A stretch of 64,000 bases of DNA from Acidobacteriota bacterium (GTDB lineage Bacteria > Acidobacteriota > UBA6911 > RPQK01 > JADFOI01), in assembly GCA_963663035.1 (NCBI GenBank), contig OY760074.1, positions 2,688,001-2,752,000 of the forward strand, written 5' to 3'. The notes beneath the pieces were generated by a model. It saw only the letters and a list, made by a program, of their open reading frames with translations, made no database searches and had not been told where the DNA came from. Of the stretch, positions 1 through 64,000 are shown in pieces. Position 1 is the stretch's first letter; each line of letters begins with the position of its first letter. A program made the position numbers and the translations under genes.

Positions 1-284
1 CAGAAATCCAAACTGGAGTCAGTCTCATGCCCTTTGGGATCAACCATGACCCAGCCCGTCATGGCTCGACCCGTTATATCGAACTCTTTCGCGTAAGGTT
101 GTGAGAGTGCCTCTTGGTAGTGGGCAGGTCCGACCCGAACAATCAGAGAATCATTTAACACTCCGCAGGCCATGTTTCCATAAACCATGAACCCGACACC
201 GCCGAACATCTTCTTTTCGACTAAATCTGGCTGGTCGCTAAAGCCCTCACGAACACGCTGGGCTAACCCTTCATCGTACGCCAT
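1..284 (-). CDS. tfoX: TfoX/Sxy N-terminal domain protein (3' end runs off window)
   Basis: Manual translation from ATG at 284: MAYDEGLAQRVREGFSDQPDLVEKKMFGGVGFMVYGNMACGVLNDSLIVRVGP...FDITGRAMTGWVMV; EKKMFGG motif typical of TfoX_N. Not in ORF track. Confidence 0.85.
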   Translation of the reverse strand, partial: MAYDEGLAQRVREGFSDQPDLVEKKMFGGVGFMVYGNMACGVLNDSLIVRVGPAHYQEALSQPYAKEFDITGRAMTGWVMVDPKGHETDSSLDF

Positions 285-670
285 GCCTGCACTCAATCTT
301 CTCTAGTTGTACCCAAACCCAAACACCATCGAACCAACACATCGCTCCCCTTGAGAAGACTCAAAGCTGCACCAGGCGGTCATTTGTAAACTTGTGTTGA
401 CATGGTTTGCGGTAATCTCAAAGCTCCCATTTCAAGATGGTGGCCAAAAACAGACAGCAACTTGTTTAGGATCAGTGAGTTAAGCTAATTCTGCTAGATC
501 CTCTCAGCGGGATGGCACATGAATTGCTTTTTGAAGGAATGGCGTTCATGAGCAGACTTAATGGATTCCATGATTCACACTTCTTCAAAACACTGAGAAT
601 CACATCCGAGATCTGCCGGCAGATATGGTCCTTAGGTGAAACGCCCGGTTTCAACAATTGGAGGCAAACC

Positions 671-1759
671 ATGAAAGGGATTCGAATTGGTGTCCTGTTT
701 GTTCTGATCACCACAAATGCTTGCAGCCTCGCCCAAATTCTCACATCGTCGGTTGATTCTGAGGAGCTCCACACACTGATCAACGATGTCAATCAACAAT
801 CTGGGATCGAGGCCGTTCATTACGTTCGGGGACGAGTGCAGAAAGTCATACGGTCACCACTCGACATGGTCCTTGTAGGCCGACTCTTCGAGGAAGCATC
901 CAAGTCCTACGACCGGTGTTTTATTTCCACCAGAGAGCTAGGTTGCAGCCCTTATCTTTCTTACGGATTCGCCTATTGGCTGTCTATGTCGGAACAGTAT
1001 GAACAGTCCAACGAAATCCTTACACCGTTACTAGAGACAGGAGAGAACCTTCCCTACGCCAGACTCTCACTTGGATATAACTACATGAATTTGGACAAAA
1101 CAATGGAGGCCATAGCTGTCCTGGAAGAAGCAGCCAAGATCTTTCCAGATGCTGATCCTGATTTAACATATCGAATTCACAACAATTTGGGCATCGTCTA
1201 TTCCGATCTGGAGAAACTCGAAAAGAGCATTGTCCATTACCAGAAAGCAACCGAGGCGAATCCACATGACCCCTTCCCTTTTCAAAATATCGGTGCCGTG
1301 TATCAGGACTTAGGGGAATGGGAAAAGGCGATCGAGTATGGGCGTCAAGCAATAGAAATCAGTAGTTACCCGGCAGCACACTACGCTCTGGGATCGGCGT
1401 ACTTGGGAGTCGAGGCCTACGGACAAGCCGCCGAGCAGTTTGAAATCGCCGTCGAGCTGCTGCCCACCTATAAAATTGCTTGGCTATACCTAGGCAATTC
1501 CTATGTCGATCTCGGACGATACTCGGAAGCCAGGAATGCCTATAAGGAATGCTTGAAGATTGATCCTGAGTATGTCCATGGCTGGGCTGGTCTAGGTTGG
1601 GTCAGCAATAAGCTGGGGGACTATGAGTCCGCAATCGAAGAGTTTCAGCACGCACTTCAATATGGACCCGATGATAGGTTTGCACAAGCGCAATTGCAGA
1701 GAGCTCTGTCTGCTAAAAACAATCCCAGTAGAGGAGCCCAAGCCTCGCAGCCTAGATGA
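671..1759 (+). CDS. Exported tetratricopeptide repeat protein
   Basis: ORF 512..1759; likely start ATG 671 after GGAGG; hydrophobic signal-like N-terminus; several TPR units (HNNLGIVY, FQNIGAVY, HYALGSAY, WLYLGNSY, WAGLGWV). Confidence 0.85.
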   Translation: MKGIRIGVLFVLITTNACSLAQILTSSVDSEELHTLINDVNQQSGIEAVHYVRGRVQKVIRSPLDMVLVGRLFEEASKSYDRCFISTRELGCSPYLSYGFAYWLSMSEQYEQSNEILTPLLETGENLPYARLSLGYNYMNLDKTMEAIAVLEEAAKIFPDADPDLTYRIHNNLGIVYSDLEKLEKSIVHYQKATEANPHDPFPFQNIGAVYQDLGEWEKAIEYGRQAIEISSYPAAHYALGSAYLGVEAYGQAAEQFEIAVELLPTYKIAWLYLGNSYVDLGRYSEARNAYKECLKIDPEYVHGWAGLGWVSNKLGDYESAIEEFQHALQYGPDDRFAQAQLQRALSAKNNPSRGAQASQPR

Positions 1760-1763
1760 ATGA

Positions 1764-2597
1764 ATGAAAAGACCTTTTGTTTCGTTAATCACCTCTATTT
1801 TCGTTTCTCTGGCCTGTCTATCGAGTGGGCTTGCCCAGGAAACAAATGTCGCGGTTACTCTCAGTGACTCACTTGATCAGCCACAAGAAGCAGAGCCCGT
1901 CGTTCATTCTTTCGGCGGTCAGGAAATTACATTACCTATTGCTGTTCAGACAAGTTCACGAGAACAGATCCATTTGAAAGCGACTCTGACGCAGGTCACT
2001 TTTTCCCTGGCAGCAGAATACAACGTTGTCCCTGAGATATCCCCGTCACTCGACCAGGAAGATCGTCCCAGGGCAGACCGTGAGGTCAAATTAGAATTAC
2101 CAACAGTTCAAAGAGAGTCTGACTTTCAATTGAGCTTTCAAGCCCAAACAGCGTCGCAGGATCTGTGGTCCGAGGCCGGTGTTGTTCATATTCGAGTCTA
2201 CCCCAAAGACTTGTTAGCCCCTCTAAAGACTTGGTCCCGGAGAGTTCAGTTGCGGCTGGATGATAGCGAGGGAATCTTGGAAGGTTTCTTGGCAGCTCAG
2301 GATGTTGTCTTTGTCGATTCCAAAGCCCAGATGGAGAAGCGTGAGGGAGTTCCAATTGTCACCATGATTGTCAAACACACACACAAAGTTTCGTTGCCAC
2401 GACGTCCTCTGGCGCCCCACCATTCCATCATTGTTTTTAACGAGCAAGTGGAAAATCTAGCCAAGGTCGTGGTGAGACCGTTCGGTCAGGGCCAGTTGAT
2501 TCAGGTCGATCTTCAGATCATCCAACAGCTATCGGAGGATCCCAGGGCCCAAAAGCAATTTCTGGAAATCATTCAATTGGCCCATCAAGCCTTTTAG
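1764..2597 (+). CDS. Exported hypothetical protein
   Basis: 277 aa, signal peptide ending GLA-QE, 4 bp from upstream stop. Confidence 0.75.
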   Translation: MKRPFVSLITSIFVSLACLSSGLAQETNVAVTLSDSLDQPQEAEPVVHSFGGQEITLPIAVQTSSREQIHLKATLTQVTFSLAAEYNVVPEISPSLDQEDRPRADREVKLELPTVQRESDFQLSFQAQTASQDLWSEAGVVHIRVYPKDLLAPLKTWSRRVQLRLDDSEGILEGFLAAQDVVFVDSKAQMEKREGVPIVTMIVKHTHKVSLPRRPLAPHHSIIVFNEQVENLAKVVVRPFGQGQLIQVDLQIIQQLSEDPRAQKQFLEIIQLAHQAF

Positions 2598-2614
2598 TCA
2601 ACAGGAGGTTTTTT

Positions 2615-3764
2615 ATGAGAAGCAGAGTAAAAAGTGACTTGAGTCTCAGTATCTGTCTGGCATTCGCCCTAGTTCTCTTGGTCCCCACAGTGGGCCCAGG
2701 AGCAGGAAGCAGATCAGCAGCCTTACACGGTGGCAGTCCTGGACTTCCAATCGAGCGTGGAGGACCTGAAGGATGTGGCTCAGGATGTCACATTGCTGGT
2801 CAATGCCTACCTCTCTTCGGAAGAAGGGCTATCTCTGGCATGGGCCCAGGAGCAGGAAGCAGATCAGCAGCCTTACACGGTGGCAGTCCTGGACTTCCAA
2901 TCGAGCGTGGAGGACCTGAAGGATGTGGCTCAGGATGTCACATTGCTGGTCAATGCCTACCTCTCTTCGGAAGAAGGGCTATCTCTGGTGGAGAGGGCCG
3001 AATTGGATAAAGTGCTGGGAGAACTCGCCCTGGGAATGTCTGGTACGGTAACAGCGAATTCAGCAGCCAGGATCGGACAACTGACCGGTGCCAAGATCTT
3101 GGTTACCGGCCGTGTTTTTGCGATTCAAAACGAGCTCTATCTGGTCGCCAAAATTATCGGTTCAGAAACCGGCCAGGTTTTTGGTGAAACCGTAGACGTC
3201 TCCTTACGCTCTCCCTATGCGGATGCCAGCAAGGAATTGGCCCAACAAATCGCCCAAACTGTCCTGGCCAAAGGTGAGATTTTACTCGCCCAGAAGATAG
3301 AAACGCACGATTCCCTGGAAGACCTGAAGTTTCTGATGGAAGGAAAGGAAGGGCTTCCGGTGATCAGTGTGAGTATTGATGAGCAGCATGTAGGTCAGAG
3401 GGTTCTGGACCCGGCAGCAGAGACAGAAATCAATTTCGCCTTGTCGAGTTTGGGCTTTGATCTTGTTGATCCCGCCACCACCACCTCAGCACCAGATCTT
3501 GAGATTACCGGAGAGGCCTTCAGTGAATTCGGTATGCGGAACGGGGACCTGGTCTCCTGCAAGGGACGAGTGGAGGTGAAGGTTCTGGAGCGTTCAACCG
3601 GTAAGATCATTGCCGTCGACCGCCAAACCGAAGTGGCAGTGGACATATCCGAACAGATAGCCGGTAAGGCCGCACTTCAGACAGCAGCCCACAAGATCGC
3701 CATTCGCATCGTGCCCAAGATTCTGCAAGCCATGGAAGAGTCTGAAAGTTCGCTTTCACAATAG
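2615..3764 (+). CDS. CsgG/HfaB (curli-pore/FlgO-like fold) family protein; frameshifted, with a 150-bp internal duplication
   Basis: AGGAGG RBS then ATG 2615 and a signal peptide in one frame; main domain in ORF 2730..3764 (VAVLDF...LVERAELDKVLGELAL...AARIGQLTGAKILVTGRV). Confidence 0.75.
2691..2988 (+). repeat. Tandem duplication, period 150 bp (2691-2838 = 2841-2988)
   Basis: 148 identical bases read directly; copies separated by CA. Confidence 0.95.
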
Positions 3765-3777
3765 GAAAGTCCTGCCA

Positions 3778-6700
3778 TTGCCTAAACTGAAACGAAATGT
3801 ATCCATTGCCGGGGTGATCCTGTTGAGCGCTCTGCTCATCGGAATGCCCCAGAGGCAGGTCCAGGGGGCCAGTTTAGAGCAAATCGCGGTGATTAACTTT
3901 CAGCGAGCCGATGAGTTCGATGGTGCATTGAACCAGGAGGCCTCCACCACCACTCTCACCGTCGGGCCTCTCATTGCCCGCCGTGAAGATCAAACCTGGT
4001 TGAACAAGGCCATCGCAGATCTCTTGATCAAAAACCTCTCCGAAGTTCAGTCGTTGGTTGTTCTGGAACGAGAAAAGATGCAGACCTTTTCCAATGAAAT
4101 CGAACTCGGGGATTCCGCCGTGTTCAATCAGGAAAAGGCCCTGCGGGTAGGACGAGTGGCAAAGGTCGAGACGGTCATCTATGGGAATTACCTGATGTCA
4201 GGTAACCGAATCACCATTTCGATCTTCCTTTTAGATTTGGAGACACAGGATGTCCTCCAAACCGAAGAAGTCACCGGTGACTACGATCAACTGCGAACAC
4301 TCATCCAGGCACTGGTGTTTCAATTCCTGGGTAATCGCAATCTTGACCTTTCCCCCATCGAAAAGGAAAAGATTCGGTTCAAGGTCACCGATTCCATGAC
4401 TGCTACAGAGCACTTCTATCGAGGGATTGATCTTTATGATCAGGGGCAATACTCCGAGGCCTTTGGTGAATTCCTGAGGGCTGCTAACCAGGACAGTCAG
4501 TTTCTGGAGGCCAGTCTGTGGGTTGGGAAGATGCTGGAAGCTCAGGAATTTTATCGGCATTCGATCCTGACATACGAAAAGCTCTATGCAACCTTTCCTC
4601 AAAGCATTGAAGGCCGAGATGGACTTCTCTTTGCTGCCAAAATTTTGCAGCTCAAGTTAGGCGAGGAGGCCAAGGCCATTCAAGCTTTTAGAAAGTTGAC
4701 GGATATCCGTCCCATCAGTCCCCACAGCCTGCAGGCCTCATTTGAATTGGGTGACTTACTGCAAAACCGCGGTGAGTACTTTGAAGCCTATAAGCAGTTC
4801 CAAAAGGTTGATGATTTTCGCAACGAGAATTCCCTGACGCCCCTCTCTGCCCTGAGCTCACAAACCAGAACCTCGCGGTTTTTTACCTGGAGGGAGACCC
4901 TGGAGCTGTACAAGGAATCCATCGTGAAGATGGTTGCCCTCTATCGAAAAATGATTGGAGAGATGGATCAGGAAGAACTCCCAGCCGTTCCGCGAGGGAG
5001 CATACTGATTAGTGCGACAGATCCGAGTCATCATGAAGCTCGCTATGGGTACACGGAGTCTCTTTTTTCGCACGAATCCAGATATGAAAATTGGAATGAA
5101 AGACTTTATGTTGTTCTGGTTCCTGAAGGATACGCGGCCACGGGAATTGACTTCAGTATCACCGGGCAGATGAAGGAATTGTCTCCCGGTTATGATTTCG
5201 GGATGCGAATCCTACCCTTTCCTTTGCCGCGAGATTTTGACAGACACTGGTACGGCGTCATCTTCGGACAGACGGACAAAAAGACGACCTTGAGAAAGTC
5301 TGTTTCATTCTCCGGAGAGCGGCTCAATATTTTCACCATCCAGCTTCTCGAGAATCACTCCAAAATCTCTGATTGGAGCTTTCATGTGCAGCTGAGTGCA
5401 GAGGATCCCAGTCAAATTCAAACGGAAGCGCTCCAACCCACACCATCAGAGACGTTCTGGGAGGGACAGCCACTGGCTCGGATTCCCCTCCAGGTAAACA
5501 CTTTGGCTGGGGCTACGCGATTGCAACAACAGATCTGGTATCAGCCCAAGAAGGAAATGGATCTGCTCCATGACCCCGCGAGCGGCTATTACCTGGTCGT
5601 CTCTCAGGGGGAACTGGATGGCCAGCAAACGGATCTGTTTTTTGCCCATAGCGCAGACGGAAAACAATGGCCTCCTCTGGAGGGGCTGGGCATCCACTCA
5701 TCCAGCGAAGATTTCAATCCACGCCTGATCCGCTCCGAAGATGGAAGGATATGGCTGGCTTGGATTTCAACCCGCCGCGGGAAAGGCTGGGAGCTGATGT
5801 TGAGCCATCTCAATGAAGACAATGAGTGGGTGAGCCCCCGACGGGTTCCGTTGGAACGATTTTCAGACCCGGGCATGGAAAGCCGCATGAGCAATCTGGC
5901 GAACGTCCTCCTCGAATTTGACATCTTTCAAGACAACAGAGGTCGTTGGATCATCGCCTATTACTCCCATGATGATCAGAGCATGGTCCTCATCAGGTCC
6001 TCTGATGCCAGGGAATGGACGCTCTTGTCCAAAATTGAAACCGGCCAAGTGACTTATGGAGCCGCTTTGATCCAGGATAGCTCGGCGGTTTATCGTTTGG
6101 GATTCCTGGGTGAGCGGGGTCGTTTGCACCTGTGGAGTTCAAGGGACGGCATCCGATGGGATCAGCGCTACTTCGATATTCAGTTCTGGAATCAAGGCCT
6201 GACGCCCGGCCCCAGAGTTCATCGCCTGCGCTTATTTCCACTTGAGGCGGGTCATCTTCTCGTCCTGGTTTCGGACAATCAATATGGCTTGCAGTTTGCG
6301 CGTTTTCATGCGGATTCGGGAGAGCCCGTGTTGGATCTGGTCACCCGCGTGGGAATGGAGCCCTATTCTGTCACCCGCACATCAGACAACCACTATATCG
6401 TGGCCTTTAAAGAGGACGAATACATCACTCTCCGGCAGTATGAGAAGTTTAATATCAGTGGAGAGGAGATCAAAAAAGATACTCGAGGCTGGCCGATCTA
6501 CAGAGAAACCGAGGCGGATTTGGATGGCCACACCTGGACGCGGATTTTTGCTCAGATGCGTCGCATCGTGTCCGATGTCACCTCCCTGGGATTGGAAGCC
6601 AACGGCCGTCTCTGGTGGGGTATCGAGAGCGGCATCATGTACAAACAGGGAAACCAGTTTGTGGCCACAGATGTGTCTCAGGGATTTTTCTATCACTTCA

Positions 6701-7464
6701 TAACCCACATCGTCAGCTGCTCCAATCAGAGGGTTTGGTTTTCATCTCAATATCTCGATAAACCCCAACTCGGTCTTGTGCAGAGGCCGAACCTGGGCAC
6801 AAACAGCAGACTCAGATCTCAGACCGTTTGGGTCCCCAACCTCACTGGCTCCATCACCGATATGACCTGTGGAGGGGAAACTTCACAAATTCTGGTCAGC
6901 TCTGATGAGGGGAAAGTTGTGGGGTTTGATGGCCAGGAGACGTTCCTGGAACGATCCTTGCCCGTCAAGGCTCATATCACTGCCTTGACCTACGACAAGG
7001 AGAGAGATGAGCTGTGGGTGGGAACCCAGAATAATGGACTCTTCCTGTTTGCAGGGAATGAACTGAGGCAATACAACCCATCCAATTCATTGGTTTCCAA
7101 TCAGCTTATTGACTTGACTCTGGATCAGCAGGGGGCCTTGTGGGTGGGCTTGCGGGGTGGGGGATTAGTGCGGTACCAGCTGGGGAACTGGGAGCAATTT
7201 ACCCCCGAGAACTCCGACGTTCAGTATTGGTCAGTGGGGAAGCTGGCAGCTGACCCCGAGCGGGGCATCTGGTATCTCCCTCATGATGAGGTGCGCTCCA
7301 GAGGCCTGGGATATTTTGACGGCAACACGGGCCGAGTCTTTAATCCGCCCCATCAGATTCTAGCCAGTCCCAGTTCATTGCTGGTGGAACCCTCTGGAGT
7401 GATCTGGGTCGGCACCTGGTACGACGGCCTCTACCAATTGGTCAGGGAGGACCTAGTCCAGTGA
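3778..7464 (+). CDS. Large exported multidomain protein: CsgG/FlgO-like + TPR + BNR/sialidase-like propeller + Reg_prop-like repeats
   Basis: Signal peptide; IAVINF...VLEREKM...ALRVGRVAKVETVIYGNY; TPR (HFYRGIDLYDQGQYSEA); Asp-box-like SADGKQW, SSDAREW, SRDGIRW; LWVGTQNNGL, LWVGLRGGGL, IWVGTWYDGL repeats. Confidence 0.75.
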   Translation: MPKLKRNVSIAGVILLSALLIGMPQRQVQGASLEQIAVINFQRADEFDGALNQEASTTTLTVGPLIARREDQTWLNKAIADLLIKNLSEVQSLVVLEREKMQTFSNEIELGDSAVFNQEKALRVGRVAKVETVIYGNYLMSGNRITISIFLLDLETQDVLQTEEVTGDYDQLRTLIQALVFQFLGNRNLDLSPIEKEKIRFKVTDSMTATEHFYRGIDLYDQGQYSEAFGEFLRAANQDSQFLEASLWVGKMLEAQEFYRHSILTYEKLYATFPQSIEGRDGLLFAAKILQLKLGEEAKAIQAFRKLTDIRPISPHSLQASFELGDLLQNRGEYFEAYKQFQKVDDFRNENSLTPLSALSSQTRTSRFFTWRETLELYKESIVKMVALYRKMIGEMDQEELPAVPRGSILISATDPSHHEARYGYTESLFSHESRYENWNERLYVVLVPEGYAATGIDFSITGQMKELSPGYDFGMRILPFPLPRDFDRHWYGVIFGQTDKKTTLRKSVSFSGERLNIFTIQLLENHSKISDWSFHVQLSAEDPSQIQTEALQPTPSETFWEGQPLARIPLQVNTLAGATRLQQQIWYQPKKEMDLLHDPASGYYLVVSQGELDGQQTDLFFAHSADGKQWPPLEGLGIHSSSEDFNPRLIRSEDGRIWLAWISTRRGKGWELMLSHLNEDNEWVSPRRVPLERFSDPGMESRMSNLANVLLEFDIFQDNRGRWIIAYYSHDDQSMVLIRSSDAREWTLLSKIETGQVTYGAALIQDSSAVYRLGFLGERGRLHLWSSRDGIRWDQRYFDIQFWNQGLTPGPRVHRLRLFPLEAGHLLVLVSDNQYGLQFARFHADSGEPVLDLVTRVGMEPYSVTRTSDNHYIVAFKEDEYITLRQYEKFNISGEEIKKDTRGWPIYRETEADLDGHTWTRIFAQMRRIVSDVTSLGLEANGRLWWGIESGIMYKQGNQFVATDVSQGFFYHFITHIVSCSNQRVWFSSQYLDKPQLGLVQRPNLGTNSRLRSQTVWVPNLTGSITDMTCGGETSQILVSSDEGKVVGFDGQETFLERSLPVKAHITALTYDKERDELWVGTQNNGLFLFAGNELRQYNPSNSLVSNQLIDLTLDQQGALWVGLRGGGLVRYQLGNWEQFTPENSDVQYWSVGKLAADPERGIWYLPHDEVRSRGLGYFDGNTGRVFNPPHQILASPSSLLVEPSGVIWVGTWYDGLYQLVREDLVQ

Positions 7465-8270
7465 AGAAGACCGCTCTCTTTTCAATCAGCATACTTTCTC
7501 TGACCTGGACCCTCAGTCAAGTCCAGGTTCTGGCACAGGACGTACCGGTCATCCTGATCGTGCCCTTTGAGAACGCCACAGGCACACAGGAGTACGATGC
7601 CCTGGAAGAAGGCCTTCCCGATCTGTTGACGGCCTTTTTGACCCCCCATGACGATCAACTGAGGATCATCGACCGAATTCTCCTGGAAGAGATCTTTGCT
7701 GAGAGAAGTCTCAGCTGGCAGGGTTTTTCGGAGAAGGATACTTTTCAGAAGGCAGGTCAGCTAGCCCAGGCACAGTACATTCTGAGGGGAAGCATTTCCC
7801 TCTCGGCGAATGTGTTGGGGATCAATGCCCTGCTCTATGAAACTGACACAACGCGTTTGGTCGGGTCCCTTGAGAGCTGGGTCCCCTCGGATCAATTAAC
7901 GAGTGCCGCCCAGGACCTTGCCCAGCAGCTCGCAGAACAGTTTGAGACCGAGATTCCGGAAGTTCCCGAACTCCCGCTCGAAGAAGATCCCGCCAAGAGT
8001 GTCAACCTCATGTATGGACTGAGCTATTACTATGCTGGCCAATACGAGAAGGCCTTGACTTATACCATGAAAATTCTCGAGGACGACGCCGATGATGAGT
8101 TGGGACGCTATTGGCTGGCCCAAAGTTTTCTGGGAGCGGGACTTGAGAACCACGCCCGCCTGGAATTCCAGGATTTCCTGGCAAGGTTCCCTGACAGCCC
8201 AAAGGCCGGGGAGATCAGAAACCAGTTAGAGAGTTTAGAAAAAAAGGAGGACAGATCGAATGTTCAATAA
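7461..8270 (+). CDS. Exported FlgO/CsgG-like + TPR protein
   Basis: GTGA overlap with upstream gene; ILIVPFENATG...GLPDLLT...IIDR; C-terminal TPR-like (GLSYYYAGQYEKA, FLARFPDSPKA). Confidence 0.75.
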   Translation: MKKTALFSISILSLTWTLSQVQVLAQDVPVILIVPFENATGTQEYDALEEGLPDLLTAFLTPHDDQLRIIDRILLEEIFAERSLSWQGFSEKDTFQKAGQLAQAQYILRGSISLSANVLGINALLYETDTTRLVGSLESWVPSDQLTSAAQDLAQQLAEQFETEIPEVPELPLEEDPAKSVNLMYGLSYYYAGQYEKALTYTMKILEDDADDELGRYWLAQSFLGAGLENHARLEFQDFLARFPDSPKAGEIRNQLESLEKKEDRSNVQ

Positions 8271-9441
8271 ACAATGGGGCTTGCTCTTGCTCGTGGCTAT
8301 CGCTGCTGCCGCGATGCTCACAGTCTACTTCCGCGCTGAGGTGAGTGAGTCGTCAGTGGCGGGTCCACCCCGCGCTGAAGTCGATTGGCCTCCACAGTTA
8401 AATCAACCCTATCCGGATCTCGAGCTGATCGATCACGCCGGCCAGTCGGTGAGAATGTCGGATTTCAAAGGCAAGGTGATCGTGGTCGAGTATGTCGGCA
8501 TGACCTGTCCGGCCTGCCAGGCCTTCAGCGGAGCGCATGAAAAAGGAGCATACGGGAACATCGTCCCACAAGGAGGGCTTGGGTCGATCAAGGATTATTT
8601 CCCAGGCTCAACCGGCGGCCTGTCTCTGGAAGATGACCGAATCGTCTTCATTCAGATGTTGCTCTACAGCATGTCCATGGGCGCCCCGACTCCAGAGGAC
8701 GCAAAAGATTGGGCTCGCCACTTTCAAATGGATCGTCCCAAGAACCACCTTGTTCTGGCTGGAAAGGAAGAATTGTTGGGCCAGGCCAGTTATGACATGA
8801 TTCCCGGCTTTCAGTTGATTGACAAACAGTTCGTTTTAAGGTCAGACAGCACGGGCCATCGCCCCCGCCACAACCTTTGGCGCGAGCTGTTGCCCCTGGT
8901 TCCGAAACTGCTCAAGGAGGCCGACGGGATGAGCATCAACGACGCCTATCGCTCAATCCCGCATCGGCAAACCACCTACCAGGTTTTGCCCGCCTCCATC
9001 TCGTCAAAGGATGCGGGATCTCTCGACAGGCTGTTCGGCATCGTCGATCGGGCCGTTGTGGCACGCGTTGAGACACTGAGCTGGTTGACCTCTGGAGGGA
9101 GGCAAGGGAAACCTGTTGCTGACTACCAGAGAACCTCAGAGGGGCTCCTTCGAGAACTGGAAAAACTCAACCCACCTGAGAGGATTGTTCCGGCAGTGAA
9201 TCTCATCGCAACTGCGCTCCAGGAGCAGCGCTCCTACTTTCGTGAATGGGATAAGGCCACGGCCGAGAGTCAACCGTTTCCCTACACCCTCTATAAGGAC
9301 GGAAATCTCCATTCCCTGGTGCGTTCCTCCAGCAGCAAGCTCATCCAGGCTTACAACCATCTGATGCAGAGCTTTCCCACCGAATCTCCACACAACCGCC
9401 AGGCCTTCTTCGACCACCTCTGTGCCCTGGACTTTATCTAG
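8260..9441 (+). CDS. Membrane-anchored thioredoxin-fold (TlpA/SCO-like, CPAC) protein fused to an unknown helical domain
   Basis: YPDLELIDHAGQSVRMSDFKGKVIVVEYVGMTCPAC; overlaps upstream stop; second domain begins MSINDAYRSIPHRQT and ends FFDHLCALDFI. Confidence 0.7.
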   Translation: MFNKQWGLLLLVAIAAAAMLTVYFRAEVSESSVAGPPRAEVDWPPQLNQPYPDLELIDHAGQSVRMSDFKGKVIVVEYVGMTCPACQAFSGAHEKGAYGNIVPQGGLGSIKDYFPGSTGGLSLEDDRIVFIQMLLYSMSMGAPTPEDAKDWARHFQMDRPKNHLVLAGKEELLGQASYDMIPGFQLIDKQFVLRSDSTGHRPRHNLWRELLPLVPKLLKEADGMSINDAYRSIPHRQTTYQVLPASISSKDAGSLDRLFGIVDRAVVARVETLSWLTSGGRQGKPVADYQRTSEGLLRELEKLNPPERIVPAVNLIATALQEQRSYFREWDKATAESQPFPYTLYKDGNLHSLVRSSSSKLIQAYNHLMQSFPTESPHNRQAFFDHLCALDFI

Positions 9442-9514
9442 CACGGAAACATACCAAAAGGTGGTGGCCGCCGTGGAGGTGGCCGCATCTCAATGACCAG
9501 TAATAATAGCTAAT

Positions 9515-9680
9515 ATTTACTGCCCAGACAGTAAATTGCGTAGGATTCATGCTGCTACCGCTTCTCTGCAGCCCCAAACGGACAAATATTACTGCGACAA
9601 CGGTAAATATACGTTAAGTTTCCCTAATCAGCATCCAAAACTGAAGCATTCAAGGAAATATTACTGCCATAGCAGTAAAT
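9515..9680. promoter_or_regulatory. Three palindromic operator-like sites TTACTG-N6-C(A/G)GTAA upstream of the hipB-like gene
   Basis: 9515-9536 ATTTACTG cccaga CAGTAAAT; 9587-9608 TATTACTG cgacaa CGGTAAAT; 9659-9680 TATTACTG ccatag CAGTAAAT. Confidence 0.8.
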
Positions 9681-9938
9681 ATGATATCCTTAGGCATGTC
9701 CTATTTCTCCGAAATGGCAAGAGCCGTCCGATTCCATCGAAAGGAGAGCGGTCTAACCCAGCTAGAACTCGCAAATTTAGCGGGAGTTGGTAAGACCGTG
9801 GTCTTCGATCTGGAGAAGGGAAAAGAAACCATTCGAGTCAGCACTCTACTGAAAATCCTAGAAGCCTTAAACATTCAAATCAAGCTGGAAAGTCCTTTGA
9901 TGGGTCTTTATCGGGAGATGAACGATGAGGATAGCTAA
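9681..9938 (+). CDS. hipB: XRE-family HTH antitoxin/regulator (HipB-like)
   Basis: HRKESGLTQLELANLAGVGKTVVFDLEKGK helix-turn-helix; first gene of a Hip triad. Confidence 0.85.
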   Translation: MISLGMSYFSEMARAVRFHRKESGLTQLELANLAGVGKTVVFDLEKGKETIRVSTLLKILEALNIQIKLESPLMGLYREMNDEDS

Positions 9939-10236
9939 CGTTTTCATGCACGATCGTAAAGCTGGAACGCTGATTGAGGAAACACCTGGGAGAAAGTACC
10001 GATTTGAGTATGACGGTGATTATGGCGGCGAACCCATTTCACTAGGCATGCCCATTTCAGAAAGAACTTTCGAATATGATCGCTTCCCACCAGTCTTCGA
10101 TGGACTACTCCCCGAAGGTGTTCTATTGGAAGCACTCTTAAGAAGAGGAAAAATAGACCGCGACGACCACTTCACTCAATTGTTGGCGGTAGGAGCCGAT
10201 TTGATTGGAGCCATTACAGTAGAGGAAGCACAATGA
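9925..10236 (+). CDS. HipA N-terminal-domain protein (HipS-like)
   Basis: YRFEYD...PISLGMP...FPPVFDGLLPEG...GADLIGAITV, typical of Couple_hipA. Confidence 0.85.
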   Translation: MRIANVFMHDRKAGTLIEETPGRKYRFEYDGDYGGEPISLGMPISERTFEYDRFPPVFDGLLPEGVLLEALLRRGKIDRDDHFTQLLAVGADLIGAITVEEAQ

Positions 10237-11159
10237 GTCGCTGTCCGATAACCTATGAATCCATTGGCAAAGGTCGCTATTCTCAGAAAGCGCTCCGCAA
10301 GCTGTCTCCACGGTTGGATGAATTGCTCGATTTTCCATACTCCGTCGAAGAACAGATTCATGAAGCGGAAAGAAGGGCTACCAAGATGTCGATTCAGGGC
10401 GTCCAACCCAAGCTCAGTGCAAAGCTGAACATCAAAGGCAAGGTCTTTGAAGTGGTGGACAGCGGAGGCCGTTTCATATTGAAGCCTCAAAATCAGCGCT
10501 ATCGATGCCTTCCTGAAAACGAAGCTATTACTATGCATCTAGCCTCTGCAGTCGGCATCGAGACCCCTTTCCATGGAATGATTTATTCGAAGGACAGCAC
10601 CTTAACCTACTTCATCAAACGTTTTGATCGTCGAGGCTATCGCAAGCGAGCACTTGAAGACTTTGCGCAGTTAGCCGGTCTGTCTCGCGAGACCAAATAC
10701 AACTATTCTATGGAACGATTAGTTCCAATTTTGGAACAGTACTGTACCTTCCCGGAATTGGAAAAACTAAAACTCTTTAGGCTGACTCTATTTAACTATT
10801 TGGTTGGCAATGAAGATGCCCATGTTAAGAATTTCTCCCTGATCCGAATAAACCACAAGGTAGGACTGAGTCCGGCGTATGACCTCTTGAACACGACAAT
10901 CGCCATGAAGGGAGTGACAGAGGAGCTGGCTCTGCCTCTAAACGGCAAGAAGAGCAAACTCAATCGAGATCTTTTCTTTGATTACTACGCAATTGACCGG
11001 CTGAAGCTAACCGAGCGTGCCATCAACCAGGTTGATCAGGAGTTCAAATCATCTATCGATTCCTGGGAATCATTGATTGAAAAGAGCTTTCTAACCGAGG
11101 AATTCAAACAGCAGTACTGGGAGGTTATCAGCCAGCGTCGAGCGATCCTGAAACTTTAG
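10233..11159 (+). CDS. HipA C-terminal-domain kinase toxin (HipT-like)
   Basis: MSIQGVQPK Gly-rich loop, FILKP, RFDR, EDFAQL, GNEDAHVKNFS, LSPAYDL. Confidence 0.9.
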   Translation: MSRCPITYESIGKGRYSQKALRKLSPRLDELLDFPYSVEEQIHEAERRATKMSIQGVQPKLSAKLNIKGKVFEVVDSGGRFILKPQNQRYRCLPENEAITMHLASAVGIETPFHGMIYSKDSTLTYFIKRFDRRGYRKRALEDFAQLAGLSRETKYNYSMERLVPILEQYCTFPELEKLKLFRLTLFNYLVGNEDAHVKNFSLIRINHKVGLSPAYDLLNTTIAMKGVTEELALPLNGKKSKLNRDLFFDYYAIDRLKLTERAINQVDQEFKSSIDSWESLIEKSFLTEEFKQQYWEVISQRRAILKL

Positions 11160-11193
11160 ACAAGGGGCAAGTTAATTTCAGCAGGGCGCCGAT

Positions 11194-11622
11194 TCAGGAG
11201 GAATCGACTGGACCAAATGGCTGTTCTGGCGTGTACCCACAGTACTCGCATTGTGAGATCTCTCCTCCCTGATGATTCCTCTTTAAGGTCATTGTCGCAA
11301 AGCTTCTGCATTTCCAGCATGAGTTACGGAAGAACCTATAGAGGGTAGCAACAATAGCCACAGCAAAAGGGAGTGCTAAAAGGCTTCCCAGAAAACCAAT
11401 AAAACTGCTACCAAGAAAGCTTCGTGACAGAAACAGACCGACGACGAGAAGAAAAAGGGCTAAGATGATCCCCAACCCGCACACAAGCCACGCAATCATC
11501 CAAACCAAAAGGGAGTGCTTTTCTTGAGTGGAGTTTGGCACCTCAGGAGCGGGCAACACATACCCACACTCGCATCGCAAGGCTGAAGAGGAGTTTTCCA
11601 AACCACAATCAGGACACTTCAA
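11194..11622 (-). CDS. Zinc-ribbon-containing membrane protein
   Basis: CPDC...CEC N-terminus, two hydrophobic segments, CWKC/CEYC C-terminus; AGGAGG upstream. Confidence 0.65.
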   Translation of the reverse strand: MKCPDCGLENSSSALRCECGYVLPAPEVPNSTQEKHSLLVWMIAWLVCGLGIILALFLLVVGLFLSRSFLGSSFIGFLGSLLALPFAVAIVATLYRFFRNSCWKCRSFATMTLKRNHQGGEISQCEYCGYTPEQPFGPVDSS

Positions 11623-11743
11623 AGCGGCCTCCTATTCGATGGTGAGGATTTCACACCATCGTAGACCTGTGGCTGCCCGAAGGCAAGCACAAATCGCCAG
11701 GCCGAGAACTCCTACCTTCTTGTTGTCCACAAAGGAGAGTAAT

Positions 11744-11950
11744 ATGAGGAGCATGGATGTGTTCTTGGCCGACCATCCGTGGGCTATCATTCTGATAGTA
11801 TTTTGGACTCTCCCGTGGAAAGGTGTGGCTCTGTGGAAGTCTGCTCGCCTTCTGCAAAAGGGGTGGTTCATTGCACTGCTGGTGCTTCAAACCTTGGGCC
11901 TGCTGGAGATTCTCTACATCTTCGTTTTCAGCAAAAGCAAAACCGATTGA
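11744..11950 (+). CDS. Small membrane protein, DUF5652-like
   Basis: AAGGAG then ATG 11744; WTLPWKGVALWKSAR...WFIALLVLQTLGLLEILYIF motif. Confidence 0.7.
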   Translation: MRSMDVFLADHPWAIILIVFWTLPWKGVALWKSARLLQKGWFIALLVLQTLGLLEILYIFVFSKSKTD

Positions 11951-12165
11951 GTGGGACACCTCCTTTCACTCTGTCGTCCCCGCCTTTTCGAGCCGATATC
12001 CACTAGCCTCAAAAATCAAACTCCTATATCCTAGATCGGCGCATAACTTTTCCTCCAAAACGGCTTAGCGTAGAGACGGCGAAGGTCCCTGCGGTAGCGG
12101 ACTGCCCGTTGGCGGGGACAGGTCATACACGCCAGTGATAAAAATTCTACCGAAGAGGTGAGTTT

Positions 12166-13512
12166 ATGCCTGAATGTTTTCGCTCCGTACTGGAGCGACT
12201 GGATAAAGACAATGAGTTGTTGCACATCCGCAAGCCCATAGATGTGCGCTATATATCCCCGCTGATCGTACAGGCCGACAAGCCGGTCTGGTTTCACGCT
12301 CCCATTGGTTTCGACATTCCGGTGGTGAGCGGACTGTATTGGAAACGCGATCGACTGGCCCGGTCTTTGAACTGGCCGGAGAGTGAACTGGGCGTTCGGT
12401 TTCCCCGAGGTGTTCAGAAGATGATGGACCCGGTCACGGTTCAAGAAGCACCCTGCCAGGAAGTCGTAAAGTTGGGCGATGAAGTGGATCTGACGGAATT
12501 GCCGATACCCTTTCTGGGAGAGCGTGATGGAGGGGCCTTTATCTCAGCGGGGGTCCTGCTTGCCCGCGATGATGAAGGTGTTGTCAATGCTGGAGTCTAT
12601 CGGCTGATGTACCGCAGCCGCAATGAGACATCGGTGGACCTGGTCACCAACTCCGATCTGAGAAGATGTTACGAGGCGTCCTTCAAACGTCAGGAACCGC
12701 TGCCCATTGCCGTTTGTATTGGCGTTCATCCCTTTGAAATGCTCTGTGCTGCCTTCAAGGCACCGCCCGGAGTGTGCGAGATGAATATTGCGGCAGGACT
12801 TCATGGCGAGCCGGTTCGGATGGTCCCGGCCAAAACCAGCGGCCTGCCGGTACTGGCCGACTGCGAAATCGTTCTGGAAGGCGAGATCGCCCCGGTGGGA
12901 TGGACGGTCGATGAAGGTCCTTTCGGGGATTTTGCCGGAATGTATACGGGGGTGAGGTGGAATCCCACCTTCAGTGTCAAGGCCATGACTCACCGCAGAG
13001 ACCCCCTCTTTCAGGTCATTCAGATGCCTTGGGAGAACGCCTGGCTGGGGGCAGTGGCCATGGAGGCTCAGATTCTGGAGGTACTGTCAGCGGCCGGTGT
13101 CCACACCGTGGCGGTGCGGGTCACCGAGGGAAGCGCTTGCCGTTGGTCTGTGATCGTTTCCATTCGAAAGAGGGCGGGAGGAGGGAAGAACGCCCTGATG
13201 GCCATTCTCTCCCTTCCGGACACCAAGCACGCCGTGGTGGTGGATGAGGACGTGGACATCTTCGACCCGGAGCAGGTGGAATGGGCCAAGACCTTTCGAG
13301 TGCAGGCTGATCAGGATGTCATAATTATCAGTGGTGCCCAGGGCAAGCACATCGATCCCAGCGTGCGAGCCTGGGAGCTGCCCAAGGGACAGCTTCCCAC
13401 CACCTCCAAGATGGGCATCGACGCAACCACTCCCGAAGGCATCTCACCCGATCACTACGAGATTATTACCCATCCTTTTCGCGACAAGGTGAAGCTTGAG
13501 TCTTTCCTCTGA
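12166..13512 (+). CDS. UbiD-family (prFMN-dependent) decarboxylase
   Basis: VDLTELPIP...RDGGAFI, NAGVYR, EIVLEG, EGPFGDF, VVVDEDVDIFD, KMGIDAT. Confidence 0.92.
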   Translation: MPECFRSVLERLDKDNELLHIRKPIDVRYISPLIVQADKPVWFHAPIGFDIPVVSGLYWKRDRLARSLNWPESELGVRFPRGVQKMMDPVTVQEAPCQEVVKLGDEVDLTELPIPFLGERDGGAFISAGVLLARDDEGVVNAGVYRLMYRSRNETSVDLVTNSDLRRCYEASFKRQEPLPIAVCIGVHPFEMLCAAFKAPPGVCEMNIAAGLHGEPVRMVPAKTSGLPVLADCEIVLEGEIAPVGWTVDEGPFGDFAGMYTGVRWNPTFSVKAMTHRRDPLFQVIQMPWENAWLGAVAMEAQILEVLSAAGVHTVAVRVTEGSACRWSVIVSIRKRAGGGKNALMAILSLPDTKHAVVVDEDVDIFDPEQVEWAKTFRVQADQDVIIISGAQGKHIDPSVRAWELPKGQLPTTSKMGIDATTPEGISPDHYEIITHPFRDKVKLESFL

Positions 13513-13681
13513 AATCGCCGAGAGGATTCTCACTCTCTTGAAAGAAGAGCCGATGTCTTTTTACGCCATCCTCCAGGCCCTGGAGGACGTGGATTATAGG
13601 GTCATTCTGCAAGCGTGGGGAATTCTGAGGGAAAAGGACCTGCTGGCCCGGGACGAAGAAGGGAGATTCTTGCTCCGCTAG
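13496..13681 (+). CDS. Small hypothetical protein (possibly wHTH-like) overlapping the ubiD-family stop
   Basis: 61 aa ORF overlapping the upstream stop; plausible composition. Confidence 0.5.
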   Translation: MSLSSEIAERILTLLKEEPMSFYAILQALEDVDYRVILQAWGILREKDLLARDEEGRFLLR

Positions 13682-13742
13682 CCGAGAAGAAGAATTGCCG
13701 TGGGTGCTTTCTGGATTGAACCGCTTCATTTTCTTAATAAAG

Positions 13743-13825
13743 AGGTTGTGGGAGTACCTCTTGGTAGTGGGCAGGTCCAACTCGAACAATCAGAGAATCA
13801 TTCAACACTCCGCAGGCCATGCCTG
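13743..13825 (-). pseudogene. tfoX: Internally deleted tfoX fragment (copy of 96-174)
   Basis: 74/79 bases identical to 96-174; encodes MACGVLNDSLIVRVGPAHYQE. Confidence 0.85.
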
Positions 13826-13865
13826 ATTCTGTTCTCGCTCCCAGCTGAAAGGAAAGGACTTGAAA

Positions 13866-13912
13866 TGGCGGGGCCGACGAGACTCGAACTCGCGACCTCC
13901 GGCGTGACAGGC
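13866..13912 (-). other. 3' half of tRNA-Asp(GTC); attR-like integration scar 1
   Basis: Reverse complement GCCTGTCACGCCGGAGGTCGCGAGTTCGAGTCTCGTCGGCCCCGCCA: anticodon loop, T-arm, CCA; no D-arm or 5' half. Confidence 0.9.
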
Positions 13913-14048
13913 CCTTTCTGATCCTGCACAAACTGCACACGAGAAGTGCACACACCGCAGTTTCAACAACTTCCAGCAATTCACAGAAATCACCATTTTC
14001 CCCATTAGTCTCAATTAGATCTGCAAACAGGACAAAAACAGGACACCG
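13866..14048. repeat. Direct repeat A1 (tRNA fragment + ~135 bp arm); second copy at 16670-16852
   Basis: Near-identical from TGGCGGGG to CAAAAACAGGACACCG with scattered substitutions. Confidence 0.9.
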
Positions 14049-14049
14049 G

Positions 14050-14277
14050 ATCTTCCTCATCTGTGGACACAAGGTCATGCTGGATGCCGACCTGGCACAA
14101 CTCTATGAAGTTTCAACCGGACGAATAGACAAGCAGGTTAAGCGGAACCGTGAGTGCTTGCAAAGAAGGGCTGGATAACTTGAAATCGCAAATTGCGACT
14201 TCAAGTTCGTAGGGTTGAAGACGATGCTCGCGACCTTACACATTCGCACAGGAAGGCGTCGCCATGCTCTCTAGCTA
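14050..14277 (+). pseudogene. ORF6N-domain gene, degenerate N-terminal part
   Basis: GHKVMLDADLAQLYEVSTGRIDKQVKRN..., later FAQEGVAMLSS; broken frames. Confidence 0.7.
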
Positions 14278-14309
14278 TGGCTAGGGATACAACGGCCTGT
14301 GCTGCGTGG

Positions 14310-15293
14310 TTATGTCTCGTCAGAGGTGCTGAGCCTACGGTGTTCGCGTACATTGAGGGCCTTCCATAAGAGACCGGGGTGCGAACGGATCGTGGCCTGG
14401 AGGTCCCTATCGTCTGTGAGCAGTTCAGAGGCGATTTCACCGCGCTCGTTGAGGAAGTCAAGAAACTCGATCTCATTAGCGGTTAGAGGCAGAACAGCTG
14501 AGAGCAGGTCCCGGCAACCCGTGAGTAACTGTTCAGTCCAGTTGGCGATCTCCTCTCGGCGCGGCGCAACATGCGCACGCAGCAGCGGAACGAGCTCTCT
14601 CTCCACATCTGCGGAAACGATTTGTAGGTCGTTAAGCGAGACAGTCCGCCAGTCGTGCCGGTTGATCCCTCCATAGACGACGAATCCCGTACGGAGCTTC
14701 TCGGCATCGAGCGCGACCGAGCCGAGTAGCTCACGAACATCAAACAGGTCGCGGCTGGCAGTGCGGCCAAAGAGCGCGGCCAGCTTTCCGGCGGCGAGTT
14801 CGTGAAGGTCCAGCATCGGCACCTGCGTGACGCCGAAAGATCCGACGCGCTTCGAGTCGGCGATGGCAGGCGGCCACAGCGGCGTCCGCAGCATGAAGTT
14901 GACGTCGAGCTCGAGGCTCCTGGCGCCTCCGGTCACGCCGGTATATGAGAGGCGCCACTTGCCTCCCGCATGATCCCTGGGCATGCGTCGTATCTGGATT
15001 CCCAATCGCCCGCAAACCGCCTGGACAGCCTGCTCGAGCTTCGGGCGTTCGGTGAGCATGATCTCTCTGTCTGCCGCCCCGACGTAGTTCAGGTCGATGT
15101 CGACCGACAGCCGGGGAATATCGAAAACAAACAGGTTGAAAGCAGTTCCGCCCTTGAGCGCGATACGCGTCTTGAGAAAAGGATGGCTGCGCAACCCCTC
15201 CAGCAGCTCCATGAGGCGGATAACCTTCTCCAACGCTTCGGACCGGAACCCGGTCGCAGCTGCTTCGCGTTGCAGGTCAGCTTCGCTGAGCAT
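14310..15293 (-). CDS. abiEii: AbiEii/AbiGii-family nucleotidyltransferase toxin
   Basis: LKGGTAFNL...RLSVDIDLNY, ELAAGKLAAL...RDLFD; ATG 15293 coupled (TGATG) to the upstream gene. Confidence 0.88.
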   Translation of the reverse strand: MLSEADLQREAAATGFRSEALEKVIRLMELLEGLRSHPFLKTRIALKGGTAFNLFVFDIPRLSVDIDLNYVGAADREIMLTERPKLEQAVQAVCGRLGIQIRRMPRDHAGGKWRLSYTGVTGGARSLELDVNFMLRTPLWPPAIADSKRVGSFGVTQVPMLDLHELAAGKLAALFGRTASRDLFDVRELLGSVALDAEKLRTGFVVYGGINRHDWRTVSLNDLQIVSADVERELVPLLRAHVAPRREEIANWTEQLLTGCRDLLSAVLPLTANEIEFLDFLNERGEIASELLTDDRDLQATIRSHPGLLWKALNVREHRRLSTSDET

Positions 15294-16108
15294 CAGCTGA
15301 CCTCCGCCCAGGATCGGGTGAGGATAGGCTCGGGTACGATCAGGTTCCAATTGGTGACCAGTTTCCCGGACTCACGCCTGGCGTCGAGATAGCGAGGTTG
15401 GGACGGGGCGAGAGCTCGCAGTGCTTCAAGGTGACATTCCTCAACCATGAGCTGTTCCCGATGCTGCTCCAAGAAGAAACCGACTCGCGCCGCCGTCAGG
15501 GCCGAGCCTAGTTTCGTAGCGTAATCGATGACCTCGTCAAGATCGAAGAACTCGACCATCTCCAGTGAGCGCCAGACCTCTTCCCAGCCGCCACACCGAT
15601 TTGGTGCATTGAGAACATCGACCAGAGTGCGCTCCAGGGTCGTCACACGTGCCCTGCCTCCGGCGTGGGGTTTTTCTTGGACACCCCCTCCCAGATCGGC
15701 AAGGGAACGCACAGCAACCGGCGCCTGTACTGGAACGAACTCGAAGTCGCGGAAGAAGTGTGTGCGCACACGCGCACGGGTAAGGTAGTGGAAGCGGCGC
15801 CAGAGAGAGTAGACCTTGCCATGAAACTGGAGTGCAGCGTGGTAAGCCACGATGGCATCTTCAGTGAGCTTGGTGGCGAGCAGATAGGGATCGACCTGCA
15901 TGTTCTCGGGCGAAACGCCGCGCGGAACCGTCGCATAGAGCCCGCGGCGAACATGAGTCAGGTTGCCTGCTGCCACGTGCTGTTTGAGAACCGTAGCACT
16001 CGTCTGCGGACTCCGCTCTCCAGATTCCGTGTGAGCCGCCACAAAATCCTTAGAGCGAAACACCGGATGCTGGGCGAAGAAGTCAAGAGGTTTCATGGAC
16101 TTTCCCAT
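15293..16108 (-). CDS. abiEi: AbiEi-family antitoxin/transcription regulator (type IV TA)
   Basis: HVRRGLY, AYHAALQFHG, VTTLERTLVD motifs; immediately upstream of AbiEii. Confidence 0.85.
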   Translation of the reverse strand: MGKSMKPLDFFAQHPVFRSKDFVAAHTESGERSPQTSATVLKQHVAAGNLTHVRRGLYATVPRGVSPENMQVDPYLLATKLTEDAIVAYHAALQFHGKVYSLWRRFHYLTRARVRTHFFRDFEFVPVQAPVAVRSLADLGGGVQEKPHAGGRARVTTLERTLVDVLNAPNRCGGWEEVWRSLEMVEFFDLDEVIDYATKLGSALTAARVGFFLEQHREQLMVEECHLEALRALAPSQPRYLDARRESGKLVTNWNLIVPEPILTRSWAEVS

Positions 16109-16254
16109 TCGTGCTGTTATAGGTATGAATTATACCCGTAATGATACTTTTAATAAAGTAACCCGGTGACTTGCGGATACTCATCAAAACGGGCATAAAA
16201 ATTACCCGTATCGGCACAGACCAGCAAGTCCTTAACGAGAATCACAAGCGGGCG

Positions 16255-16515
16255 AGCCTTCACACAGGAAGGCGCCATGCCTCTAGCGTTCTCCGCAGCA
16301 AACGCGCTGTCCAGGTCAATATTGCCGTTATGCGCGCTTTTGTGAAACTCCGAGAACTCTTGGCCACTCACAAAGATTTGGCACGAAAACTTGACGCCCT
16401 GGAGAAGAAGTACGATGCCCAACTTCAAGTGGTCTTCGGCGCGATCCGCAAGCTCATGGAACCAGAGGAACTACCACCAAGACAACAAATAGGATTCAAA
16501 GCCAAAAAAGAGTAG
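16255..16515 (+). pseudogene. ORF6N-domain gene, C-terminal part
   Basis: SSVLRSKRAVQVNIAVMRAFVKLRELL...QQIGFK; near-identical to 17406-17625. Confidence 0.8.
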
Positions 16516-16609
16516 GCATTTCCCCACTCCTTTCCTTCCCACCGACCACCTCAGAATCGCCGATTGGGAGGGGAGTCTAATCATTGGACAAGGTGGAGAA
16601 ATTACCACT
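16296..16609. repeat. Direct repeat B1 (ORF6N 3' half + downstream DNA); second copy at 17406-17724
   Basis: Direct comparison of both segments shows high identity. Confidence 0.9.
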
Positions 16610-16669
16610 ATTGTCACCCCGAGTCCTCATTTAGGTTACTGTAAGTTCTTACAAGATAAGAGGAAAATG

Positions 16670-16716
16670 TGGCGGGGCCGACGAGACTCGAACTCGCGAC
16701 CTCCGGCGTGAGAGGC
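16670..16716 (-). other. 3' half of tRNA-Asp-derived sequence whose loop reads CTC; attR-like scar 2
   Basis: Reverse complement GCCTCTCACGCCGGAGGTCGCGAGTTCGAGTCTCGTCGGCCCCGCCA; differs from scar 1 at one anticodon base. Confidence 0.88.
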
Positions 16717-17081
16717 GCTTTCTGATCCTGCACAAACTGCGCACGAAAAGTGCACACACCGCAGTTTCAACAACTTCCGGCAATTCACAGAAACCACCAT
16801 TTTCCCCATTGGTCTCAAATAGATCTGAAAACAAGACAAAAACAGGACACCGTTAATGGGCAGTAAAGGAGAACTTGATGCATGGAATGAATGAATACAT
16901 CGTTTCCCAACCAATCCTCTCAGAATCTCCGATCGGAGAAGCCTCTATGCTCATCCGGGAAAGGACTCGAGATTGGCGTACAAGCCACGATCTCCACTGG
17001 GCCTTACCAACTACTATACCTGAATTGACGGATCCTTTGGGTTTCTTTAGGCTACTCTCAGAAAGGTTAACTCCAGGATTC

Positions 17082-17625
17082 ATGCCAAACAGACCATCAA
17101 AATCAGATCAAAAAATCATCCCTGAAGTCTATTCAACAGCAGATCTACCTCATCCGCAGGCAAAAAGTCATGCTCGACAGGGATTTAGCTGAGCTCTACG
17201 GGGTTACCACTAAGGCTTTCAATCAAGCTGTAAAACGAAACCTCGAGCGGTTCCCGGGTGACTTTATGTTCCAACTTAATGAGGCCGAGCTTGAAAATTG
17301 GAGGTCACAAATTGTGACTTCCAATCCGTCCGCAAAGATGGGTCTCCGCCGGAGACCTTATGCCTTCACCGAACAAGGCGTAGCTATGCTTTCCAGCGTA
17401 CTTCACAGCAAACGCGCTGTCCAGGTCAATATCGCCATTATGCGCGCTTTTGTGAAACTCCGAGAACTCTTGGCAAGTCACAAAGATCTGGCACGAAAAC
17501 TTGACGCCCTAGAGAAGAAGTACGATGTCCACTTTCAAGTGGTCTTCGACGCGATCCGCAAGCTCATGGAACCAGAGGAACTACCACCAAGACAACAAAT
17601 AGGATTCAAAGCCAGAAAAGAGTAG
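17082..17625 (+). CDS. ORF6N-domain DNA-binding protein (N-terminus apparently frameshifted; ORF 17170..17625)
   Basis: MLDRDLAELYGVTTKAFNQAVKRNLERFPGDFMFQL...PYAFTEQGVAMLSSVL. Confidence 0.85.
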
Positions 17626-17847
17626 GCACTTCCCCACTCTTTTTCTTTTCTCCCCAGCAATGGCCTCAGAATCGCCGATTGGGAGCGGAGTCTAATCACC
17701 GGACAAGGTGGAGGAATTACCACTTAATCTGTGGTGGAAGGCAGCTGCAATTCAGCGGTGCTGTCATTATTGTTTACCCGTGGATTTTTTTGATGAATTG
17801 CGCTGGCTTGGAGTTGCCCCTCTCCGCAAGGGACGCCACATTCCTAC

Positions 17848-18078
17848 TTAGGCAACGCTTCGCTGATGACTAGCCAATGACTCGGGGATCCTACTGAGGG
17901 GGGCATTTTCCAACGGCCAAGGCTCGATCCACAGGTCCCCTACCTTGTGACCTGCAAAGAGTTTCTTTGCCATTTGGCGACACACTCCCTTGATTTCCCT
18001 CTGGGAGGCATTAGACGCCAGCGACAAAATCCGAATCTCTCCGTCGACATCGACCACAACTGCGTATTTTTTTGACAT
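17848..18078 (-). CDS. Hypothetical protein
   Basis: 76 aa ORF with AGGAG RBS. Confidence 0.5.
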   Translation of the reverse strand: MSKKYAVVVDVDGEIRILSLASNASQREIKGVCRQMAKKLFAGHKVGDLWIEPWPLENAPLSRIPESLASHQRSVA

Positions 18079-18126
18079 ATTACTTCTCCTCGTCCATTTT
18101 GGTGAAATGCCATTAGCGAGGCAGCT

Positions 18127-18609
18127 CTAGCGCAAGAGTCTCTTTATGTCTTTAGCAAGCTGTTCGCACCTCTTGGCTAGTTCGGGAGTATCAGCATGGA
18201 CAACGGTCGGGTTGCTGAACCGTTGATAAAGCTTCAAAGAAGCATTAGCTAGCTCCGTAACTTTCTTGCGCAGTTCCTGGTCTCGCCGTTGCGCATCTTT
18301 TATCTTTTCCACTTCCCGGCGAACCTCTTCCGCTTGGGCAAGATTCATCTGCATGTTCACTGTTTCAATGATGCCATAGCGCTGTGCGACCTTATACCAA
18401 GGCACTTGTCCGTGGAATGGAGAGGGGATTTCCATACCTTGGCCCCGCAGCTTGGAAGTATTCTGGCCCAAAACGGCCACACTCATCCCCACAAAAAGCA
18501 GGAGCAGGGAAGCCACCAAAACCACTTTCTTTTCCATCTTCCGGTGAGCCTCTTCTTCTCGTTGAGATTGATAAAATATTTGCCACCTGGTTTGAGTTAA
18601 GTCTTCCAT
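18127..18609 (-). CDS. Membrane-anchored hypothetical protein (coiled-coil C-terminus)
   Basis: One hydrophobic segment; GGGAG RBS; sigma54-like promoter upstream. Confidence 0.6.
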   Translation of the reverse strand: MEDLTQTRWQIFYQSQREEEAHRKMEKKVVLVASLLLLFVGMSVAVLGQNTSKLRGQGMEIPSPFHGQVPWYKVAQRYGIIETVNMQMNLAQAEEVRREVEKIKDAQRRDQELRKKVTELANASLKLYQRFSNPTVVHADTPELAKRCEQLAKDIKRLLR

Positions 18610-18641
18610 TAGTTACTCCCTTCAATTACGCCTCTCCTTCT

Positions 18642-18658
18642 TGCAACCTGCGTGCCAA
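18642..18658 (-). promoter_or_regulatory. Sigma54 -24/-12 promoter
   Basis: Reverse complement TTGGCACGCAGGTTGCA matches TGGCAC-N5-TTGC, about 33 bp upstream of the ATG at 18609. Confidence 0.75.
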
Positions 18659-18979
18659 AGCGAGTGATCTGAGCTAACCTATTAATTAATAGATAGTTAA
18701 GGGTGTAAGGACCACCCAGTCGAGGACAACGAAATTTCCTAACACTTATAAAAATCCGTTGTTAAAGAACGAAATCTCGCTCATACTCACTGAATCACCG
18801 GGCGGAATTATAGACACTCTGAACTTCCGCATGCCCAGGCGCCTCAGGATCCAGGCCTCGACTCAATCGTTGAAGCTGGTGAATCCCAAGGGGAGGTATG
18901 GTCGGAGATTCGCGATCGTGTTACCTACCCAGAAATACCGGCTTAGTACCCACCGCTTGCAAAGATGGCATTCCGAGTG

Positions 18980-19185
18980 TCCTATGCAACCTTTCCAGGA
19001 AGCGTGATTGGGTGGAAAGCGTGAATGGTCCTTTTTGAGTGCGTCTCTGGACTTTTTGTCCTGCTGACTCTGCGTCGACTAGAACAGCCAGTCGCCGCTG
19101 GTCTTTTGCTCTTTGGGTGGAACCCGCTGTTAATCAAATCCTTCGCAGGAAGCGGGCATTACGACGCCATTTTAGTACTGACCTT
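18980..19185 (+). pseudogene. Fragment of a membrane glycosyltransferase (GT87/DUF2029-like)
   Basis: GSVIGWKA*MVLFE...LLLFGWNPLLIKSFAGSGHYD; internal stop, truncated. Confidence 0.5.
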
Positions 19186-19381
19186 GCGTACAAGTCACGG
19201 AACTCAGCATACATGATATCGAGGTGAAGGAAATCAAGGTATTAAAGCCGCGGAAAGAATCCTGAGTATACCAGGCTTTTGGGCTGGAGCGGAACCGGAA
19301 GAAGGCCCGGCAAACTGGAAAGGACAGTCCCCAGTTTTCCGGGCCCGACTTGGATGATGAGCGTACTTCGCTTGGATGGAT

Positions 19382-19948
19382 TTAGCTCTCCTCCCTGTCT
19401 TCTAGACGCAGGTTGTTGGTCACTGAGAAGACCCCTGAGACGCCCCTTGCCACAAGATAGGCCACGTCACTATCTGACTTCCGCAAAACAACGCCCTCGA
19501 GGGTCACATTCCCGTTCTTGACGATGATGTGGATATCGGATCGGTTCGGGAGCAGGCCGAAGGAAACCCCCGGTCGCACGTACTTCCTCAATAACGAATT
19601 GGAGAAGAGGGCCCGAGCCGTAGCCAGGCGAAGGTTGTCGTCGCGAAAGGAGGTCGGTAAGACTTCGATCTCGTTTTCGACGCTCGTGATGCCCTCAACC
19701 CTGCTCACGGTCCGCTCGGCGGACTTCTTCAGAGCCGGCCACCAGACTTCCCCGGAAAGGATGACCTTAGAACCATCCAGCTGGAAAGACAGGTTGTCGA
19801 ACATACTGTAGTACGGCAGAGTCACCAATTCAATGCGAATCTCGGGTACGACTGTAGAAGTATCTGTCGTCGAAGCGAATGCGACCGTGGATAATAGGAC
19901 CCAACCGATGACGAAACTTAATAACGATTTATAAATGTTGTTCCTCAT
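19382..19948 (-). CDS. BON-domain periplasmic protein
   Basis: Signal peptide; LPYYSMFDNL, VENEIEVLP, IHIIVKNGNVTLEGVV, GVFSVTNNL. Confidence 0.88.
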   Translation of the reverse strand: MRNNIYKSLLSFVIGWVLLSTVAFASTTDTSTVVPEIRIELVTLPYYSMFDNLSFQLDGSKVILSGEVWWPALKKSAERTVSRVEGITSVENEIEVLPTSFRDDNLRLATARALFSNSLLRKYVRPGVSFGLLPNRSDIHIIVKNGNVTLEGVVLRKSDSDVAYLVARGVSGVFSVTNNLRLEDREES

Positions 19949-20348
19949 TTGATTTCTCCTTTTTTTGCTTGTTTCTTCCCTAACTTGTTTTTTCCCTAAG
20001 ATGCTTGGACAATTAGATAGATGTTTTATTGTTAAATTCTCATTACTGAATCCTCCTTGTTAGTGTCATATTGCGTGCGCCTTAGTACGCCCTCAGAATA
20101 ATGAGTACGACTGAGGCGAAAAATCATTACACTCCTTTGATCGATTGCTTTTACTATTCATGTTAGCCAGACAGGGGATGAACTCCAGGGTCTAGTCTCT
20201 TTCGGAGAGTAGCAGCCAGTCAGCCCAACACAAGGACAGAGCAACCAACCAGGAGGACGGTCATGAGCCACAAATCCGCGGGTTCCAAGACTGACCCAAG
20301 TCCAATTGATTTAGGATTCGGAGGGTTGTCAACCGTCACAGCGGCGAC

Positions 20349-20603
20349 ATGGGATGGGGAGTGACGAGCATGCCTTCGACGGAGGAACTGATGAAGTGGG
20401 AGCCGATGTACGATCTTCAGTTTGTCCCACGATTCTCGCTTATAGCCCTTTGCCAGTATGATCTGAGAGTCTTTGGGGGAGAAGTGGTCTTGGATGCACT
20501 CAAGACGCATCCGCTTTGCATTGTCAGCAAACTGATCAGCGAAAAGCCCTGGTCAACTCGAGGAGCTGTTGCTCCCCGAGCCGACCGCAAACTAGTGCTT
20601 TGA
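20349..20603 (+). pseudogene. MEDS sensory-domain C-terminal fragment
   Basis: MGW...ELMKWE...ALCQYDLRVF...DALKTHP motif; no N-terminus. Confidence 0.55.
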
Positions 20604-20614
20604 CTAGAATTTGA

Positions 20615-21211
20615 CTAGAAGGTAAAGGTAAGACCGCCAGTCACTTCAAGCCAGGTTAGGGCTTCACCAAGAAGATTGGGAGCGGTGCGTCCCCGGATAT
20701 CACCTCTGAGTCCGAGCGGGCCCCAGAGTTGGGGAGTTTTCAGTCCACCACCATAGCTGAAAGTGAAAAACGTATCTCCGCTTTCAAAAACCGGCGTGGG
20801 GGCATTCAGAAATCCTGGTTCATCCTCATCAACACTGGCAGTAATGCCGCCAATTCCCACAATCAGGAAAGGCTTGAGCCCTTCACCTTCAAGATCGAAG
20901 CGGTAACTGCCACTTGCTTCCCAGAGGTAACCCCGGCTTTCCGGATCGCTTTCCTCGAATTCAAAGTGGTTGATATATCCAAAGTTCCCCTCAACCTCGA
21001 TGTTCTCGGTGGGGAAAAAGCTCGCTCTGATACCGAAGAGGCCTTCCTGCTTCAGGTCAAACGAGCCTGTGGCTGTGTTAATGCCGTCGTTGGGAGCGAG
21101 CAGGCCTCCAGCATAAGGATTGAGCTCCACGTGCTGAGCGGAGAGCCAAGAAGAAAAACCGAAGACCATCACCCAGCTTCCCAACAATCGAAGAATCTTT
21201 GTGGTTTGCAT
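20615..21211 (-). CDS. Outer-membrane beta-barrel protein
   Basis: Signal peptide, alternating beta-strand pattern, C-terminal LTFTF. Confidence 0.85.
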   Translation of the reverse strand: MQTTKILRLLGSWVMVFGFSSWLSAQHVELNPYAGGLLAPNDGINTATGSFDLKQEGLFGIRASFFPTENIEVEGNFGYINHFEFEESDPESRGYLWEASGSYRFDLEGEGLKPFLIVGIGGITASVDEDEPGFLNAPTPVFESGDTFFTFSYGGGLKTPQLWGPLGLRGDIRGRTAPNLLGEALTWLEVTGGLTFTF

Positions 21212-21473
21212 AATTAAGTGCTCCTTTCTGAGTTTCTGAGTTTTTGGAAACTCTTTTCAGTTAATGGTTGTCATTCGCGCGCATTCGGGTATTAGATGCA
21301 ACTTGTGTCCCACTACAGTGTTGGCTATCCAACACTTCCGTCCTCTTCACTGAGGTTCGCCGACTCTTCGGGGGGCTTGTGTTGGTCGTTGAACAGTGGA
21401 ATGTTAACCGAAGGTTATGGGTGAGAGTGCGGAGTTATTCTTGTTTAGACGAAGCGGCGTCTGGTATGGGCCA

Positions 21474-22502
21474 CTACTGAGGTCTCTTCAGCCCCAGCTT
21501 CTTGATTCGGGAGGCAAGAGTTGTCGGTTTTATAGCGAGGAGCTCAGCCGCTCCTTTGGGCCCGCGGATCCTCCACCCGGTCTGCCTCAGGGCAGCCAGG
21601 ATATTCTCGCACTCCTGACGCCTCATCTCAGCGTCCGGGACAACCTCCGGTTCTTGATTCCCGACCACAGGATAAGCCGGAGTGGAGAACTGTTCAGAAG
21701 GTTTTTCGCGATGTGAATCGAAGCGGAGGCGTCTGTTTCGTTCCACCTCTTGCAAAGTGAGGATTTCCTTTTCTTTCTGATCGACTTCCTTCTGATCGGG
21801 TGAGGTCAATGAAGGCAAGAAAAACTCGTCCTCTATTTCCAAAACTGGCCCTGTGGATAAAATCACACTCCGCTCGATTACATTTTCAAGTTCCCGGATA
21901 TTCCCTGGCCAGGGATAGGCCACAAGTCGCCTCATGGTTGCCTGACTGATCTTCTCGATCCGTTTACTCATCCTGCTGGTATACCTCTTCAGAAAATACT
22001 GGACGAGCATGGGGATGTCTTCTGCTCTCTCCTGTAAAGAGGGAATATGAATCGGAAAGACATTCAGGCGGTAATACAAGTCCGCCCTAAAAGAGTTTTC
22101 TGCGACGCTCTTTGCCAGGTCTCGGTTGGTAGCAGAAATCACCCGCGCATCCACCTTGATGGTCTGTGTGCCACCCACTCTTTCAAATTCCTGTTCTTGT
22201 AAGACTCTGAGAAGCTTTACCTGAATCTCTGGGGTGAGATCACCAATCTCATCCTGAAGAATGGTGCCTCGGTGGGCTAACTCGAAGCGGCCGATCTTCC
22301 TGGTGATCGCTCCCGTAAAAGCCCCCTTCTCGTGGCCAAATAACTCACTCTCGATGAGACCGGTAGGCAGTGCTGCGCAATTGATCTTGATCAGTGGCCT
22401 GTTCTTGCACTTGCTCAGATTGTGAATAGCTCGAGCGATGAGTTCCTTCCCCGTCCCCGTCTCTCCGCTGATCAAAATCGAAGAATCTGTGGGTGCCACC
22501 AA
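21474..22502 (-). pseudogene. Sigma54-dependent activator (FhlA/NtrC family), 5'-truncated by IS6
   Basis: GETGTGKE, ESELFGHEKGAFTGA, WPGNIREL, Fis-type HTH; coding sequence ends at the IS6 IR at 22515. Confidence 0.85.
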
Positions 22503-22514
22503 CTCAACCCGCTT

Positions 22515-23010
22515 GGCACTGTCAAGTTAACGGAACCAAGCCTAGATTCTCCCCAGAATGAGAGGAGTCCCGCAATCTCTCAACAGACGTACGTCGCCTC
22601 TCTCCAATCGGAAAAAGCCCGGGCTCGAAGGAGTTGATGATAAACGGCCTTCAGATGATGCCGACCGACTCGGAAAAGGTTCTGAATGGGACCGTGAACT
22701 GAGAGAAAACGCTGAGACTGTGCCATTGATTTGAACCTTCGCATTTGCCGCTCTTGTTCACGAGTGTGTTGATGGGAGACTTCAGCCCGGTTGTTCTCGT
22801 ATTGTCCTGTTCGATGGACCACGGAAGGGAAGATGTCCCTATGAGCTGCCGGATAGCTTCGAAGCTTGTCCGTAACGAGTTTCCACGGAGGCTTCCCTTG
22901 ATGTTTCAACATCTTACGAAAGAGGCGCTTAGCGGCTTTCCGATCTCGTCGGCGAGTCACAAGGATATCGATCACGTCCCCATCCTGATCGACTGCTCGC
23001 CACAGGTAGT
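22515..23010 (-). mobile_element. IS6-family remnant (3' half of transposase, ORF 22580..22975)
   Basis: IR GGCACTGTCAAGTT at 22515; VTDKLRSY...NNRAEVSHQHTR...MRRFKS. Confidence 0.85.
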
Positions 23011-23064
23011 GGCGCTCGGGTCGACCCGGCGCACCTTTTCGGTCTCGAGCTGGGCGATGCCGTC

Positions 23065-23442
23065 GTGATGCGCAACATCGGTGGGCGAGTCACCGACGAT
23101 CTCATCGAGCAGATCGCGATTCTCCACGCGTTGGCCGGGATCGTGGGGGAAGGTTCCCTCGAGGTGGCGATCGTCCATCACACCGATTGTGGGGCCAGCC
23201 GCTTCGCCAACCCTCAGGTTAGACAAAGGTTGGGCCAAGCCGCCGGGACCGGCGAGGCAGCGATCGAAAGGCTAGCCATCGCCGACCCGCAGTCTAGCGT
23301 GGCCGAGGACCTCGACCGGCTCCGAGCCGCACCGACTCTATCGGACGAGCTCGTCGTCGCTGGCTACGTCTATGACGTCACCGACGGGCAAGTCCGTGAA
23401 ACCTTCGCCCCGTCCTCCCTACGCGAAGGGACACGATCATGA
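23065..23442 (+). pseudogene. Beta-class carbonic anhydrase, N-terminally truncated
   Basis: RNIGGRVT...AIVHHTDCG...GYVYDVTDG; the CxD motif is missing next to the IS6 remnant. Confidence 0.7.
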
Positions 23443-23644
23443 AGGCCAGGCCTCAGCGCGCCGCCGTGGTCGGCATTGCGCTTCAAAGTAGTGGGTTAGA
23501 CAACCTAGCCTTCACATCCACCCACTGTGGCCCCGGCTTTGCCATGGCATCTAAAAACCTTTCTGGTGCTCGCTTTCGGGATGTAACACCATTTACCGGG
23601 GGAAGTTTCCGCCAGAACTAGGCAAATAGGATAAGGAGGCTTCT

Positions 23645-24085
23645 ATGGCACAGGTCAAGGTCAGATCGGGTCCAATTTTATACACACAAGAGATTGAGTC
23701 GAATGGACACCGGTGGAGGGCGGACGAACCAAAACACCTGGGCGGCCGGGACCAAGGTCCCTCACCCTATCGGCTACTTCTTAGCGCACTCGGGGCATGC
23801 ACTGCAATAACCGTACAAATGTACGCAAAGCGAAAACAGTGGCCCCTAGAGTCAGTTGAGGTGCGACTTGACCATGAGAGGATACATGCTCAGGATTGTA
23901 GGGATTGTGAGACCAAGGAAGGGAAGATCTCTGAGATCAAGTTGCGGCTTTGTCTGAGAGGTCATCTAGACAAGGCACAGCGTCAGCGGCTTTTTGAGAT
24001 CGCAGGTAAGTGCCCGGTTAAGAGGACCCTTATTGGAGAGATCAAGGTGCGGGCTGAACTGGCAGACGTGGCCGCCAGCAGTTGA
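23645..24085 (+). CDS. OsmC-family protein
   Basis: ADEP...[16 protein letters not shown]...YAKRKQW...KCPV; AAGGAGG RBS. Confidence 0.9.
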
Positions 24086-24120
24086 TCAAACATTTCTGTT
24101 TTCCTGAAAAGGAGGAACAC

Positions 24121-24819
24121 ATGAAATTACTTTCAGTGAATGTTTCTATGCCCAAAGAGATCCAACACAACGGTAAAACGATCACGACGGGAATCTTCAA
24201 AGAGCCAGTAATGGGCCATGTCATGTTAAGGGCATTGAACCTGGATGGAGATGGGCAGGCCGATTTGGTGGGTCACGGCGGGACTTACAAGGCGGTCTAT
24301 GTTTACTCGATTGAGAACTATGACTATTGGAAACAAGAGTTGGGAAGAGAAGATTTCACGATGGGCCAATTTGGGGAAAACTTTACAGTTGAGGAAATGC
24401 TAGACGAGCAGATCAACGTTGGGGACGTCTTCCGTGTAGGTGGCGCGCTGGTCGAAGTGACCCAACCCCGGGTTCCTTGCTCCAAGCTTGGTCTAAAGAT
24501 GGGTTGGTCTAAATTTCCGAAGGTCTTTTTGCAGAGCTGCCGCGTCGGTTTTTACCTGCGTGTCCTGGAAGAAGGTGAGGTAGGTGCAGGAGATTTGATT
24601 GAACGGACGAAGACCGACCCCGAGCAAATGACGGTTCAGGAAGTTTGCCAGCTGCTCTACTTCGACCAAATGAAGCTTGAGGGGGCCAAGAAGGCGCTTC
24701 GAATTCAAGCGCTGTCGCCCGGATGGAGAGGATCGTTTGAAGAACGATTGACCCAAGCCGGAGTCCCGATCGAGTACAGCGAAGAACCTAGAGAGGGAGA
24801 AAAGTGCTGTGGGCCATGA
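24121..24819 (+). CDS. MOSC-domain protein (YiiM-like)
   Basis: TGIFK, GDGQADL..HGG, FGENFT, VTQPRVPC, GFYLRVLEEG; AGGAGG RBS. Confidence 0.9.
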   Translation: MKLLSVNVSMPKEIQHNGKTITTGIFKEPVMGHVMLRALNLDGDGQADLVGHGGTYKAVYVYSIENYDYWKQELGREDFTMGQFGENFTVEEMLDEQINVGDVFRVGGALVEVTQPRVPCSKLGLKMGWSKFPKVFLQSCRVGFYLRVLEEGEVGAGDLIERTKTDPEQMTVQEVCQLLYFDQMKLEGAKKALRIQALSPGWRGSFEERLTQAGVPIEYSEEPREGEKCCGP

Positions 24820-25268
24820 GGCGGGAATCTTACGGTCCAGCCACTCCGTCAGCGCACGATGAAAGGGACAATCATGACGAATTCTTTTACTATTTCGCCT
24901 CACAGCAAGGAGTTTTCAGGGAATACTTGGCGTAAGGCCTGTGCGATTTCGTCCGGCGCATCTTCCCCCAGAAAGTGGCTCGCATGGCAACAGAACCGCT
25001 TGAGATCCTCCATGCCCCGTTCAACCGTTCGGAGGTCTTTCCGGGTCTGTTATCTATTTCTTCGCAGATTATCCCGCTCGAACGTTATGGATTATGGATA
25101 TCCTCCATATAGCATCGGGAAAAAGGCCGGCCCACAACTTTTGGGAGAAACGCCATGGGCAAACCGAGATTGCAGATTCAGAATTGAGGACAACTGCATT
25201 ACACAGTGAGGGGTAGTTCTATGGTCGGCAAGACCATTAGCCATTACAAGGTTTTTCGTTCCACCTAG

Positions 25269-26907
25269 CCCGGATTATTCATAAATTCTGAAGAAGGGGT
25301 CTGATCGAGGGCACAAAAAGATGCCGTACCTCTTTGATATAAAAGGGGTTATGAAACAACTCCAAACCAAAAAGGTACGGCCCAGCGATGCATCAGTCTG
25401 CCAGATCAACTTGCCATCTCACCCTGACAGAAAAGTGGTGGCTCGATTCGATGGAGGCCGGCTCTCCTCCGATGCCGGGCTGCTGTGTCTGTACGCCCTG
25501 GATCAACAGCACGGACTGACGGCTGGCTTTGCCTCCTGCCTGAAGGACGCTCGAGATAGCCGCTACGTCCGCCACCAGATTCGCGAACTGCTCACCCAGC
25601 GCAGCTTTCAGATCGTGGCCGGCTATGAGGACTGCAACGATGCCGACAGCTTGCGCTCGGATCCCATCTTCAAGACCGTGTGTGATCGGCTGCCGGAAAG
25701 CGATCCGGATCTGGCTTCTCAACCCACGCTGTCGCGACTGGAGAACTCGGTGGACTCGAAGGATCTCACTCGCCTGGGACAGTGGCTGCTGGAGACCTAC
25801 TTGAAGCACCGCAAGAAGAGCCGGCCCGAGAAGATCATCCTGGACATCGACAGCACGGATGACGTCACGCATGGGCAGCAGGAGTTCAGCTTTTACCACG
25901 GCTATTATCGCGAGCACATGTATCATCCGCTGCTGCTATTCGATGGCGAGACGGGCGATCTGGTATGTGCGCTACTGCGGCCCGGCAACCAGGGGGCGGC
26001 CGCCCACGCGGTGGCGGTTCTCAAACGGGTGGTGGCCCGGATGCGCCAGGTTCTGGGATCCGATGTTCCGATCGAAGTGCGAGCCGACAGTGGCTTTGCG
26101 ACGCCGGCACTGTACGAGTTCTGTGAGGAGGAAAAACTGCAGTATGTGGTGGGCTTTGCCCGCAACTCCCGGCTGGCGGCCACCGTCGAGCCCTTGGTTG
26201 AGCAGGTGCAAGCAGACTATGACGACTCAGGAGAAAAGCAACGCCAGTTCACCGAGCTCGTCTATCAGGCCGACAGTTGGGACCGGGAGCGGCGCATGGT
26301 GGCCAAGGTGGAAGTGAGCGAGCGCGGGTTCAACCGTCGCTTTGTGGTCACCAACCGCCAGGATCTCACGGCCGGGCAGCTGTATGACCACTACATCGGA
26401 CGGGGCCAGTGCGAGAACTTCGTGAAAGCTTTCAAAAAAGATCTGGCCATGGATCGCTTGAGCTGCCACCGTTTCCTGGCCAACCAGTTCCGACTCTTCA
26501 TCCACGCCCTGGCCTATGTCTTAATCCTGCGCCTGCGGGATTACCTGTGCGGGACTCCCTGGCACAACCTGGAGATTGAGACGCTCCGCCGCCGCCTGTT
26601 CAAAATCGGTGCCCGGGTTCGGGAAACTTCTCGTCGCATCTGGGTGCACCTGGCATCGTCTTATCCCGAACAAAAGCTCTTCGCATTACTGATGCACCGT
26701 CTGTGTCCCACCTGACGGTCCCCTGACTCCCTGCGCCAACACAGATATACAGCCCCCTGCGGGCCGAGCTGTTTCCGGAAGGGGCTCTCGCTTCATCTCT
26801 ATTCGGCTCAACAAGCTTGGACGCCTTGTAATCGCACCTGAACACACTCTCAGCCCTGAACTTCCGCAGAAAATCGACACTCACCCCAAACTTATGAATA
26901 ATTGCGG
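25269..26907 (+). mobile_element. IS1380-family element (transposase 25321..26715) with CTAG target duplication
   Basis: IRs CCCGGATTATTCATAA / TTATGAATAATTGCGG; CTAG at 25265-25268 and 26908-26911; LASQPTLSRLEN, LDIDST, RADSGF, RGQCEN. Confidence 0.92.
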
Positions 26908-26911
26908 CTAG

Positions 26912-27260
26912 GATCAGCATGCCGAGCGGATGGACCCAGAAGCCGAAAGAGCCGTAAAGAAGGTAGGCGAAAAAGGTGAAAAATAGCGCATTGGCCAGAA
27001 AGTGTCTGAGATCGGCATGAACGGCGATCGCCGTGAACAATCTCCAGTACTCCCCCTCCACCCGAACCTGGCGTGGAATCGCCGCCAGAAGCTGAAACCA
27101 TTCAGGTTCCCGCCAGCAGATCATGGAGAGAAACAAAAGCAGCATGACACTGATGACGGCAACCAGCAGGCTCTCGTCTCGCGGAGGCTCTGAGAGCATG
27201 GTCCTTTTGATGCGTACGCCTCCCATCCCCAGCACAGGCATGCGGAAATAGTATCAGCAC
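26912..27260 (-). pseudogene. Rhomboid-family protease fragment between IS1380 and IS6
   Basis: GEYWRLFTAIAVHADLRHFLANA motif; interrupted at both ends. Confidence 0.75.
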
Positions 27261-28072
27261 GGCATTGTCAGAGAAAAACATGCTTGATTCGGCGAGATGC
27301 GTCTTGTAAGTGTCTTTGGATGAAGAGCCCATTTCGCTATTTCAAGACTTCGCCCGAAATCATCCGCCTTGCGGTGATGATGTAGGTGCGGTTTCCACTG
27401 TCGCTACGCAATGTCGAGGACCTTCTCCACGAGCGCGGGATCGAGGTGAGCCACGAGACCATCCGGTTCTGGTGGAACCGTTTTGGCCCGATCTTTGCCG
27501 CCGAGATCCGCAAGAAGCGGAAGGGTCGAATGCGTGCGTTGTCGGGTTGTCGGTGGCACCTCGATGAGGTGTTCGTGAAGATCAATGGCGAACGCCATTA
27601 CCTGTGGCGTGCCGTGGACCAGGGAGGCGAGGTGCTGGAGGCCTTTGTCTCGAATAAGAAAGACCGCAAGGCCGCCTTGAAATTCCTCAGGAAACTGATG
27701 AAGCGCTACCCTAGACCGGATGCGATCATCACGGATCGGCTGAGGTCTTACCGCGCGGCATTGCGTGAACTGGGCGGAAGCGGTCTGCATCAAGCTGGCC
27801 GCTGGCGGAACAATCGTGCGGAGAATTCCCACCTGCCGTTCCGGCGACGAGAACACGCAATGCTCCGTTTCAGGCGGATGCGAAGCCTCCAGAAATTTGC
27901 CACCGTCCATTCTTCCGTCTACAACCACTTCAACCTGCGACGATCCCCCTGCTCACGGGACAATTTCAAGCTCAACCGCGCCGCTGCACTTGCCCAGTGG
28001 CGTTAACTCGGGCGGCCTAATTCCCTATCGCCAGTGGAGAACTCAGACCTGCTAATTTCCTCTGACAGTGCT
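27261..28072 (+). mobile_element. IS6-family copy 1 (transposase 27320..28006 with in-frame TAG at 27383)
   Basis: IRs GGCATTGTCAGAG / CTCTGACAGTGC; WHLDEVFVKING, ITDRLRSY, NNRAENSH. Confidence 0.92.
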
Positions 28073-28097
28073 TTTTGCGGGGGGGGGTAGGTCAGCT

Positions 28098-29687
28098 CTA
28101 TTGACCTTCGAAATCCGTTGAAGTGAGATAGTCCGATGCCTCTTTCAGACCCGGCACGGAATACCCGCTCCAGATGTTCTGGAGCTTTCGATATTGCTCG
28201 GAGGCCAGGGCGCGATTGCCCAAGGCCGCATACGCGCGCGCCAGTCCGCGAACGGACAGGGCCCGGTTGGGCGTGCGCAAGAGCGCTGTCTGGTAGAAAA
28301 GCACGGCCTCTTCCGCCTGGCCGAGTTCCAAGAAGATCTCGCCGGCGAGCTCGTACACCGGCTTCACCGGGCTTGGAGCCCCACGGGGTGGACGCATGCT
28401 TTCGGCTTGCTCCACGCCCTTCTTGATGTGCTCGATGGCGCCCGTCGTGTCACCCTTTGCCAGTGCGTCGAGGGCCTCGATCTCGTGCTGCGCAACGCGC
28501 GCCGGCTTGGCCTGTCGGTCAAATAGCGACGCGCCCGCAGCTAGCTTGTCGGCTACCAAACGGATCTGGCTGGCTGCTTTTCCGAGCGTCGCGTTGTCTC
28601 CGGTGTGGTACGCGCTGATACCGGTCGCCAGAAGCTCGTGTGCGGACGACTTCTCCGTCACCGGCTGCACGTCCCACGTTTCTGTCTCCAGAACGTAGCG
28701 CGCTTTCACCAGCGGCAGGCTCTCAACACCGCGAGTTTGCGAGCCACTTTTATCAGTCAGTTCCTCGAGCCTTGCGATCCAGGTCTTGGCCTTGGCGTAG
28801 TCGCCACGCTGAAGGTCACCGTACTGCCCCCAGTCAAGCGGGTGCACAGCACTACCAATGTCGTCTCCCGGCTCCCACAGGTTGATAGCCACATCGTAAG
28901 CAGACTGGTTGGCCCTCGAGACCCGTTCCCACATGCCCCGCTGAATGAAGATGTGCGAAGGCATGTGACGCGCGTGCGCTACTGCTTCCGCGATCTCTGC
29001 GAAGCGATAGGCGGCGGGGATCGCCAGCGGCGCATGCACCGGGTCGTCGAAAGAATGAATGATATAGTGAGCGGCACCCGGATGATTCGGATTCCTCGCG
29101 AATACTTCCATGGCGACCGCGCCCGCCTCGACGTACATCCGAAAGGTGGTGTCACCGGAGGGGCGCACCGCAGCAATCGTGGCCAATGCGTAGTGCGAAG
29201 CCACCTCGTCGTCGTTGGGGTGTTTCTCGTACAGACGGCGCATGGCTTCCATGTAGCCGATCTTGCGCTCGGCGACATCTCCTTCGCCCCATAGAGTCTC
29301 GACCGCTTGCAAAAAACCCTTTTCCCGTTCCGTGGGCGCTTTCGCAAGCCGTTCTCCAGGCGTTGCTCCCAACCGCTTCAACACCGCACGAGGCGAATCC
29401 AGATCCTGGTCACCGAGGAGCGGATGGTTGTAGCAGAGACTCTCACCCCAGTAGGCCATAGCAAAGTCCGGGTCCAGCTTCTGTGCCGCCTGGAATTCAG
29501 CGATGGCCTGCTTCCATCCGAAGCTGTGCAGAATGGCTGCACCACGTAAGAAACGTGCCTGCGCTTCGGGTGATTTCGTCGATGTCGGAAAGACGAGCGT
29601 TCCGACGTCTTTACCCTGAGCCACCACCATACCCACACTGATCGTGAGCACGAGTAATGCGTTACAAATTGTCCGGAACCCCCTCAT
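28098..29687 (-). CDS. Exported TPR-like protein
   Basis: GAGGAGG RBS, signal peptide; AQARFLRG..LHSF, DPDFAMAYWG, HPGAAHYIIHSFD, HARHMPSHIF. Confidence 0.82.
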   Translation of the reverse strand: MRGFRTICNALLVLTISVGMVVAQGKDVGTLVFPTSTKSPEAQARFLRGAAILHSFGWKQAIAEFQAAQKLDPDFAMAYWGESLCYNHPLLGDQDLDSPRAVLKRLGATPGERLAKAPTEREKGFLQAVETLWGEGDVAERKIGYMEAMRRLYEKHPNDDEVASHYALATIAAVRPSGDTTFRMYVEAGAVAMEVFARNPNHPGAAHYIIHSFDDPVHAPLAIPAAYRFAEIAEAVAHARHMPSHIFIQRGMWERVSRANQSAYDVAINLWEPGDDIGSAVHPLDWGQYGDLQRGDYAKAKTWIARLEELTDKSGSQTRGVESLPLVKARYVLETETWDVQPVTEKSSAHELLATGISAYHTGDNATLGKAASQIRLVADKLAAGASLFDRQAKPARVAQHEIEALDALAKGDTTGAIEHIKKGVEQAESMRPPRGAPSPVKPVYELAGEIFLELGQAEEAVLFYQTALLRTPNRALSVRGLARAYAALGNRALASEQYRKLQNIWSGYSVPGLKEASDYLTSTDFEGQ

Positions 29688-29795
29688 GGCCTCCTCCTCA
29701 AGGTAACTAAGAAATTGCTTTCTGGAGGCTAGTTTATCTGGGATGGGAAAGTGGGTCAACAGGTATTTACCTAGAAAACAGCGAACCCAAAAGGA

Positions 29796-30608
29796 GGCAT
29801 TGTCAGAGAAAAACAGGCTTGATTCGGCGGGATGCGTCTTGTAAGTGTCTTTGGATGAAGAGCCCATTTCGCTATTTCAAGACTTCGCCCGAAATCATCC
29901 GCCTTGCGGTGATGATGTAGGTGCGGTTTCCACTGTCGCTACGCAATGTCGAGGACCTTCGCCACGAGCGCGGGATCGAGGTGAGCCACGAGACCATCCG
30001 GTTCTGGTGGAACCGTTTTGGCCCGATCTTTGCCGCCGAGATCCGCAAGAAGCGGAAGGGTCGAATGCGTGCGTTGTCGGGTTGTCGGTGGCACCTCGAT
30101 GAGGTGTTCGTGAAGATCAATGGCGAACGCCATTACCTGTGGCGTGCCGTGGACCAGGGAGGCGAGGTGCTGGAGGCCTTTGTCTCGAAGAAGAAAGACC
30201 GCAAGGCCGCCTTGAAATTCCTCAGGAAACTGATGAAGCGCTACCCTAGACCGGATGCGATCATCACGGATCGGCTGAGGTCTTACCGCGCGGCATTGCG
30301 TGAACTGGGCGGAAGCGGTCGGCATCAAGCTGGCCGCTGGCGGAACAATCGTGCGGAGAATTCCCACCTGCCGTTCCGGCGACGAGAACACGCAATGCTC
30401 CGTTTCAGGCGTATGCGAAGCCTCCAGAAATTTGCCGCCGCCCATTCTTCCGTCTACAACCACTTCAACCTGCGGCGATCCCTCTGCTCACGGGACAATT
30501 TCAAGCTCAACCGCGCCTCTGCACTTGCCAAGTGGCGTTAACTCGGGCGGCCTAATTCACTGTCCTCGGTGGAATAACTCAGACCTGCGATTTTACTCTG
30601 ACAGTGCC
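29796..30608 (+). mobile_element. IS6-family copy 2, same orientation and same in-frame TAG
   Basis: Near-identical to 27261-28072; IRs GGCATTGTCAGAG / CTCTGACAGTGCC. Confidence 0.92.
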
Positions 30609-30661
30609 TTGCAGCAATTTGGACAGTACCCTGAGCAGGCACTTCAGGCGGGCCTCCCCTC

Positions 30662-31930
30662 CTATCGATCGCCCAAGGCTTCCGCCTGCCGTTCGAAGCT
30701 CTTCTCGACCACTGCGGCACCAAGCGAATCGCCAAAGACGTTCACCGCCGTCCTGAAACGATCTAGTAGCCAGTCGACCGACAGGATCAGCCCGATATAT
30801 TCGACAGGTAATCCGACTGCGTTCAACACGATCACCATCGTGACCAGCCCGGCTTCGGGAATACCCGCGGCTCCGATAGCCGCCATGGTAGCAGTGACGG
30901 CAATCACAAGCTGCGAGGTGATCGTGAGCTCAAACCCAATCGCCTGTGCGATGAATATGGCAGCCGCGGCCTCATAGAGGGCGGTGCCATCCATATTGAT
31001 CGTGGCGCCCAAGGGAAGAACGAAATCGGAGGACTGTTTCGATACCTTGGCCTTTTCGACAGCGCAATTCATCGTGATCGGCAGCGTCGCTGTTGAACTT
31101 GCAGTTGAAAAGGCCGTCAGTAGAGCCTGAGACATCTGGTACATGAAACGGAACGGGTTCCTTCGGGTGAAGATCCACAGGATCAAGGGAAGCGTTAAAA
31201 ATGCATGGACCCCCAGGCCGGCTAGGACCGTTCCAAAGTACGCTCCAGTCTGTTGAAGAACCGCTCCCAGATTTCCCCCAGCCTGAGCTTCACCAAAGCG
31301 GGCAGTCACCAGGCAGAAGATTCCGAACGGGGCCAGTTTCATCAGCAACAGGATGAACGACAAGAGCGCTTCGTTGACCTGGACGATTATCGCGGTAAGC
31401 GCCTGGACTCGGGGGCCCATTGTCGTGAGCATTCCGGCAAAGATGATCGAGAAGAAAATCAGCGGTAGCAGGCTGGTCTTGGCTGCCGATTCGATCAGGT
31501 TGTCGGTAAAGAGCATGAGGACCAAGCCCCGAAGGATTGTTCCCAGGTTCGCGTCTTCCCGGCCAGCAGTGCTCATCTGGCCCTCCGCGAGGCTCGCATC
31601 CAGGGCCGTCTGGTCGACACCGACACCAGGTTGAATGAGATTCACCATGAGCAGACCCACGATCACAGCTAGGACGGTTGTCATCAGGTAGTAGGTCACC
31701 GCAAGACCGCCGGGGCGGCCCAGTTTTCGAATGTCGCCAAGTCCAATGATGCCGCTCATCACGCTGGCCATCACCAGCGGAACTACCATCATCGTGAGCA
31801 GGTTGAGGAATACCTCACCCCCAAGCTCGAACTGCATCGCAAATCCTGGGGCAAAAACAGCCAGGAGGACGGCCACAACAATCGCAACGGCGATGTACAA
31901 GGTCAGACGGCTCTTTGGTTTATCGGGCAT
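30662..31930 (-). CDS. Dicarboxylate/amino acid:cation symporter (DAACS, GltP-like)
   Basis: AFSTASSTATLP, LPLGATINMDGTALYE, DWLLDRFRTAVNVFGD. Confidence 0.93.
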   Translation of the reverse strand: MPDKPKSRLTLYIAVAIVVAVLLAVFAPGFAMQFELGGEVFLNLLTMMVVPLVMASVMSGIIGLGDIRKLGRPGGLAVTYYLMTTVLAVIVGLLMVNLIQPGVGVDQTALDASLAEGQMSTAGREDANLGTILRGLVLMLFTDNLIESAAKTSLLPLIFFSIIFAGMLTTMGPRVQALTAIIVQVNEALLSFILLLMKLAPFGIFCLVTARFGEAQAGGNLGAVLQQTGAYFGTVLAGLGVHAFLTLPLILWIFTRRNPFRFMYQMSQALLTAFSTASSTATLPITMNCAVEKAKVSKQSSDFVLPLGATINMDGTALYEAAAAIFIAQAIGFELTITSQLVIAVTATMAAIGAAGIPEAGLVTMVIVLNAVGLPVEYIGLILSVDWLLDRFRTAVNVFGDSLGAAVVEKSFERQAEALGDR

Positions 31931-32480
31931 TGTGTAACCTCTCCGAGTTCGATGCGATGACTCTCCCTTTGCTTGACGTCAACAAATTATCATTATGCCC
32001 TGGCCAAACCTGAAAAGGCTAACAAACAAGCCTCGCTGCATTCCGAGGACAAGAATCGGCCCTCAGAGGTCGCTCAACGGACCCGAGTGGTTCTTACTCT
32101 GGCCGCCGCAGGGAAATGGATAGGAGGAGGCTGTTAGTGCTCTACTTAAAGTTCTGCCCTTCAGTATCGCGGGCAAACTATTCGACGGCATCCGGCGACA
32201 GATCGAGATCGACTTTCCAGCCCAGATCCGCCAATCTCAGAACGCCCGCCGCCTAGAAGAGAAAAGCAACGGTCAGGACGGCCAGCACCCACATACCAGC
32301 CGATAGGCATCCAGTAACCTGTACAGGGAAACGGCATCCACACGGTACGAGGATACTCTACGTGGCGCAACACGCGTGGAGAGGATGAGCTAAAGCACGG
32401 ATGGCCAAATCGCCGCGGCGGCAGTGAGGAAAAGTACAAGAAGCGTTGAGGAGCCAACCGACTCGATTAACAGGAGATTC

Positions 32481-32810
32481 TCAACGCGCTAGTGTATCGT
32501 CGCCCCGCCGCAGCAACGCTTGTATTTCTTGCAAGAACCGCACGGGCACGGATCGTTCTTCCCGATCTTGGGAGTGTGGCTCCGAGGTTCGCTGGTGTAA
32601 CCGCCTGCCGCGCGCTGCCGATGGAGCCGAAAGTACCGGTAGGGGCCTACGATACTCTCGCTGGCACAACGAATGGCACAGCTTTTCCTTCGGAGACGCT
32701 TGATAGCGGTGCCCAGCGGCGCGGACTTGCTGTCGTCGCAGTCTCTGTCGACAGGCAACGCTGCAGTAGCGCTGTCCGCGATCACAGCCCAGGCAGATCG
32801 TGAACATCAC
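32481..32810 (-). pseudogene. Cys-rich ORF remnant ([13 protein letters not shown]) running into a SEC-C motif in another frame
   Basis: [20 protein letters not shown]... and [20 protein letters not shown] in overlapping frames. Confidence 0.5.
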
Positions 32811-33334
32811 ACCGCACTTGGGTCACAACATGAACGCAGTCTAAGGCCGTTCGGTAGGTCATCTACTCTGGAGATGGGTATACGTGCCACGATAACCCAC
32901 GCAGGAATCGTCTTGTATCAAGACCGCGCCTTCGGCGCTGATGATGATGTCAAAAGCCCGCGGAAACTATTTTCTGTAATTTGAGCTCTACCCGGATGGG
33001 AGAGGGATGGGAGGCCCGGAGAGCCGACCGAAGCCGAACTCACCGACCGTCAAGGACAGAGATCTGGGACAGGATTCTCCAAACTGTTTCCCCTCATTGA
33101 ACGTGGGATACATCCCAGCGGTTCACTGAGATTGGCGCGGGCCGGTAGGGGCTCCCCCGAGCTGGCTCATCTGATCGAGTTGAGTGAAGTGGCCCCCCCC
33201 TGCTAGGGAGGTTTGCCATCGCATCAAAGATCGGCAGTCAAGGATTATGGTATCCTTGATATGCTCAGAGAAGAGGACATAGGGTTTCTCACTGTTGAAC
33301 ATTCCATCACGGATGAATTGGAAAGGAAGCGTCG

Positions 33335-34135
33335 TTGAAGATCGCAACACTGAATTTCCATCGATATTTTCTCGTCTTGCTCGCCATCTTGTTCTGGCAT
33401 AGCCCCCTGGGAGCGCAGGATGTTGACGAGGGCGAGTTCTATCTGAATTTTTCCGGATCAGCCGTTTTCCCATACGACCCAAGGGGTCAATTGGACAACA
33501 CCGCATTGAAGGCTGGGACTGGTTTTACAGCGGCCTTCGGCTACGCCTTCAAAGAGGGCTTCTCGACCGAGATGGAATGGGGATACCAGAAAGTCGGTAT
33601 CGATCAGCCCCCCGAAACCTTTTCCCCCGAAACCTTTTTCCAGGGCATTCCCTCGAGGATTGATGTCGGGGGCATCGCAGGCCCCGAAGACTTCCCGTTC
33701 CCCTCTCGCTCCATCGCCGACATTACTTTCAAAATCGACGGAGAAATCAAGACTCAATCCCTCATGGGCAATGTCTACTACCGCTATCCTAAGTGGAGAG
33801 TGAGTCCCTATGCCGGGGTCGGTTTTGGAGCCTTCTTTTATGATAGAACCGTCACCTCCACCGTCACCGTTGAGAACATTGGAATCGGGATCGATCCCAA
33901 CGTTAGCCCCTACCTTGACCTATTCCCACTGCCAGGCAACCTGCCTCCCATATTCACGGGAGGCACGACCACATTCACATACGAGGATTCCCGGTTTGCC
34001 TATCAGATCATGGGAGGCCTCTCGGCCCAGATCTCCCAGCACGTGGAGCTTCACTTTGGCTATCGCTTTCGCTCCAGCCGGGGGGACCCCATCGATTCCG
34101 ACCAGATTGAGAGCGGCCTCCGGTTCCGGTTTTGA
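33335..34135 (+). CDS. Outer-membrane beta-barrel protein (opacity/porin-like)
   Basis: Signal peptide; SLMGNVYY, SPYAGVGFG, FAYQIMGG, C-terminal GLRFRF. Confidence 0.82.
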   Translation: MKIATLNFHRYFLVLLAILFWHSPLGAQDVDEGEFYLNFSGSAVFPYDPRGQLDNTALKAGTGFTAAFGYAFKEGFSTEMEWGYQKVGIDQPPETFSPETFFQGIPSRIDVGGIAGPEDFPFPSRSIADITFKIDGEIKTQSLMGNVYYRYPKWRVSPYAGVGFGAFFYDRTVTSTVTVENIGIGIDPNVSPYLDLFPLPGNLPPIFTGGTTTFTYEDSRFAYQIMGGLSAQISQHVELHFGYRFRSSRGDPIDSDQIESGLRFRF

Positions 34136-34621
34136 TGCTAACCTGAGAAACGGCTCCCCACCAATTCTCCTACTCATGCCGGGAGCCGGAGTGTTGCACA
34201 ACCGTTCCTTTACGCAATCCCGCCCCGGATGCGAAGCACAACTGAGGTAATCTGTAAGGCCATGAAGAACCAAGGACGTTATCATCACTTGCGCGTGGAC
34301 TGGGTGGGCGAGTCGTCCAGCGAGTCGATCACACTGTGCGGCGGCGAGGGTAAAGACAGCGGGACTGGACAGACACTCTGCCCCAACTGTGCCCAGGTCC
34401 GCGACGCACTGAACGTTTGTGGGTTGGGCCCGGAGAGCCTACGAGAACTATTTGACGCGCTCCGGGTGATCGACCCTTCCGAGGTGAAAGCGAAGATGGA
34501 AGCGCTTCGAGGTCTGGGGATGCAGATGGATATTCAGGATCGGTCGCTACTCAACTAACAGAGCGTTGTTGCATGGATCGGGGCGGAAACGGGACCGGTC
34601 ATCAGATGGCCTCCCAGTAGA

Positions 34622-34649
34622 GAGTAACATAAAGGACGTTATGTTACCT
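34622..34649. other. Recombination-site-like palindrome (11-6-11; dif- or res-like)
   Basis: GAGTAACATAA AGGACG TTATGTTACCT. Confidence 0.5.
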
Positions 34650-35190
34650 TAACTAGGGGCACGCAGGATCTGATCCCAAAATCCCGACTGAGTCCGCCGT
34701 TCTGAGGTCGAACCGGGGCTCGGAGGCCTTCGCCAGGCTCAGCGCTTCGGGTGGTAGCTGGCCGGCCAGGTCGACGTAGATCGTCTGGACCACGTCACCC
34801 TGCGGCGGCGTGAGTGCGCCCTCGCTCAGCATCCGCGCATTGGCGAATGTAGATCGGCTCGTCTGTTCGGTCGTCTTCATGCTCGTCGGTCCCACTGCTC
34901 CACCGGATTACGCAGGCCACGGCAGGTCGGCGACCCGCACCAATTCATCGTGGGCATGTCCTAGCATGACGAGCGTGGCGTCGTGAGAGATGGCGGGCGC
35001 GGCAAGGTGGGCGTCGACCTCCGAGAGGAGCTGGTGCAAATGGCGCCAGTGTTCGTCAGTCTCGCCAACGAGTCGGACGGTCGGCTGCTCGACGTATGCA
35101 AGATATAGAATTAGACATGGGATAAGACACACGGAGGCGCTCGCAAGAAGGCACCATCGACCTTATGTCCCAAACGAACGTTTGCGACAC

Positions 35191-35420
35191 ATGCGGATCG
35201 GGTATGCCCGCGTCTCAAAGGCGGATGGTTCCCAGTCGCTGGACCTGCAGCGCGAAGCCCTGCGGGCCGAAGGCATCGACGACCCAGCCAACCTGTACCA
35301 TGACGTCGCGTCCGGCGGACGCGACGATCGGCCAGGACTCGACAGCTGCGTGCGCTGAGGAAGGCGATGTGCTCGTGGTCTGGAAACTCGGCCGTCTCGG
35401 CCGGCCACGCTCACTTGGCG
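35191..35420 (+). pseudogene. Serine resolvase/invertase remnant
   Basis: MRIGYARVSKADGSQSLDLQREAL...SGGRDDRPGL; then frameshifted DVLVVWKL; imperfect IR TGTCCCAAA-N6-TTTGCGACA just upstream. Confidence 0.85.
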
Positions 35421-35445
35421 AGGGTCGCAGCAGATCGCGGCGCCC

Positions 35446-36582
35446 TCACCCGAGCTCGGCGAGCGACAGCACCAGGCGCACCAGGTCCGCCTGCCGCGAG
35501 ATGGAGTGCTTCTGGTAGATCTGCTGCAGGTGCCAGTAGATGGCGGCTTTCGTATGCCCCGTCGCATCGGCCATGTCGCCGACGCTATTGCCTTCCGCCA
35601 ACCAGACCGCCACCTTAGTCTCCGCTGGCGTCAGTTCCAGTGCCGTGGCCACTAGGTCGGGATCGATGCGATGCTGGCGCCCTGGCTCGACAATCAGCAC
35701 CAGCGCGGCAACGTGCCGCGCTCCGTGGTCCGGTTGGGGGCCGCCCACCGGCTTGACGTGCACCACGAACGGCGGCACCACGGACGAGCGGCGGAGCACC
35801 ATCGACCCACTGACAGCGACCGCGCCAGAGGCCGGCAACGCGTCGCCCACCAGCCGTTCGAGACGGACCTGGTCGGCCGGCGCGCGGGCGCGCAGCATCC
35901 CGTTCCGGTCCAACAACCCATCTCCGTGCCGCAGGATGCTCCGGGCGCGGTCGTTCCCCTCCAGGATCCGCCCGCGCCGGTCCAGTTCGAGGACGCCGAT
36001 CCGCGGGTTGTCGAGCAGGGCGGTCACGGTCGTGCTCCGCGCCTCGGCGCGGACCAGCGCCTGCCGGACGCGGACGAACTGCTGGATATGGGGCAGCAGC
36101 CTCTGGACCATCGCGATCCGCGAAGCCCCCCAGCCCTCCGAGTCGACGGGATCGTTCAGGCCCCAGCCGATGTGGGAGCCGTCCAGCCCGGGGAGACGGA
36201 CGTTCAGGCCGTCCTGCATACCGGCCCGGCGCAGCAGCTCGTTGTAGGTCGGTGAGGTCTTCAACTCCTCGGCCGTGTACAGGTCGTTGATGTGCACCAG
36301 GCGACTGACCGGCAGTTTCCGGAAGCGCGGGACCCGTTCGTCGATGGCATGGTAGTGTTCGAGGTACTCGCGCTCCAGATCTTCGCGGCGCTGCCCCCGA
36401 TAGTAGAGCCCGACGAAGAGCCCCCGGATGTCGTTCTTCGGGCCTTCACCGACCATGAGGCCATTGCCTGTGCTGCCGCAGGCCTCGTCGATCAGGGCCG
36501 AGGTGACCGGCCAGCGGGTCTCGTCGAGCATGGCGTCGTACAACGACGCCATGCACCGCTCAAAGGCGTCCTGGTTGTTCAT
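35446..36582 (-). CDS. LuxR-type HTH transcription regulator with PAS-like region
   Basis: C-terminal LTPAETKVAVWLAEG...HLQQIYQKHSISRQADLVRLV; likely start ATG 36582. Confidence 0.82.
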   Translation of the reverse strand: MNNQDAFERCMASLYDAMLDETRWPVTSALIDEACGSTGNGLMVGEGPKNDIRGLFVGLYYRGQRREDLEREYLEHYHAIDERVPRFRKLPVSRLVHINDLYTAEELKTSPTYNELLRRAGMQDGLNVRLPGLDGSHIGWGLNDPVDSEGWGASRIAMVQRLLPHIQQFVRVRQALVRAEARSTTVTALLDNPRIGVLELDRRGRILEGNDRARSILRHGDGLLDRNGMLRARAPADQVRLERLVGDALPASGAVAVSGSMVLRRSSVVPPFVVHVKPVGGPQPDHGARHVAALVLIVEPGRQHRIDPDLVATALELTPAETKVAVWLAEGNSVGDMADATGHTKAAIYWHLQQIYQKHSISRQADLVRLVLSLAELG

Positions 36583-36922
36583 GATGATTTCCGGCTCTTC
36601 TCTGGACGACGCTCGGGGACGAACGGCACGGAAGTTCGCTCTCGGCGGCGACCGGTGCCGGCAAAAAAAGCGGCGGCAACAAGGGCGGGACGCCAACCGG
36701 CGGCACCAGCAACGCCAGGAGGGCCGGCTCGATCACCGCGACCGGCAACGGGATTACCGGGAACGCTGCCGCCGCCGCGTGACGGATCATACTTCCGCCC
36801 GCCGCCCCCGATCCGTCAACATTAAGGAAACATGGACAAAAACGCGAAGAAGGCCGCCATTCGGGCCGTTTGCATCGTGTGTGGGCGCATGCGGCGGTGA
36901 TCGGCCCAGAGAGGGAGAAACG

Positions 36923-37120
36923 ATGTTTGGGAAAAAGAAAAAGGACAAGGCGAAGGATGAATTGGTTTCAGTCGAGACGGAGGAGGAATTTCACGCGGCG
37001 CTCAATCGGGGCGAAGACGTGGAACTCACGCATGAACTCGCTGAAAAGGTTGGCTTGATGGTTGAGGATGTGGGAACCCTCGAAGAAATCAAGGCCGCGA
37101 GATTCGATCCCTACAACTGA
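36923..37120 (+). CDS. Small acidic hypothetical protein, first gene of the conjugative cluster
   Basis: GGGAG RBS; MFGKKKKDKAKDELVSVETEEEF... Confidence 0.6.
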   Translation: MFGKKKKDKAKDELVSVETEEEFHAALNRGEDVELTHELAEKVGLMVEDVGTLEEIKAARFDPYN

Positions 37121-37140
37121 GGCAACCGGAGGGAGACGAC

Positions 37141-38235
37141 ATGGCAAAACGGCCAGCGAAGCAAACCCACTATGAGCGGAGCGAGGCATACGCCAAGCAG
37201 GTGAGCGGTGAAATTATCGAGCAGATCAAAAAAGGCACAGCGCCCTGGATGAAGCCCTGGAAGCCGGGGGAACAAATCGGAGCGACGAATGTAGCAACCG
37301 GGAAAGCCTACACCGGAGGGAACAGCCTGTATCTCATGAGCCGTCAGATCAGCGAGGGCCGGGGAGACAACAGGTGGGGGACCTACCGGCAGATCGAGGC
37401 GGCGGGCGGGCAGGTGCGGCGGGGAGAGCAGGGAACGAAAGTCCTGTTCTACCAGAACCGGACGGAGCAACCGGCAAAAGACGAGACAGGGAAGATCCGC
37501 AAGGACAAGGAGGGCAAAACGATCTATGAGGAAACGGAGCGGTCGCAGGCGGTAATGCGTCAGTACACCGTTTTCAATGTGGAGCAGACCGATGGGTTGA
37601 AGTTGCCGCCCAGGGAAGCCGAGGCCACGCCGGAATGGGACACGCACCGGGAGGCTGACAAAGTGCTACGCGCCAGCGGGGCGAAGGTGCAGCACGTCCC
37701 CGGTGGAGACCGGGCTTACTACCGGATGGCCGAGGACAAGATCGTGCTACCGGACCCCTCGCAATTCGCTACGCGCAATGGCTACTACCAGACGGCGCTA
37801 CACGAGGCGGGCCATTCGACCGGCCATCATGACCGCATGAACCGCGACACCCTCAAAGAAGGCATGGCGGCGGGCTTTGGGAGCCCGGAGTATGCCCGCG
37901 AGGAATTGCGGGCGGAGATCAGCGCCATGATGACCGGAGAGCAGGTGGGCGTGGGACACGACCCGCAACGCGGCGCGGCCTACGTTGAGAATTGGGTGGC
38001 GGTGCTGGAAAAAGACCCGCATGAGATTCGCCGGGCGGCGGGTGAGGCGCAGAAGATGACGAATCACCTCATGGACCGGGCGATCGCCCAGGAGCGGGAG
38101 CACCCGACCAAGACCAAGGCCGAGCTTACGCAAGAGTTTTCCCACGCCAGGGGGCCGCAGATCGGCCAGACACCGAAGCAGCCGGTGGCGGCGCTCACGC
38201 AGACGCAAGAGCGCGATATGGGACCGAGCCGATAA
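37141..38235 (+). CDS. ardC: ArdC-family ssDNA-binding/anti-restriction protein (DUF1738 + metalloprotease-like domain)
   Basis: PWMKPW, YTGGNSLYL, WGTYRQ, YTVFNVEQ, ALHEAGHSTGH, YAREELRAE. Confidence 0.9.
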   Translation: MAKRPAKQTHYERSEAYAKQVSGEIIEQIKKGTAPWMKPWKPGEQIGATNVATGKAYTGGNSLYLMSRQISEGRGDNRWGTYRQIEAAGGQVRRGEQGTKVLFYQNRTEQPAKDETGKIRKDKEGKTIYEETERSQAVMRQYTVFNVEQTDGLKLPPREAEATPEWDTHREADKVLRASGAKVQHVPGGDRAYYRMAEDKIVLPDPSQFATRNGYYQTALHEAGHSTGHHDRMNRDTLKEGMAAGFGSPEYAREELRAEISAMMTGEQVGVGHDPQRGAAYVENWVAVLEKDPHEIRRAAGEAQKMTNHLMDRAIAQEREHPTKTKAELTQEFSHARGPQIGQTPKQPVAALTQTQERDMGPSR

Positions 38236-38244
38236 GGAGACGCC

Positions 38245-39144
38245 GTGTTCGATCCGCGAGACATAAGCAGCGATCCCCGGAGGCGGACCCCGGAGAAGCC
38301 AAAGCGCGATCGCCTGAAAGAGCGCCAGGAGCGGAAACGCACCGGGAGCCGGGCCGAGTTCGATCCGCGATCCGACCGCGCGGATTTCACGGGCCGCACC
38401 GAGCGGGCCGTGGCAGAGATCGGCATGTATCGGACGGTAGCCTACAAGGATCTATCGGAGGCGCATTTCGAGGGACACCCCTACACCACACGCCGGGCGG
38501 TGGACCGGATGATTCAACAGGGCGACGTGCAGGAGCATACCGCCAAGGGGCCGCAGGGTGGCACCTACAAGGTGCTGACGCTCACCGTTAAGGGAGTCCA
38601 CCGGGCCGAAGTCGCGGCCCAGGACCAAGGGCTTGACAGCGGACAGAAGGCGTGGAGCGGCATGGTCAAATCGGCAGAGCTACAGCATGACACGGCAGTG
38701 TTCCGGGCGGCGCGGGTGGAGCAAGGCAAGCTGATCGAAAAGGGAGCCGTGTTGAAGCGGGTTCGCATCGACGCCGAGTTGAAACGCGAGGTTGCCAGGG
38801 CCTCAGAGACGGCCAGGGTGAAGGGCGGCAAGGAGGCGGCGGACGCGGCGCGGGTGGGAAAAGCGGCGGAGCTGGGCCTACCCGTCAAGGCCGGGAAGGT
38901 CGAATACCCGGACGCGCAACTTGAGTATGACCTCGATGGACGGAGCGGCAGGGTGAATGTGGAGATTGCCACCGAACACTACAGCACTAAGAGCATCGGA
39001 GCGAAGGCAGCGGCGGGCTTCGCCGTGCATGGAAGCAATGGCCGGGCGAAGGCGCGGGTGGCGCGGGCGCTTGGCCGGGACGATGGCAACAGCGGCGGTG
39101 GCGGCGGAGGCAAAGACCGCGATCCCGCCTCATTTGAACTCTAA
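38245..39144 (+). CDS. T4SS-associated wHTH + nuclease-like hypothetical protein
   Basis: EIGMYRTVA, LTLTxKG, ELQHD, YPDAQLEY...VEIATEHY; PD-(D/E)xK-like appearance is inference. Confidence 0.6.
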   Translation: MFDPRDISSDPRRRTPEKPKRDRLKERQERKRTGSRAEFDPRSDRADFTGRTERAVAEIGMYRTVAYKDLSEAHFEGHPYTTRRAVDRMIQQGDVQEHTAKGPQGGTYKVLTLTVKGVHRAEVAAQDQGLDSGQKAWSGMVKSAELQHDTAVFRAARVEQGKLIEKGAVLKRVRIDAELKREVARASETARVKGGKEAADAARVGKAAELGLPVKAGKVEYPDAQLEYDLDGRSGRVNVEIATEHYSTKSIGAKAAAGFAVHGSNGRAKARVARALGRDDGNSGGGGGGKDRDPASFEL

Positions 39145-39153
39145 GGAGGACTC

Positions 39154-39477
39154 ATGCAGCCCTGGAAAATCAGCGTGGGACTGACGGCCATCATCTGCGC
39201 CGGGGGCTTGATGCTCGCCGGCGAGGGATTTTCCTGGCTTGCGCCCTACTTTTGGATGGTCCTCACCGATTTCTGGTTCCCCGTCTCATGGTACGCAGGG
39301 CTGGCCCTGGTCACGCTGATGTTTTCGATCTACTCCGGTGCGCGGCTCATGGGCCTTGCCGACATGGGCCGGAAAGTGGATCTGATGGAGCGGTCCATCC
39401 GGCGAGGCGAAGGAGGGCAAGCGGAGCTTGCCGAGAAGATGGAACAAGAGGAACGAGGGGAGTATCCGGGAGCCTAG
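39154..39477 (+). CDS. Membrane hypothetical protein
   Basis: AAGGAGG RBS, hydrophobic segments. Confidence 0.65.
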   Translation: MQPWKISVGLTAIICAGGLMLAGEGFSWLAPYFWMVLTDFWFPVSWYAGLALVTLMFSIYSGARLMGLADMGRKVDLMERSIRRGEGGQAELAEKMEQEERGEYPGA

Positions 39478-39517
39478 CCCCGGATCGAGTTTTCAAAACC
39501 GCAAAGGAGATTGAAAT

Positions 39518-39811
39518 ATGACTTTACCTTGCACCGGCGCTGCAAAGCGCGGAATCCTCATCGTGGCGCTGATCGTGGCGTCGTCTACGGAACTACTCGC
39601 CCAGGGTACAAGCCCCTGGCTCCAAGCCATCGACGTGTTGCAACAGGCGTTCACCGGCCCGATAGCGCGAGGGTTGAGTCTGATTGCCATCGTGGTAGGA
39701 GGCTTAATGTTTGCCTTTGGCGAGGGCGGCAGCAAGAAGGCGCTGGCCGGGATCGTCTTCGGGCTTGGCATGGCAATGGGAGCGGCCAACTTCCTAGCTT
39801 GGCTGTTCTGA
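39518..39811 (+). CDS. virB2: TrbC/VirB2 pilin
   Basis: SPWLQAIDVLQQAFTGPIARGLSLIAIVVGGLMFAFGEG. Confidence 0.88.
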   Translation: MTLPCTGAAKRGILIVALIVASSTELLAQGTSPWLQAIDVLQQAFTGPIARGLSLIAIVVGGLMFAFGEGGSKKALAGIVFGLGMAMGAANFLAWLF

Positions 39812-40107
39812 TGGAGCGCGGCAAGGCGTGGCGCGGATACCCGGCGCTCAGTAAGCCGCTCACCATCATGGGAGTCGAGCGGCGGTGGTTCCTCTTGAGT
39901 GCCACCTTGGGACTCGCCATGTGGAACGCCATCAACTCCATTGTGACCGGCGGGTTGATCTTCGGGGTTTTGTACGCCGTGGGATTTTGGGCCTGGAAGC
40001 AAGACCCCAACATGCTTGAAATCTTGCGGGCGTCGGCCCAGTTTCGCGCCCGCTACGATCCGGGCAAGTGGGCGGCAGCGCCCTGGACCCTCTTGATTCG
40101 GAGATAG
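39811..40107 (+). CDS. virB3: VirB3-family protein
   Basis: TGATG coupling; LSKPLTIMGVERR...KQDP...RYDP. Confidence 0.8.
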   Translation: MERGKAWRGYPALSKPLTIMGVERRWFLLSATLGLAMWNAINSIVTGGLIFGVLYAVGFWAWKQDPNMLEILRASAQFRARYDPGKWAAAPWTLLIRR

Positions 40108-40111
40108 CGGG

Positions 40112-42535
40112 ATGAATATAGATACCGAACTTCAAGATTACGAGGCGGCGGGATCGCTGGCCGAGGAATTGCCTTATTGGGGCTGGCTTGAAGATGAGCG
40201 GTCCTGTCTCACGCGGGCCGGGGAGTTGATGAGCTTGGCCCGCATTTCTCCTTTTGTCCTGGACGGCCAAACCCCAGAGCAGTTAGACCGGGTGGTTGAC
40301 CGCTGGCAACGGATGTTATCGGGCCTGGACGCCCGGACCCGGTTTTACTTCTATCTCTTGAGGCGTCCCGTTCGCTTCCCGGAAGTGCCGCCTAACGGCG
40401 CTTCCAAGGTGGTGACACTCGGCCAGCGAAAGCGCCGGGAATTTCTCACCAAGCGGGTGCAGGACGTGTCGGCTTATGTTGCATGGGCTTACGATCCGGG
40501 CCTATCCACCGTGGCATCCGAGAGGGCCGGGCCGTGGTGGATGGCGGGCGCGAAGAACTGGATGGCGCGGCGCAAGAACGCGCAGAGGTCCGTTTACCTC
40601 CATTCCTCGATAGAAGCGGCAAGCGCGGCGTTTCGGCAGACGGTCGATGCAAGCCGGGCTCTGGTGGATGATCTCACGCCCTTGCGCTTGCTCAAAGCCC
40701 ATGAAGCCTCAGAAGTTTTGAGCGAACTGACCAACCGGCCCGGAACGCCGTGGGACGGAGCGACCGGCAGCGGCATGAATTGGCGGCTGGCCGTCTCCGA
40801 ACTCGAAGCGGAGCGGCGCAACCTTCGCCTGGACGGGGAGCCCGTTGTGCTCTACTCGCTGCTCTCTCCCCCAGGCTCGGCCCGCAGCAATCTCTTGGCC
40901 GATCTTTACCGGCTCGATGCGACCTTGACGGTCACGCTCGAATGGCGTCCCCAGCGCCTCGATTCTGCCCGGCGAAAGATCCGGGGAGCGCAGCGCCATT
41001 ACTTCTCGAAGCGGTATTCGATGAGCGCCCACGTTCAAGAGACGGAGGGGAGCGCGGCGGCGATGGTGGACACGGCAGCAGCGGCGGAGAGTGACCGCTT
41101 AGGGGATGCTCTCGTGGAGCTTGAGACGGACGGTGTTGCTTACGGCGACCTTGCCCTTACGATTGCGATCCACGGCCCGTTAGAGCACTCCGAGAGCCTG
41201 GACGGGGATATTCGGCGCATCTTCGCCAGCCACGACGCCAAGGCGATCCGCGAGGGATACGGGCAGCTTCCCGCTTGGTTCTCAAGATTGCCAGGGCAAC
41301 CCCGGAGGCGGCAGGTCCGATCCGTGTTTGTATCGGCAGGTGTGACCGCTTGCATGGCCCCGATCTTCGGTCCACCTGTGGGAACTCCCCAGAGCGGTCA
41401 CTTACGCAAGGCAGCCCTGGCCATCCTTGAGACCGGGTGGCGGACCCCCTACCACTACGATCTATTTCAGGGCGACGTAGGACATACGCTGGTCCTTGGA
41501 GCCACCGGCGCGGGCAAAAGTTTCTTGCTCAATTTCCTGCTGGTGCAGGCCCTTCAATACGATCCCCGCGTCCTGATTCTCGATCTAGGGGGTTCTTACC
41601 GCTGGCTCACCCAATTTTTAGGCGGGGGATACATGGAGCTTTCACCGGCAGCGGCAGACGGCGAAGGGTTCCAGCTACGGCCTTTCTCTTTACCGGCAGG
41701 AGAGCGGACCTATCAATTTCTGACCGGCTGGATTTCCCGGCTGCTTCGCATCGGCGGATGGAACTTGAGCGGTTCCGATCCGAGCGAGATCCGCGCCCGC
41801 GTGGAAGACCTCTACGCTTTCGAGCCACCGGAGCGGACCCTTGGAACGCTGGTCCACTCTTTGCCCTCAAAGATGTGGCCCGCGCTTGGCCGCTGGCACG
41901 GTGACGGCGCATGGGGCAAATACTTCGATAACCCGGCAGACGGCGAAGACCTGCAATTTCAGGACTGGCAGGTGATCGACATGGCGGGCGCGGCGGAGCA
42001 TGACGACTTATGCGAGGCGGCGCTGTTCTACCTTTTGGAGCGGTTGCGGCTGGCCCTGGAAAATCCGGACGAGACCGCCCGCGTCAAGCTCATGGTGGTC
42101 GATGAAGCGTGGCGCTACCTTCAAGATCCCGCCGTCCTTTCCTATCTCGCAGAAGCCGCCAAGACATGGCGCAAGAAGAACGCGGCGCTGATCGTGGCGA
42201 CTCAAAGCGCCGTAGACGTAACGGGAACGGCGGGCGCGGAAGTCTTGCTTGAATCCATGCCGACCAAGCTATTCCTTGCCAACCCGGACCTGCCTGAGAA
42301 GGCCGCAGAAACCTTCCGGTTGAACCCCTCGGAAATGAACATCATTCGAGGCTTGATCCCCAAGCGGGAGCTTTACTTGAGGCGCACCGACGCGGCAGGG
42401 ATCTTACGCCTTGAAGTCGATCCGGCCAGCTATTGGCTTTACACATCTTCGCCGGTTGACGCGGCCAAACGGGCCGCAGCCGTCGAAGAACACGGCCTGG
42501 AACAGGCCCTTGAACACCTATCGAAACGGAGGTAA
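40112..42535 (+). CDS. virB4: VirB4 ATPase
   Basis: GHTLVLGATGAGKS, ILDLGGSY, VVDEAW, TWRKKN, ATQS. Confidence 0.92.
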   Translation: MNIDTELQDYEAAGSLAEELPYWGWLEDERSCLTRAGELMSLARISPFVLDGQTPEQLDRVVDRWQRMLSGLDARTRFYFYLLRRPVRFPEVPPNGASKVVTLGQRKRREFLTKRVQDVSAYVAWAYDPGLSTVASERAGPWWMAGAKNWMARRKNAQRSVYLHSSIEAASAAFRQTVDASRALVDDLTPLRLLKAHEASEVLSELTNRPGTPWDGATGSGMNWRLAVSELEAERRNLRLDGEPVVLYSLLSPPGSARSNLLADLYRLDATLTVTLEWRPQRLDSARRKIRGAQRHYFSKRYSMSAHVQETEGSAAAMVDTAAAAESDRLGDALVELETDGVAYGDLALTIAIHGPLEHSESLDGDIRRIFASHDAKAIREGYGQLPAWFSRLPGQPRRRQVRSVFVSAGVTACMAPIFGPPVGTPQSGHLRKAALAILETGWRTPYHYDLFQGDVGHTLVLGATGAGKSFLLNFLLVQALQYDPRVLILDLGGSYRWLTQFLGGGYMELSPAAADGEGFQLRPFSLPAGERTYQFLTGWISRLLRIGGWNLSGSDPSEIRARVEDLYAFEPPERTLGTLVHSLPSKMWPALGRWHGDGAWGKYFDNPADGEDLQFQDWQVIDMAGAAEHDDLCEAALFYLLERLRLALENPDETARVKLMVVDEAWRYLQDPAVLSYLAEAAKTWRKKNAALIVATQSAVDVTGTAGAEVLLESMPTKLFLANPDLPEKAAETFRLNPSEMNIIRGLIPKRELYLRRTDAAGILRLEVDPASYWLYTSSPVDAAKRAAAVEEHGLEQALEHLSKRR

Positions 42536-42539
42536 TTCG

Positions 42540-43382
42540 ATGTTGAAATTCATTCCACTTTTGGTTACGGCGGTCCTGGCCTTGCCGGGGCCGCTGCTGG
42601 CTCAGGACGCCGGAGCGGTGTTGCGGATCATCGAGGCCCAGGATCAGATTGTGAGGATTCAGGCCAAGACGAGGCACACCACTGTAATCGTGCTGCCCGC
42701 GTCCGAGGACATTCTTGATTTCGTGGTGGGGGATTCCGAGTATTGGCACCTGACCGGCGCGGCCAATCTCGCTTTCCTGAAACCGATTGCGGAAGGGGTC
42801 ACAACGAACGTGGCGCTGGTCTGTGAATCCGGGCGCATCTATTCGTTCCTGGTGACGGAGGAAAGCGCCGGGGAGCCGCATCTAATCGTCCGGGTGGAGC
42901 ACCCGCAGATTGACGATCCCCGCATCTCGCCGGGTGTCAACACCCCGGCCTTTGTCCGGCGATCCCAGGTCACGGCCTATCAGGAAATGGCGGAAACCGC
43001 CATGAAGACCGTCGCCACGGTGCAGGAGGAAGCCGAGGCCCGCGTTGCCGAGGCGAAGGCCCAGGCCCAGGGTGAGACAGAGGCTTTCCGGTCGGACTAT
43101 CCCACCCGGTTGAACTTCCCTTACCGCTTGGAGGACAAGGCGATCAAATGGCCGTTTCTGGTCGAGGGAATGTGGAATGACGGGCAGTTTACCTATCTTC
43201 GCTCGAACGCCCAGGAGACGCCCGCACTGTACGAAGAAAAGGACGGGAAACCGGCCTTGGTTGCCTACGATCTTGAAGAAGACGGCCTGTATATCGCCCG
43301 TCATGTTTTAGGCAACGGCTGGTTGCAGATCGGCAAAGAAAAAGCCAAGTGGCGCTTCACCGCGCCGAAGGTGGCACCGTGA
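42540..43382 (+). CDS. virB9: TrbG/VirB9 core complex protein
   Basis: Signal peptide; TTVIVLP..EDILDFVVGD, NLAFLKP, NDGQFTY. Confidence 0.88.
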   Translation: MLKFIPLLVTAVLALPGPLLAQDAGAVLRIIEAQDQIVRIQAKTRHTTVIVLPASEDILDFVVGDSEYWHLTGAANLAFLKPIAEGVTTNVALVCESGRIYSFLVTEESAGEPHLIVRVEHPQIDDPRISPGVNTPAFVRRSQVTAYQEMAETAMKTVATVQEEAEARVAEAKAQAQGETEAFRSDYPTRLNFPYRLEDKAIKWPFLVEGMWNDGQFTYLRSNAQETPALYEEKDGKPALVAYDLEEDGLYIARHVLGNGWLQIGKEKAKWRFTAPKVAP

Positions 43383-44782
43383 GTAGTGGATGGAAACGCC
43401 TGTACCCCAAGCCAGCCGGGAGCTTGCCGGGCGGCATTGTCACTCAATGGGGGGTGGCGCTTATTACTGTTCTAATCCTGATCTTTGTCGCGCTGTGGCT
43501 GGCAAGCGGAGGCACGGAGCAAGCGGAGATCGACTCCATAGGGGGAGAAGTCACCGGCCCGGCGCGGAACTTCGCCGGGCAGATGGCCGCGCAGGTCGAA
43601 GCCGAGGCGCTACGGGCCGAGACGCGCCGGGCGGCGGCGGATCGGACCCTACAGGCGCAGCAGCGCCAGGAGGCGCAGGAAGTCGCAACGGGCGCGATCG
43701 GAGGCGGGCAGGTGACGATGGACGAGGCGATGCTACTGGCCGGGCCGAGTCCTGAAACCGGCAGAGCATACACACAGCAGGAATTTGAACTCCGGGAACG
43801 GTTGCGCCTGGAAGCCTTGGAGCGGCGGAGCCGGTCGCTTCGCAGTTCGCCGGTGGCTCAGACCTACCGGCAATTCGCCCGCGCCAGATCACCGGCGGAG
43901 GCGGGCGCGGAGCCCGGCCCGGTCGAAGCGATCCGCGCCGAGGGAGCGGCGGCGCTTTCTCAGGCCCTTGGGACGTTCCAGGGTGTGACGGGCAGCCTGG
44001 AAGATGAAATAGGGGCGGAGGCGGACGCGGATCGGGCTTTCCTTGCGGCCCTCACCGGAGCGCAGCGGGGCGGTGGACCGGACCCGGCCCAGGCCGTTCC
44101 TCCTGGACCGGCAGCGCCCGCAGCGCCCGCGCCTAATTCGCTAGGCTTTCCCGGTGCGGCGGCGCAACCGTCCCGCGACTATGCCAACCCTTCGCGGCTT
44201 GAGGGCGGCGACGATCCGCCAGGGTGGGAACGGATCTATGAGGGAGCGTTCCTTGAGGCCGTGCTTGTCACCCAACTATCCGGTGACTTTCCCGGCCCGG
44301 TCCTGGCCCAGGTTGCCGTGCCGTTTTACTCCGCTGACCGCCAGCGGGTTTTAGTCCCGCGTGGAGCGCGGGCGATCGGAACCGCGTCGGCAGTTCTAGG
44401 CCAAGACCAAGAGCGCCTGGCCGTGTCTTTCCATCGGTTGATCTACCCGGACGGGCGATGGGTGACACTGGACTTTCACGGCCTCAACCAAGTGGGAGAA
44501 GGCGCGTTGAAAGATCGGGTGAACCGCCACTATTTCTCGATGTTTGCCGCTGTCGGAGCGGTTGGCATCATTAGCGGCCTCACCTTGCAGAACTCGAACC
44601 CTTACGGCGGCGGCGCTCAAGCGTTCCGGGCCGGAGCCGGGCAAGGGCTCGGCCAAGCGGCGGAGCAAATCTTGCAGCGTTTCTTGAACCGTTTACCCAC
44701 CCTCACCATCCGGGCCGGGCATCGGCTCCGTATCTGGTTTACGTCCGATGTACTGGTCCCCCGAAACCTGAAAGGAGAATGA
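43379..44782 (+). CDS. virB10: TrbI/VirB10 protein
   Basis: EGAFLEAVL, LVPRGA, RLAVSFHRLIYPDG, VNRHY, PTLTIRAGHR. Confidence 0.9.
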   Translation: MSSGWKRLYPKPAGSLPGGIVTQWGVALITVLILIFVALWLASGGTEQAEIDSIGGEVTGPARNFAGQMAAQVEAEALRAETRRAAADRTLQAQQRQEAQEVATGAIGGGQVTMDEAMLLAGPSPETGRAYTQQEFELRERLRLEALERRSRSLRSSPVAQTYRQFARARSPAEAGAEPGPVEAIRAEGAAALSQALGTFQGVTGSLEDEIGAEADADRAFLAALTGAQRGGGPDPAQAVPPGPAAPAAPAPNSLGFPGAAAQPSRDYANPSRLEGGDDPPGWERIYEGAFLEAVLVTQLSGDFPGPVLAQVAVPFYSADRQRVLVPRGARAIGTASAVLGQDQERLAVSFHRLIYPDGRWVTLDFHGLNQVGEGALKDRVNRHYFSMFAAVGAVGIISGLTLQNSNPYGGGAQAFRAGAGQGLGQAAEQILQRFLNRLPTLTIRAGHRLRIWFTSDVLVPRNLKGE

Positions 44783-45699
44783 AAATGAAACACCGAATCG
44801 TGAGCGGCCTTGTCTTGGTTCCCCTCATGATCGTACTGAGCACCACGCCCGCCTACGCCATCTTTGGCTCGATCTTGGCGGCGATCCAGCGGGCGCAGAT
44901 GATCGTCAATCAGGGGGTCCAAATCTACAACGATGCAATGGAGAAGATCACGATGAACGGGCAGCTAACGGAACTGACCGATCAATTCTCGCACCTAAAA
45001 GAGCAAGCCCTTGGCACGGTCGGGGCGCTTTCGCAACCCTTCACCGATCTTAGCTCGGTCCCGACTGAATTTATCGGCGCGGGCCTTTCCTGGAAGAACG
45101 ACTTTACCGGCGTGGCCGGGGAGTTGGCCGGGGCGGTGGAGCAGCTAGGAGAATCGGGGACCAGTTTCAGCGACGCATGGAGGGACCGCTTGACGGCCAG
45201 TAACACCATATCGGAGAGCGATTTTCTGAGCCTCTACGCGGGCCAGAGCCCGGAGGTAGGAGCGGCGGCGTCACGGGTCTACCTAGCGGCAGCAGAGGCC
45301 GGGGATAAGAAGCTCGTCATGGCTCACGCCCAAAGTGACGCGGCCAAGAATCTGATGGTGGCCGCGAAGGAAGCGGTTTCGTCCTATGAAGGATTGCGAA
45401 ACAACACGAACACGAGCAACACCGCGCTACAGCAAGCGATGGTTGCCGGGACCGTGACCCAGGGCAACCTTACCGCTGCTATGGCGCAGTTGATGGTTTA
45501 TCAGGCGTCCAAGGAGAGCGCGAAAGAGTACGAACAGGAGATAGCACGGCGCGAAGAACTGGCCCGTTTCGTGGAGGCCGAGCGCCAAGCTCAGATTACG
45601 TTTGACGCGCAGCAAGCAGGGATTGCGGCCCGCGTAGATTCGATGCGCGAGGGGTTGCTTTTCAGAGTCCCGGCGCTCTACGGCGGACCCGGCCAGTAG
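44779..45699 (+). CDS. TrbJ/VirB5-like exported protein
   Basis: Signal peptide (AYA), helical, located between virB10 and virB6. Confidence 0.55.
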   Translation: MKMKHRIVSGLVLVPLMIVLSTTPAYAIFGSILAAIQRAQMIVNQGVQIYNDAMEKITMNGQLTELTDQFSHLKEQALGTVGALSQPFTDLSSVPTEFIGAGLSWKNDFTGVAGELAGAVEQLGESGTSFSDAWRDRLTASNTISESDFLSLYAGQSPEVGAAASRVYLAAAEAGDKKLVMAHAQSDAAKNLMVAAKEAVSSYEGLRNNTNTSNTALQQAMVAGTVTQGNLTAAMAQLMVYQASKESAKEYEQEIARREELARFVEAERQAQITFDAQQAGIAARVDSMREGLLFRVPALYGGPGQ

Positions 45700-45708
45700 G
45701 CCGCGCCG

Positions 45709-46710
45709 ATGCAGATTCAGATTGACCCGAATATCCCCGCCAATCTCCCCCCGGAGGAAATAAGGGATTTCCAATCCTTCATTCAGACCGCCCTTGACGG
45801 CCTTACGGCAGCGGCGGGCGGTGAGGTGATGACCCTTGGGACGGGCATGTTTGCCGGGCTTGCGTTGATTGTCATCGTAATCGCCGGAGTCAAGATCGCG
45901 TTTAGCGGGAATATCCAACCGTGGGAAGTGGTGCGGCTTGTCATTGGGATATGGATTCCGTGGGTGATGATGCAGTTCTACACGACCACGATTCCCGGCA
46001 TGTCCCAAACCTTTCCGGGGATGATTGCCGAGGGCGGGAACTTTCTACACGAAATGTTGCTAGGCGACATCATTAGCTCGATGCAAACCGAACTCGGAGA
46101 CATGGTGAGGGCCATAGCCGCGAACATGCAAACGCAAGCGGCCCAGGGGAACGTGATCGGGATTTTAACGGGCGGCGTCCACGCCTTCATTACCGCCGTG
46201 GCCGGGAGCATCATCATGGCGCTTTTAGTTCTCATGCTCATCGTCTTATTCGCTGTCACCTACGCTCAGGTGATCTGGGCTCAAATCGCGCTTGCGATCC
46301 TCATCATTCTAGGGCCGATCTTTATCCCGTTTCTCGTGTTCGAGCCGATGGCCTTTCTCTTTTGGGGCTGGTTCAAAGGGATGCTTACCTATTCGCTCTA
46401 TGCCGTGATCGCCGGGTGTGTGTTGCGGGTGTTCAGCGCCGTGGGAATTGCGTATATCACGACGCTGGGCGGCGCGAACCTGGACACCCAATCTATGACT
46501 CAAGTGGGCCTATGGACGCTGGCCGTCATTCCCCTTTTCATTGCCGGGCTTCTCTCATCGCTCAAATGCGGCGAGCTGGCTTCGATGCTCGTCACCGGAG
46601 GCGGAGCGGGAGGAAGCGGACTCATGGGTATGGCGACAACGGCAGGGATGGCAGCGGCCAGCGGCGGAGCGGCAGCGGCCAAGACAGCAGCATCAGGAGG
46701 GATCAAGTGA
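45709..46710 (+). CDS. virB6: TrbL/VirB6 inner-membrane protein
   Basis: Polytopic; LGPIFIPFLVF..MAFLFWGWFK; Gly/Ala-rich tail. Confidence 0.85.
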   Translation: MQIQIDPNIPANLPPEEIRDFQSFIQTALDGLTAAAGGEVMTLGTGMFAGLALIVIVIAGVKIAFSGNIQPWEVVRLVIGIWIPWVMMQFYTTTIPGMSQTFPGMIAEGGNFLHEMLLGDIISSMQTELGDMVRAIAANMQTQAAQGNVIGILTGGVHAFITAVAGSIIMALLVLMLIVLFAVTYAQVIWAQIALAILIILGPIFIPFLVFEPMAFLFWGWFKGMLTYSLYAVIAGCVLRVFSAVGIAYITTLGGANLDTQSMTQVGLWTLAVIPLFIAGLLSSLKCGELASMLVTGGGAGGSGLMGMATTAGMAAASGGAAAAKTAASGGIK

Positions 46711-47387
46711 GCCAAGATAAGACGCCACCGGCGAAAGACGCGGGCGCGGAGTACGCCGAAATATGGGGCGAGGCGATCCACTCCAACCGTCACCTTCGGA
46801 CGATCACGGTGGGGCTTGGCATTGCGGTAATTTTGTTGATTATCGTGGTCATCCGCATTGCCTCAGTCGATCCCCCCCGGCCCATCGTGGTGAGGGTGGA
46901 TGAAATAGGCCGGGCCGAAGCCGTCGCCTATGACGTGATGGAGGCCCAGGCCGACCCGCTGGACCCGACGACCAAATACTTTCTCAATCGTTTCGTCTAT
47001 GACTTCTATTCCCGTCGCCGGGCGACGGTCGAAGAAAACTGGTCCCGCAGTCTCCGGTTTCTCACGACCGATCTAGCCAACGCATCCTTCCGGGCCGAGA
47101 GCCAGAATATCGCCCTCCTAGCGGCGGGCGCGGCCCGCGATGAGTTGCAGGTGGATCGTGTCGTTTTGAGGATTCAGGCCAACCCCCAGGAGCCCCACAG
47201 CGCGACGGCCGATTTTGACCTCGTGCGCCTTGTCGCCGAGGGCGAAGTGGACCGGGAGCGGTGGAGCTTATCGCTTCAATTCCTGTTCCTCGATGAGATC
47301 CCCCCCGATCTGATTGTTCACAATCCTATGGGTATCGTTATCACCTACCTGCAAGGAGATCGGGCGGTGGTGACGGGCGACCGATGA
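46707..47387 (+). CDS. virB8: VirB8/TrbF protein
   Basis: GTGA overlap; PIVVRVDEIGRAEAV, KYFLNRFV, NPMGIVITY. Confidence 0.85.
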   Translation: MSQDKTPPAKDAGAEYAEIWGEAIHSNRHLRTITVGLGIAVILLIIVVIRIASVDPPRPIVVRVDEIGRAEAVAYDVMEAQADPLDPTTKYFLNRFVYDFYSRRRATVEENWSRSLRFLTTDLANASFRAESQNIALLAAGAARDELQVDRVVLRIQANPQEPHSATADFDLVRLVAEGEVDRERWSLSLQFLFLDEIPPDLIVHNPMGIVITYLQGDRAVVTGDR

Positions 47388-48320
47388 TCGAGCATTTGAG
47401 GGGCCGGGAACAGGCGCTTGCATCTCTAGGATGGACCGGGCGGGAGGCGGAATGGATTGCCCTGGTCTGTCTCCACAGCGGCGTTTTCACCCGGCCTCAG
47501 TTTTGTCATTACTTCGATGCAGACAGCAAGCGGGCGCACCGTTTTGTCAAGGCATTAATTGGAGCGCGGGCAGCGGGTCGAGAGCGAGTGGCCGGTTGTC
47601 AACGGAGGCGGGAAGTCATGCCGGATATCGAGCAAGCCGATCTACCGGGCGCTGGGAATTGAGAACATCCGCCACCGGAGGAAAACTACCGTTTCCGTTC
47701 TCAGGCGGCGGCTTCTCTCGCTTGATTTTGTCCTGGAACATCCGGGCATGAACTGGCTTCCGACCGAGGGGGAAAAGGTCGAATTTATTGAAGGGCTAGG
47801 TGTCCATTCCAACCTCATTCCCCGGCGGATTTACTACGGCGCGGTTCGCGCTCAGAAACGCTATTTTGCGCTCAAGCTGCCCGTTGCCGGTGGCGATAAA
47901 ACCGTCACCTTCGCTTATGTCGATCCGGGCCATGCGACCGCCGTGGAATTCAACTCATGGGGAGCGGCGCATGGACCGCTTTGGGATGCGATCCGCGCCA
48001 AGGGGCGGCGGGTGGAGGTAATCGCCATCGGCGCGGAACTGGATACGGTTTTGCGGGCGGATCGAGTGCTACAGCTTTGGGCGGCGGCGGAGCCGGGGAA
48101 GGTGATCGAGGGGTTGACGGTGAAGCAGGAGATTAGCGCGATTAGGGAGGCGCTTCGACAAGCGCGACCTGGAATTTATGAGCCAGTACGGAGGGATGAA
48201 TCGAGGCCGGCGGAACGGTACAAGGAACTCCTGAAACTTCCCGAAGCGGAGCTTGCGGAAGGGGTCTCGATTGACGACTATTCGACGTACCGGGCCACCC
48301 GGTTTTCGGAGCCGGTTTGA
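47384..48320 (+). pseudogene. T4SS-associated hypothetical protein, frameshifted near 47560
   Basis: ORFs 47384..47662 (LGWTGREAEWIALVCLHSGVF) and 47559..48320 (YRALGIENIRHRR...LLSLDFVL) overlap in different frames. Confidence 0.65.
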
Positions 48321-48507
48321 GGGGCCAAATCCGGGGTGTTTTTCATGCCGCTGGGGGCCGCATGCTTTTTGCCACAGGGACAAAGGGGGGGGTGCGGCAT
48401 AAAAAGCGTGGGGGTGGAACATCCCCACATTCCTTGAACTCTTTTGTTTTCCGTGGTTTGCCCCTACTATTCGGCTTCCATAATGACGATACAGAAAAAT
48501 CCGGGAA

Positions 48508-48606
48508 GACGATAGCGACCCCCCCCGAAAAGGGGGGTTCCTACCGGCCCCGATAGCGGCGCGATGTGGCACGCCCCTACACCGGCCCCAGGGGGTCGCT
48601 ATCGTC
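48508..48606. repeat. 16-bp perfect inverted repeat with a nested alternative hairpin
   Basis: GACGATAGCGACCCCC 48508-48523 / GGGGGTCGCTATCGTC 48591-48606; CCCCCC-GAAAA-GGGGGG at 48521-48537. Confidence 0.85.
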
Positions 48607-48825
48607 GGTATTTATCCCTGCGGGAAGGCTCGGAAAAGACGCCCCGGAGCGGCGTGGATTAAGCGGAGAATGGCCCTATGGAATTGCGGAAGAACTGGCG
48701 GAAACTGACCACGGCCTTGAGCCGGTTTTGGCACCGGGAGGCCGGGCCGATGAACTGGAAAAACCCCGTCCGCGTGACGGCCTATATCGGCTGGGAAATT
48801 TTCAACGGCGTGGCTTTTTTGGTGG

Positions 48826-50988
48826 GTGAATGGGTCCGGTACGGCGTCCGGGCCGGGCAGATTTTCCTGGCAATTCCCCCCACCGCGATTCTCTTTTTCG
48901 GGGGGGGTTTGGTTCGCCGTTTGGAGCTTTGTACGGCGTCCTTTTCCGGCGCTTGAGACGGTCCCATTGCTCGATCTTTTGGAGTATCACAACCCGAATT
49001 TTTACAGTGCCGTTGTGGTTTGGTACTACCTTTCGCCGCTGGTGGCGGTGATGCTGGCCGGGTCTATTGCCCTGTCCGTTTGGAAGGTTTGGATTGAGGC
49101 GCGAAAGCGCGATTTAATTCCCTTCGGGGCGCTTCCCGCTTGGCCGCTTTCGCCGGAGCAGCCCGGCCCGGAAATCGTCATCGGGGAAGTGCATCATCCG
49201 GTCGAACCCAAGGAGATTTTCAACCCCGAATGGCTCACCATCCCGGAGCGCGGACTGTACACCGGCATTGCCATTTTCGGAGCGGTGGGGAGCGGTAAAA
49301 CTTCGGCTTGCATGCACCCCTTCGCCAAGCAGCTACTCGGCTGGCAAGCGGACGATCCAGAGAAGCGGGCGGCGGCGCTCATGCTCGAAGTGAAGGGGGA
49401 TTTTTGCCATGACATTCGCTCGATCCTGGACGGCGCGGGCCGGGGAGACGACTACCTGGAGATCGGAATGGGGGGCCTCTGGAAATGGAATCCCCTCTCC
49501 GCGTGGTGGCTCGATTCGTACTCGCTGGCCTACACCGTTGCCAGCCTTGCTGAATCAACTTTTCGGCAAGGGCAAGGAGCCCTTTTGGCAGCAAGCCTAT
49601 ACCAATCTGGTGCGCTGGATTATCGAGCTTCACCGGGTGCTACCGGAGCAGTGGGTGACATTGCAGCAGGTCTATCAATGCGCGATTGACCCGGATCTAT
49701 TCGCGGCCAAAATCAAACAGGCCGAGGCGTGGAGCGCAGAGCTAAACACCGGGGAGGTTTTCATTCCGGTCGAGACGTGGACGAAGCGGGCGGTGGAGGT
49801 TGGAGAGTGGCTATGGACGGGCGGCGGGGAAAACGGGAAGGAAATGCGGGCCGAATGGAGCCCGGAATTGGAGCATAAGCTAAAGGAATTGAGGGATCAA
49901 GCCTCGTATCGTTTGGGAGCCCGGAGCCGGTGACGATGTGAGAGAGCGGGTGGCCGCTGTGAAGCGGTGGTTTGACAACGACTGGCAAAAGCTGGACAAC
50001 AAAATCAAATCCTCGATTGTCGAAGGGGTTTCCGTATTCCTGTCGATGTTCGATATGCCGGACGTGGCGGCGGTGTTCTGTCCCCCGCCCCCGGAAGTGT
50101 CCGACGATCCCCGGCGCATTGGCCCGAAGGCCAGGGCCGCGATGCTGGCCAGAGGCAAAGGCCCAGGCCAAGGGCCAAGGGGAGGACAGCGCCGAGAAGA
50201 AGGCCCAGGAGTCCCGGCAATGGCCCGGCGATACCATTGCCGGAAGGCCGCGCCATTTACCCCCGCTCTATGAATTGATCGAGGGCGGCAAGGTGCTGGC
50301 CTTGAATATGCCAGCCGGGAGCAACCCGGCGCTGGCCCGCGCCATCGGCGTGATGCTCAAAAACGCATGGCTCCAAGCCTTGCTCATGCGGCCCGCGCAG
50401 ATGAAGGAATCCCCAAGCACTTACTTCCGGCCCGCTGTCTTTATTTGCGACGAGTACCAATCCTTCGCGTCGGTGGGCGAGGACGATCCCACCGGCGATG
50501 AGAAATCCTTTGCCTTAACGCGGCAATGCCGGTGCATCCCGATTGTTGCGACCCAATCCATATCCTCATTGCGGGCCGTGCTGGGCAGTTCGGAGGCGTG
50601 GCGGGCGCTGCTACAGACACTTCGCACCCGGATCTTTCTATCCTTGAGCGACGACGCCAGCGCCAAGATCGCATCGGAATTGTGCGGGCAGGTTGCCAAG
50701 ATCAAAGGATCGTACACGATCAGCGAGACCTCGAAGCGGGCGGGCGTGTCCCCGCTATCGGGCCGGGCCGGTGGAGGCGGCGGGAGCATCGGCGCAACCA
50801 AGTCTTTCCAGGAGCGCCGGGAGGCCGTCTTTCACCCGCGAGACTTCACCTTGCTTGGAAACTGTCAAGCCATTTGCTTGCCCTATGACGGAGCGCAATC
50901 GCTGGAACCCCGGAGGGTCTATCTCAAACCTCATTACCTTCCCCTGGATCATTCTTATTGGAGAGCGAAGGAGGCCGGACAGATATGA
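48826..50988 (+). pseudogene. virD4: Type IV coupling protein (VirD4/TraD-like), split by several frameshifts
   Basis: GAVGSGKT, LEVKGDF, EPFWQQAY, FICDEYQSF, IVATQSISSL, ASELCG across ORFs 48826, 49409, 49938, 49972. Confidence 0.85.
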
Positions 50989-51934
50989 GCAACGCGGCCA
51001 GCGGGCTTGCACACCTGAAACCTTTTTTGCCAGGGCTTGAACCCCTGCTAGAAGACGCGGAAGTGTCCGAGATCATGATTAACGGCCCCGGCAATGTTTG
51101 GATCGAGGCGAGGGGCCGGTTAACGGCTCATGCAGCGCCAGGGTTGGACGAATCGGCCTTGTTACGGGCGGCTATTCACATCGCCCGTCCTTTGGGCCTG
51201 GACCCGGCCACCACGCCCATCATCGACGCCCGGCTCGATGATGGTTCCCGCGTGGCGATCTGTGTTCCCCCGGCCAGTCCCCACGTTGCGATCACCATCC
51301 GGCGATTCGGCAAGCGGACGTTTAGCGCGGCGGATCTAGTCGAGCAGAAAGCCCTACCGGAAAACGTCTTGAAAGCGGCAGAGCAGGTGTTGATGACGCG
51401 GCGCAACATTCTGGTTTCCGGTGGGACCGGATCAGGCAAGACCACCTTGCTCAATGCCCTCATAGAACTGCTACCCGTTGACGAGCGCATTGTGGCAATC
51501 GAGGACACGCTAGAGCTTCGCATTGACCACTCGAATTGTGTCCGGTTTGAGGCCGAGGGTTGCAGGAAGGCGCGGTGACGATCCGCGATCTAGTGCGCCA
51601 TGCCTTGAGGCATCGACCGGATCATATCGTGGTGGGAGAGGTTCGAGGCGGTGAGGCGGCGGACCTGCTGCAAGCCCTCAACACTGGACACGGCGGGTCA
51701 CTCACGACCGTACACGCCAACAACGCGGAGAGCGCCCTATCGAGAATCGCCAGTTGCGCCATGCAGGGCGGCGGGGAGTTGCCGTGGGAGGTCACTTGCC
51801 GAGGCGTGGTGGATGGGATTGCGATGGTCATTCACATGACGCGCCGCGAGGGGCGGCGTTTCGTGGAAGAAGCCGCATACGTCAAAGGTTACGAAGCGAA
51901 GGAGAACCAATGGGAAATCGAACGGCTGGAATGA
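50985..51934 (+). pseudogene. virB11: VirB11/TrbB/CpaF-type ATPase, frameshifted near 51560
   Basis: SEIMING, DARLDDGSRV, SGGTGSGKTT, IEDTLEL; then LRHRPDHIVVGEVRG...NTGHGGSLTTVHAN in the next frame. Confidence 0.88.
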
Positions 51935-52435
51935 ATATCGCTAGCAAACTGAAATCCAAACGATCCGCCAAGATCGGGGTTTTGATCCTGATGGGCGGGA
52001 TGCTTGCGCTCATCACGGAAGCGCAATTTGAGCCGATTGAGGCAACGGTGGTTCGTGGGATTGACGGAGATACCATCCGGGTCCGGGTGCGAGGCAAGGA
52101 CGCACACCGTCCGTCTCATCGGCGTGGACACCCCGGAGACGGTACACCCGACCAAGACCGTGCAGCACTTTGGAGCGGAGGCCAGCGCCTACACCAAGGC
52201 CGCGCTCGAAGGTAAGACGGTGACGCTCGAAGCGGACCCGACCGGAGACACCGTGGACCGCTATGGGCGCTTGCTTCGCTACGTCTACCTGGACGGCCAG
52301 AACTTCAACGCCCGGTTGATCCGCGAGGGATACGGTCACGCCATCAGGAGATTCCGATATTCCTTGAAGGCTCAATTTATCCGGCTTGAGGACTCGGCCC
52401 GGAAAGCGGGCCGGGGGTTGTGGTCCCCGCGATGA
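51931..52435 (+). pseudogene. Thermonuclease (SNase-like), frameshifted near 52100
   Basis: IDGDTI / VRLIGVDTPE, DRYGRLLRYV, GRGLW. Confidence 0.85.
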
Positions 52436-52670
52436 GGCCCGGACTCGATCAACGCGCCCTCGACGGCGGGGGACCGGCTGCGGGGCCAGATCCGACCGCA
52501 AGCGTCAGGCTGCGGGCCTTCTCTCTACGATCCACGGACCGCCGACAAGACGGCGGAGCCGTGGGCGGGGCTTGGATTCCCCCATCGTGCCGTGCGGCCC
52601 CCGGAGCATGGGTGTGTCGCCATGTGCCGCTGCCGGTCGCCGGTATCGGTTTGGCCCGGCGCAGGGATCG

Positions 52671-52713
52671 CGCCAGACCGGGGCAAGCCCCTTGCCTGTG
52701 GCATCTGTCACGC
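52671..52713 (+). repeat. 43-bp repeat copy 1 (copies at 53420-53462 and, partial, 54240-54280)
   Basis: CGCCAGACCGGGGCAAGCCCCTTGCCTGTGGCATCTGTCACGC identical in copies 1 and 2; GGCAAG-CCC-CTTGCC hairpin core. Confidence 0.9.
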
Positions 52714-52842
52714 CCCATGCCTGTTGCCGGTCCTGCCCGTCACCGGCGACGGCGGCGCTTTCCTCCGTGTCAGGTGTCGCCGGTATCGCCATTCACAGGT
52801 GAGCGATAACCGCTCGAACCTTAACTTAGGAGGAAACACAAA

Positions 52843-53103
52843 ATGGCTAACCACAAACCCATTGATGAAGTCCGAATTGGCCGCGTCAAAGCCACGATTT
52901 GGAAGAACGGAACCGAGGACGCCCCGCGTTACAACGTCACCTTTTCCCGTCTCTACAAAGACGGCGATCAGTGGAAGACCACGCAGAGCTTCGGGCGGAA
53001 CGATCTTCTGACGCTTGCAAAAGTGGCGGATCTCGCTCATACCCGCATCTACTCGCTCCCCCAGGAGCAGCCCGACGAGGCCGGGGAGGTTGATGAGTCC
53101 TAG
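52843..53103 (+). CDS. Small hypothetical protein, possibly ssDNA-binding
   Basis: AGGAGG RBS; KPIDEVRIGRVKATIWKN...FSRLYKDGDQWK...DLLTLAKVAD; acidic tail. Confidence 0.7.
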   Translation: MANHKPIDEVRIGRVKATIWKNGTEDAPRYNVTFSRLYKDGDQWKTTQSFGRNDLLTLAKVADLAHTRIYSLPQEQPDEAGEVDES

Positions 53104-53591
53104 CCGGATTCAGAGCGCGGCGGGGACCACAACCCCGCCGTTTCGCTCTCCGGCTTTTCCCACGGTTTCAGGTTCCCCTTTTTCCCCTCGTAGTGCATTG
53201 TTGCGGCCCGGTCCTTGCCGTCAAGGGATCGGCTTCGCCTCGCTTCGCGCCCTGGACCGCTGCGGGCCGGGCCGGGGAGCCGGATCTACTACGAGGGAAA
53301 AAAGGGGGAGTGTGGTGAGTGTCGCCGGTGGAGAATCACCCCGGCCCGTCGCCGGTGTTTGGCTTTTCATGGGACCGCCAGCTTTCGCCGGGTCCGGGTC
53401 ACGTCCCAGGCATCCCCCCCGCCAGACCGGGGCAAGCCCCTTGCCTGTGGCATCTGTCACGCGGGAGTGCTTGAACTGGGCCTTGCGCCCCGGAACCGGA
53501 CGGCGCTGTACTCTCTCCTGACGCTGGCCCGCTGGTTTCCCCTCATTCATAGGTGAAGGGAAAACACATCAAACCAGCTAGGAGAGAAAAA

Positions 53592-54032
53592 ATGAATCAA
53601 ATCCAAACACTCATTGACGCGGCCCGCGAGGCGCTGGCCTCCAACGGAATCCACGACACAATCCTTGCCGTGGGGATCGCCGCGATTCCCATCTTGATCT
53701 TCTGCGTCATCGTCAATCGGCTTCGCCATCCTGACCGATCCTTTCTCGCGGCTATGGCCCTTTCCGTTCTCGGATTCTTCCTAGTGCCGTCCGTAGCCAC
53801 CGGAACCGCTATCCTTTGGGTCTACACCGGAGGCGCGGGCGGACAGGCTATCGGCGTTGGAGTCGTGCTTTGGCTTCTTGGTTTTTGGCTCTTTCGACAG
53901 TGGTTGCGATCCGCTCCCCGATCCGCACGGCGAACGCGGACGGTTACACCCTCACGCGCCCGCGAACTCGCAGAGCTTCAAGACGAGACCGCGAGGTTTC
54001 GCGCTGAGGCCATGAACCGGGAGGATGAATGA
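53592..54032 (+). CDS. Membrane hypothetical protein
   Basis: AGGAG RBS, three hydrophobic segments. Confidence 0.6.
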   Translation: MNQIQTLIDAAREALASNGIHDTILAVGIAAIPILIFCVIVNRLRHPDRSFLAAMALSVLGFFLVPSVATGTAILWVYTGGAGGQAIGVGVVLWLLGFWLFRQWLRSAPRSARRTRTVTPSRARELAELQDETARFRAEAMNREDE

Positions 54033-54283
54033 AGCCCGTCCATAGCGGCCTAACTCCCCGTTTGGAGCGTTACAGACACTTTGCAGACCTGTCGGACAGG
54101 CTGTCGCTAACGTGTCTCTAGGCCGTGCTGTGGTTGCCCCGGACGGCGCTTGATCCGCTGTGTTTCATGCCGTCCCTCCAATCAAGCGGTTTGCGGTTTT
54201 GCCATTGGTCCGCTTGCCGTCCCCTGGTCCGGTTTGTCGCGGCGCAGGGATCGCGCCAGACCGTGGCAAGCCCCTTGCCTTTG

Positions 54284-55550
54284 TGACCTTGCCCCCTAAA
54301 ACGAGTCCAGTTTGAATGTTAGGATTTCCGGTTTAGGAAGGAGGCAAGGATGGCAGGGAAGCGGTTTAGGGCAGAACAGATCATCATGAAGCTGCGTGAG
54401 GCAGAGGTGGGTCTGGCCCAAGGACAGAGGGTGGGACAGGTGTCGAAGCAGATGGGGGTGAGCGAGCAGACCTACTACCGGTGGCGCAAAGAGTACGGAG
54501 GGCTCCGGTTGGACCAGGCCAAGAGGTTGAAGGTGTTGGAGAAGGAGAATACCCGGTTGAAGAAGCTGGTGGCGGATCTGTCTTTGGACAAGCAGATCCT
54601 GAAGGAAGTGTCCTCGGGAAACTTCTAGGCCCGGCGAACAGGAGACGAGCGGTGATGTGGGTACGAGAGCGATTAGGAGCAGAGCGAGTCTCCGAACGTC
54701 GGGCCTGCCAAGTGCTGGGACAGGTTCGATCGACCCAGCGAAGGGAAAGGCAAATTCCCGATGATGAGGCCCGATTGGTGGCCCGGATGGTGGAGTTGGC
54801 TACGCAATACGGGCGTTATGGCTACCGGCGGGTCACGGCGATACTTCATGGGGAAGGGTGGAAGGTGAATCCTAAGCGGGTGGAGAGGCTGTGGAGACAA
54901 GAAGGGCTGAAAGTCCCGTCCAGACAGCCGAAACGAAGGAGGCTGTGGCTTAATGACGGTTCCTGTGTTCGGTTACGAGCGGCTCGCAAGAACCACGTCT
55001 GGAGCTATGATTTCGTGCATGAACGGACCCATGATGGGCGAGCCTTTCGGCTATTGACGATCCTGGATGAGTACACCAGAGAGTGCCTCGCCATTGATGT
55101 GAAACGGCAGATGAATCACCAAGACGTGTTGGACCGGCTGGCGGAGTTATTCGTTGATCGGGGAGTGCCTGAGTTTATCCGGTCCGATAACGGATCGGAG
55201 TTTACGGCACAGGCGGTCCGGGACTGGCTGCAGGCTGTTGGGGTAAGGACCTTGTACATCGAGCCGGGCAGCCCCTGGGAGAATGGGTACATTGAGAGTT
55301 TCAACGGGAAACTACGGGATGAGCTGCTGAACATGGAGATCTTCGACACGCTGGGGGAAGCCAAGGTGTTGGTAGAACGCTGGCGGAGGGATTACAATCA
55401 GATCCGGCCTCACAGCGCCTTGGCCTATCGGCCGCCGGCGCCAGAGGCCAAACTACCTAGGTCGCAGGCACTGGATCTTATCCCCTGGAGTGGACTTTAA
55501 ATGGTCCCGGGTTTAACTTAGAGGGTGGTTTCGTTGGTGGGGGCAGGTCA
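54284..55550 (+). mobile_element. IS3-family element (IS407-group-like); orfA 54350..54628, orfB to 55500
   Basis: TGACCTTGCCCCC...GGGGCAGGTCA ends; GGGAAAC slippery site at 54616; [25 protein letters not shown]. Confidence 0.93.
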
Positions 55551-55659
55551 CAGACTATGCATAACTTCGTTACGGCAGCCCCGCTGTCTTCGTCTGAGCT
55601 AAGGCACACATGAGCCAGCAAGCAAGTAAAAAAGTGAACTTAGAAAGGCCCCTTGGCAA

Positions 55660-57198
55660 ATGGTACTCTTGAAAGAGAGGAGAAGAGTCGTGAGAAGGGG
55701 TATCTTCGCAATTCTCCTATCACTTATAGTCCAGGGAATCCTTTGGGGCCAGAGCCCTGCGGTGGAGCGTCCTGAACTGAAACAAGTGCCTGCCGAGACT
55801 CTGCCGGATCTCTATTTATGTCCACCCTGTGGCCCCTGGGATGCGAGGACAGCGGCCCACCTGATGCGCCGGGCCGGCTTCAGTGCCACGCCTGGAGAAT
55901 TGGGTCGATTGGTGGATATCGGATTCGAGGCGACGCTGGAGGAACTTCTCAACTATGAAGCCGTCGACGATAGCGAGATGGAGGAAGGTCTCGAAGAGCG
56001 GAATTATCCGTTCACCCGGGTGAATAACAATGGTAAACTTCGGGCCAACACTCTCGGGATACAGCGTTGGTGGCTATATCGGATGGTGAACTCCCAGAGG
56101 CAATTGCTCGAGAAGATGACCTACTTCTGGCACGACCATTTCGCCACTTCCGTGAACCCGGTCCGACAGGTGGGAATCGGTGAGCAACCCTATATGATGA
56201 CTCAAAATGAGCTGCTGCGGGAATACGCCTTGGGCAACTTCAAAGAAATGGTGGAGATGATAGCGAAGGATTCGGCGATGTTGGTCTGGCTGGACAACCG
56301 CAGAAACGTGAAGGAGCATCCCAACGAAAACTGGGCCCGAGAGCTGTTGGAACTCTTTACCATGGGAGTGGGTAATTACACGGACCAAGACGTGGTGGAA
56401 GCGGCTCGCGCCTTCACAGGCTGGGGGCTGAACCGCTGGGCCGGAGAATTCGCCTTCTTTCCGGGTCGACACGATTTTGGAATGAAGACCTTCCTGGATG
56501 TGACCGGACCGTTTGATGGGAATGACATCATCGACATTATTTTCGAGCAGGACGTGACCGCTGAATTCATCTCCAGAAAACTCTTTGAATTCTTTGTTTA
56601 CCCGGATCCATCGGAGGAACTTATCGCTGAGCTTGCGGACGTCCTCCGGGAGAACAACTATGAGATACGTCCTCTAATGAGCGCCATCTTCGAGTATCCC
56701 GAGTTTTACTCCGACCGGGCCTATCGTTCATTGATCAAGAGCCCGGTGGACTTGTTTGTGGGACTGTTTCGGGAACTGGGGCTGTCCGATCCTGTGTTCC
56801 TGCCTCGCTTCATGGCTGACACGGGTCAGAAACTGTTTGCCCCGCCCAACGTCAGTGGGTGGACCAGCGGTGTTGGCTGGATCAACACCGCCACCCTTTT
56901 GGCTCGCTACAACTCCTTTAACATCCTTGCCTCATTTCTCGGAGGTGGATCGCTTGACTTCGTGGGATGGGTTCAAACCTACCAACTGTCCAAATCCGAT
57001 GTGGTCGGACTTCTTGTCGACACCATTGTAAAGGGCGATGTCTCAGTGGATACGCGCTACGCTCTGGAACAGTACATGACCACGGATGATTCCGGCAAGC
57101 CGGTGGAGTGGGATATCAACGATGCCGCCATGATCGATAAGAAGGCCCGAGGAGTCTTCTATCTGATCTTGGTACTCCCCGCCTATCAACTGCACTAG
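55660..57198 (+). CDS. DUF1800-family protein
   Basis: HLMRRAGF, EKMTYFWHDHFATS, MLVWLDN, NENWARELLELFTMG, PPNVSGW. Confidence 0.9.
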   Translation: MVLLKERRRVVRRGIFAILLSLIVQGILWGQSPAVERPELKQVPAETLPDLYLCPPCGPWDARTAAHLMRRAGFSATPGELGRLVDIGFEATLEELLNYEAVDDSEMEEGLEERNYPFTRVNNNGKLRANTLGIQRWWLYRMVNSQRQLLEKMTYFWHDHFATSVNPVRQVGIGEQPYMMTQNELLREYALGNFKEMVEMIAKDSAMLVWLDNRRNVKEHPNENWARELLELFTMGVGNYTDQDVVEAARAFTGWGLNRWAGEFAFFPGRHDFGMKTFLDVTGPFDGNDIIDIIFEQDVTAEFISRKLFEFFVYPDPSEELIAELADVLRENNYEIRPLMSAIFEYPEFYSDRAYRSLIKSPVDLFVGLFRELGLSDPVFLPRFMADTGQKLFAPPNVSGWTSGVGWINTATLLARYNSFNILASFLGGGSLDFVGWVQTYQLSKSDVVGLLVDTIVKGDVSVDTRYALEQYMTTDDSGKPVEWDINDAAMIDKKARGVFYLILVLPAYQLH

Positions 57199-57209
57199 GG
57201 AGACTTCAT

Positions 57210-58475
57210 ATGTGTCGGGCCAAGCTATTGAGAAATCGTAGAGACTTTCTGAAAAATCTCACCATGATTTCCGCTACCTTATCGGTACCGGCCTTCCTGG
57301 TTCGGAGTCTTCAGGGAGCACAGGCCTCCATGGTCGGCACAGGTCGAATTCTGGTGGTGATTGAGCTGGCAGGGGGATGTGATGGATTGAACACGATTGT
57401 TCCCTATACCAACGACTTTTACTACCAGGAGCGGCCCACCCTAGCCATCGACCCCCAGAGTGTGTTGCCCCTGGATGACCAGCTGGGCTTTCATCCTTCA
57501 CTCACCGGCTTCAAAGAACTCTATGACAGCGGTAACATGACGATTGTGCAGGGGGTGGGCTATCCTAATCCCAATCGCTCTCACTTCCGGTCCCGGGACA
57601 TCTGGCATACCGCGGAAGCGGAGAAGATCGGCACTAACGGCTGGCTGGCCAAATACTTCGATAATTTTGAGGGTTCAGGATCCTTGCAGGGGATCAACAT
57701 CGGCGGGCGCGTTCCCAAGGCCATGATCTCAGAGTCTGGGTCCTCCCCCTCCATCAAAAGTATCGATACCTACAAGCTCCAGGCCGATCCGCATTATCCT
57801 GGGGACGAGGCCAACAAGAATGCTGCCTTTCAGAGCATTCTCTCGGAATCCTCCACTCGGTTTCCTCCCTTCCAGGAGTATGTAACGCAGACCGTCCTGG
57901 ATGCCACGTTCAGTTCAGCTGAAATCCTGGAAGGTCAGGATAACTACAACAGCACCATTGAGTATCCCGATACTGCCTTTGGCGGTAACTTGAAAACAAT
58001 CGCCCAGATCATTGCCGCCAACATTGGAACGACAGTGTTTTATGCCACCATTTCCGGATTTGACACCCACGCTCGCCAGGTCGATCCGACCGACCCTGAT
58101 GTGGGGATTCACGCCAATCTGCTGGAAACCGTCTCTTCGGCCGTCAAGGCTTTCTGGGATGATGTGCGGGAAATGGGCATGGAGAACGACGTGCTGATCA
58201 TGAGCTTCAGCGAGTTCGGGCGTCGCGTCAGCGAGAACGCCAGTGACGGCACCGATCACGGAACGGCTAACCCAATGTTCCTGTTCGGAGAAAATGTCAT
58301 TCCGGGTCTCTATGGTGAGCAACCCAGTCTGGATCCCCAGGATCTGGATCCCATCGGAGACTTGCTGCACAACGTGGACTTTCGCAGCGTCTACTCGACG
58401 GTCCTGGGCAACTGGCTGGAAGTGGATCCGGTACCGCTGATTGGTGGGCCCTGGCCCATACTTCCGATTCTTTGA
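57210..58475 (+). CDS. DUF1501-family protein (Tat signal)
   Basis: NRRDFLK, LAGGCDGLN, GYPNPNRSHF, GFDTH, SEFGRR, GTDHG, DFRSVY. Confidence 0.9.
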   Translation: MCRAKLLRNRRDFLKNLTMISATLSVPAFLVRSLQGAQASMVGTGRILVVIELAGGCDGLNTIVPYTNDFYYQERPTLAIDPQSVLPLDDQLGFHPSLTGFKELYDSGNMTIVQGVGYPNPNRSHFRSRDIWHTAEAEKIGTNGWLAKYFDNFEGSGSLQGINIGGRVPKAMISESGSSPSIKSIDTYKLQADPHYPGDEANKNAAFQSILSESSTRFPPFQEYVTQTVLDATFSSAEILEGQDNYNSTIEYPDTAFGGNLKTIAQIIAANIGTTVFYATISGFDTHARQVDPTDPDVGIHANLLETVSSAVKAFWDDVREMGMENDVLIMSFSEFGRRVSENASDGTDHGTANPMFLFGENVIPGLYGEQPSLDPQDLDPIGDLLHNVDFRSVYSTVLGNWLEVDPVPLIGGPWPILPIL

Positions 58476-58674
58476 AACGTTCCACACCATCGATTGTGAA
58501 AAACCCGAAGATCTTGCTAAACGACTCCAATACCGTATCGAAGCGACTGTTGGGAAAGGCCGCGAGACTGGTTTGGCAATAAGACCCCATGTAAGAACCG
58601 AGGGAAATCGACTACAACAAGACCGATGACGAAGAAATTATCAGCGGAGAAGTTACACGGGAATCAGGTCAGAC

Positions 58675-58713
58675 GGCACTGTCAGAGGAAATCCACAGGT
58701 CTGAGTTTTCCAC
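58675..58713 (-). mobile_element. Solo IS6 right-end fragment
   Basis: GGCACTGTCAGAGGAAATCCACAGGTCTGAGTT is the reverse complement of the IS6 right end at ~28039-28071 with few changes. Confidence 0.75.
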
Positions 58714-58714
58714 C

Positions 58715-58870
58715 GACGACATCCTGGAAACCGGACAAACATTGACATGCATTCGCGACCTAGTACAGGCACGGGGCGCGGCTTCGGTCCGCGTGGCAAC
58801 CCTACTGCAGAAAATGGGCAAACTGGAACTCCAGTTTGCTGCCGATTATGTTGGATTTCAGATTCCCGAC
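58715..58870 (+). pseudogene. hpt: Hypoxanthine phosphoribosyltransferase fragment
   Basis: DDILETGQTL...GAASVRVATLLQK...ADYVGFQIPD. Confidence 0.75.
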
Positions 58871-58904
58871 ATCAGAATCCTCAATGACTAGTATTACTGT
58901 GTTG

Positions 58905-59732
58905 GGTTCTGGTGCAGATAGGATTGTCGGAGCGATAAGACCAGGAGTGCGCCCCGGCGATGCGGCCTATGCTGCCATGACGTGACGCCAGATCACCGCG
59001 GGATTCGATTGCCATGGGATCGGAATTGCGAACTGGCGTTTGTGAATCTTCTGCGCCAGCTCGATGCCGATAATGACACGTCGCGCATTGTAGAACGTCT
59101 TGAATCCCAACATCGGGCGCAATCGCCCTTTCACCCGGCGGTGGTCCTGCTCTACAACGTTGTTCAGGTATTGACAGCAACGAATCTTCACCGGGTTCCG
59201 CCCCCGGAAGTTGAACTCCCCGTTCATTCCCATGTGCCGCAGGGCGCTATGGCTCGGCCGGTGGCCATCCAGAGTGATGCTGTGTGGCTCCCGATGATGC
59301 TTCAGCGCCTTGCGAAAGAAGGCCTTCGCCGCCGCGATGCCACGTGCCCGACTGAGAAAGAACTCCACAGTGTTGCCCTGTCCGTCCACGGCTCGATACA
59401 GGTACATCCACTGGCCCCGCACCTTGATAAACGTTTCATCAACCCGCCAGCTCCCACCCACCGGCCGTTCGAATCGGCTCCAACGCCTTTCGCAGATTTC
59501 GGCATAGCGAACGACCCACCGCAAGATTGTGGTGTGCGAAATCGGTAAACCCCGCTCACCTAAAATCTCGACCAGGTCCCGGTAACTCAGTTTGAAGCGG
59601 AAATACCAGCGAAGGCAGAGAAGAATGATGTCGTCTTCGAACCAACGTCCGGCAAATAGAGGATTCCGTTCCGTTTTACGATGCACCATGTCCCATTATC
59701 GCCAATTCCCGTTGGCTGTCTGCACCAGAACC
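58905..59732 (-). mobile_element. IS6-family element (transposase 58967..59689)
   Basis: IRs GGTTCTGGTGCAGA / TCTGCACCAGAACC; WRVDETFIKV, YLYRAVD, LNNVVEQDHR. Confidence 0.92.
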
Positions 59733-60228
59733 CTTTGTAGACCAACTGGACATGAGCGTTGAAGAGACGCCGCATCTGGTTGCGGAGCTTGGTGTGTACG
59801 TTGCCGCCGCCGCTACTGTAGATGCCGAGTTCCCGCATGAACTTCGCCAGTGACGGCCCTAGGATCAGCACACGGCTTTGGGTCTGTACCGCTTCGGTCG
59901 AGACCCAGGCCAAGATCAGGCGGGGGAAATTACCGAAGGGGAGCTTGTTGTTGACCCCGGCGATCATGGCGAGCGTGTAGGGACCGTTGACCCGCTTGTA
60001 CTGGAGCCGGTTGCCGGGGTTGCTGCGGGGCAACGAACACAGTGCCATCATTCGCGCCATGAAGCCTCGATCGGCGTCCGCTTCGCTGGCCCTGACAAGC
60101 TGGTTTACCTGATCGGCAACGGTGAAGCCTCGCCGCGCCTGGGGGGAGGCGTCGCGGAGTGCCGGCACGTCATCCAGGCCGGAGACGACCTCGCCGATCG
60201 GAACCAACTCGCCGCGTTTACGCTGCAT
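59733..60228 (-). pseudogene. repA: Plasmid RepA (RepA_C-like) 5' part, truncated by IS6
   Basis: ALCSLPRSNPG...RVNGPYTL...LPFGNFPRLILAWVSTEAV...LGPSLAKFMRELG. Confidence 0.8.
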
Positions 60229-60323
60229 GGGTTTATTCTCCCATGCGCCTCAGACACAACAGGGACACCTCTCCCAAAGGGATTGGTAGCAGGAATGATC
60301 TCGCAATAGCTTCGCAAGAGTGG

Positions 60324-60563
60324 CTACTTAATTACTGTCCCTTCTTGGGCGGTTGCGGCGGTCCTGGGTGGAGAACCTGGCGGTCGCGGCGGTCCTGGTG
60401 GAGAACCTGGCGGTCGCGGTGGTCCTGGTGGAGAACCTGGCGGTCGCGGTGGTCCTGGTGGAGAACCTGGCGGTCGCGGCGGTCCTGGTGGAGAACCTGG
60501 CGGTCGCGGCGGTCCAAGCTTGCCGCTAGCCTTTATGTTTTTTTCATCCGACATATCGGTCAC
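60324..60563 (-). CDS. Proline-rich repeat micro-protein (PPRPPGSPPG)x5
   Basis: ORF 47 bp downstream of the TIR gene, same strand; weak RBS. Confidence 0.45.
   Translation of the reverse strand: MTDMSDEKNIKASGKLGPPRPPGSPPGPPRPPGSPPGPPRPPGSPPGPPRPPGSPPGPPRPPGSPPRTAATAQEGTVIK
60361..60515. repeat. 30-bp tandem repeat, 5 copies plus a partial copy
   Basis: GGTCCTGGTGGAGAACCTGGCGGTCGCGG(C/T); no unique spacers. Confidence 0.97.
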
Positions 60564-60610
60564 CCGTTGACTCGGTTAGTAGTTGCTTCGCATTATCGTT
60601 CAGTTACGGT

Positions 60611-61108
60611 TCAATTATCCTTCCGTATCTTGATCGCTTCCTCAACGGCGGCTTCGAGATTCTTCTTAATCCAGTCGTATCGCTCTTTGCTGTTGCTTCC
60701 CGCTGGGTTGTAACACTTCACAATCGACGAGAGTTTTTTACCGCTGTTGCCGTGGGTGATGCTGGTGAACGGGTTGCTCCCTTTAGTCGCGATCTTGCCG
60801 CCCAGGTCTTTCAGGCCGTGCACATGGATGCCGACCACACCCATCCCATCGTCCCAGGACTCGACGATTTCGTGTTTAATCCATTTCCGACCAGCTGTGT
60901 TGCTGCCGACCAGAACCACCGTGCAGGACCGCCCGTGCATCTGGTCGGCAATCCACTTCTTGATAGCTGCGTCGCCACCTTTCGTGACGGTTTCCCAATC
61001 GTTGTCTGACACGGGGGTGTTTCCCTCGATCATCCCCATGTTCCTTACCTGCGCTGCGCGCGAGGCATCGGGCTTATAGTGAAAACTGAAAAACGCTTTA
61101 CGGGCCAT
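60611..61108 (-). CDS. TIR-domain protein (DUF1863/MTH538, Thoeris ThsB-like)
   Basis: RKAFFSFHY, DNDWE, IKKWIADQM..RSCTVVLVG..TAGRKWIKHEI..SW...GVVGI; catalytic-type Glu present. Confidence 0.9.
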   Translation of the reverse strand: MARKAFFSFHYKPDASRAAQVRNMGMIEGNTPVSDNDWETVTKGGDAAIKKWIADQMHGRSCTVVLVGSNTAGRKWIKHEIVESWDDGMGVVGIHVHGLKDLGGKIATKGSNPFTSITHGNSGKKLSSIVKCYNPAGSNSKERYDWIKKNLEAAVEEAIKIRKDN

Positions 61109-61110
61109 TG

Positions 61111-61572
61111 TCAAACCTCCCCTACATCATCAGCAGCACCACAAAAGCAGCACCACAAAACAACAAACACAATTGTGACTGTGACGGTGATAGTACCGTG
61201 AAACAGGCGTAGCGTGTGCGACCAGGCAACGCTCCACTTCCCGTCTACACTTTCTTCAAACGGTTGAGTGTTCATCGAGAAATCGACCTGCTCCGCCTTC
61301 GCACCTCTGACGTGGTCGTAGAGCTTCCGAAACAGACGCTCTTGGCGCAAGAAATACGCATCAAGCGCCCAGAACATGAAGACCGGAAAGTAGGTCAGGA
61401 CCACAAAGAGCAAGTTGGTGCTGGCGGCGGCGAGCGCGAACAAGGCCGCAACCAACGTCACGTTCCAGCGCTTGATGAGGAACGAGTTGCTCGCCATTCT
61501 TGTGATGACCGCTTGGATCATCTGCAGGTGCGCGATCTTGGCTTCCATGCCGTTCCTTTCGTCATCTGTCAT
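61111..61572 (-). CDS. Multi-pass membrane protein coupled to the TIR gene (putative effector)
   Basis: HLQMIQAVITRMASNSFLIK.W, FWALDAYFLRQERLFRKLYD; three hydrophobic segments; stop 2 bp before the TIR start. Confidence 0.75.
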   Translation of the reverse strand: MTDDERNGMEAKIAHLQMIQAVITRMASNSFLIKRWNVTLVAALFALAAASTNLLFVVLTYFPVFMFWALDAYFLRQERLFRKLYDHVRGAKAEQVDFSMNTQPFEESVDGKWSVAWSHTLRLFHGTITVTVTIVFVVLWCCFCGAADDVGEV

Positions 61573-61673
61573 GTTGCCCTGTTTTGATAAGACCCGCGCC
61601 CGCGCTTCAGCGCTCCGCTTATTTAAGGGGCCTTTCTCTGAGCCTTCCCGCAAGAGCCGAGGCCAGAAGGGAA

Positions 61674-61735
61674 GCGGCAAGTTACCGTAGGGGAGTTTGT
61701 TAATCTGCGCCCGCCACCATGACTAGCTTGTACGG
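61674..61735 (-). pseudogene. repA: Short repA remnant 2
   Basis: PYKLVMVAG.. / NKLPYGNLP vs PYTLAMIAGVNNKLPFGNFP in remnant 1. Confidence 0.6.
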
Positions 61736-61800
61736 ACTATGCATGGGCCTTTCCGTCGGAACGCCACCGACAGCCCCGCGACCGCTTCGTCAGCACATCC

Positions 61801-62118
61801 TCAGCCGTTGCAAACCGGCTTCCACTTCTCGATCAGGTCGTCTTCCTCCGCACGACGCAGCCGCTCATCACTAGGAGTAGTGTGTGTATGGATGTGGGTT
61901 GCACTGTTTCGCGTGGCGCACGCCTCCTTTTCGTGATCGGCCAGACGCTCTGAGAGGCTGGAGGTCTGTCCAATGTACACAGGACGCCAGCTCCGTGGTG
62001 TTGTTTCCGCAGCATAGATGTAGTTACCGGGTTCATCCTTGAAATCCGCTCCAATCGGACAAATCCAATAGTCGTACGTCTTACCCGAACCGCCTTTCCA
62101 TTTGATGCTTTTAGCCAT
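61801..62118 (-). CDS. Small GIY-YIG-like nuclease
   Basis: PGNYIY...PVYIGQTSSLSERLADH...EEDDLI...PVCN; GAGGGGAG RBS. Confidence 0.72.
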   Translation of the reverse strand: MAKSIKWKGGSGKTYDYWICPIGADFKDEPGNYIYAAETTPRSWRPVYIGQTSSLSERLADHEKEACATRNSATHIHTHTTPSDERLRRAEEDDLIEKWKPVCNG

Positions 62119-62133
62119 TGATCTCCCCTCTGA

Positions 62134-63513
62134 GAGCTACCCTCAAAAGGTGTGTAAATAGCACAGGCGGTGATTATCCTTCCGGGTGAAAATAAAAACC
62201 CGGGCGGAAGAGCCCGAAAGGAAGGAGTCACACCGCCATGAGCAAGAAGAACATTGATCACAGTGTGGAGTCAAGAGTCTGCTTTGAACAGCTGGAAGAG
62301 TGGGTGCGAGAGCAGATCCAGTTTTACGTACAGGAACTGCTGGAGGATGAAGTGACACAGCTGCTGGGACGAAGAAAGAATGAGCGTCGCCGAGAAGTGG
62401 ACGCCTCCGGTGGCTATCGCAACGGCTACGGCAAGGAGCGGCGACTGACGATGAGTTGCGGAACGATCAAGCTGCGGCGTCCCCGAGTGCGGGATCTGGA
62501 AGAGCGTTTTGAGAGCCGGGTCTTGCCGCTGTTTGCCAAGCGAACGCGAGAGGTACGAGACTTGATTCCAGAACTCTATTTACATGGTCTGGCCGAGGGG
62601 GATTTCGATCTGGCCTTGAGAGGGCTTTTAGGGGAAGAAGCGCCGCTGTCCCCCAGCACCGTAGCCCGGTTGAAACAGAAGTGGCAGGGAGAAATGGAGG
62701 CCTGGCAGAGCCGTCGGCTGGATGATCTGGAAGTCGTGTATTTGTGGGCGGACGGCGTGTACATCAAAGCAGGGCTGGAGAAGGAGAAGGCCGTGATTCT
62801 GGTAGTGATCGCCGCTTTAAGTGATGGCACTAAAGTGGTGGTGTCCGTCAGTAGTGGTTATCGAGAATCGACCCAGAGCTGGTCCGCAGTGCTGCGGGAT
62901 CTCAAAGAGCGGGGGATGAACCCACCCCGTCTGGTGATCGCTGACGGGCATCTGGGGATCTGGGGAGCGTTGCGCAACGTGTTCCCAGAAGCCGACGAGC
63001 AGAGATGCTGGAATCATCGCATCGTCAACTTGCTGGCCAAGATCCCCAAGAGTCGGCACAAAGCGGCCTTGTTGATGTTGCGGCAGATCCCTTATGCAGA
63101 AACACGGCAGGAAGCCGAGCGAGTCAAAGGACGATTCCAACATTGGTGTAGCAAGAGAGGCCTGGAGGCAGCGGCTGATCTGATCGACCAGGACTGGGAG
63201 CGGATGGTGACGTTTTACAACTATCCCAAACAGCAGTGGCAACATCTGCGGACTACCAACCCAGTGGAGTCTCCCTTCTCTGCTCTGCGACTGCGAACCG
63301 ATGCTGCTCGAAGGTTCAAGAAAGTGGCCAACGCACGGGCTGTCATCTGGAAGATGCTGCTGGTCGCTGAGAAGAGATTTCGCCGTTTGAAGGCTCCCCA
63401 CTTGATGAAGGATGTCTACCAAGGAGCCCAATATGTCAATGGAGTTCCAGTCAACCCAGTCACCCAGGAGAAAGCCGCCTGATGTCTATTTACACACTTA
63501 TTGACGGAACCTC
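62134..63513 (+). mobile_element. IS256-family element (transposase 62238..63482)
   Basis: 28-bp IRs GAGCTACCCTCAAAAGGTGTGTAAATAG / CTATTTACACACTTATTGACGGAACCTC; RNGY, LWADG, QRCWNH, RTTNPVES. Confidence 0.93.
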
Positions 63514-63593
63514 TACTAGACCGTCTAAATATCTAGCTTAACTAGCCATCCCATAAGTTTAGGCGAAGCGTTGGGAGCATAGAGCCATCTTCC

Positions 63594-63710
63594 CTGATCG
63601 GCTTGGGTGAAGTGCCGACGCGCCTGGGGCGAGGTGTCTCGGATTGTTTGCACCGGTCCGGGCAGTTTACCGAGGGCTTCCCCGATGGAAATCAAGTCGT
63701 CCCTTGCCAC
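63594..63710 (-). pseudogene. repA: repA 5' remnant 3
   Basis: LISIGEAL...RDTSPQARRHFTQADQ vs LVPIGEVV...RDASPQARRGFTVADQ in remnant 1. Confidence 0.7.
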
Positions 63711-63716
63711 CTAACG

Positions 63717-64000
63717 TCAAGGATTTTGGTACGTAAACCCAGCCTTCGTGATTTCCTCGCCGAAGGTTTCAAGCCATTCAATCAACAAGCCGTACACATT
63801 AACAGCAGCCTCGGCTACCTCTTTTGATTGATTGTTGGTGTAGGTATATCCGTGTTGCCACAACTGATGAACAATCCGGTTCCGCCTCTGATTGAGTTGT
63901 TGTAATTCGCCGACAAAAACTGCCTTGGGATAACCCTGATCTATCAGATACAGTCCGTATGCAGCAACAAGTTGGTTGAAAATCCCGCGTGGTTTATTGA
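63717..64000 (-). CDS. 3' end of a HEPN-motif protein (5' end outside window)
   Basis: Manual translation ...ELQQLNQRRNRIVHQLWQHG...TYQNP*; R-x4-H motif RNRIVH in a helical context. Confidence 0.55.
   Translation of the reverse strand, partial: NKPRGIFNQLVAAYGLYLIDQGYPKAVFVGELQQLNQRRNRIVHQLWQHGYTYTNNQSKEVAEAAVNVYGLLIEWLETFGEEITKAGFTYQNP

What the first reader, a model, noticed from the sequence alone, without database searches (positions are those of the whole stretch)
60324..61572. Non-canonical TIR signalling module: membrane protein + ThsB-like TIR + proline-repeat micro-protein
Seen: a three-TM protein whose stop lies 2 bp before a DUF1863 TIR gene with an intact WIxxEI motif, followed on the same strand by a short ORF of (PPRPPGSPPG)x5. 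Established: Thoeris ThsB TIRs make NAD-derived signals read by ThsA effectors (SIR2-SLOG or TM-Macro). Neither effector is recognisable here, and the membrane protein has no room for a Macro domain. Inference: the small membrane protein may itself be a signal-gated pore effector, and the repeat peptide an accessory component. TIR + TM pairs may already be catalogued in recent screens; the third gene is the unusual part.
Basis: partly seen in the sequence, partly recalled or inferred. Interest (0 to 1): 0.72.

Follow-up and report, generated by a model that had tools for sequence, protein, structure and literature searches.

The report
TIR defence pair with membrane effector
A mobile two-gene module, a TIR signalling enzyme beside a very small three-helix membrane protein that probably acts as its cell-killing effector against phages, sits here among transposons, and the proline-repeat reading frame behind it does not appear to belong to it.

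Summary
All three described features are in the sequence. The minus strand carries a small three-TM protein gene (61111-61548), then after 2 nt a 165-aa ThsB-type TIR gene (60611-61108). After a further 56 nt comes an ORF that runs through 5.6 copies of a 30-bp tandem repeat (60324-60563).

The first two genes match both halves of PADLOC's candidate system PDC-M50 (1e-49 and 4e-64), so the pair is already catalogued. The membrane protein belongs to a large family with no Pfam model (5070 clusters at 50% identity). Its members lie next to TIR proteins of many architectures:
- 48 of 72 full-length genome loci
- 30 of 38 viral contigs
- enterobacterial plasmids

Close relatives of this ThsB (67-80% identical) pair either with this membrane protein (45 of 80 loci) or with the canonical SIR2-SLOG ThsA (20 of 80). 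The two kinds are interleaved on the ThsB tree, and in one pair the ThsB DNA is 95% identical. This supports the membrane protein as a swapped-in Thoeris effector, probably gated by the same signal.

The proline-repeat ORF has no relative in 5.8 billion proteins and no counterpart in 197 related loci. Shared cassettes end within about 100 nt of the TIR stop.

Verdict: a new member of a known kind, of moderate interest. The "third gene" is not supported.

The parts
61111..61548 (-). Gene of the small three-TM protein, the putative Thoeris-type effector. It encodes 145 aa from M45. Alternative upstream starts lie at 61572 (ATG) and 61680 (TTG). The stop is TGA at 61111-61113.
   Evidence: PADLOC PDC-M50A at 1.2e-49. 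No Pfam or NCBIfam hit. phrog_19896 at 1.4e-35. 1079 homologues, mostly 134 aa. 5070 clusters at 50% identity. Three hydrophobic segments and positive-inside topology. AF2 pLDDT 95.
61132..61160 (.). 14-nt tandem duplication (2.1 copies) inside the 3' end of the membrane-protein gene. It shifts the frame and adds 11 residues.
   Evidence: TRF. An allele with 14 nt left out at 61154 appears in contigs of runs X15 and X17. Without the copy the protein ends at 134 aa.
60611..61108 (-). ThsB-type TIR gene (165 aa), the putative phage sensor and signal synthase.
   Evidence: Pfam ThsB_TIR at 4.3e-26. PADLOC ThsB at 7.7e-69 and PDC-M50B at 4.2e-64. PDB 8wcf at 8e-38, and ThsB structures 6lhy and 9b7d at 1.4e-20. 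E80 invariant in 32 of 32. It is the only ThsB_TIR match in the genome.
60324..60563 (-). Proline-repeat ORF (79 aa from GTG, 76 aa from the ATG at 60554). It is adjacent to the cassette but is not supported as part of it, and its coding status is uncertain.
   Evidence: ORF and translation. No family. No homologue. Not among called genes. Unique in its own genome. No Rfam match.
60348..60515 (.). 30-bp tandem repeat, 5.6 copies, 97% identical. It underlies the proline-repeat ORF.
   Evidence: TRF score 306. The only variant between copies (G/A) is synonymous in the Pro frame alone (read). Short-read contigs break at it.
59587..60228 (-). Context: RepA_C-like plasmid replication gene, cut at its 3' end by an IS6-family element (transposase 58967-59689).
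   Evidence: Pfam RepA_C at 1.7e-7 and DDE_Tnp_IS240 at 5e-40. Homology to RepA copies in relatives ends near 60256-60279.
62238..63482 (+). Context: IS256-family (Mutator) transposase on the other side of the cassette.
   Evidence: Pfam Transposase_mut at 8.4e-60.

Best explanation
This is a two-gene Thoeris-type anti-phage cassette carried as cargo in a mosaic of conjugative-element and insertion-sequence remnants.

Proposed mechanism, all steps inferred:
1. The ThsB-type TIR protein senses infection and converts NAD+ into a small ADP-ribose-derived signal. This step is inferred from the family.
2. The signal is most likely the one used by type I Thoeris, 3'cADPR. This is inferred from the kinship of this ThsB to ThsBs that sit beside SIR2-SLOG ThsA.
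3. The signal is read by the 134-145-aa three-TM protein encoded just upstream. That protein takes the place of ThsA.
4. Its conserved, positively charged cytoplasmic face would bind the signal. This face is formed by the N-terminal amphipathic helix and the helix after TM2.
5. The protein would then assemble into a membrane-breaching form that stops the infected cell.

The proline-repeat ORF downstream is a lineage-specific neighbour and not a component.
For: Membership. Both genes match PADLOC PDC-M50 (A at 1.2e-49, B at 4.2e-64), and the TIR also matches ThsB (7.7e-69). The catalytic-type Glu in WIKHEI is invariant in 32 of 32 relatives, and the protein aligns to solved ThsB structures.

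Linkage of the membrane family to TIR genes:
- Genome loci: of 79 from many phyla, 7 are partial. Of the other 72, 48 have a TIR gene within 1.8 kb. The architectures include ThsB_TIR, TIR_2/SEFIR, TIR-DUF4062, TIR-NB-ARC-TPR, LRR-Roc-COR-TIR and WD40-Ras-TIR.
- Viral contigs: 30 of 38, of which 5 fall under Pfam's cut-off.
- Annotated records: adjacent TIR genes in a Klebsiella IncF plasmid, a Priestia plasmid and a Vibrio phage record.

Effector swap. Among the 80 nearest metagenomic relatives of this ThsB, 45 loci hold the membrane protein, 20 hold SIR2-STALD ThsA, 10 hold SLOG cluster 3 with a TIR_2 protein, and 5 are unknown. On the ThsB tree, well-supported branches force at least 6 changes of the TM label and at least 7 of the ThsA label. 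L141 (TM-ThsB) and L123 (ThsA-ThsB) share 95% DNA identity over ThsB only.

Link to a known signal-sensor domain. One SLOG-TM fusion exists (P0189). TIR+SLOG+TM triads occur in L068 and L070.

No other effector. The own genome has no SIR2_2 and no STALD. Its single Macro domain is a standalone frame 416 kb away.

Topology. Mean K+R is 3.9 in the N-terminal segment, 0.3 in loop 1 and 7.0 in loop 2. Conservation is concentrated on those two cytoplasmic segments.

Precedent. Type V (DUF2270, three TM, 3'cADPR) and type VII (SLATT) Thoeris use small membrane effectors (bioRxiv 10.64898/2025.12.03.692087, sections 5 and 6 and passages).

Cassette limits. Pairs of related cassettes in different contexts share DNA only from 0-37 nt before the TM gene to 7-104 nt after the TIR gene. 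This holds for 4 of the 10 pairs at 85% identity or more.
Against: - No experiment bears on this family in anything I could read. Defence, signal and pore formation are all inferred.
- 21 of 72 full-length genome loci carry the membrane gene with no TIR within 1.8 kb, some in conserved housekeeping synteny. The family is therefore not strictly TIR-bound.
- The protein has no recognisable ligand-binding domain. Foldseek against the PDB gives no match at E <= 0.001, and VIA-align gives only generic helical hits with Z <= 9.6.
- It is not detectably related to the two known small membrane effectors. hhalign against DUF2270 gives 1.5% and 3.5%, and against one SLATT_1 protein 0.1%. No SLATT hit appears in hmmscan of 27 members at E <= 10.
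- The window's copy carries a frame-shifting 14-nt duplication at its 3' end, whose effect on function is unknown.
- The same paper reports Thoeris systems whose TIR makes 3'cADPR while the effector does not respond to it (type IX and one type V). Kinship of TIRs therefore does not fix the effector's ligand.
Confidence: 0.72

Rival explanations
1. The TIR protein is itself the effector, an NAD+-depleting enzyme. The small membrane protein would be a tether, sensor or regulator of it, and no diffusible signal is involved.
For: - Some bacterial TIRs act as NAD+-depleting effectors and do not signal (paper 10.64898/2025.12.03.692087, section 5).
- The membrane protein has no known ligand-binding domain.
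- The two genes are tightly coupled, 2 nt apart here and 9-60 nt apart in most loci.
Against: - The same ThsB clade alternates between this protein and SIR2-SLOG ThsA, which is a signal-read effector.
- The membrane family pairs with TIRs of unrelated architectures, and with SLOG proteins, including one fusion. This fits a shared small ligand better than many specific protein contacts.
Confidence: 0.12
2. One reading: a three-component system in which the (PPRPPGSPPG)n micro-protein is translated and acts as an accessory part of the TIR module.
For: - The ORF is on the same strand, 56 nt after the TIR stop, with no terminator-like site between them.
- The repeat period is a multiple of 3, and the only variant between copies is synonymous in this frame alone.
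- Contigs from an RNA library bridge the TIR 3' end and the ORF start (60529-60634). DNA carry-over is not excluded.
- One other ThsB locus (L123) has a PKPPRPP-repeat sORF with an AGGAGG site 311 nt downstream.
Against: - There is no homologue and the ORF is not called as a gene.
- 0 of 79 genome loci and 0 of 38 viral loci hold a comparable ORF, and only 1 of 80 metagenome loci does.
- In that one locus, the DNA shared with its 96-99% identical sister loci ends 48 nt after ThsB, so the sORF is flanking DNA.
- Related cassettes end 7-104 nt after the TIR gene.
- In 899 kb of related loci, 4 ORFs of 35 aa or more reach 30% Pro. One such ORF falling within 700 nt of a TIR gene is therefore not unexpected.
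Confidence: 0.04
3. The 30-bp array is not coding at all. It would be a recently expanded minisatellite, or a set of iteron-like binding sites belonging to the plasmid-type RepA gene that starts 95 nt beyond it.
For: - The array consists of 5.6 nearly identical direct repeats (97%) lying between the cassette and the RepA_C gene.
- ORFs run through the array in at least four of the six frames.
- It is not called as a gene and has no relative.
- The region is a patchwork of plasmid and conjugative-element remnants.
Against: - Four RepA copies in related genomes (L085, L086, L087, L089) have no tandem repeat in the 1.5 kb upstream. Their homology to the window ends about 30-50 nt before the RepA start, short of the array.
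- The period of 30 and the synonymous-only variation fit a coding frame. Both are weak arguments, since the variation is of a single kind.
Confidence: 0.4

Closest known systems
PADLOC candidate system PDC-M50 (genes A and B)
   Same: Both proteins match its profiles over nearly their full length (A at 1.2e-49, positions 1-131 of 134; B at 4.2e-64, positions 1-160 of 162). The genes are adjacent on one strand.
   Different: Nothing structural differs. PDC-M50 is only a label in the database. I found no paper text holding 'PDC-M50', so nothing about function comes with membership.
Type I Thoeris (ThsB + SIR2-SLOG ThsA, signal 3'cADPR)
   Same: The TIR is a ThsB: PADLOC ThsB at 7.7e-69, and PDB ThsB structures 6lhy and 9b7d at 1.4e-20. 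20 of its 80 nearest relatives sit beside SIR2-STALD ThsA.
   Different: There is no ThsA here or anywhere in the genome. The partner is a 145-aa membrane protein with neither a SIR2 nor a SLOG domain.
Type V Thoeris (ThsB + ThsF, DUF2270/PF10028; Yirmiya et al., bioRxiv 10.64898/2025.12.03.692087)
   Same: Both are two-gene operons with a small effector of three membrane helices. The TIRs come from a clade shared with type I. The paper proposes a positively charged pocket. hhalign places our W28-TM1-TM2-Arg-rich helix on the equivalent DUF2270 segment.
   Different: There is no DUF2270 match in the own genome. Two of 27 members hit it, only at E 0.44. hhalign probabilities are 1.5% and 3.5%, so no relationship is demonstrated. 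DUF2270 has 184 positions against 134 here.
Type VII Thoeris (ThsB + SLATT effector ThsH) and the TIR-SLATT pairs of Firmicute phages (Iyer et al., PMC9503650)
   Same: A small TM effector sits beside a TIR and is predicted to change membrane permeability in response to an ADPR derivative. Like SLATT, this family also associates with SLOG, through one fusion and through triads.
   Different: No SLATT model is hit by 27 members at E <= 10. SLATT_1 is not found in the own genome. hhalign against one SLATT_1 protein gives 0.1%. Other SLATT families were not compared profile to profile.
Type II Thoeris (ThsB + TM-Macro effector, signal His-ADPR)
   Same: A TIR paired with a membrane-embedded effector.
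   Different: The effector has no Macro domain. The single Macro protein of the genome is a standalone frame 416 kb away.

Membership tests
PADLOC PDC-M50 | A protein matching the PDC-M50A profile | tested here: met
   PDLC04686 at 1.2e-49, residues 45-174 of the 189-aa ORF against profile positions 1-131 of 134.
PADLOC PDC-M50 | A protein matching the PDC-M50B (TIR) profile, encoded next to A | tested here: met
   PDLC04688 at 4.2e-64, profile positions 1-160 of 162. The genes are 2 nt apart on the same strand.
Thoeris (any type) | ThsB-type TIR protein with the conserved catalytic-type glutamate | tested here: met
   PF08937 at 4.3e-26. E80 in WIKHEI is invariant in 32 of 32 relatives and aligns with WVRYEI of the ThsB structures 6lhy and 9b7d. 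That this Glu is the catalytic residue is recalled and comes from no call.
Thoeris (any type) | An adjacent effector gene that responds to the TIR product | not testable with these tools
   Adjacency and effector swapping are shown. The response to a signal needs experiment.
Thoeris (any type) | Protection against phage that depends on both genes | not testable with these tools
   No experiment on this family was found.
Type I Thoeris | SIR2-SLOG (STALD) ThsA | tested here: not met
   No PF13289 and no PF18185 match in the own genome, which is 96.6% complete in one contig. The STALD control rang in none of the 14 control genomes, but the same model scored ThsA proteins at up to 3e-80.
Type II Thoeris | Effector with TM helices plus a Macro domain | tested here: not met
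   The partner has no Macro domain. The only Macro domain lies 416 kb away in a 181-aa frame.
Type V Thoeris (ThsF) | Effector belongs to DUF2270 (PF10028) | tested here: not met
   No match in the own genome. hmmscan gives 2 of 27 members at E 0.44. hhalign gives 1.5% and 3.5%.
Type VII Thoeris / SLATT | Effector carries a SLATT domain | tested here: inconclusive
   No SLATT hit in 27 members at E <= 10. SLATT_1 is absent from the own genome. hhalign against one SLATT_1 protein gives 0.1%. SLATT_2 to SLATT_6 were not tested by profile-profile comparison, and no solved SLATT structure appeared in the fold searches.

The most novel reading that the evidence does not exclude
The 134-aa three-TM protein would be a self-contained receptor and pore. 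It would bind a cyclic ADP-ribose isomer directly, in a pocket built from its N-terminal amphipathic helix and the helix after TM2, with no SLOG, Macro, DUF2270 or SLATT domain.

Its family has no Pfam model and holds 5070 clusters at 50% identity. It would then be one of the most widespread Thoeris effectors and a new ligand-gated membrane fold. In some lineages it would instead be driven through a separate or fused SLOG protein.
Probability: 0.4. Interest if true: 0.6.

Novelty: new member of a known kind. Interest (0 to 1): 0.35.

Why it matters
TIR signalling with interchangeable effectors is a central theme of bacterial immunity and has parallels in plants and animals. The window's cassette adds no new principle, because TM effectors beside ThsB are known and this pair is catalogued.

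The survey made for it does show three things about this membrane family:
- It has no Pfam or NCBIfam model, is called only 'hypothetical protein' in the annotated records looked at here, and is very large.
- It is mobile, occurring in conjugative plasmids of enterobacteria, in phage and satellite-like records, and in many phyla.
- It replaces ThsA next to ThsB genes that are 95% identical at the DNA level.

This makes it a well-defined, small and tractable target for asking how a minimal membrane protein reads a nucleotide signal. For annotation, the result is that the proline-repeat ORF should not be counted as a system component.

Tried and rejected
Self-association. Complex prediction with four copies of the membrane protein (alignment A3) returned 'no answer' (score 0.30, mark 0.42). 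It says nothing either way. The job was accepted only after the queue had turned it away many times.

Fold searches.
- Foldseek against the PDB gave no match at E <= 0.001.
- VIA-align against 48,161 chains gave a best Z of 9.6, on generic long-helix proteins. This is below the level that means anything for helical models.
- ESM Atlas returned only unnamed clusters.

Relation to known small effectors. Kinship with DUF2270 and SLATT was sought and not found. SLATT_1 was too rare in the phylum sample (2 of 151 genomes) to build an alignment. Other SLATT families were not tried.

Iteron idea for the repeat. RepA copies in relatives have no upstream repeats.

L123 proline sORF. It looked like a second case but lies outside its cassette.

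Fused forms. The 'longer' search found 3 proteins, none informative.

Published validation.
- I tried to learn whether an enterobacterial member of this pair is one of the validated E. coli systems TIR-I to TIR-IX of PMC11350192. I read section 6, passages, supplement 3 and part 1 of supplement 4.
- The domain drawings exist only as figures, and the accession numbers did not match those of the plasmid records.
- Strain RS218, which is listed for TIR-I, is not among the 33 of 5426 E. coli genomes that hold the module.
- The question stays open.

Thoeris type catalogue. The text of bioRxiv 10.64898/2025.12.03.692087 does not say what the type IX effector ThsJ is. This family may therefore be among them.

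Other.
- No paper holds '8WCF'.
- Rfam has no match at 58500-64000.
- The search of earlier findings was not open.
- Parts of the stretch without RNA-library contigs in run X17 are not evidence of silence.
Full report
**What is there**

On the minus strand of window 60324-61680 lie three consecutive open frames.

*The membrane protein gene.*
- The ORF at 61111-61680 most likely starts at M45 (61548). The family consensus begins there ('ME.KIAHLQ'), and so does the called gene in the public collection (P0001, 145 aa).
- It has three hydrophobic segments, at residues 28-43, 46-63 and 115-139.
- The AlphaFold2 model is all-helical, with mean pLDDT 95 and pTM 0.83.

*The TIR gene.*
- The membrane gene's stop (TGA, 61113-61111) lies 2 nt before the ATG (61108) of a 165-aa protein. 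A GGGGAGG ribosome-binding-like site lies 7 nt upstream of that ATG.
- The protein matches Pfam ThsB_TIR (PF08937) at 4.3e-26.
- It aligns to the solved ThsB structures 6lhy and 9b7d at 1.4e-20, and to 8wcf at 8e-38.
- Its Glu80 in W-I-K-H-E-I is invariant in 32 of 32 relatives.

*The repeat ORF.*
- Fifty-six nt after the TIR stop, an ATG (60554) opens a frame that runs through 5.6 copies of a 30-bp tandem repeat. The repeat has 97% matches and spans 60348-60515. The frame reads (PPRPPGSPPG)x5.

**Setting**

The three frames sit in a patchwork of mobile DNA.
- On one side is a RepA_C-like replication gene, cut by an IS6-family element. On the other are a weak GIY-YIG-like ORF and an IS256-family transposase.
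- Further out lie an IS3-type integrase, duplicated TraG/TraD-like and VirB11-like genes, ParA, a 945-aa Eco57I-like methyltransferase and an IS4-type transposase.
- The DNA of the locus is found in none of 6 genomes of the same genus. Only the membrane gene matches, at 74-75% identity, in 2 of the other 34 relatives searched.

It is accessory, horizontally acquired cargo.

**What the first two genes are**

- Both match the two profiles of PADLOC's candidate system PDC-M50 over their full length (1.2e-49 and 4.2e-64). The TIR also matches PADLOC's ThsB profile (7.7e-69).
- The membrane protein has no Pfam or NCBIfam family.
- It matches phrog_19896, of unknown function, at 1.4e-35.
- The family is large. 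There are 1079 hits at 90% clustering, mostly 134 aa long. A profile search finds 5070 clusters at 50% identity with E <= 0.001.

**Is the membrane protein tied to TIR?**

I fetched 79 genome loci holding a relative, from Acidobacteriota, Gemmatimonadota, Bacillota, Cyanobacteria, Actinomycetota, Pseudomonadota and other phyla.

- Seven loci are partial matches or sit at contig ends.
- Of the other 72, 48 have a TIR-domain gene within 1.8 kb, usually the very next gene. The architectures are very varied:
  - single-domain ThsB_TIR
  - TIR_2/SEFIR with extensions
  - TIR-DUF4062
  - TIR-NB-ARC-TPR
  - LRR-Roc-COR-TIR
  - WD40-Ras-TIR

- Three more have only a SLOG or a nucleoside-deoxyribosyltransferase-like neighbour.
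- Twenty-one have no TIR nearby. Some of these lie in conserved housekeeping synteny, for example behind a homocysteine methyltransferase gene in four Acidobacteriota.

Other collections give the same picture.
- In 38 viral contigs, 30 have a TIR neighbour (5 of them under Pfam's cut-off) and one has a prokaryotic-STING protein.
- In PLSDB, 122 plasmids hold a relative, including 40 from Klebsiella and 36 from Escherichia.
- In the three annotated records I opened, the neighbour is annotated as a TIR protein and the membrane protein as 'hypothetical'. These were a K. pneumoniae IncF plasmid, a Priestia megaterium plasmid and a Vibrio phage record.

**Effector swapping**

Starting from the TIR, I fetched the 80 nearest metagenomic relatives (67-80% identical).

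- 45 loci hold the membrane protein. In 36 of the 71 loci with enough upstream sequence it lies upstream on the same strand. In 6 loci it lies downstream.
- 20 hold a canonical SIR2-STALD ThsA.
- 10 hold a SLOG-cluster-3 protein plus a second TIR_2 protein.
- 5 are too short to tell.

On a maximum-likelihood tree of these ThsBs the two main kinds are interleaved. Well-supported branches alone force at least 6 changes of the 'TM' label and at least 7 of the 'ThsA' label.

The sharpest case is L141 against L123. L141 is a TM-ThsB locus and L123 a ThsA-ThsB locus. Their ThsB genes are 95% identical at the DNA level, and the homology stops at the edges of ThsB.

This is the pattern that Yirmiya et al. 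used to define new Thoeris types (bioRxiv 10.64898/2025.12.03.692087, section 5). It is the main reason to read the membrane protein as a ThsA substitute.

Type I Thoeris signals with 3'cADPR (same paper, introduction). The same signal is therefore the best guess here. The guess is not safe, because the paper also describes type IX and one type V system whose TIR makes 3'cADPR while the effector does not respond to it.

**No other effector in the genome**

The genome is a single contig of 3.59 Mb, 96.6% complete.
- It has one ThsB_TIR match.
- It has no SIR2_2 and no STALD match.
- It has one Macro domain, in a standalone 181-aa frame 416 kb away.

**How the effector might work**

- By the positive-inside rule, the N-terminal amphipathic helix and the TM2-TM3 loop are cytoplasmic. 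Mean K+R is 3.9 and 7.0 in these segments, against 0.3 in the TM1-TM2 loop, over 54 sequences.
- An N-terminal SLOG fusion (P0189) agrees with a cytoplasmic N-terminus.
- Conservation is concentrated on those two cytoplasmic segments. Q12, R17, D63 and E70 are invariant. H7, K26, W28, W60 and R74 are nearly invariant. TM3 is merely hydrophobic.
- This fits a ligand pocket on the cytoplasmic face, like the basic inter-protomer pockets that the paper models for ThsF and ThsH.
- Binding and oligomerisation are inferred, not shown.

**Comparison with known effectors**

- It is not a DUF2270 (type V ThsF) member. There is no match in the own genome. Two of 27 members hit it, only at E 0.44. hhalign gives 1.5% and 3.5%. 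Both of those weak alignments do place W28-TM1-TM2 and the Arg-rich helix on the topologically equivalent DUF2270 segment.
- No SLATT model is hit. One SLATT_1 protein gives 0.1% by hhalign. The other SLATT families were not compared.
- The family shares with SLATT its association with SLOG and TIR.
- It has no Macro domain, so it is not type II.

Whether the family already carries a type number I could not determine. It could be type IX's ThsJ, or one of the 18 untested effector types of Yirmiya et al. Those exist only in figures and closed supplements.

A full-text search finds no paper holding 'PDC-M50'. 'ThsJ' or 'type IX Thoeris' in this sense occurs only in that preprint.

**The proline-repeat ORF**

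Against its being a component:
- It has no hit in Pfam, PADLOC, NCBIfam or PHROGs.
- Only 2 candidate proteins among 5.8 billion shared words with it, and none scored.
- Neither start variant is a called gene in the collection.
- The DNA is unique in its own genome.
- tblastn finds it in none of the 79, 80 and 38 related loci.
- In 899 kb of genome and metagenome loci only 4 ORFs of 35 aa or more reach 30% proline. The viral loci have none.

The one look-alike is in L123. It is a 55-aa PKPPRPP-repeat sORF with an AGGAGG site, 311 nt after a ThsB. In that locus, however, the DNA shared with its 96-99% identical sister loci L129 and L135 ends 48 nt after ThsB. The sORF is therefore flanking DNA.

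Related TM-ThsB cassettes in different surroundings show the same limit. Among 61 such cassettes, 10 pairs reach 85% identity or more. In 4 of these pairs (L021/L025, L019/L025, L125/L141, L147/L180) the shared DNA runs only from 0-37 nt before the TM gene to 7-104 nt after the TIR gene, with kilobases of flank available on at least the downstream side (upstream only 300 nt for L019/L025 and 1 nt for L147/L180). In 3 further pairs the best alignment ends inside the cassette, and 3 extend further or reach the limit of the available flank.

For its being at least a real ORF:
- The period is a multiple of three.
- The single G/A variant between copies is synonymous only in the proline frame.
- No terminator-like site separates it from the TIR gene.
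- Contigs from an RNA library bridge the TIR end and the ORF start, although DNA carry-over is not excluded.

ORFs run through the array in at least four of the six frames, so the open frame itself proves nothing.

An iteron role for the neighbouring RepA gene is not supported. Four RepA copies in related genomes have no repeats upstream.

I conclude that the ORF is a lineage-specific feature of uncertain coding status and is not part of the defence module.

**Verdict**

The membrane-effector idea is well supported by comparative evidence and had been anticipated by PADLOC. The three-gene idea is not supported.
- The cassette is a new member of a known kind: Thoeris-type TIR signalling with a small membrane effector.
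- It is of moderate interest, mainly because the effector family has no Pfam or NCBIfam model, no published description that I could find, and is very widespread.

Noticed in passing
window 61132-61160: A 14-nt tandem duplication at the 3' end of the membrane-protein gene shifts the frame. The protein is 145 aa here instead of the family's usual 134 aa, and the stop moves to 2 nt before the TIR start. Contigs of runs X15 and X17 carry the allele without the extra copy.
   Followed up: yes
L123:3806-3973 (metagenome locus): A 55-aa PKPPRPP-repeat sORF with an AGGAGG site lies 311 nt after a ThsB that is 76% identical to the window's. It is followed by an HNH endonuclease gene. It lies outside the ThsA-ThsB cassette that L123 shares with L129 and L135.
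   Followed up: yes
L141 and L123 (metagenome loci): The ThsB genes are 95% identical at the DNA level, but one locus has the three-TM protein upstream and the other has SIR2-STALD ThsA. This looks like a recent effector exchange with breakpoints at the gene edges.
   Followed up: partly
P0189; L068:1793-4402; L070:1805-4387; L066:1825-4387: The membrane family also occurs fused to an N-terminal SLOG domain (378 aa), and in three-gene arrays of TIR_2, SLOG and TM. This suggests that some members are driven through a separate sensor domain.
   Followed up: partly
L005, L007, L015, L022 and 17 further genome loci: Twenty-one of 72 full-length loci carry the membrane gene with no TIR within 1.8 kb. 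In four Acidobacteriota it sits in the same place, behind a homocysteine S-methyltransferase gene. In L065 and L069 it sits beside selB and selA. Orphan copies may have another role, or may answer to a distant TIR.
   Followed up: no
L229:2501-3939 (viral contig): A family member lies directly before a 347-aa protein with a prokaryotic STING domain. This may be a link to cyclic-dinucleotide signalling instead of TIR signalling.
   Followed up: no
L009, L019, L020, L021, L025, L067 (genome loci): In these loci a short 124-aa ThsB-like gene sits directly after the TM gene. In L019, L020, L021 and L025 a further ThsB-like match (165 aa; only partial in L020) follows it, giving two TIR genes per cassette; in L009 tblastn found no second copy, and L067 was not checked for one.
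   Followed up: partly
window 60100-60270: The 5' end and upstream leader of the RepA_C-like gene have contig depths in the thousands in all four metagenome runs laid, against about 10-200 for the cassette. The first ~40 nt upstream recur several times in related genomes (5 places in G029). A second RepA N-terminal fragment lies at 63525-63710. This is an abundant, widespread mobile replicon.
   Followed up: partly
window 49972-51578 and L206:6209-9447: TraG/TraD-like and VirB11-like genes occur twice within about 25 kb. The copy inside the window is shorter (338 and 206 aa against 763 and 325 aa). These look like decayed duplicates of a conjugative element.
   Followed up: no
window 60515-60530: GCTAGC and AAGCTT (NheI and HindIII sites) lie 4 nt apart at the start of the very regular repeat. 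The flanks recur in contigs of two independent studies, so this is taken as coincidence and not as a sign of a construct.
   Followed up: partly
plasmid records, e.g. L200 and L207: A related TM-TIR pair (287-aa TIR) is carried on 63 enterobacterial plasmids, mostly conjugative IncF. It is present in 33 of 5426 complete E. coli genomes, with 7 places on chromosomes.
   Followed up: partly
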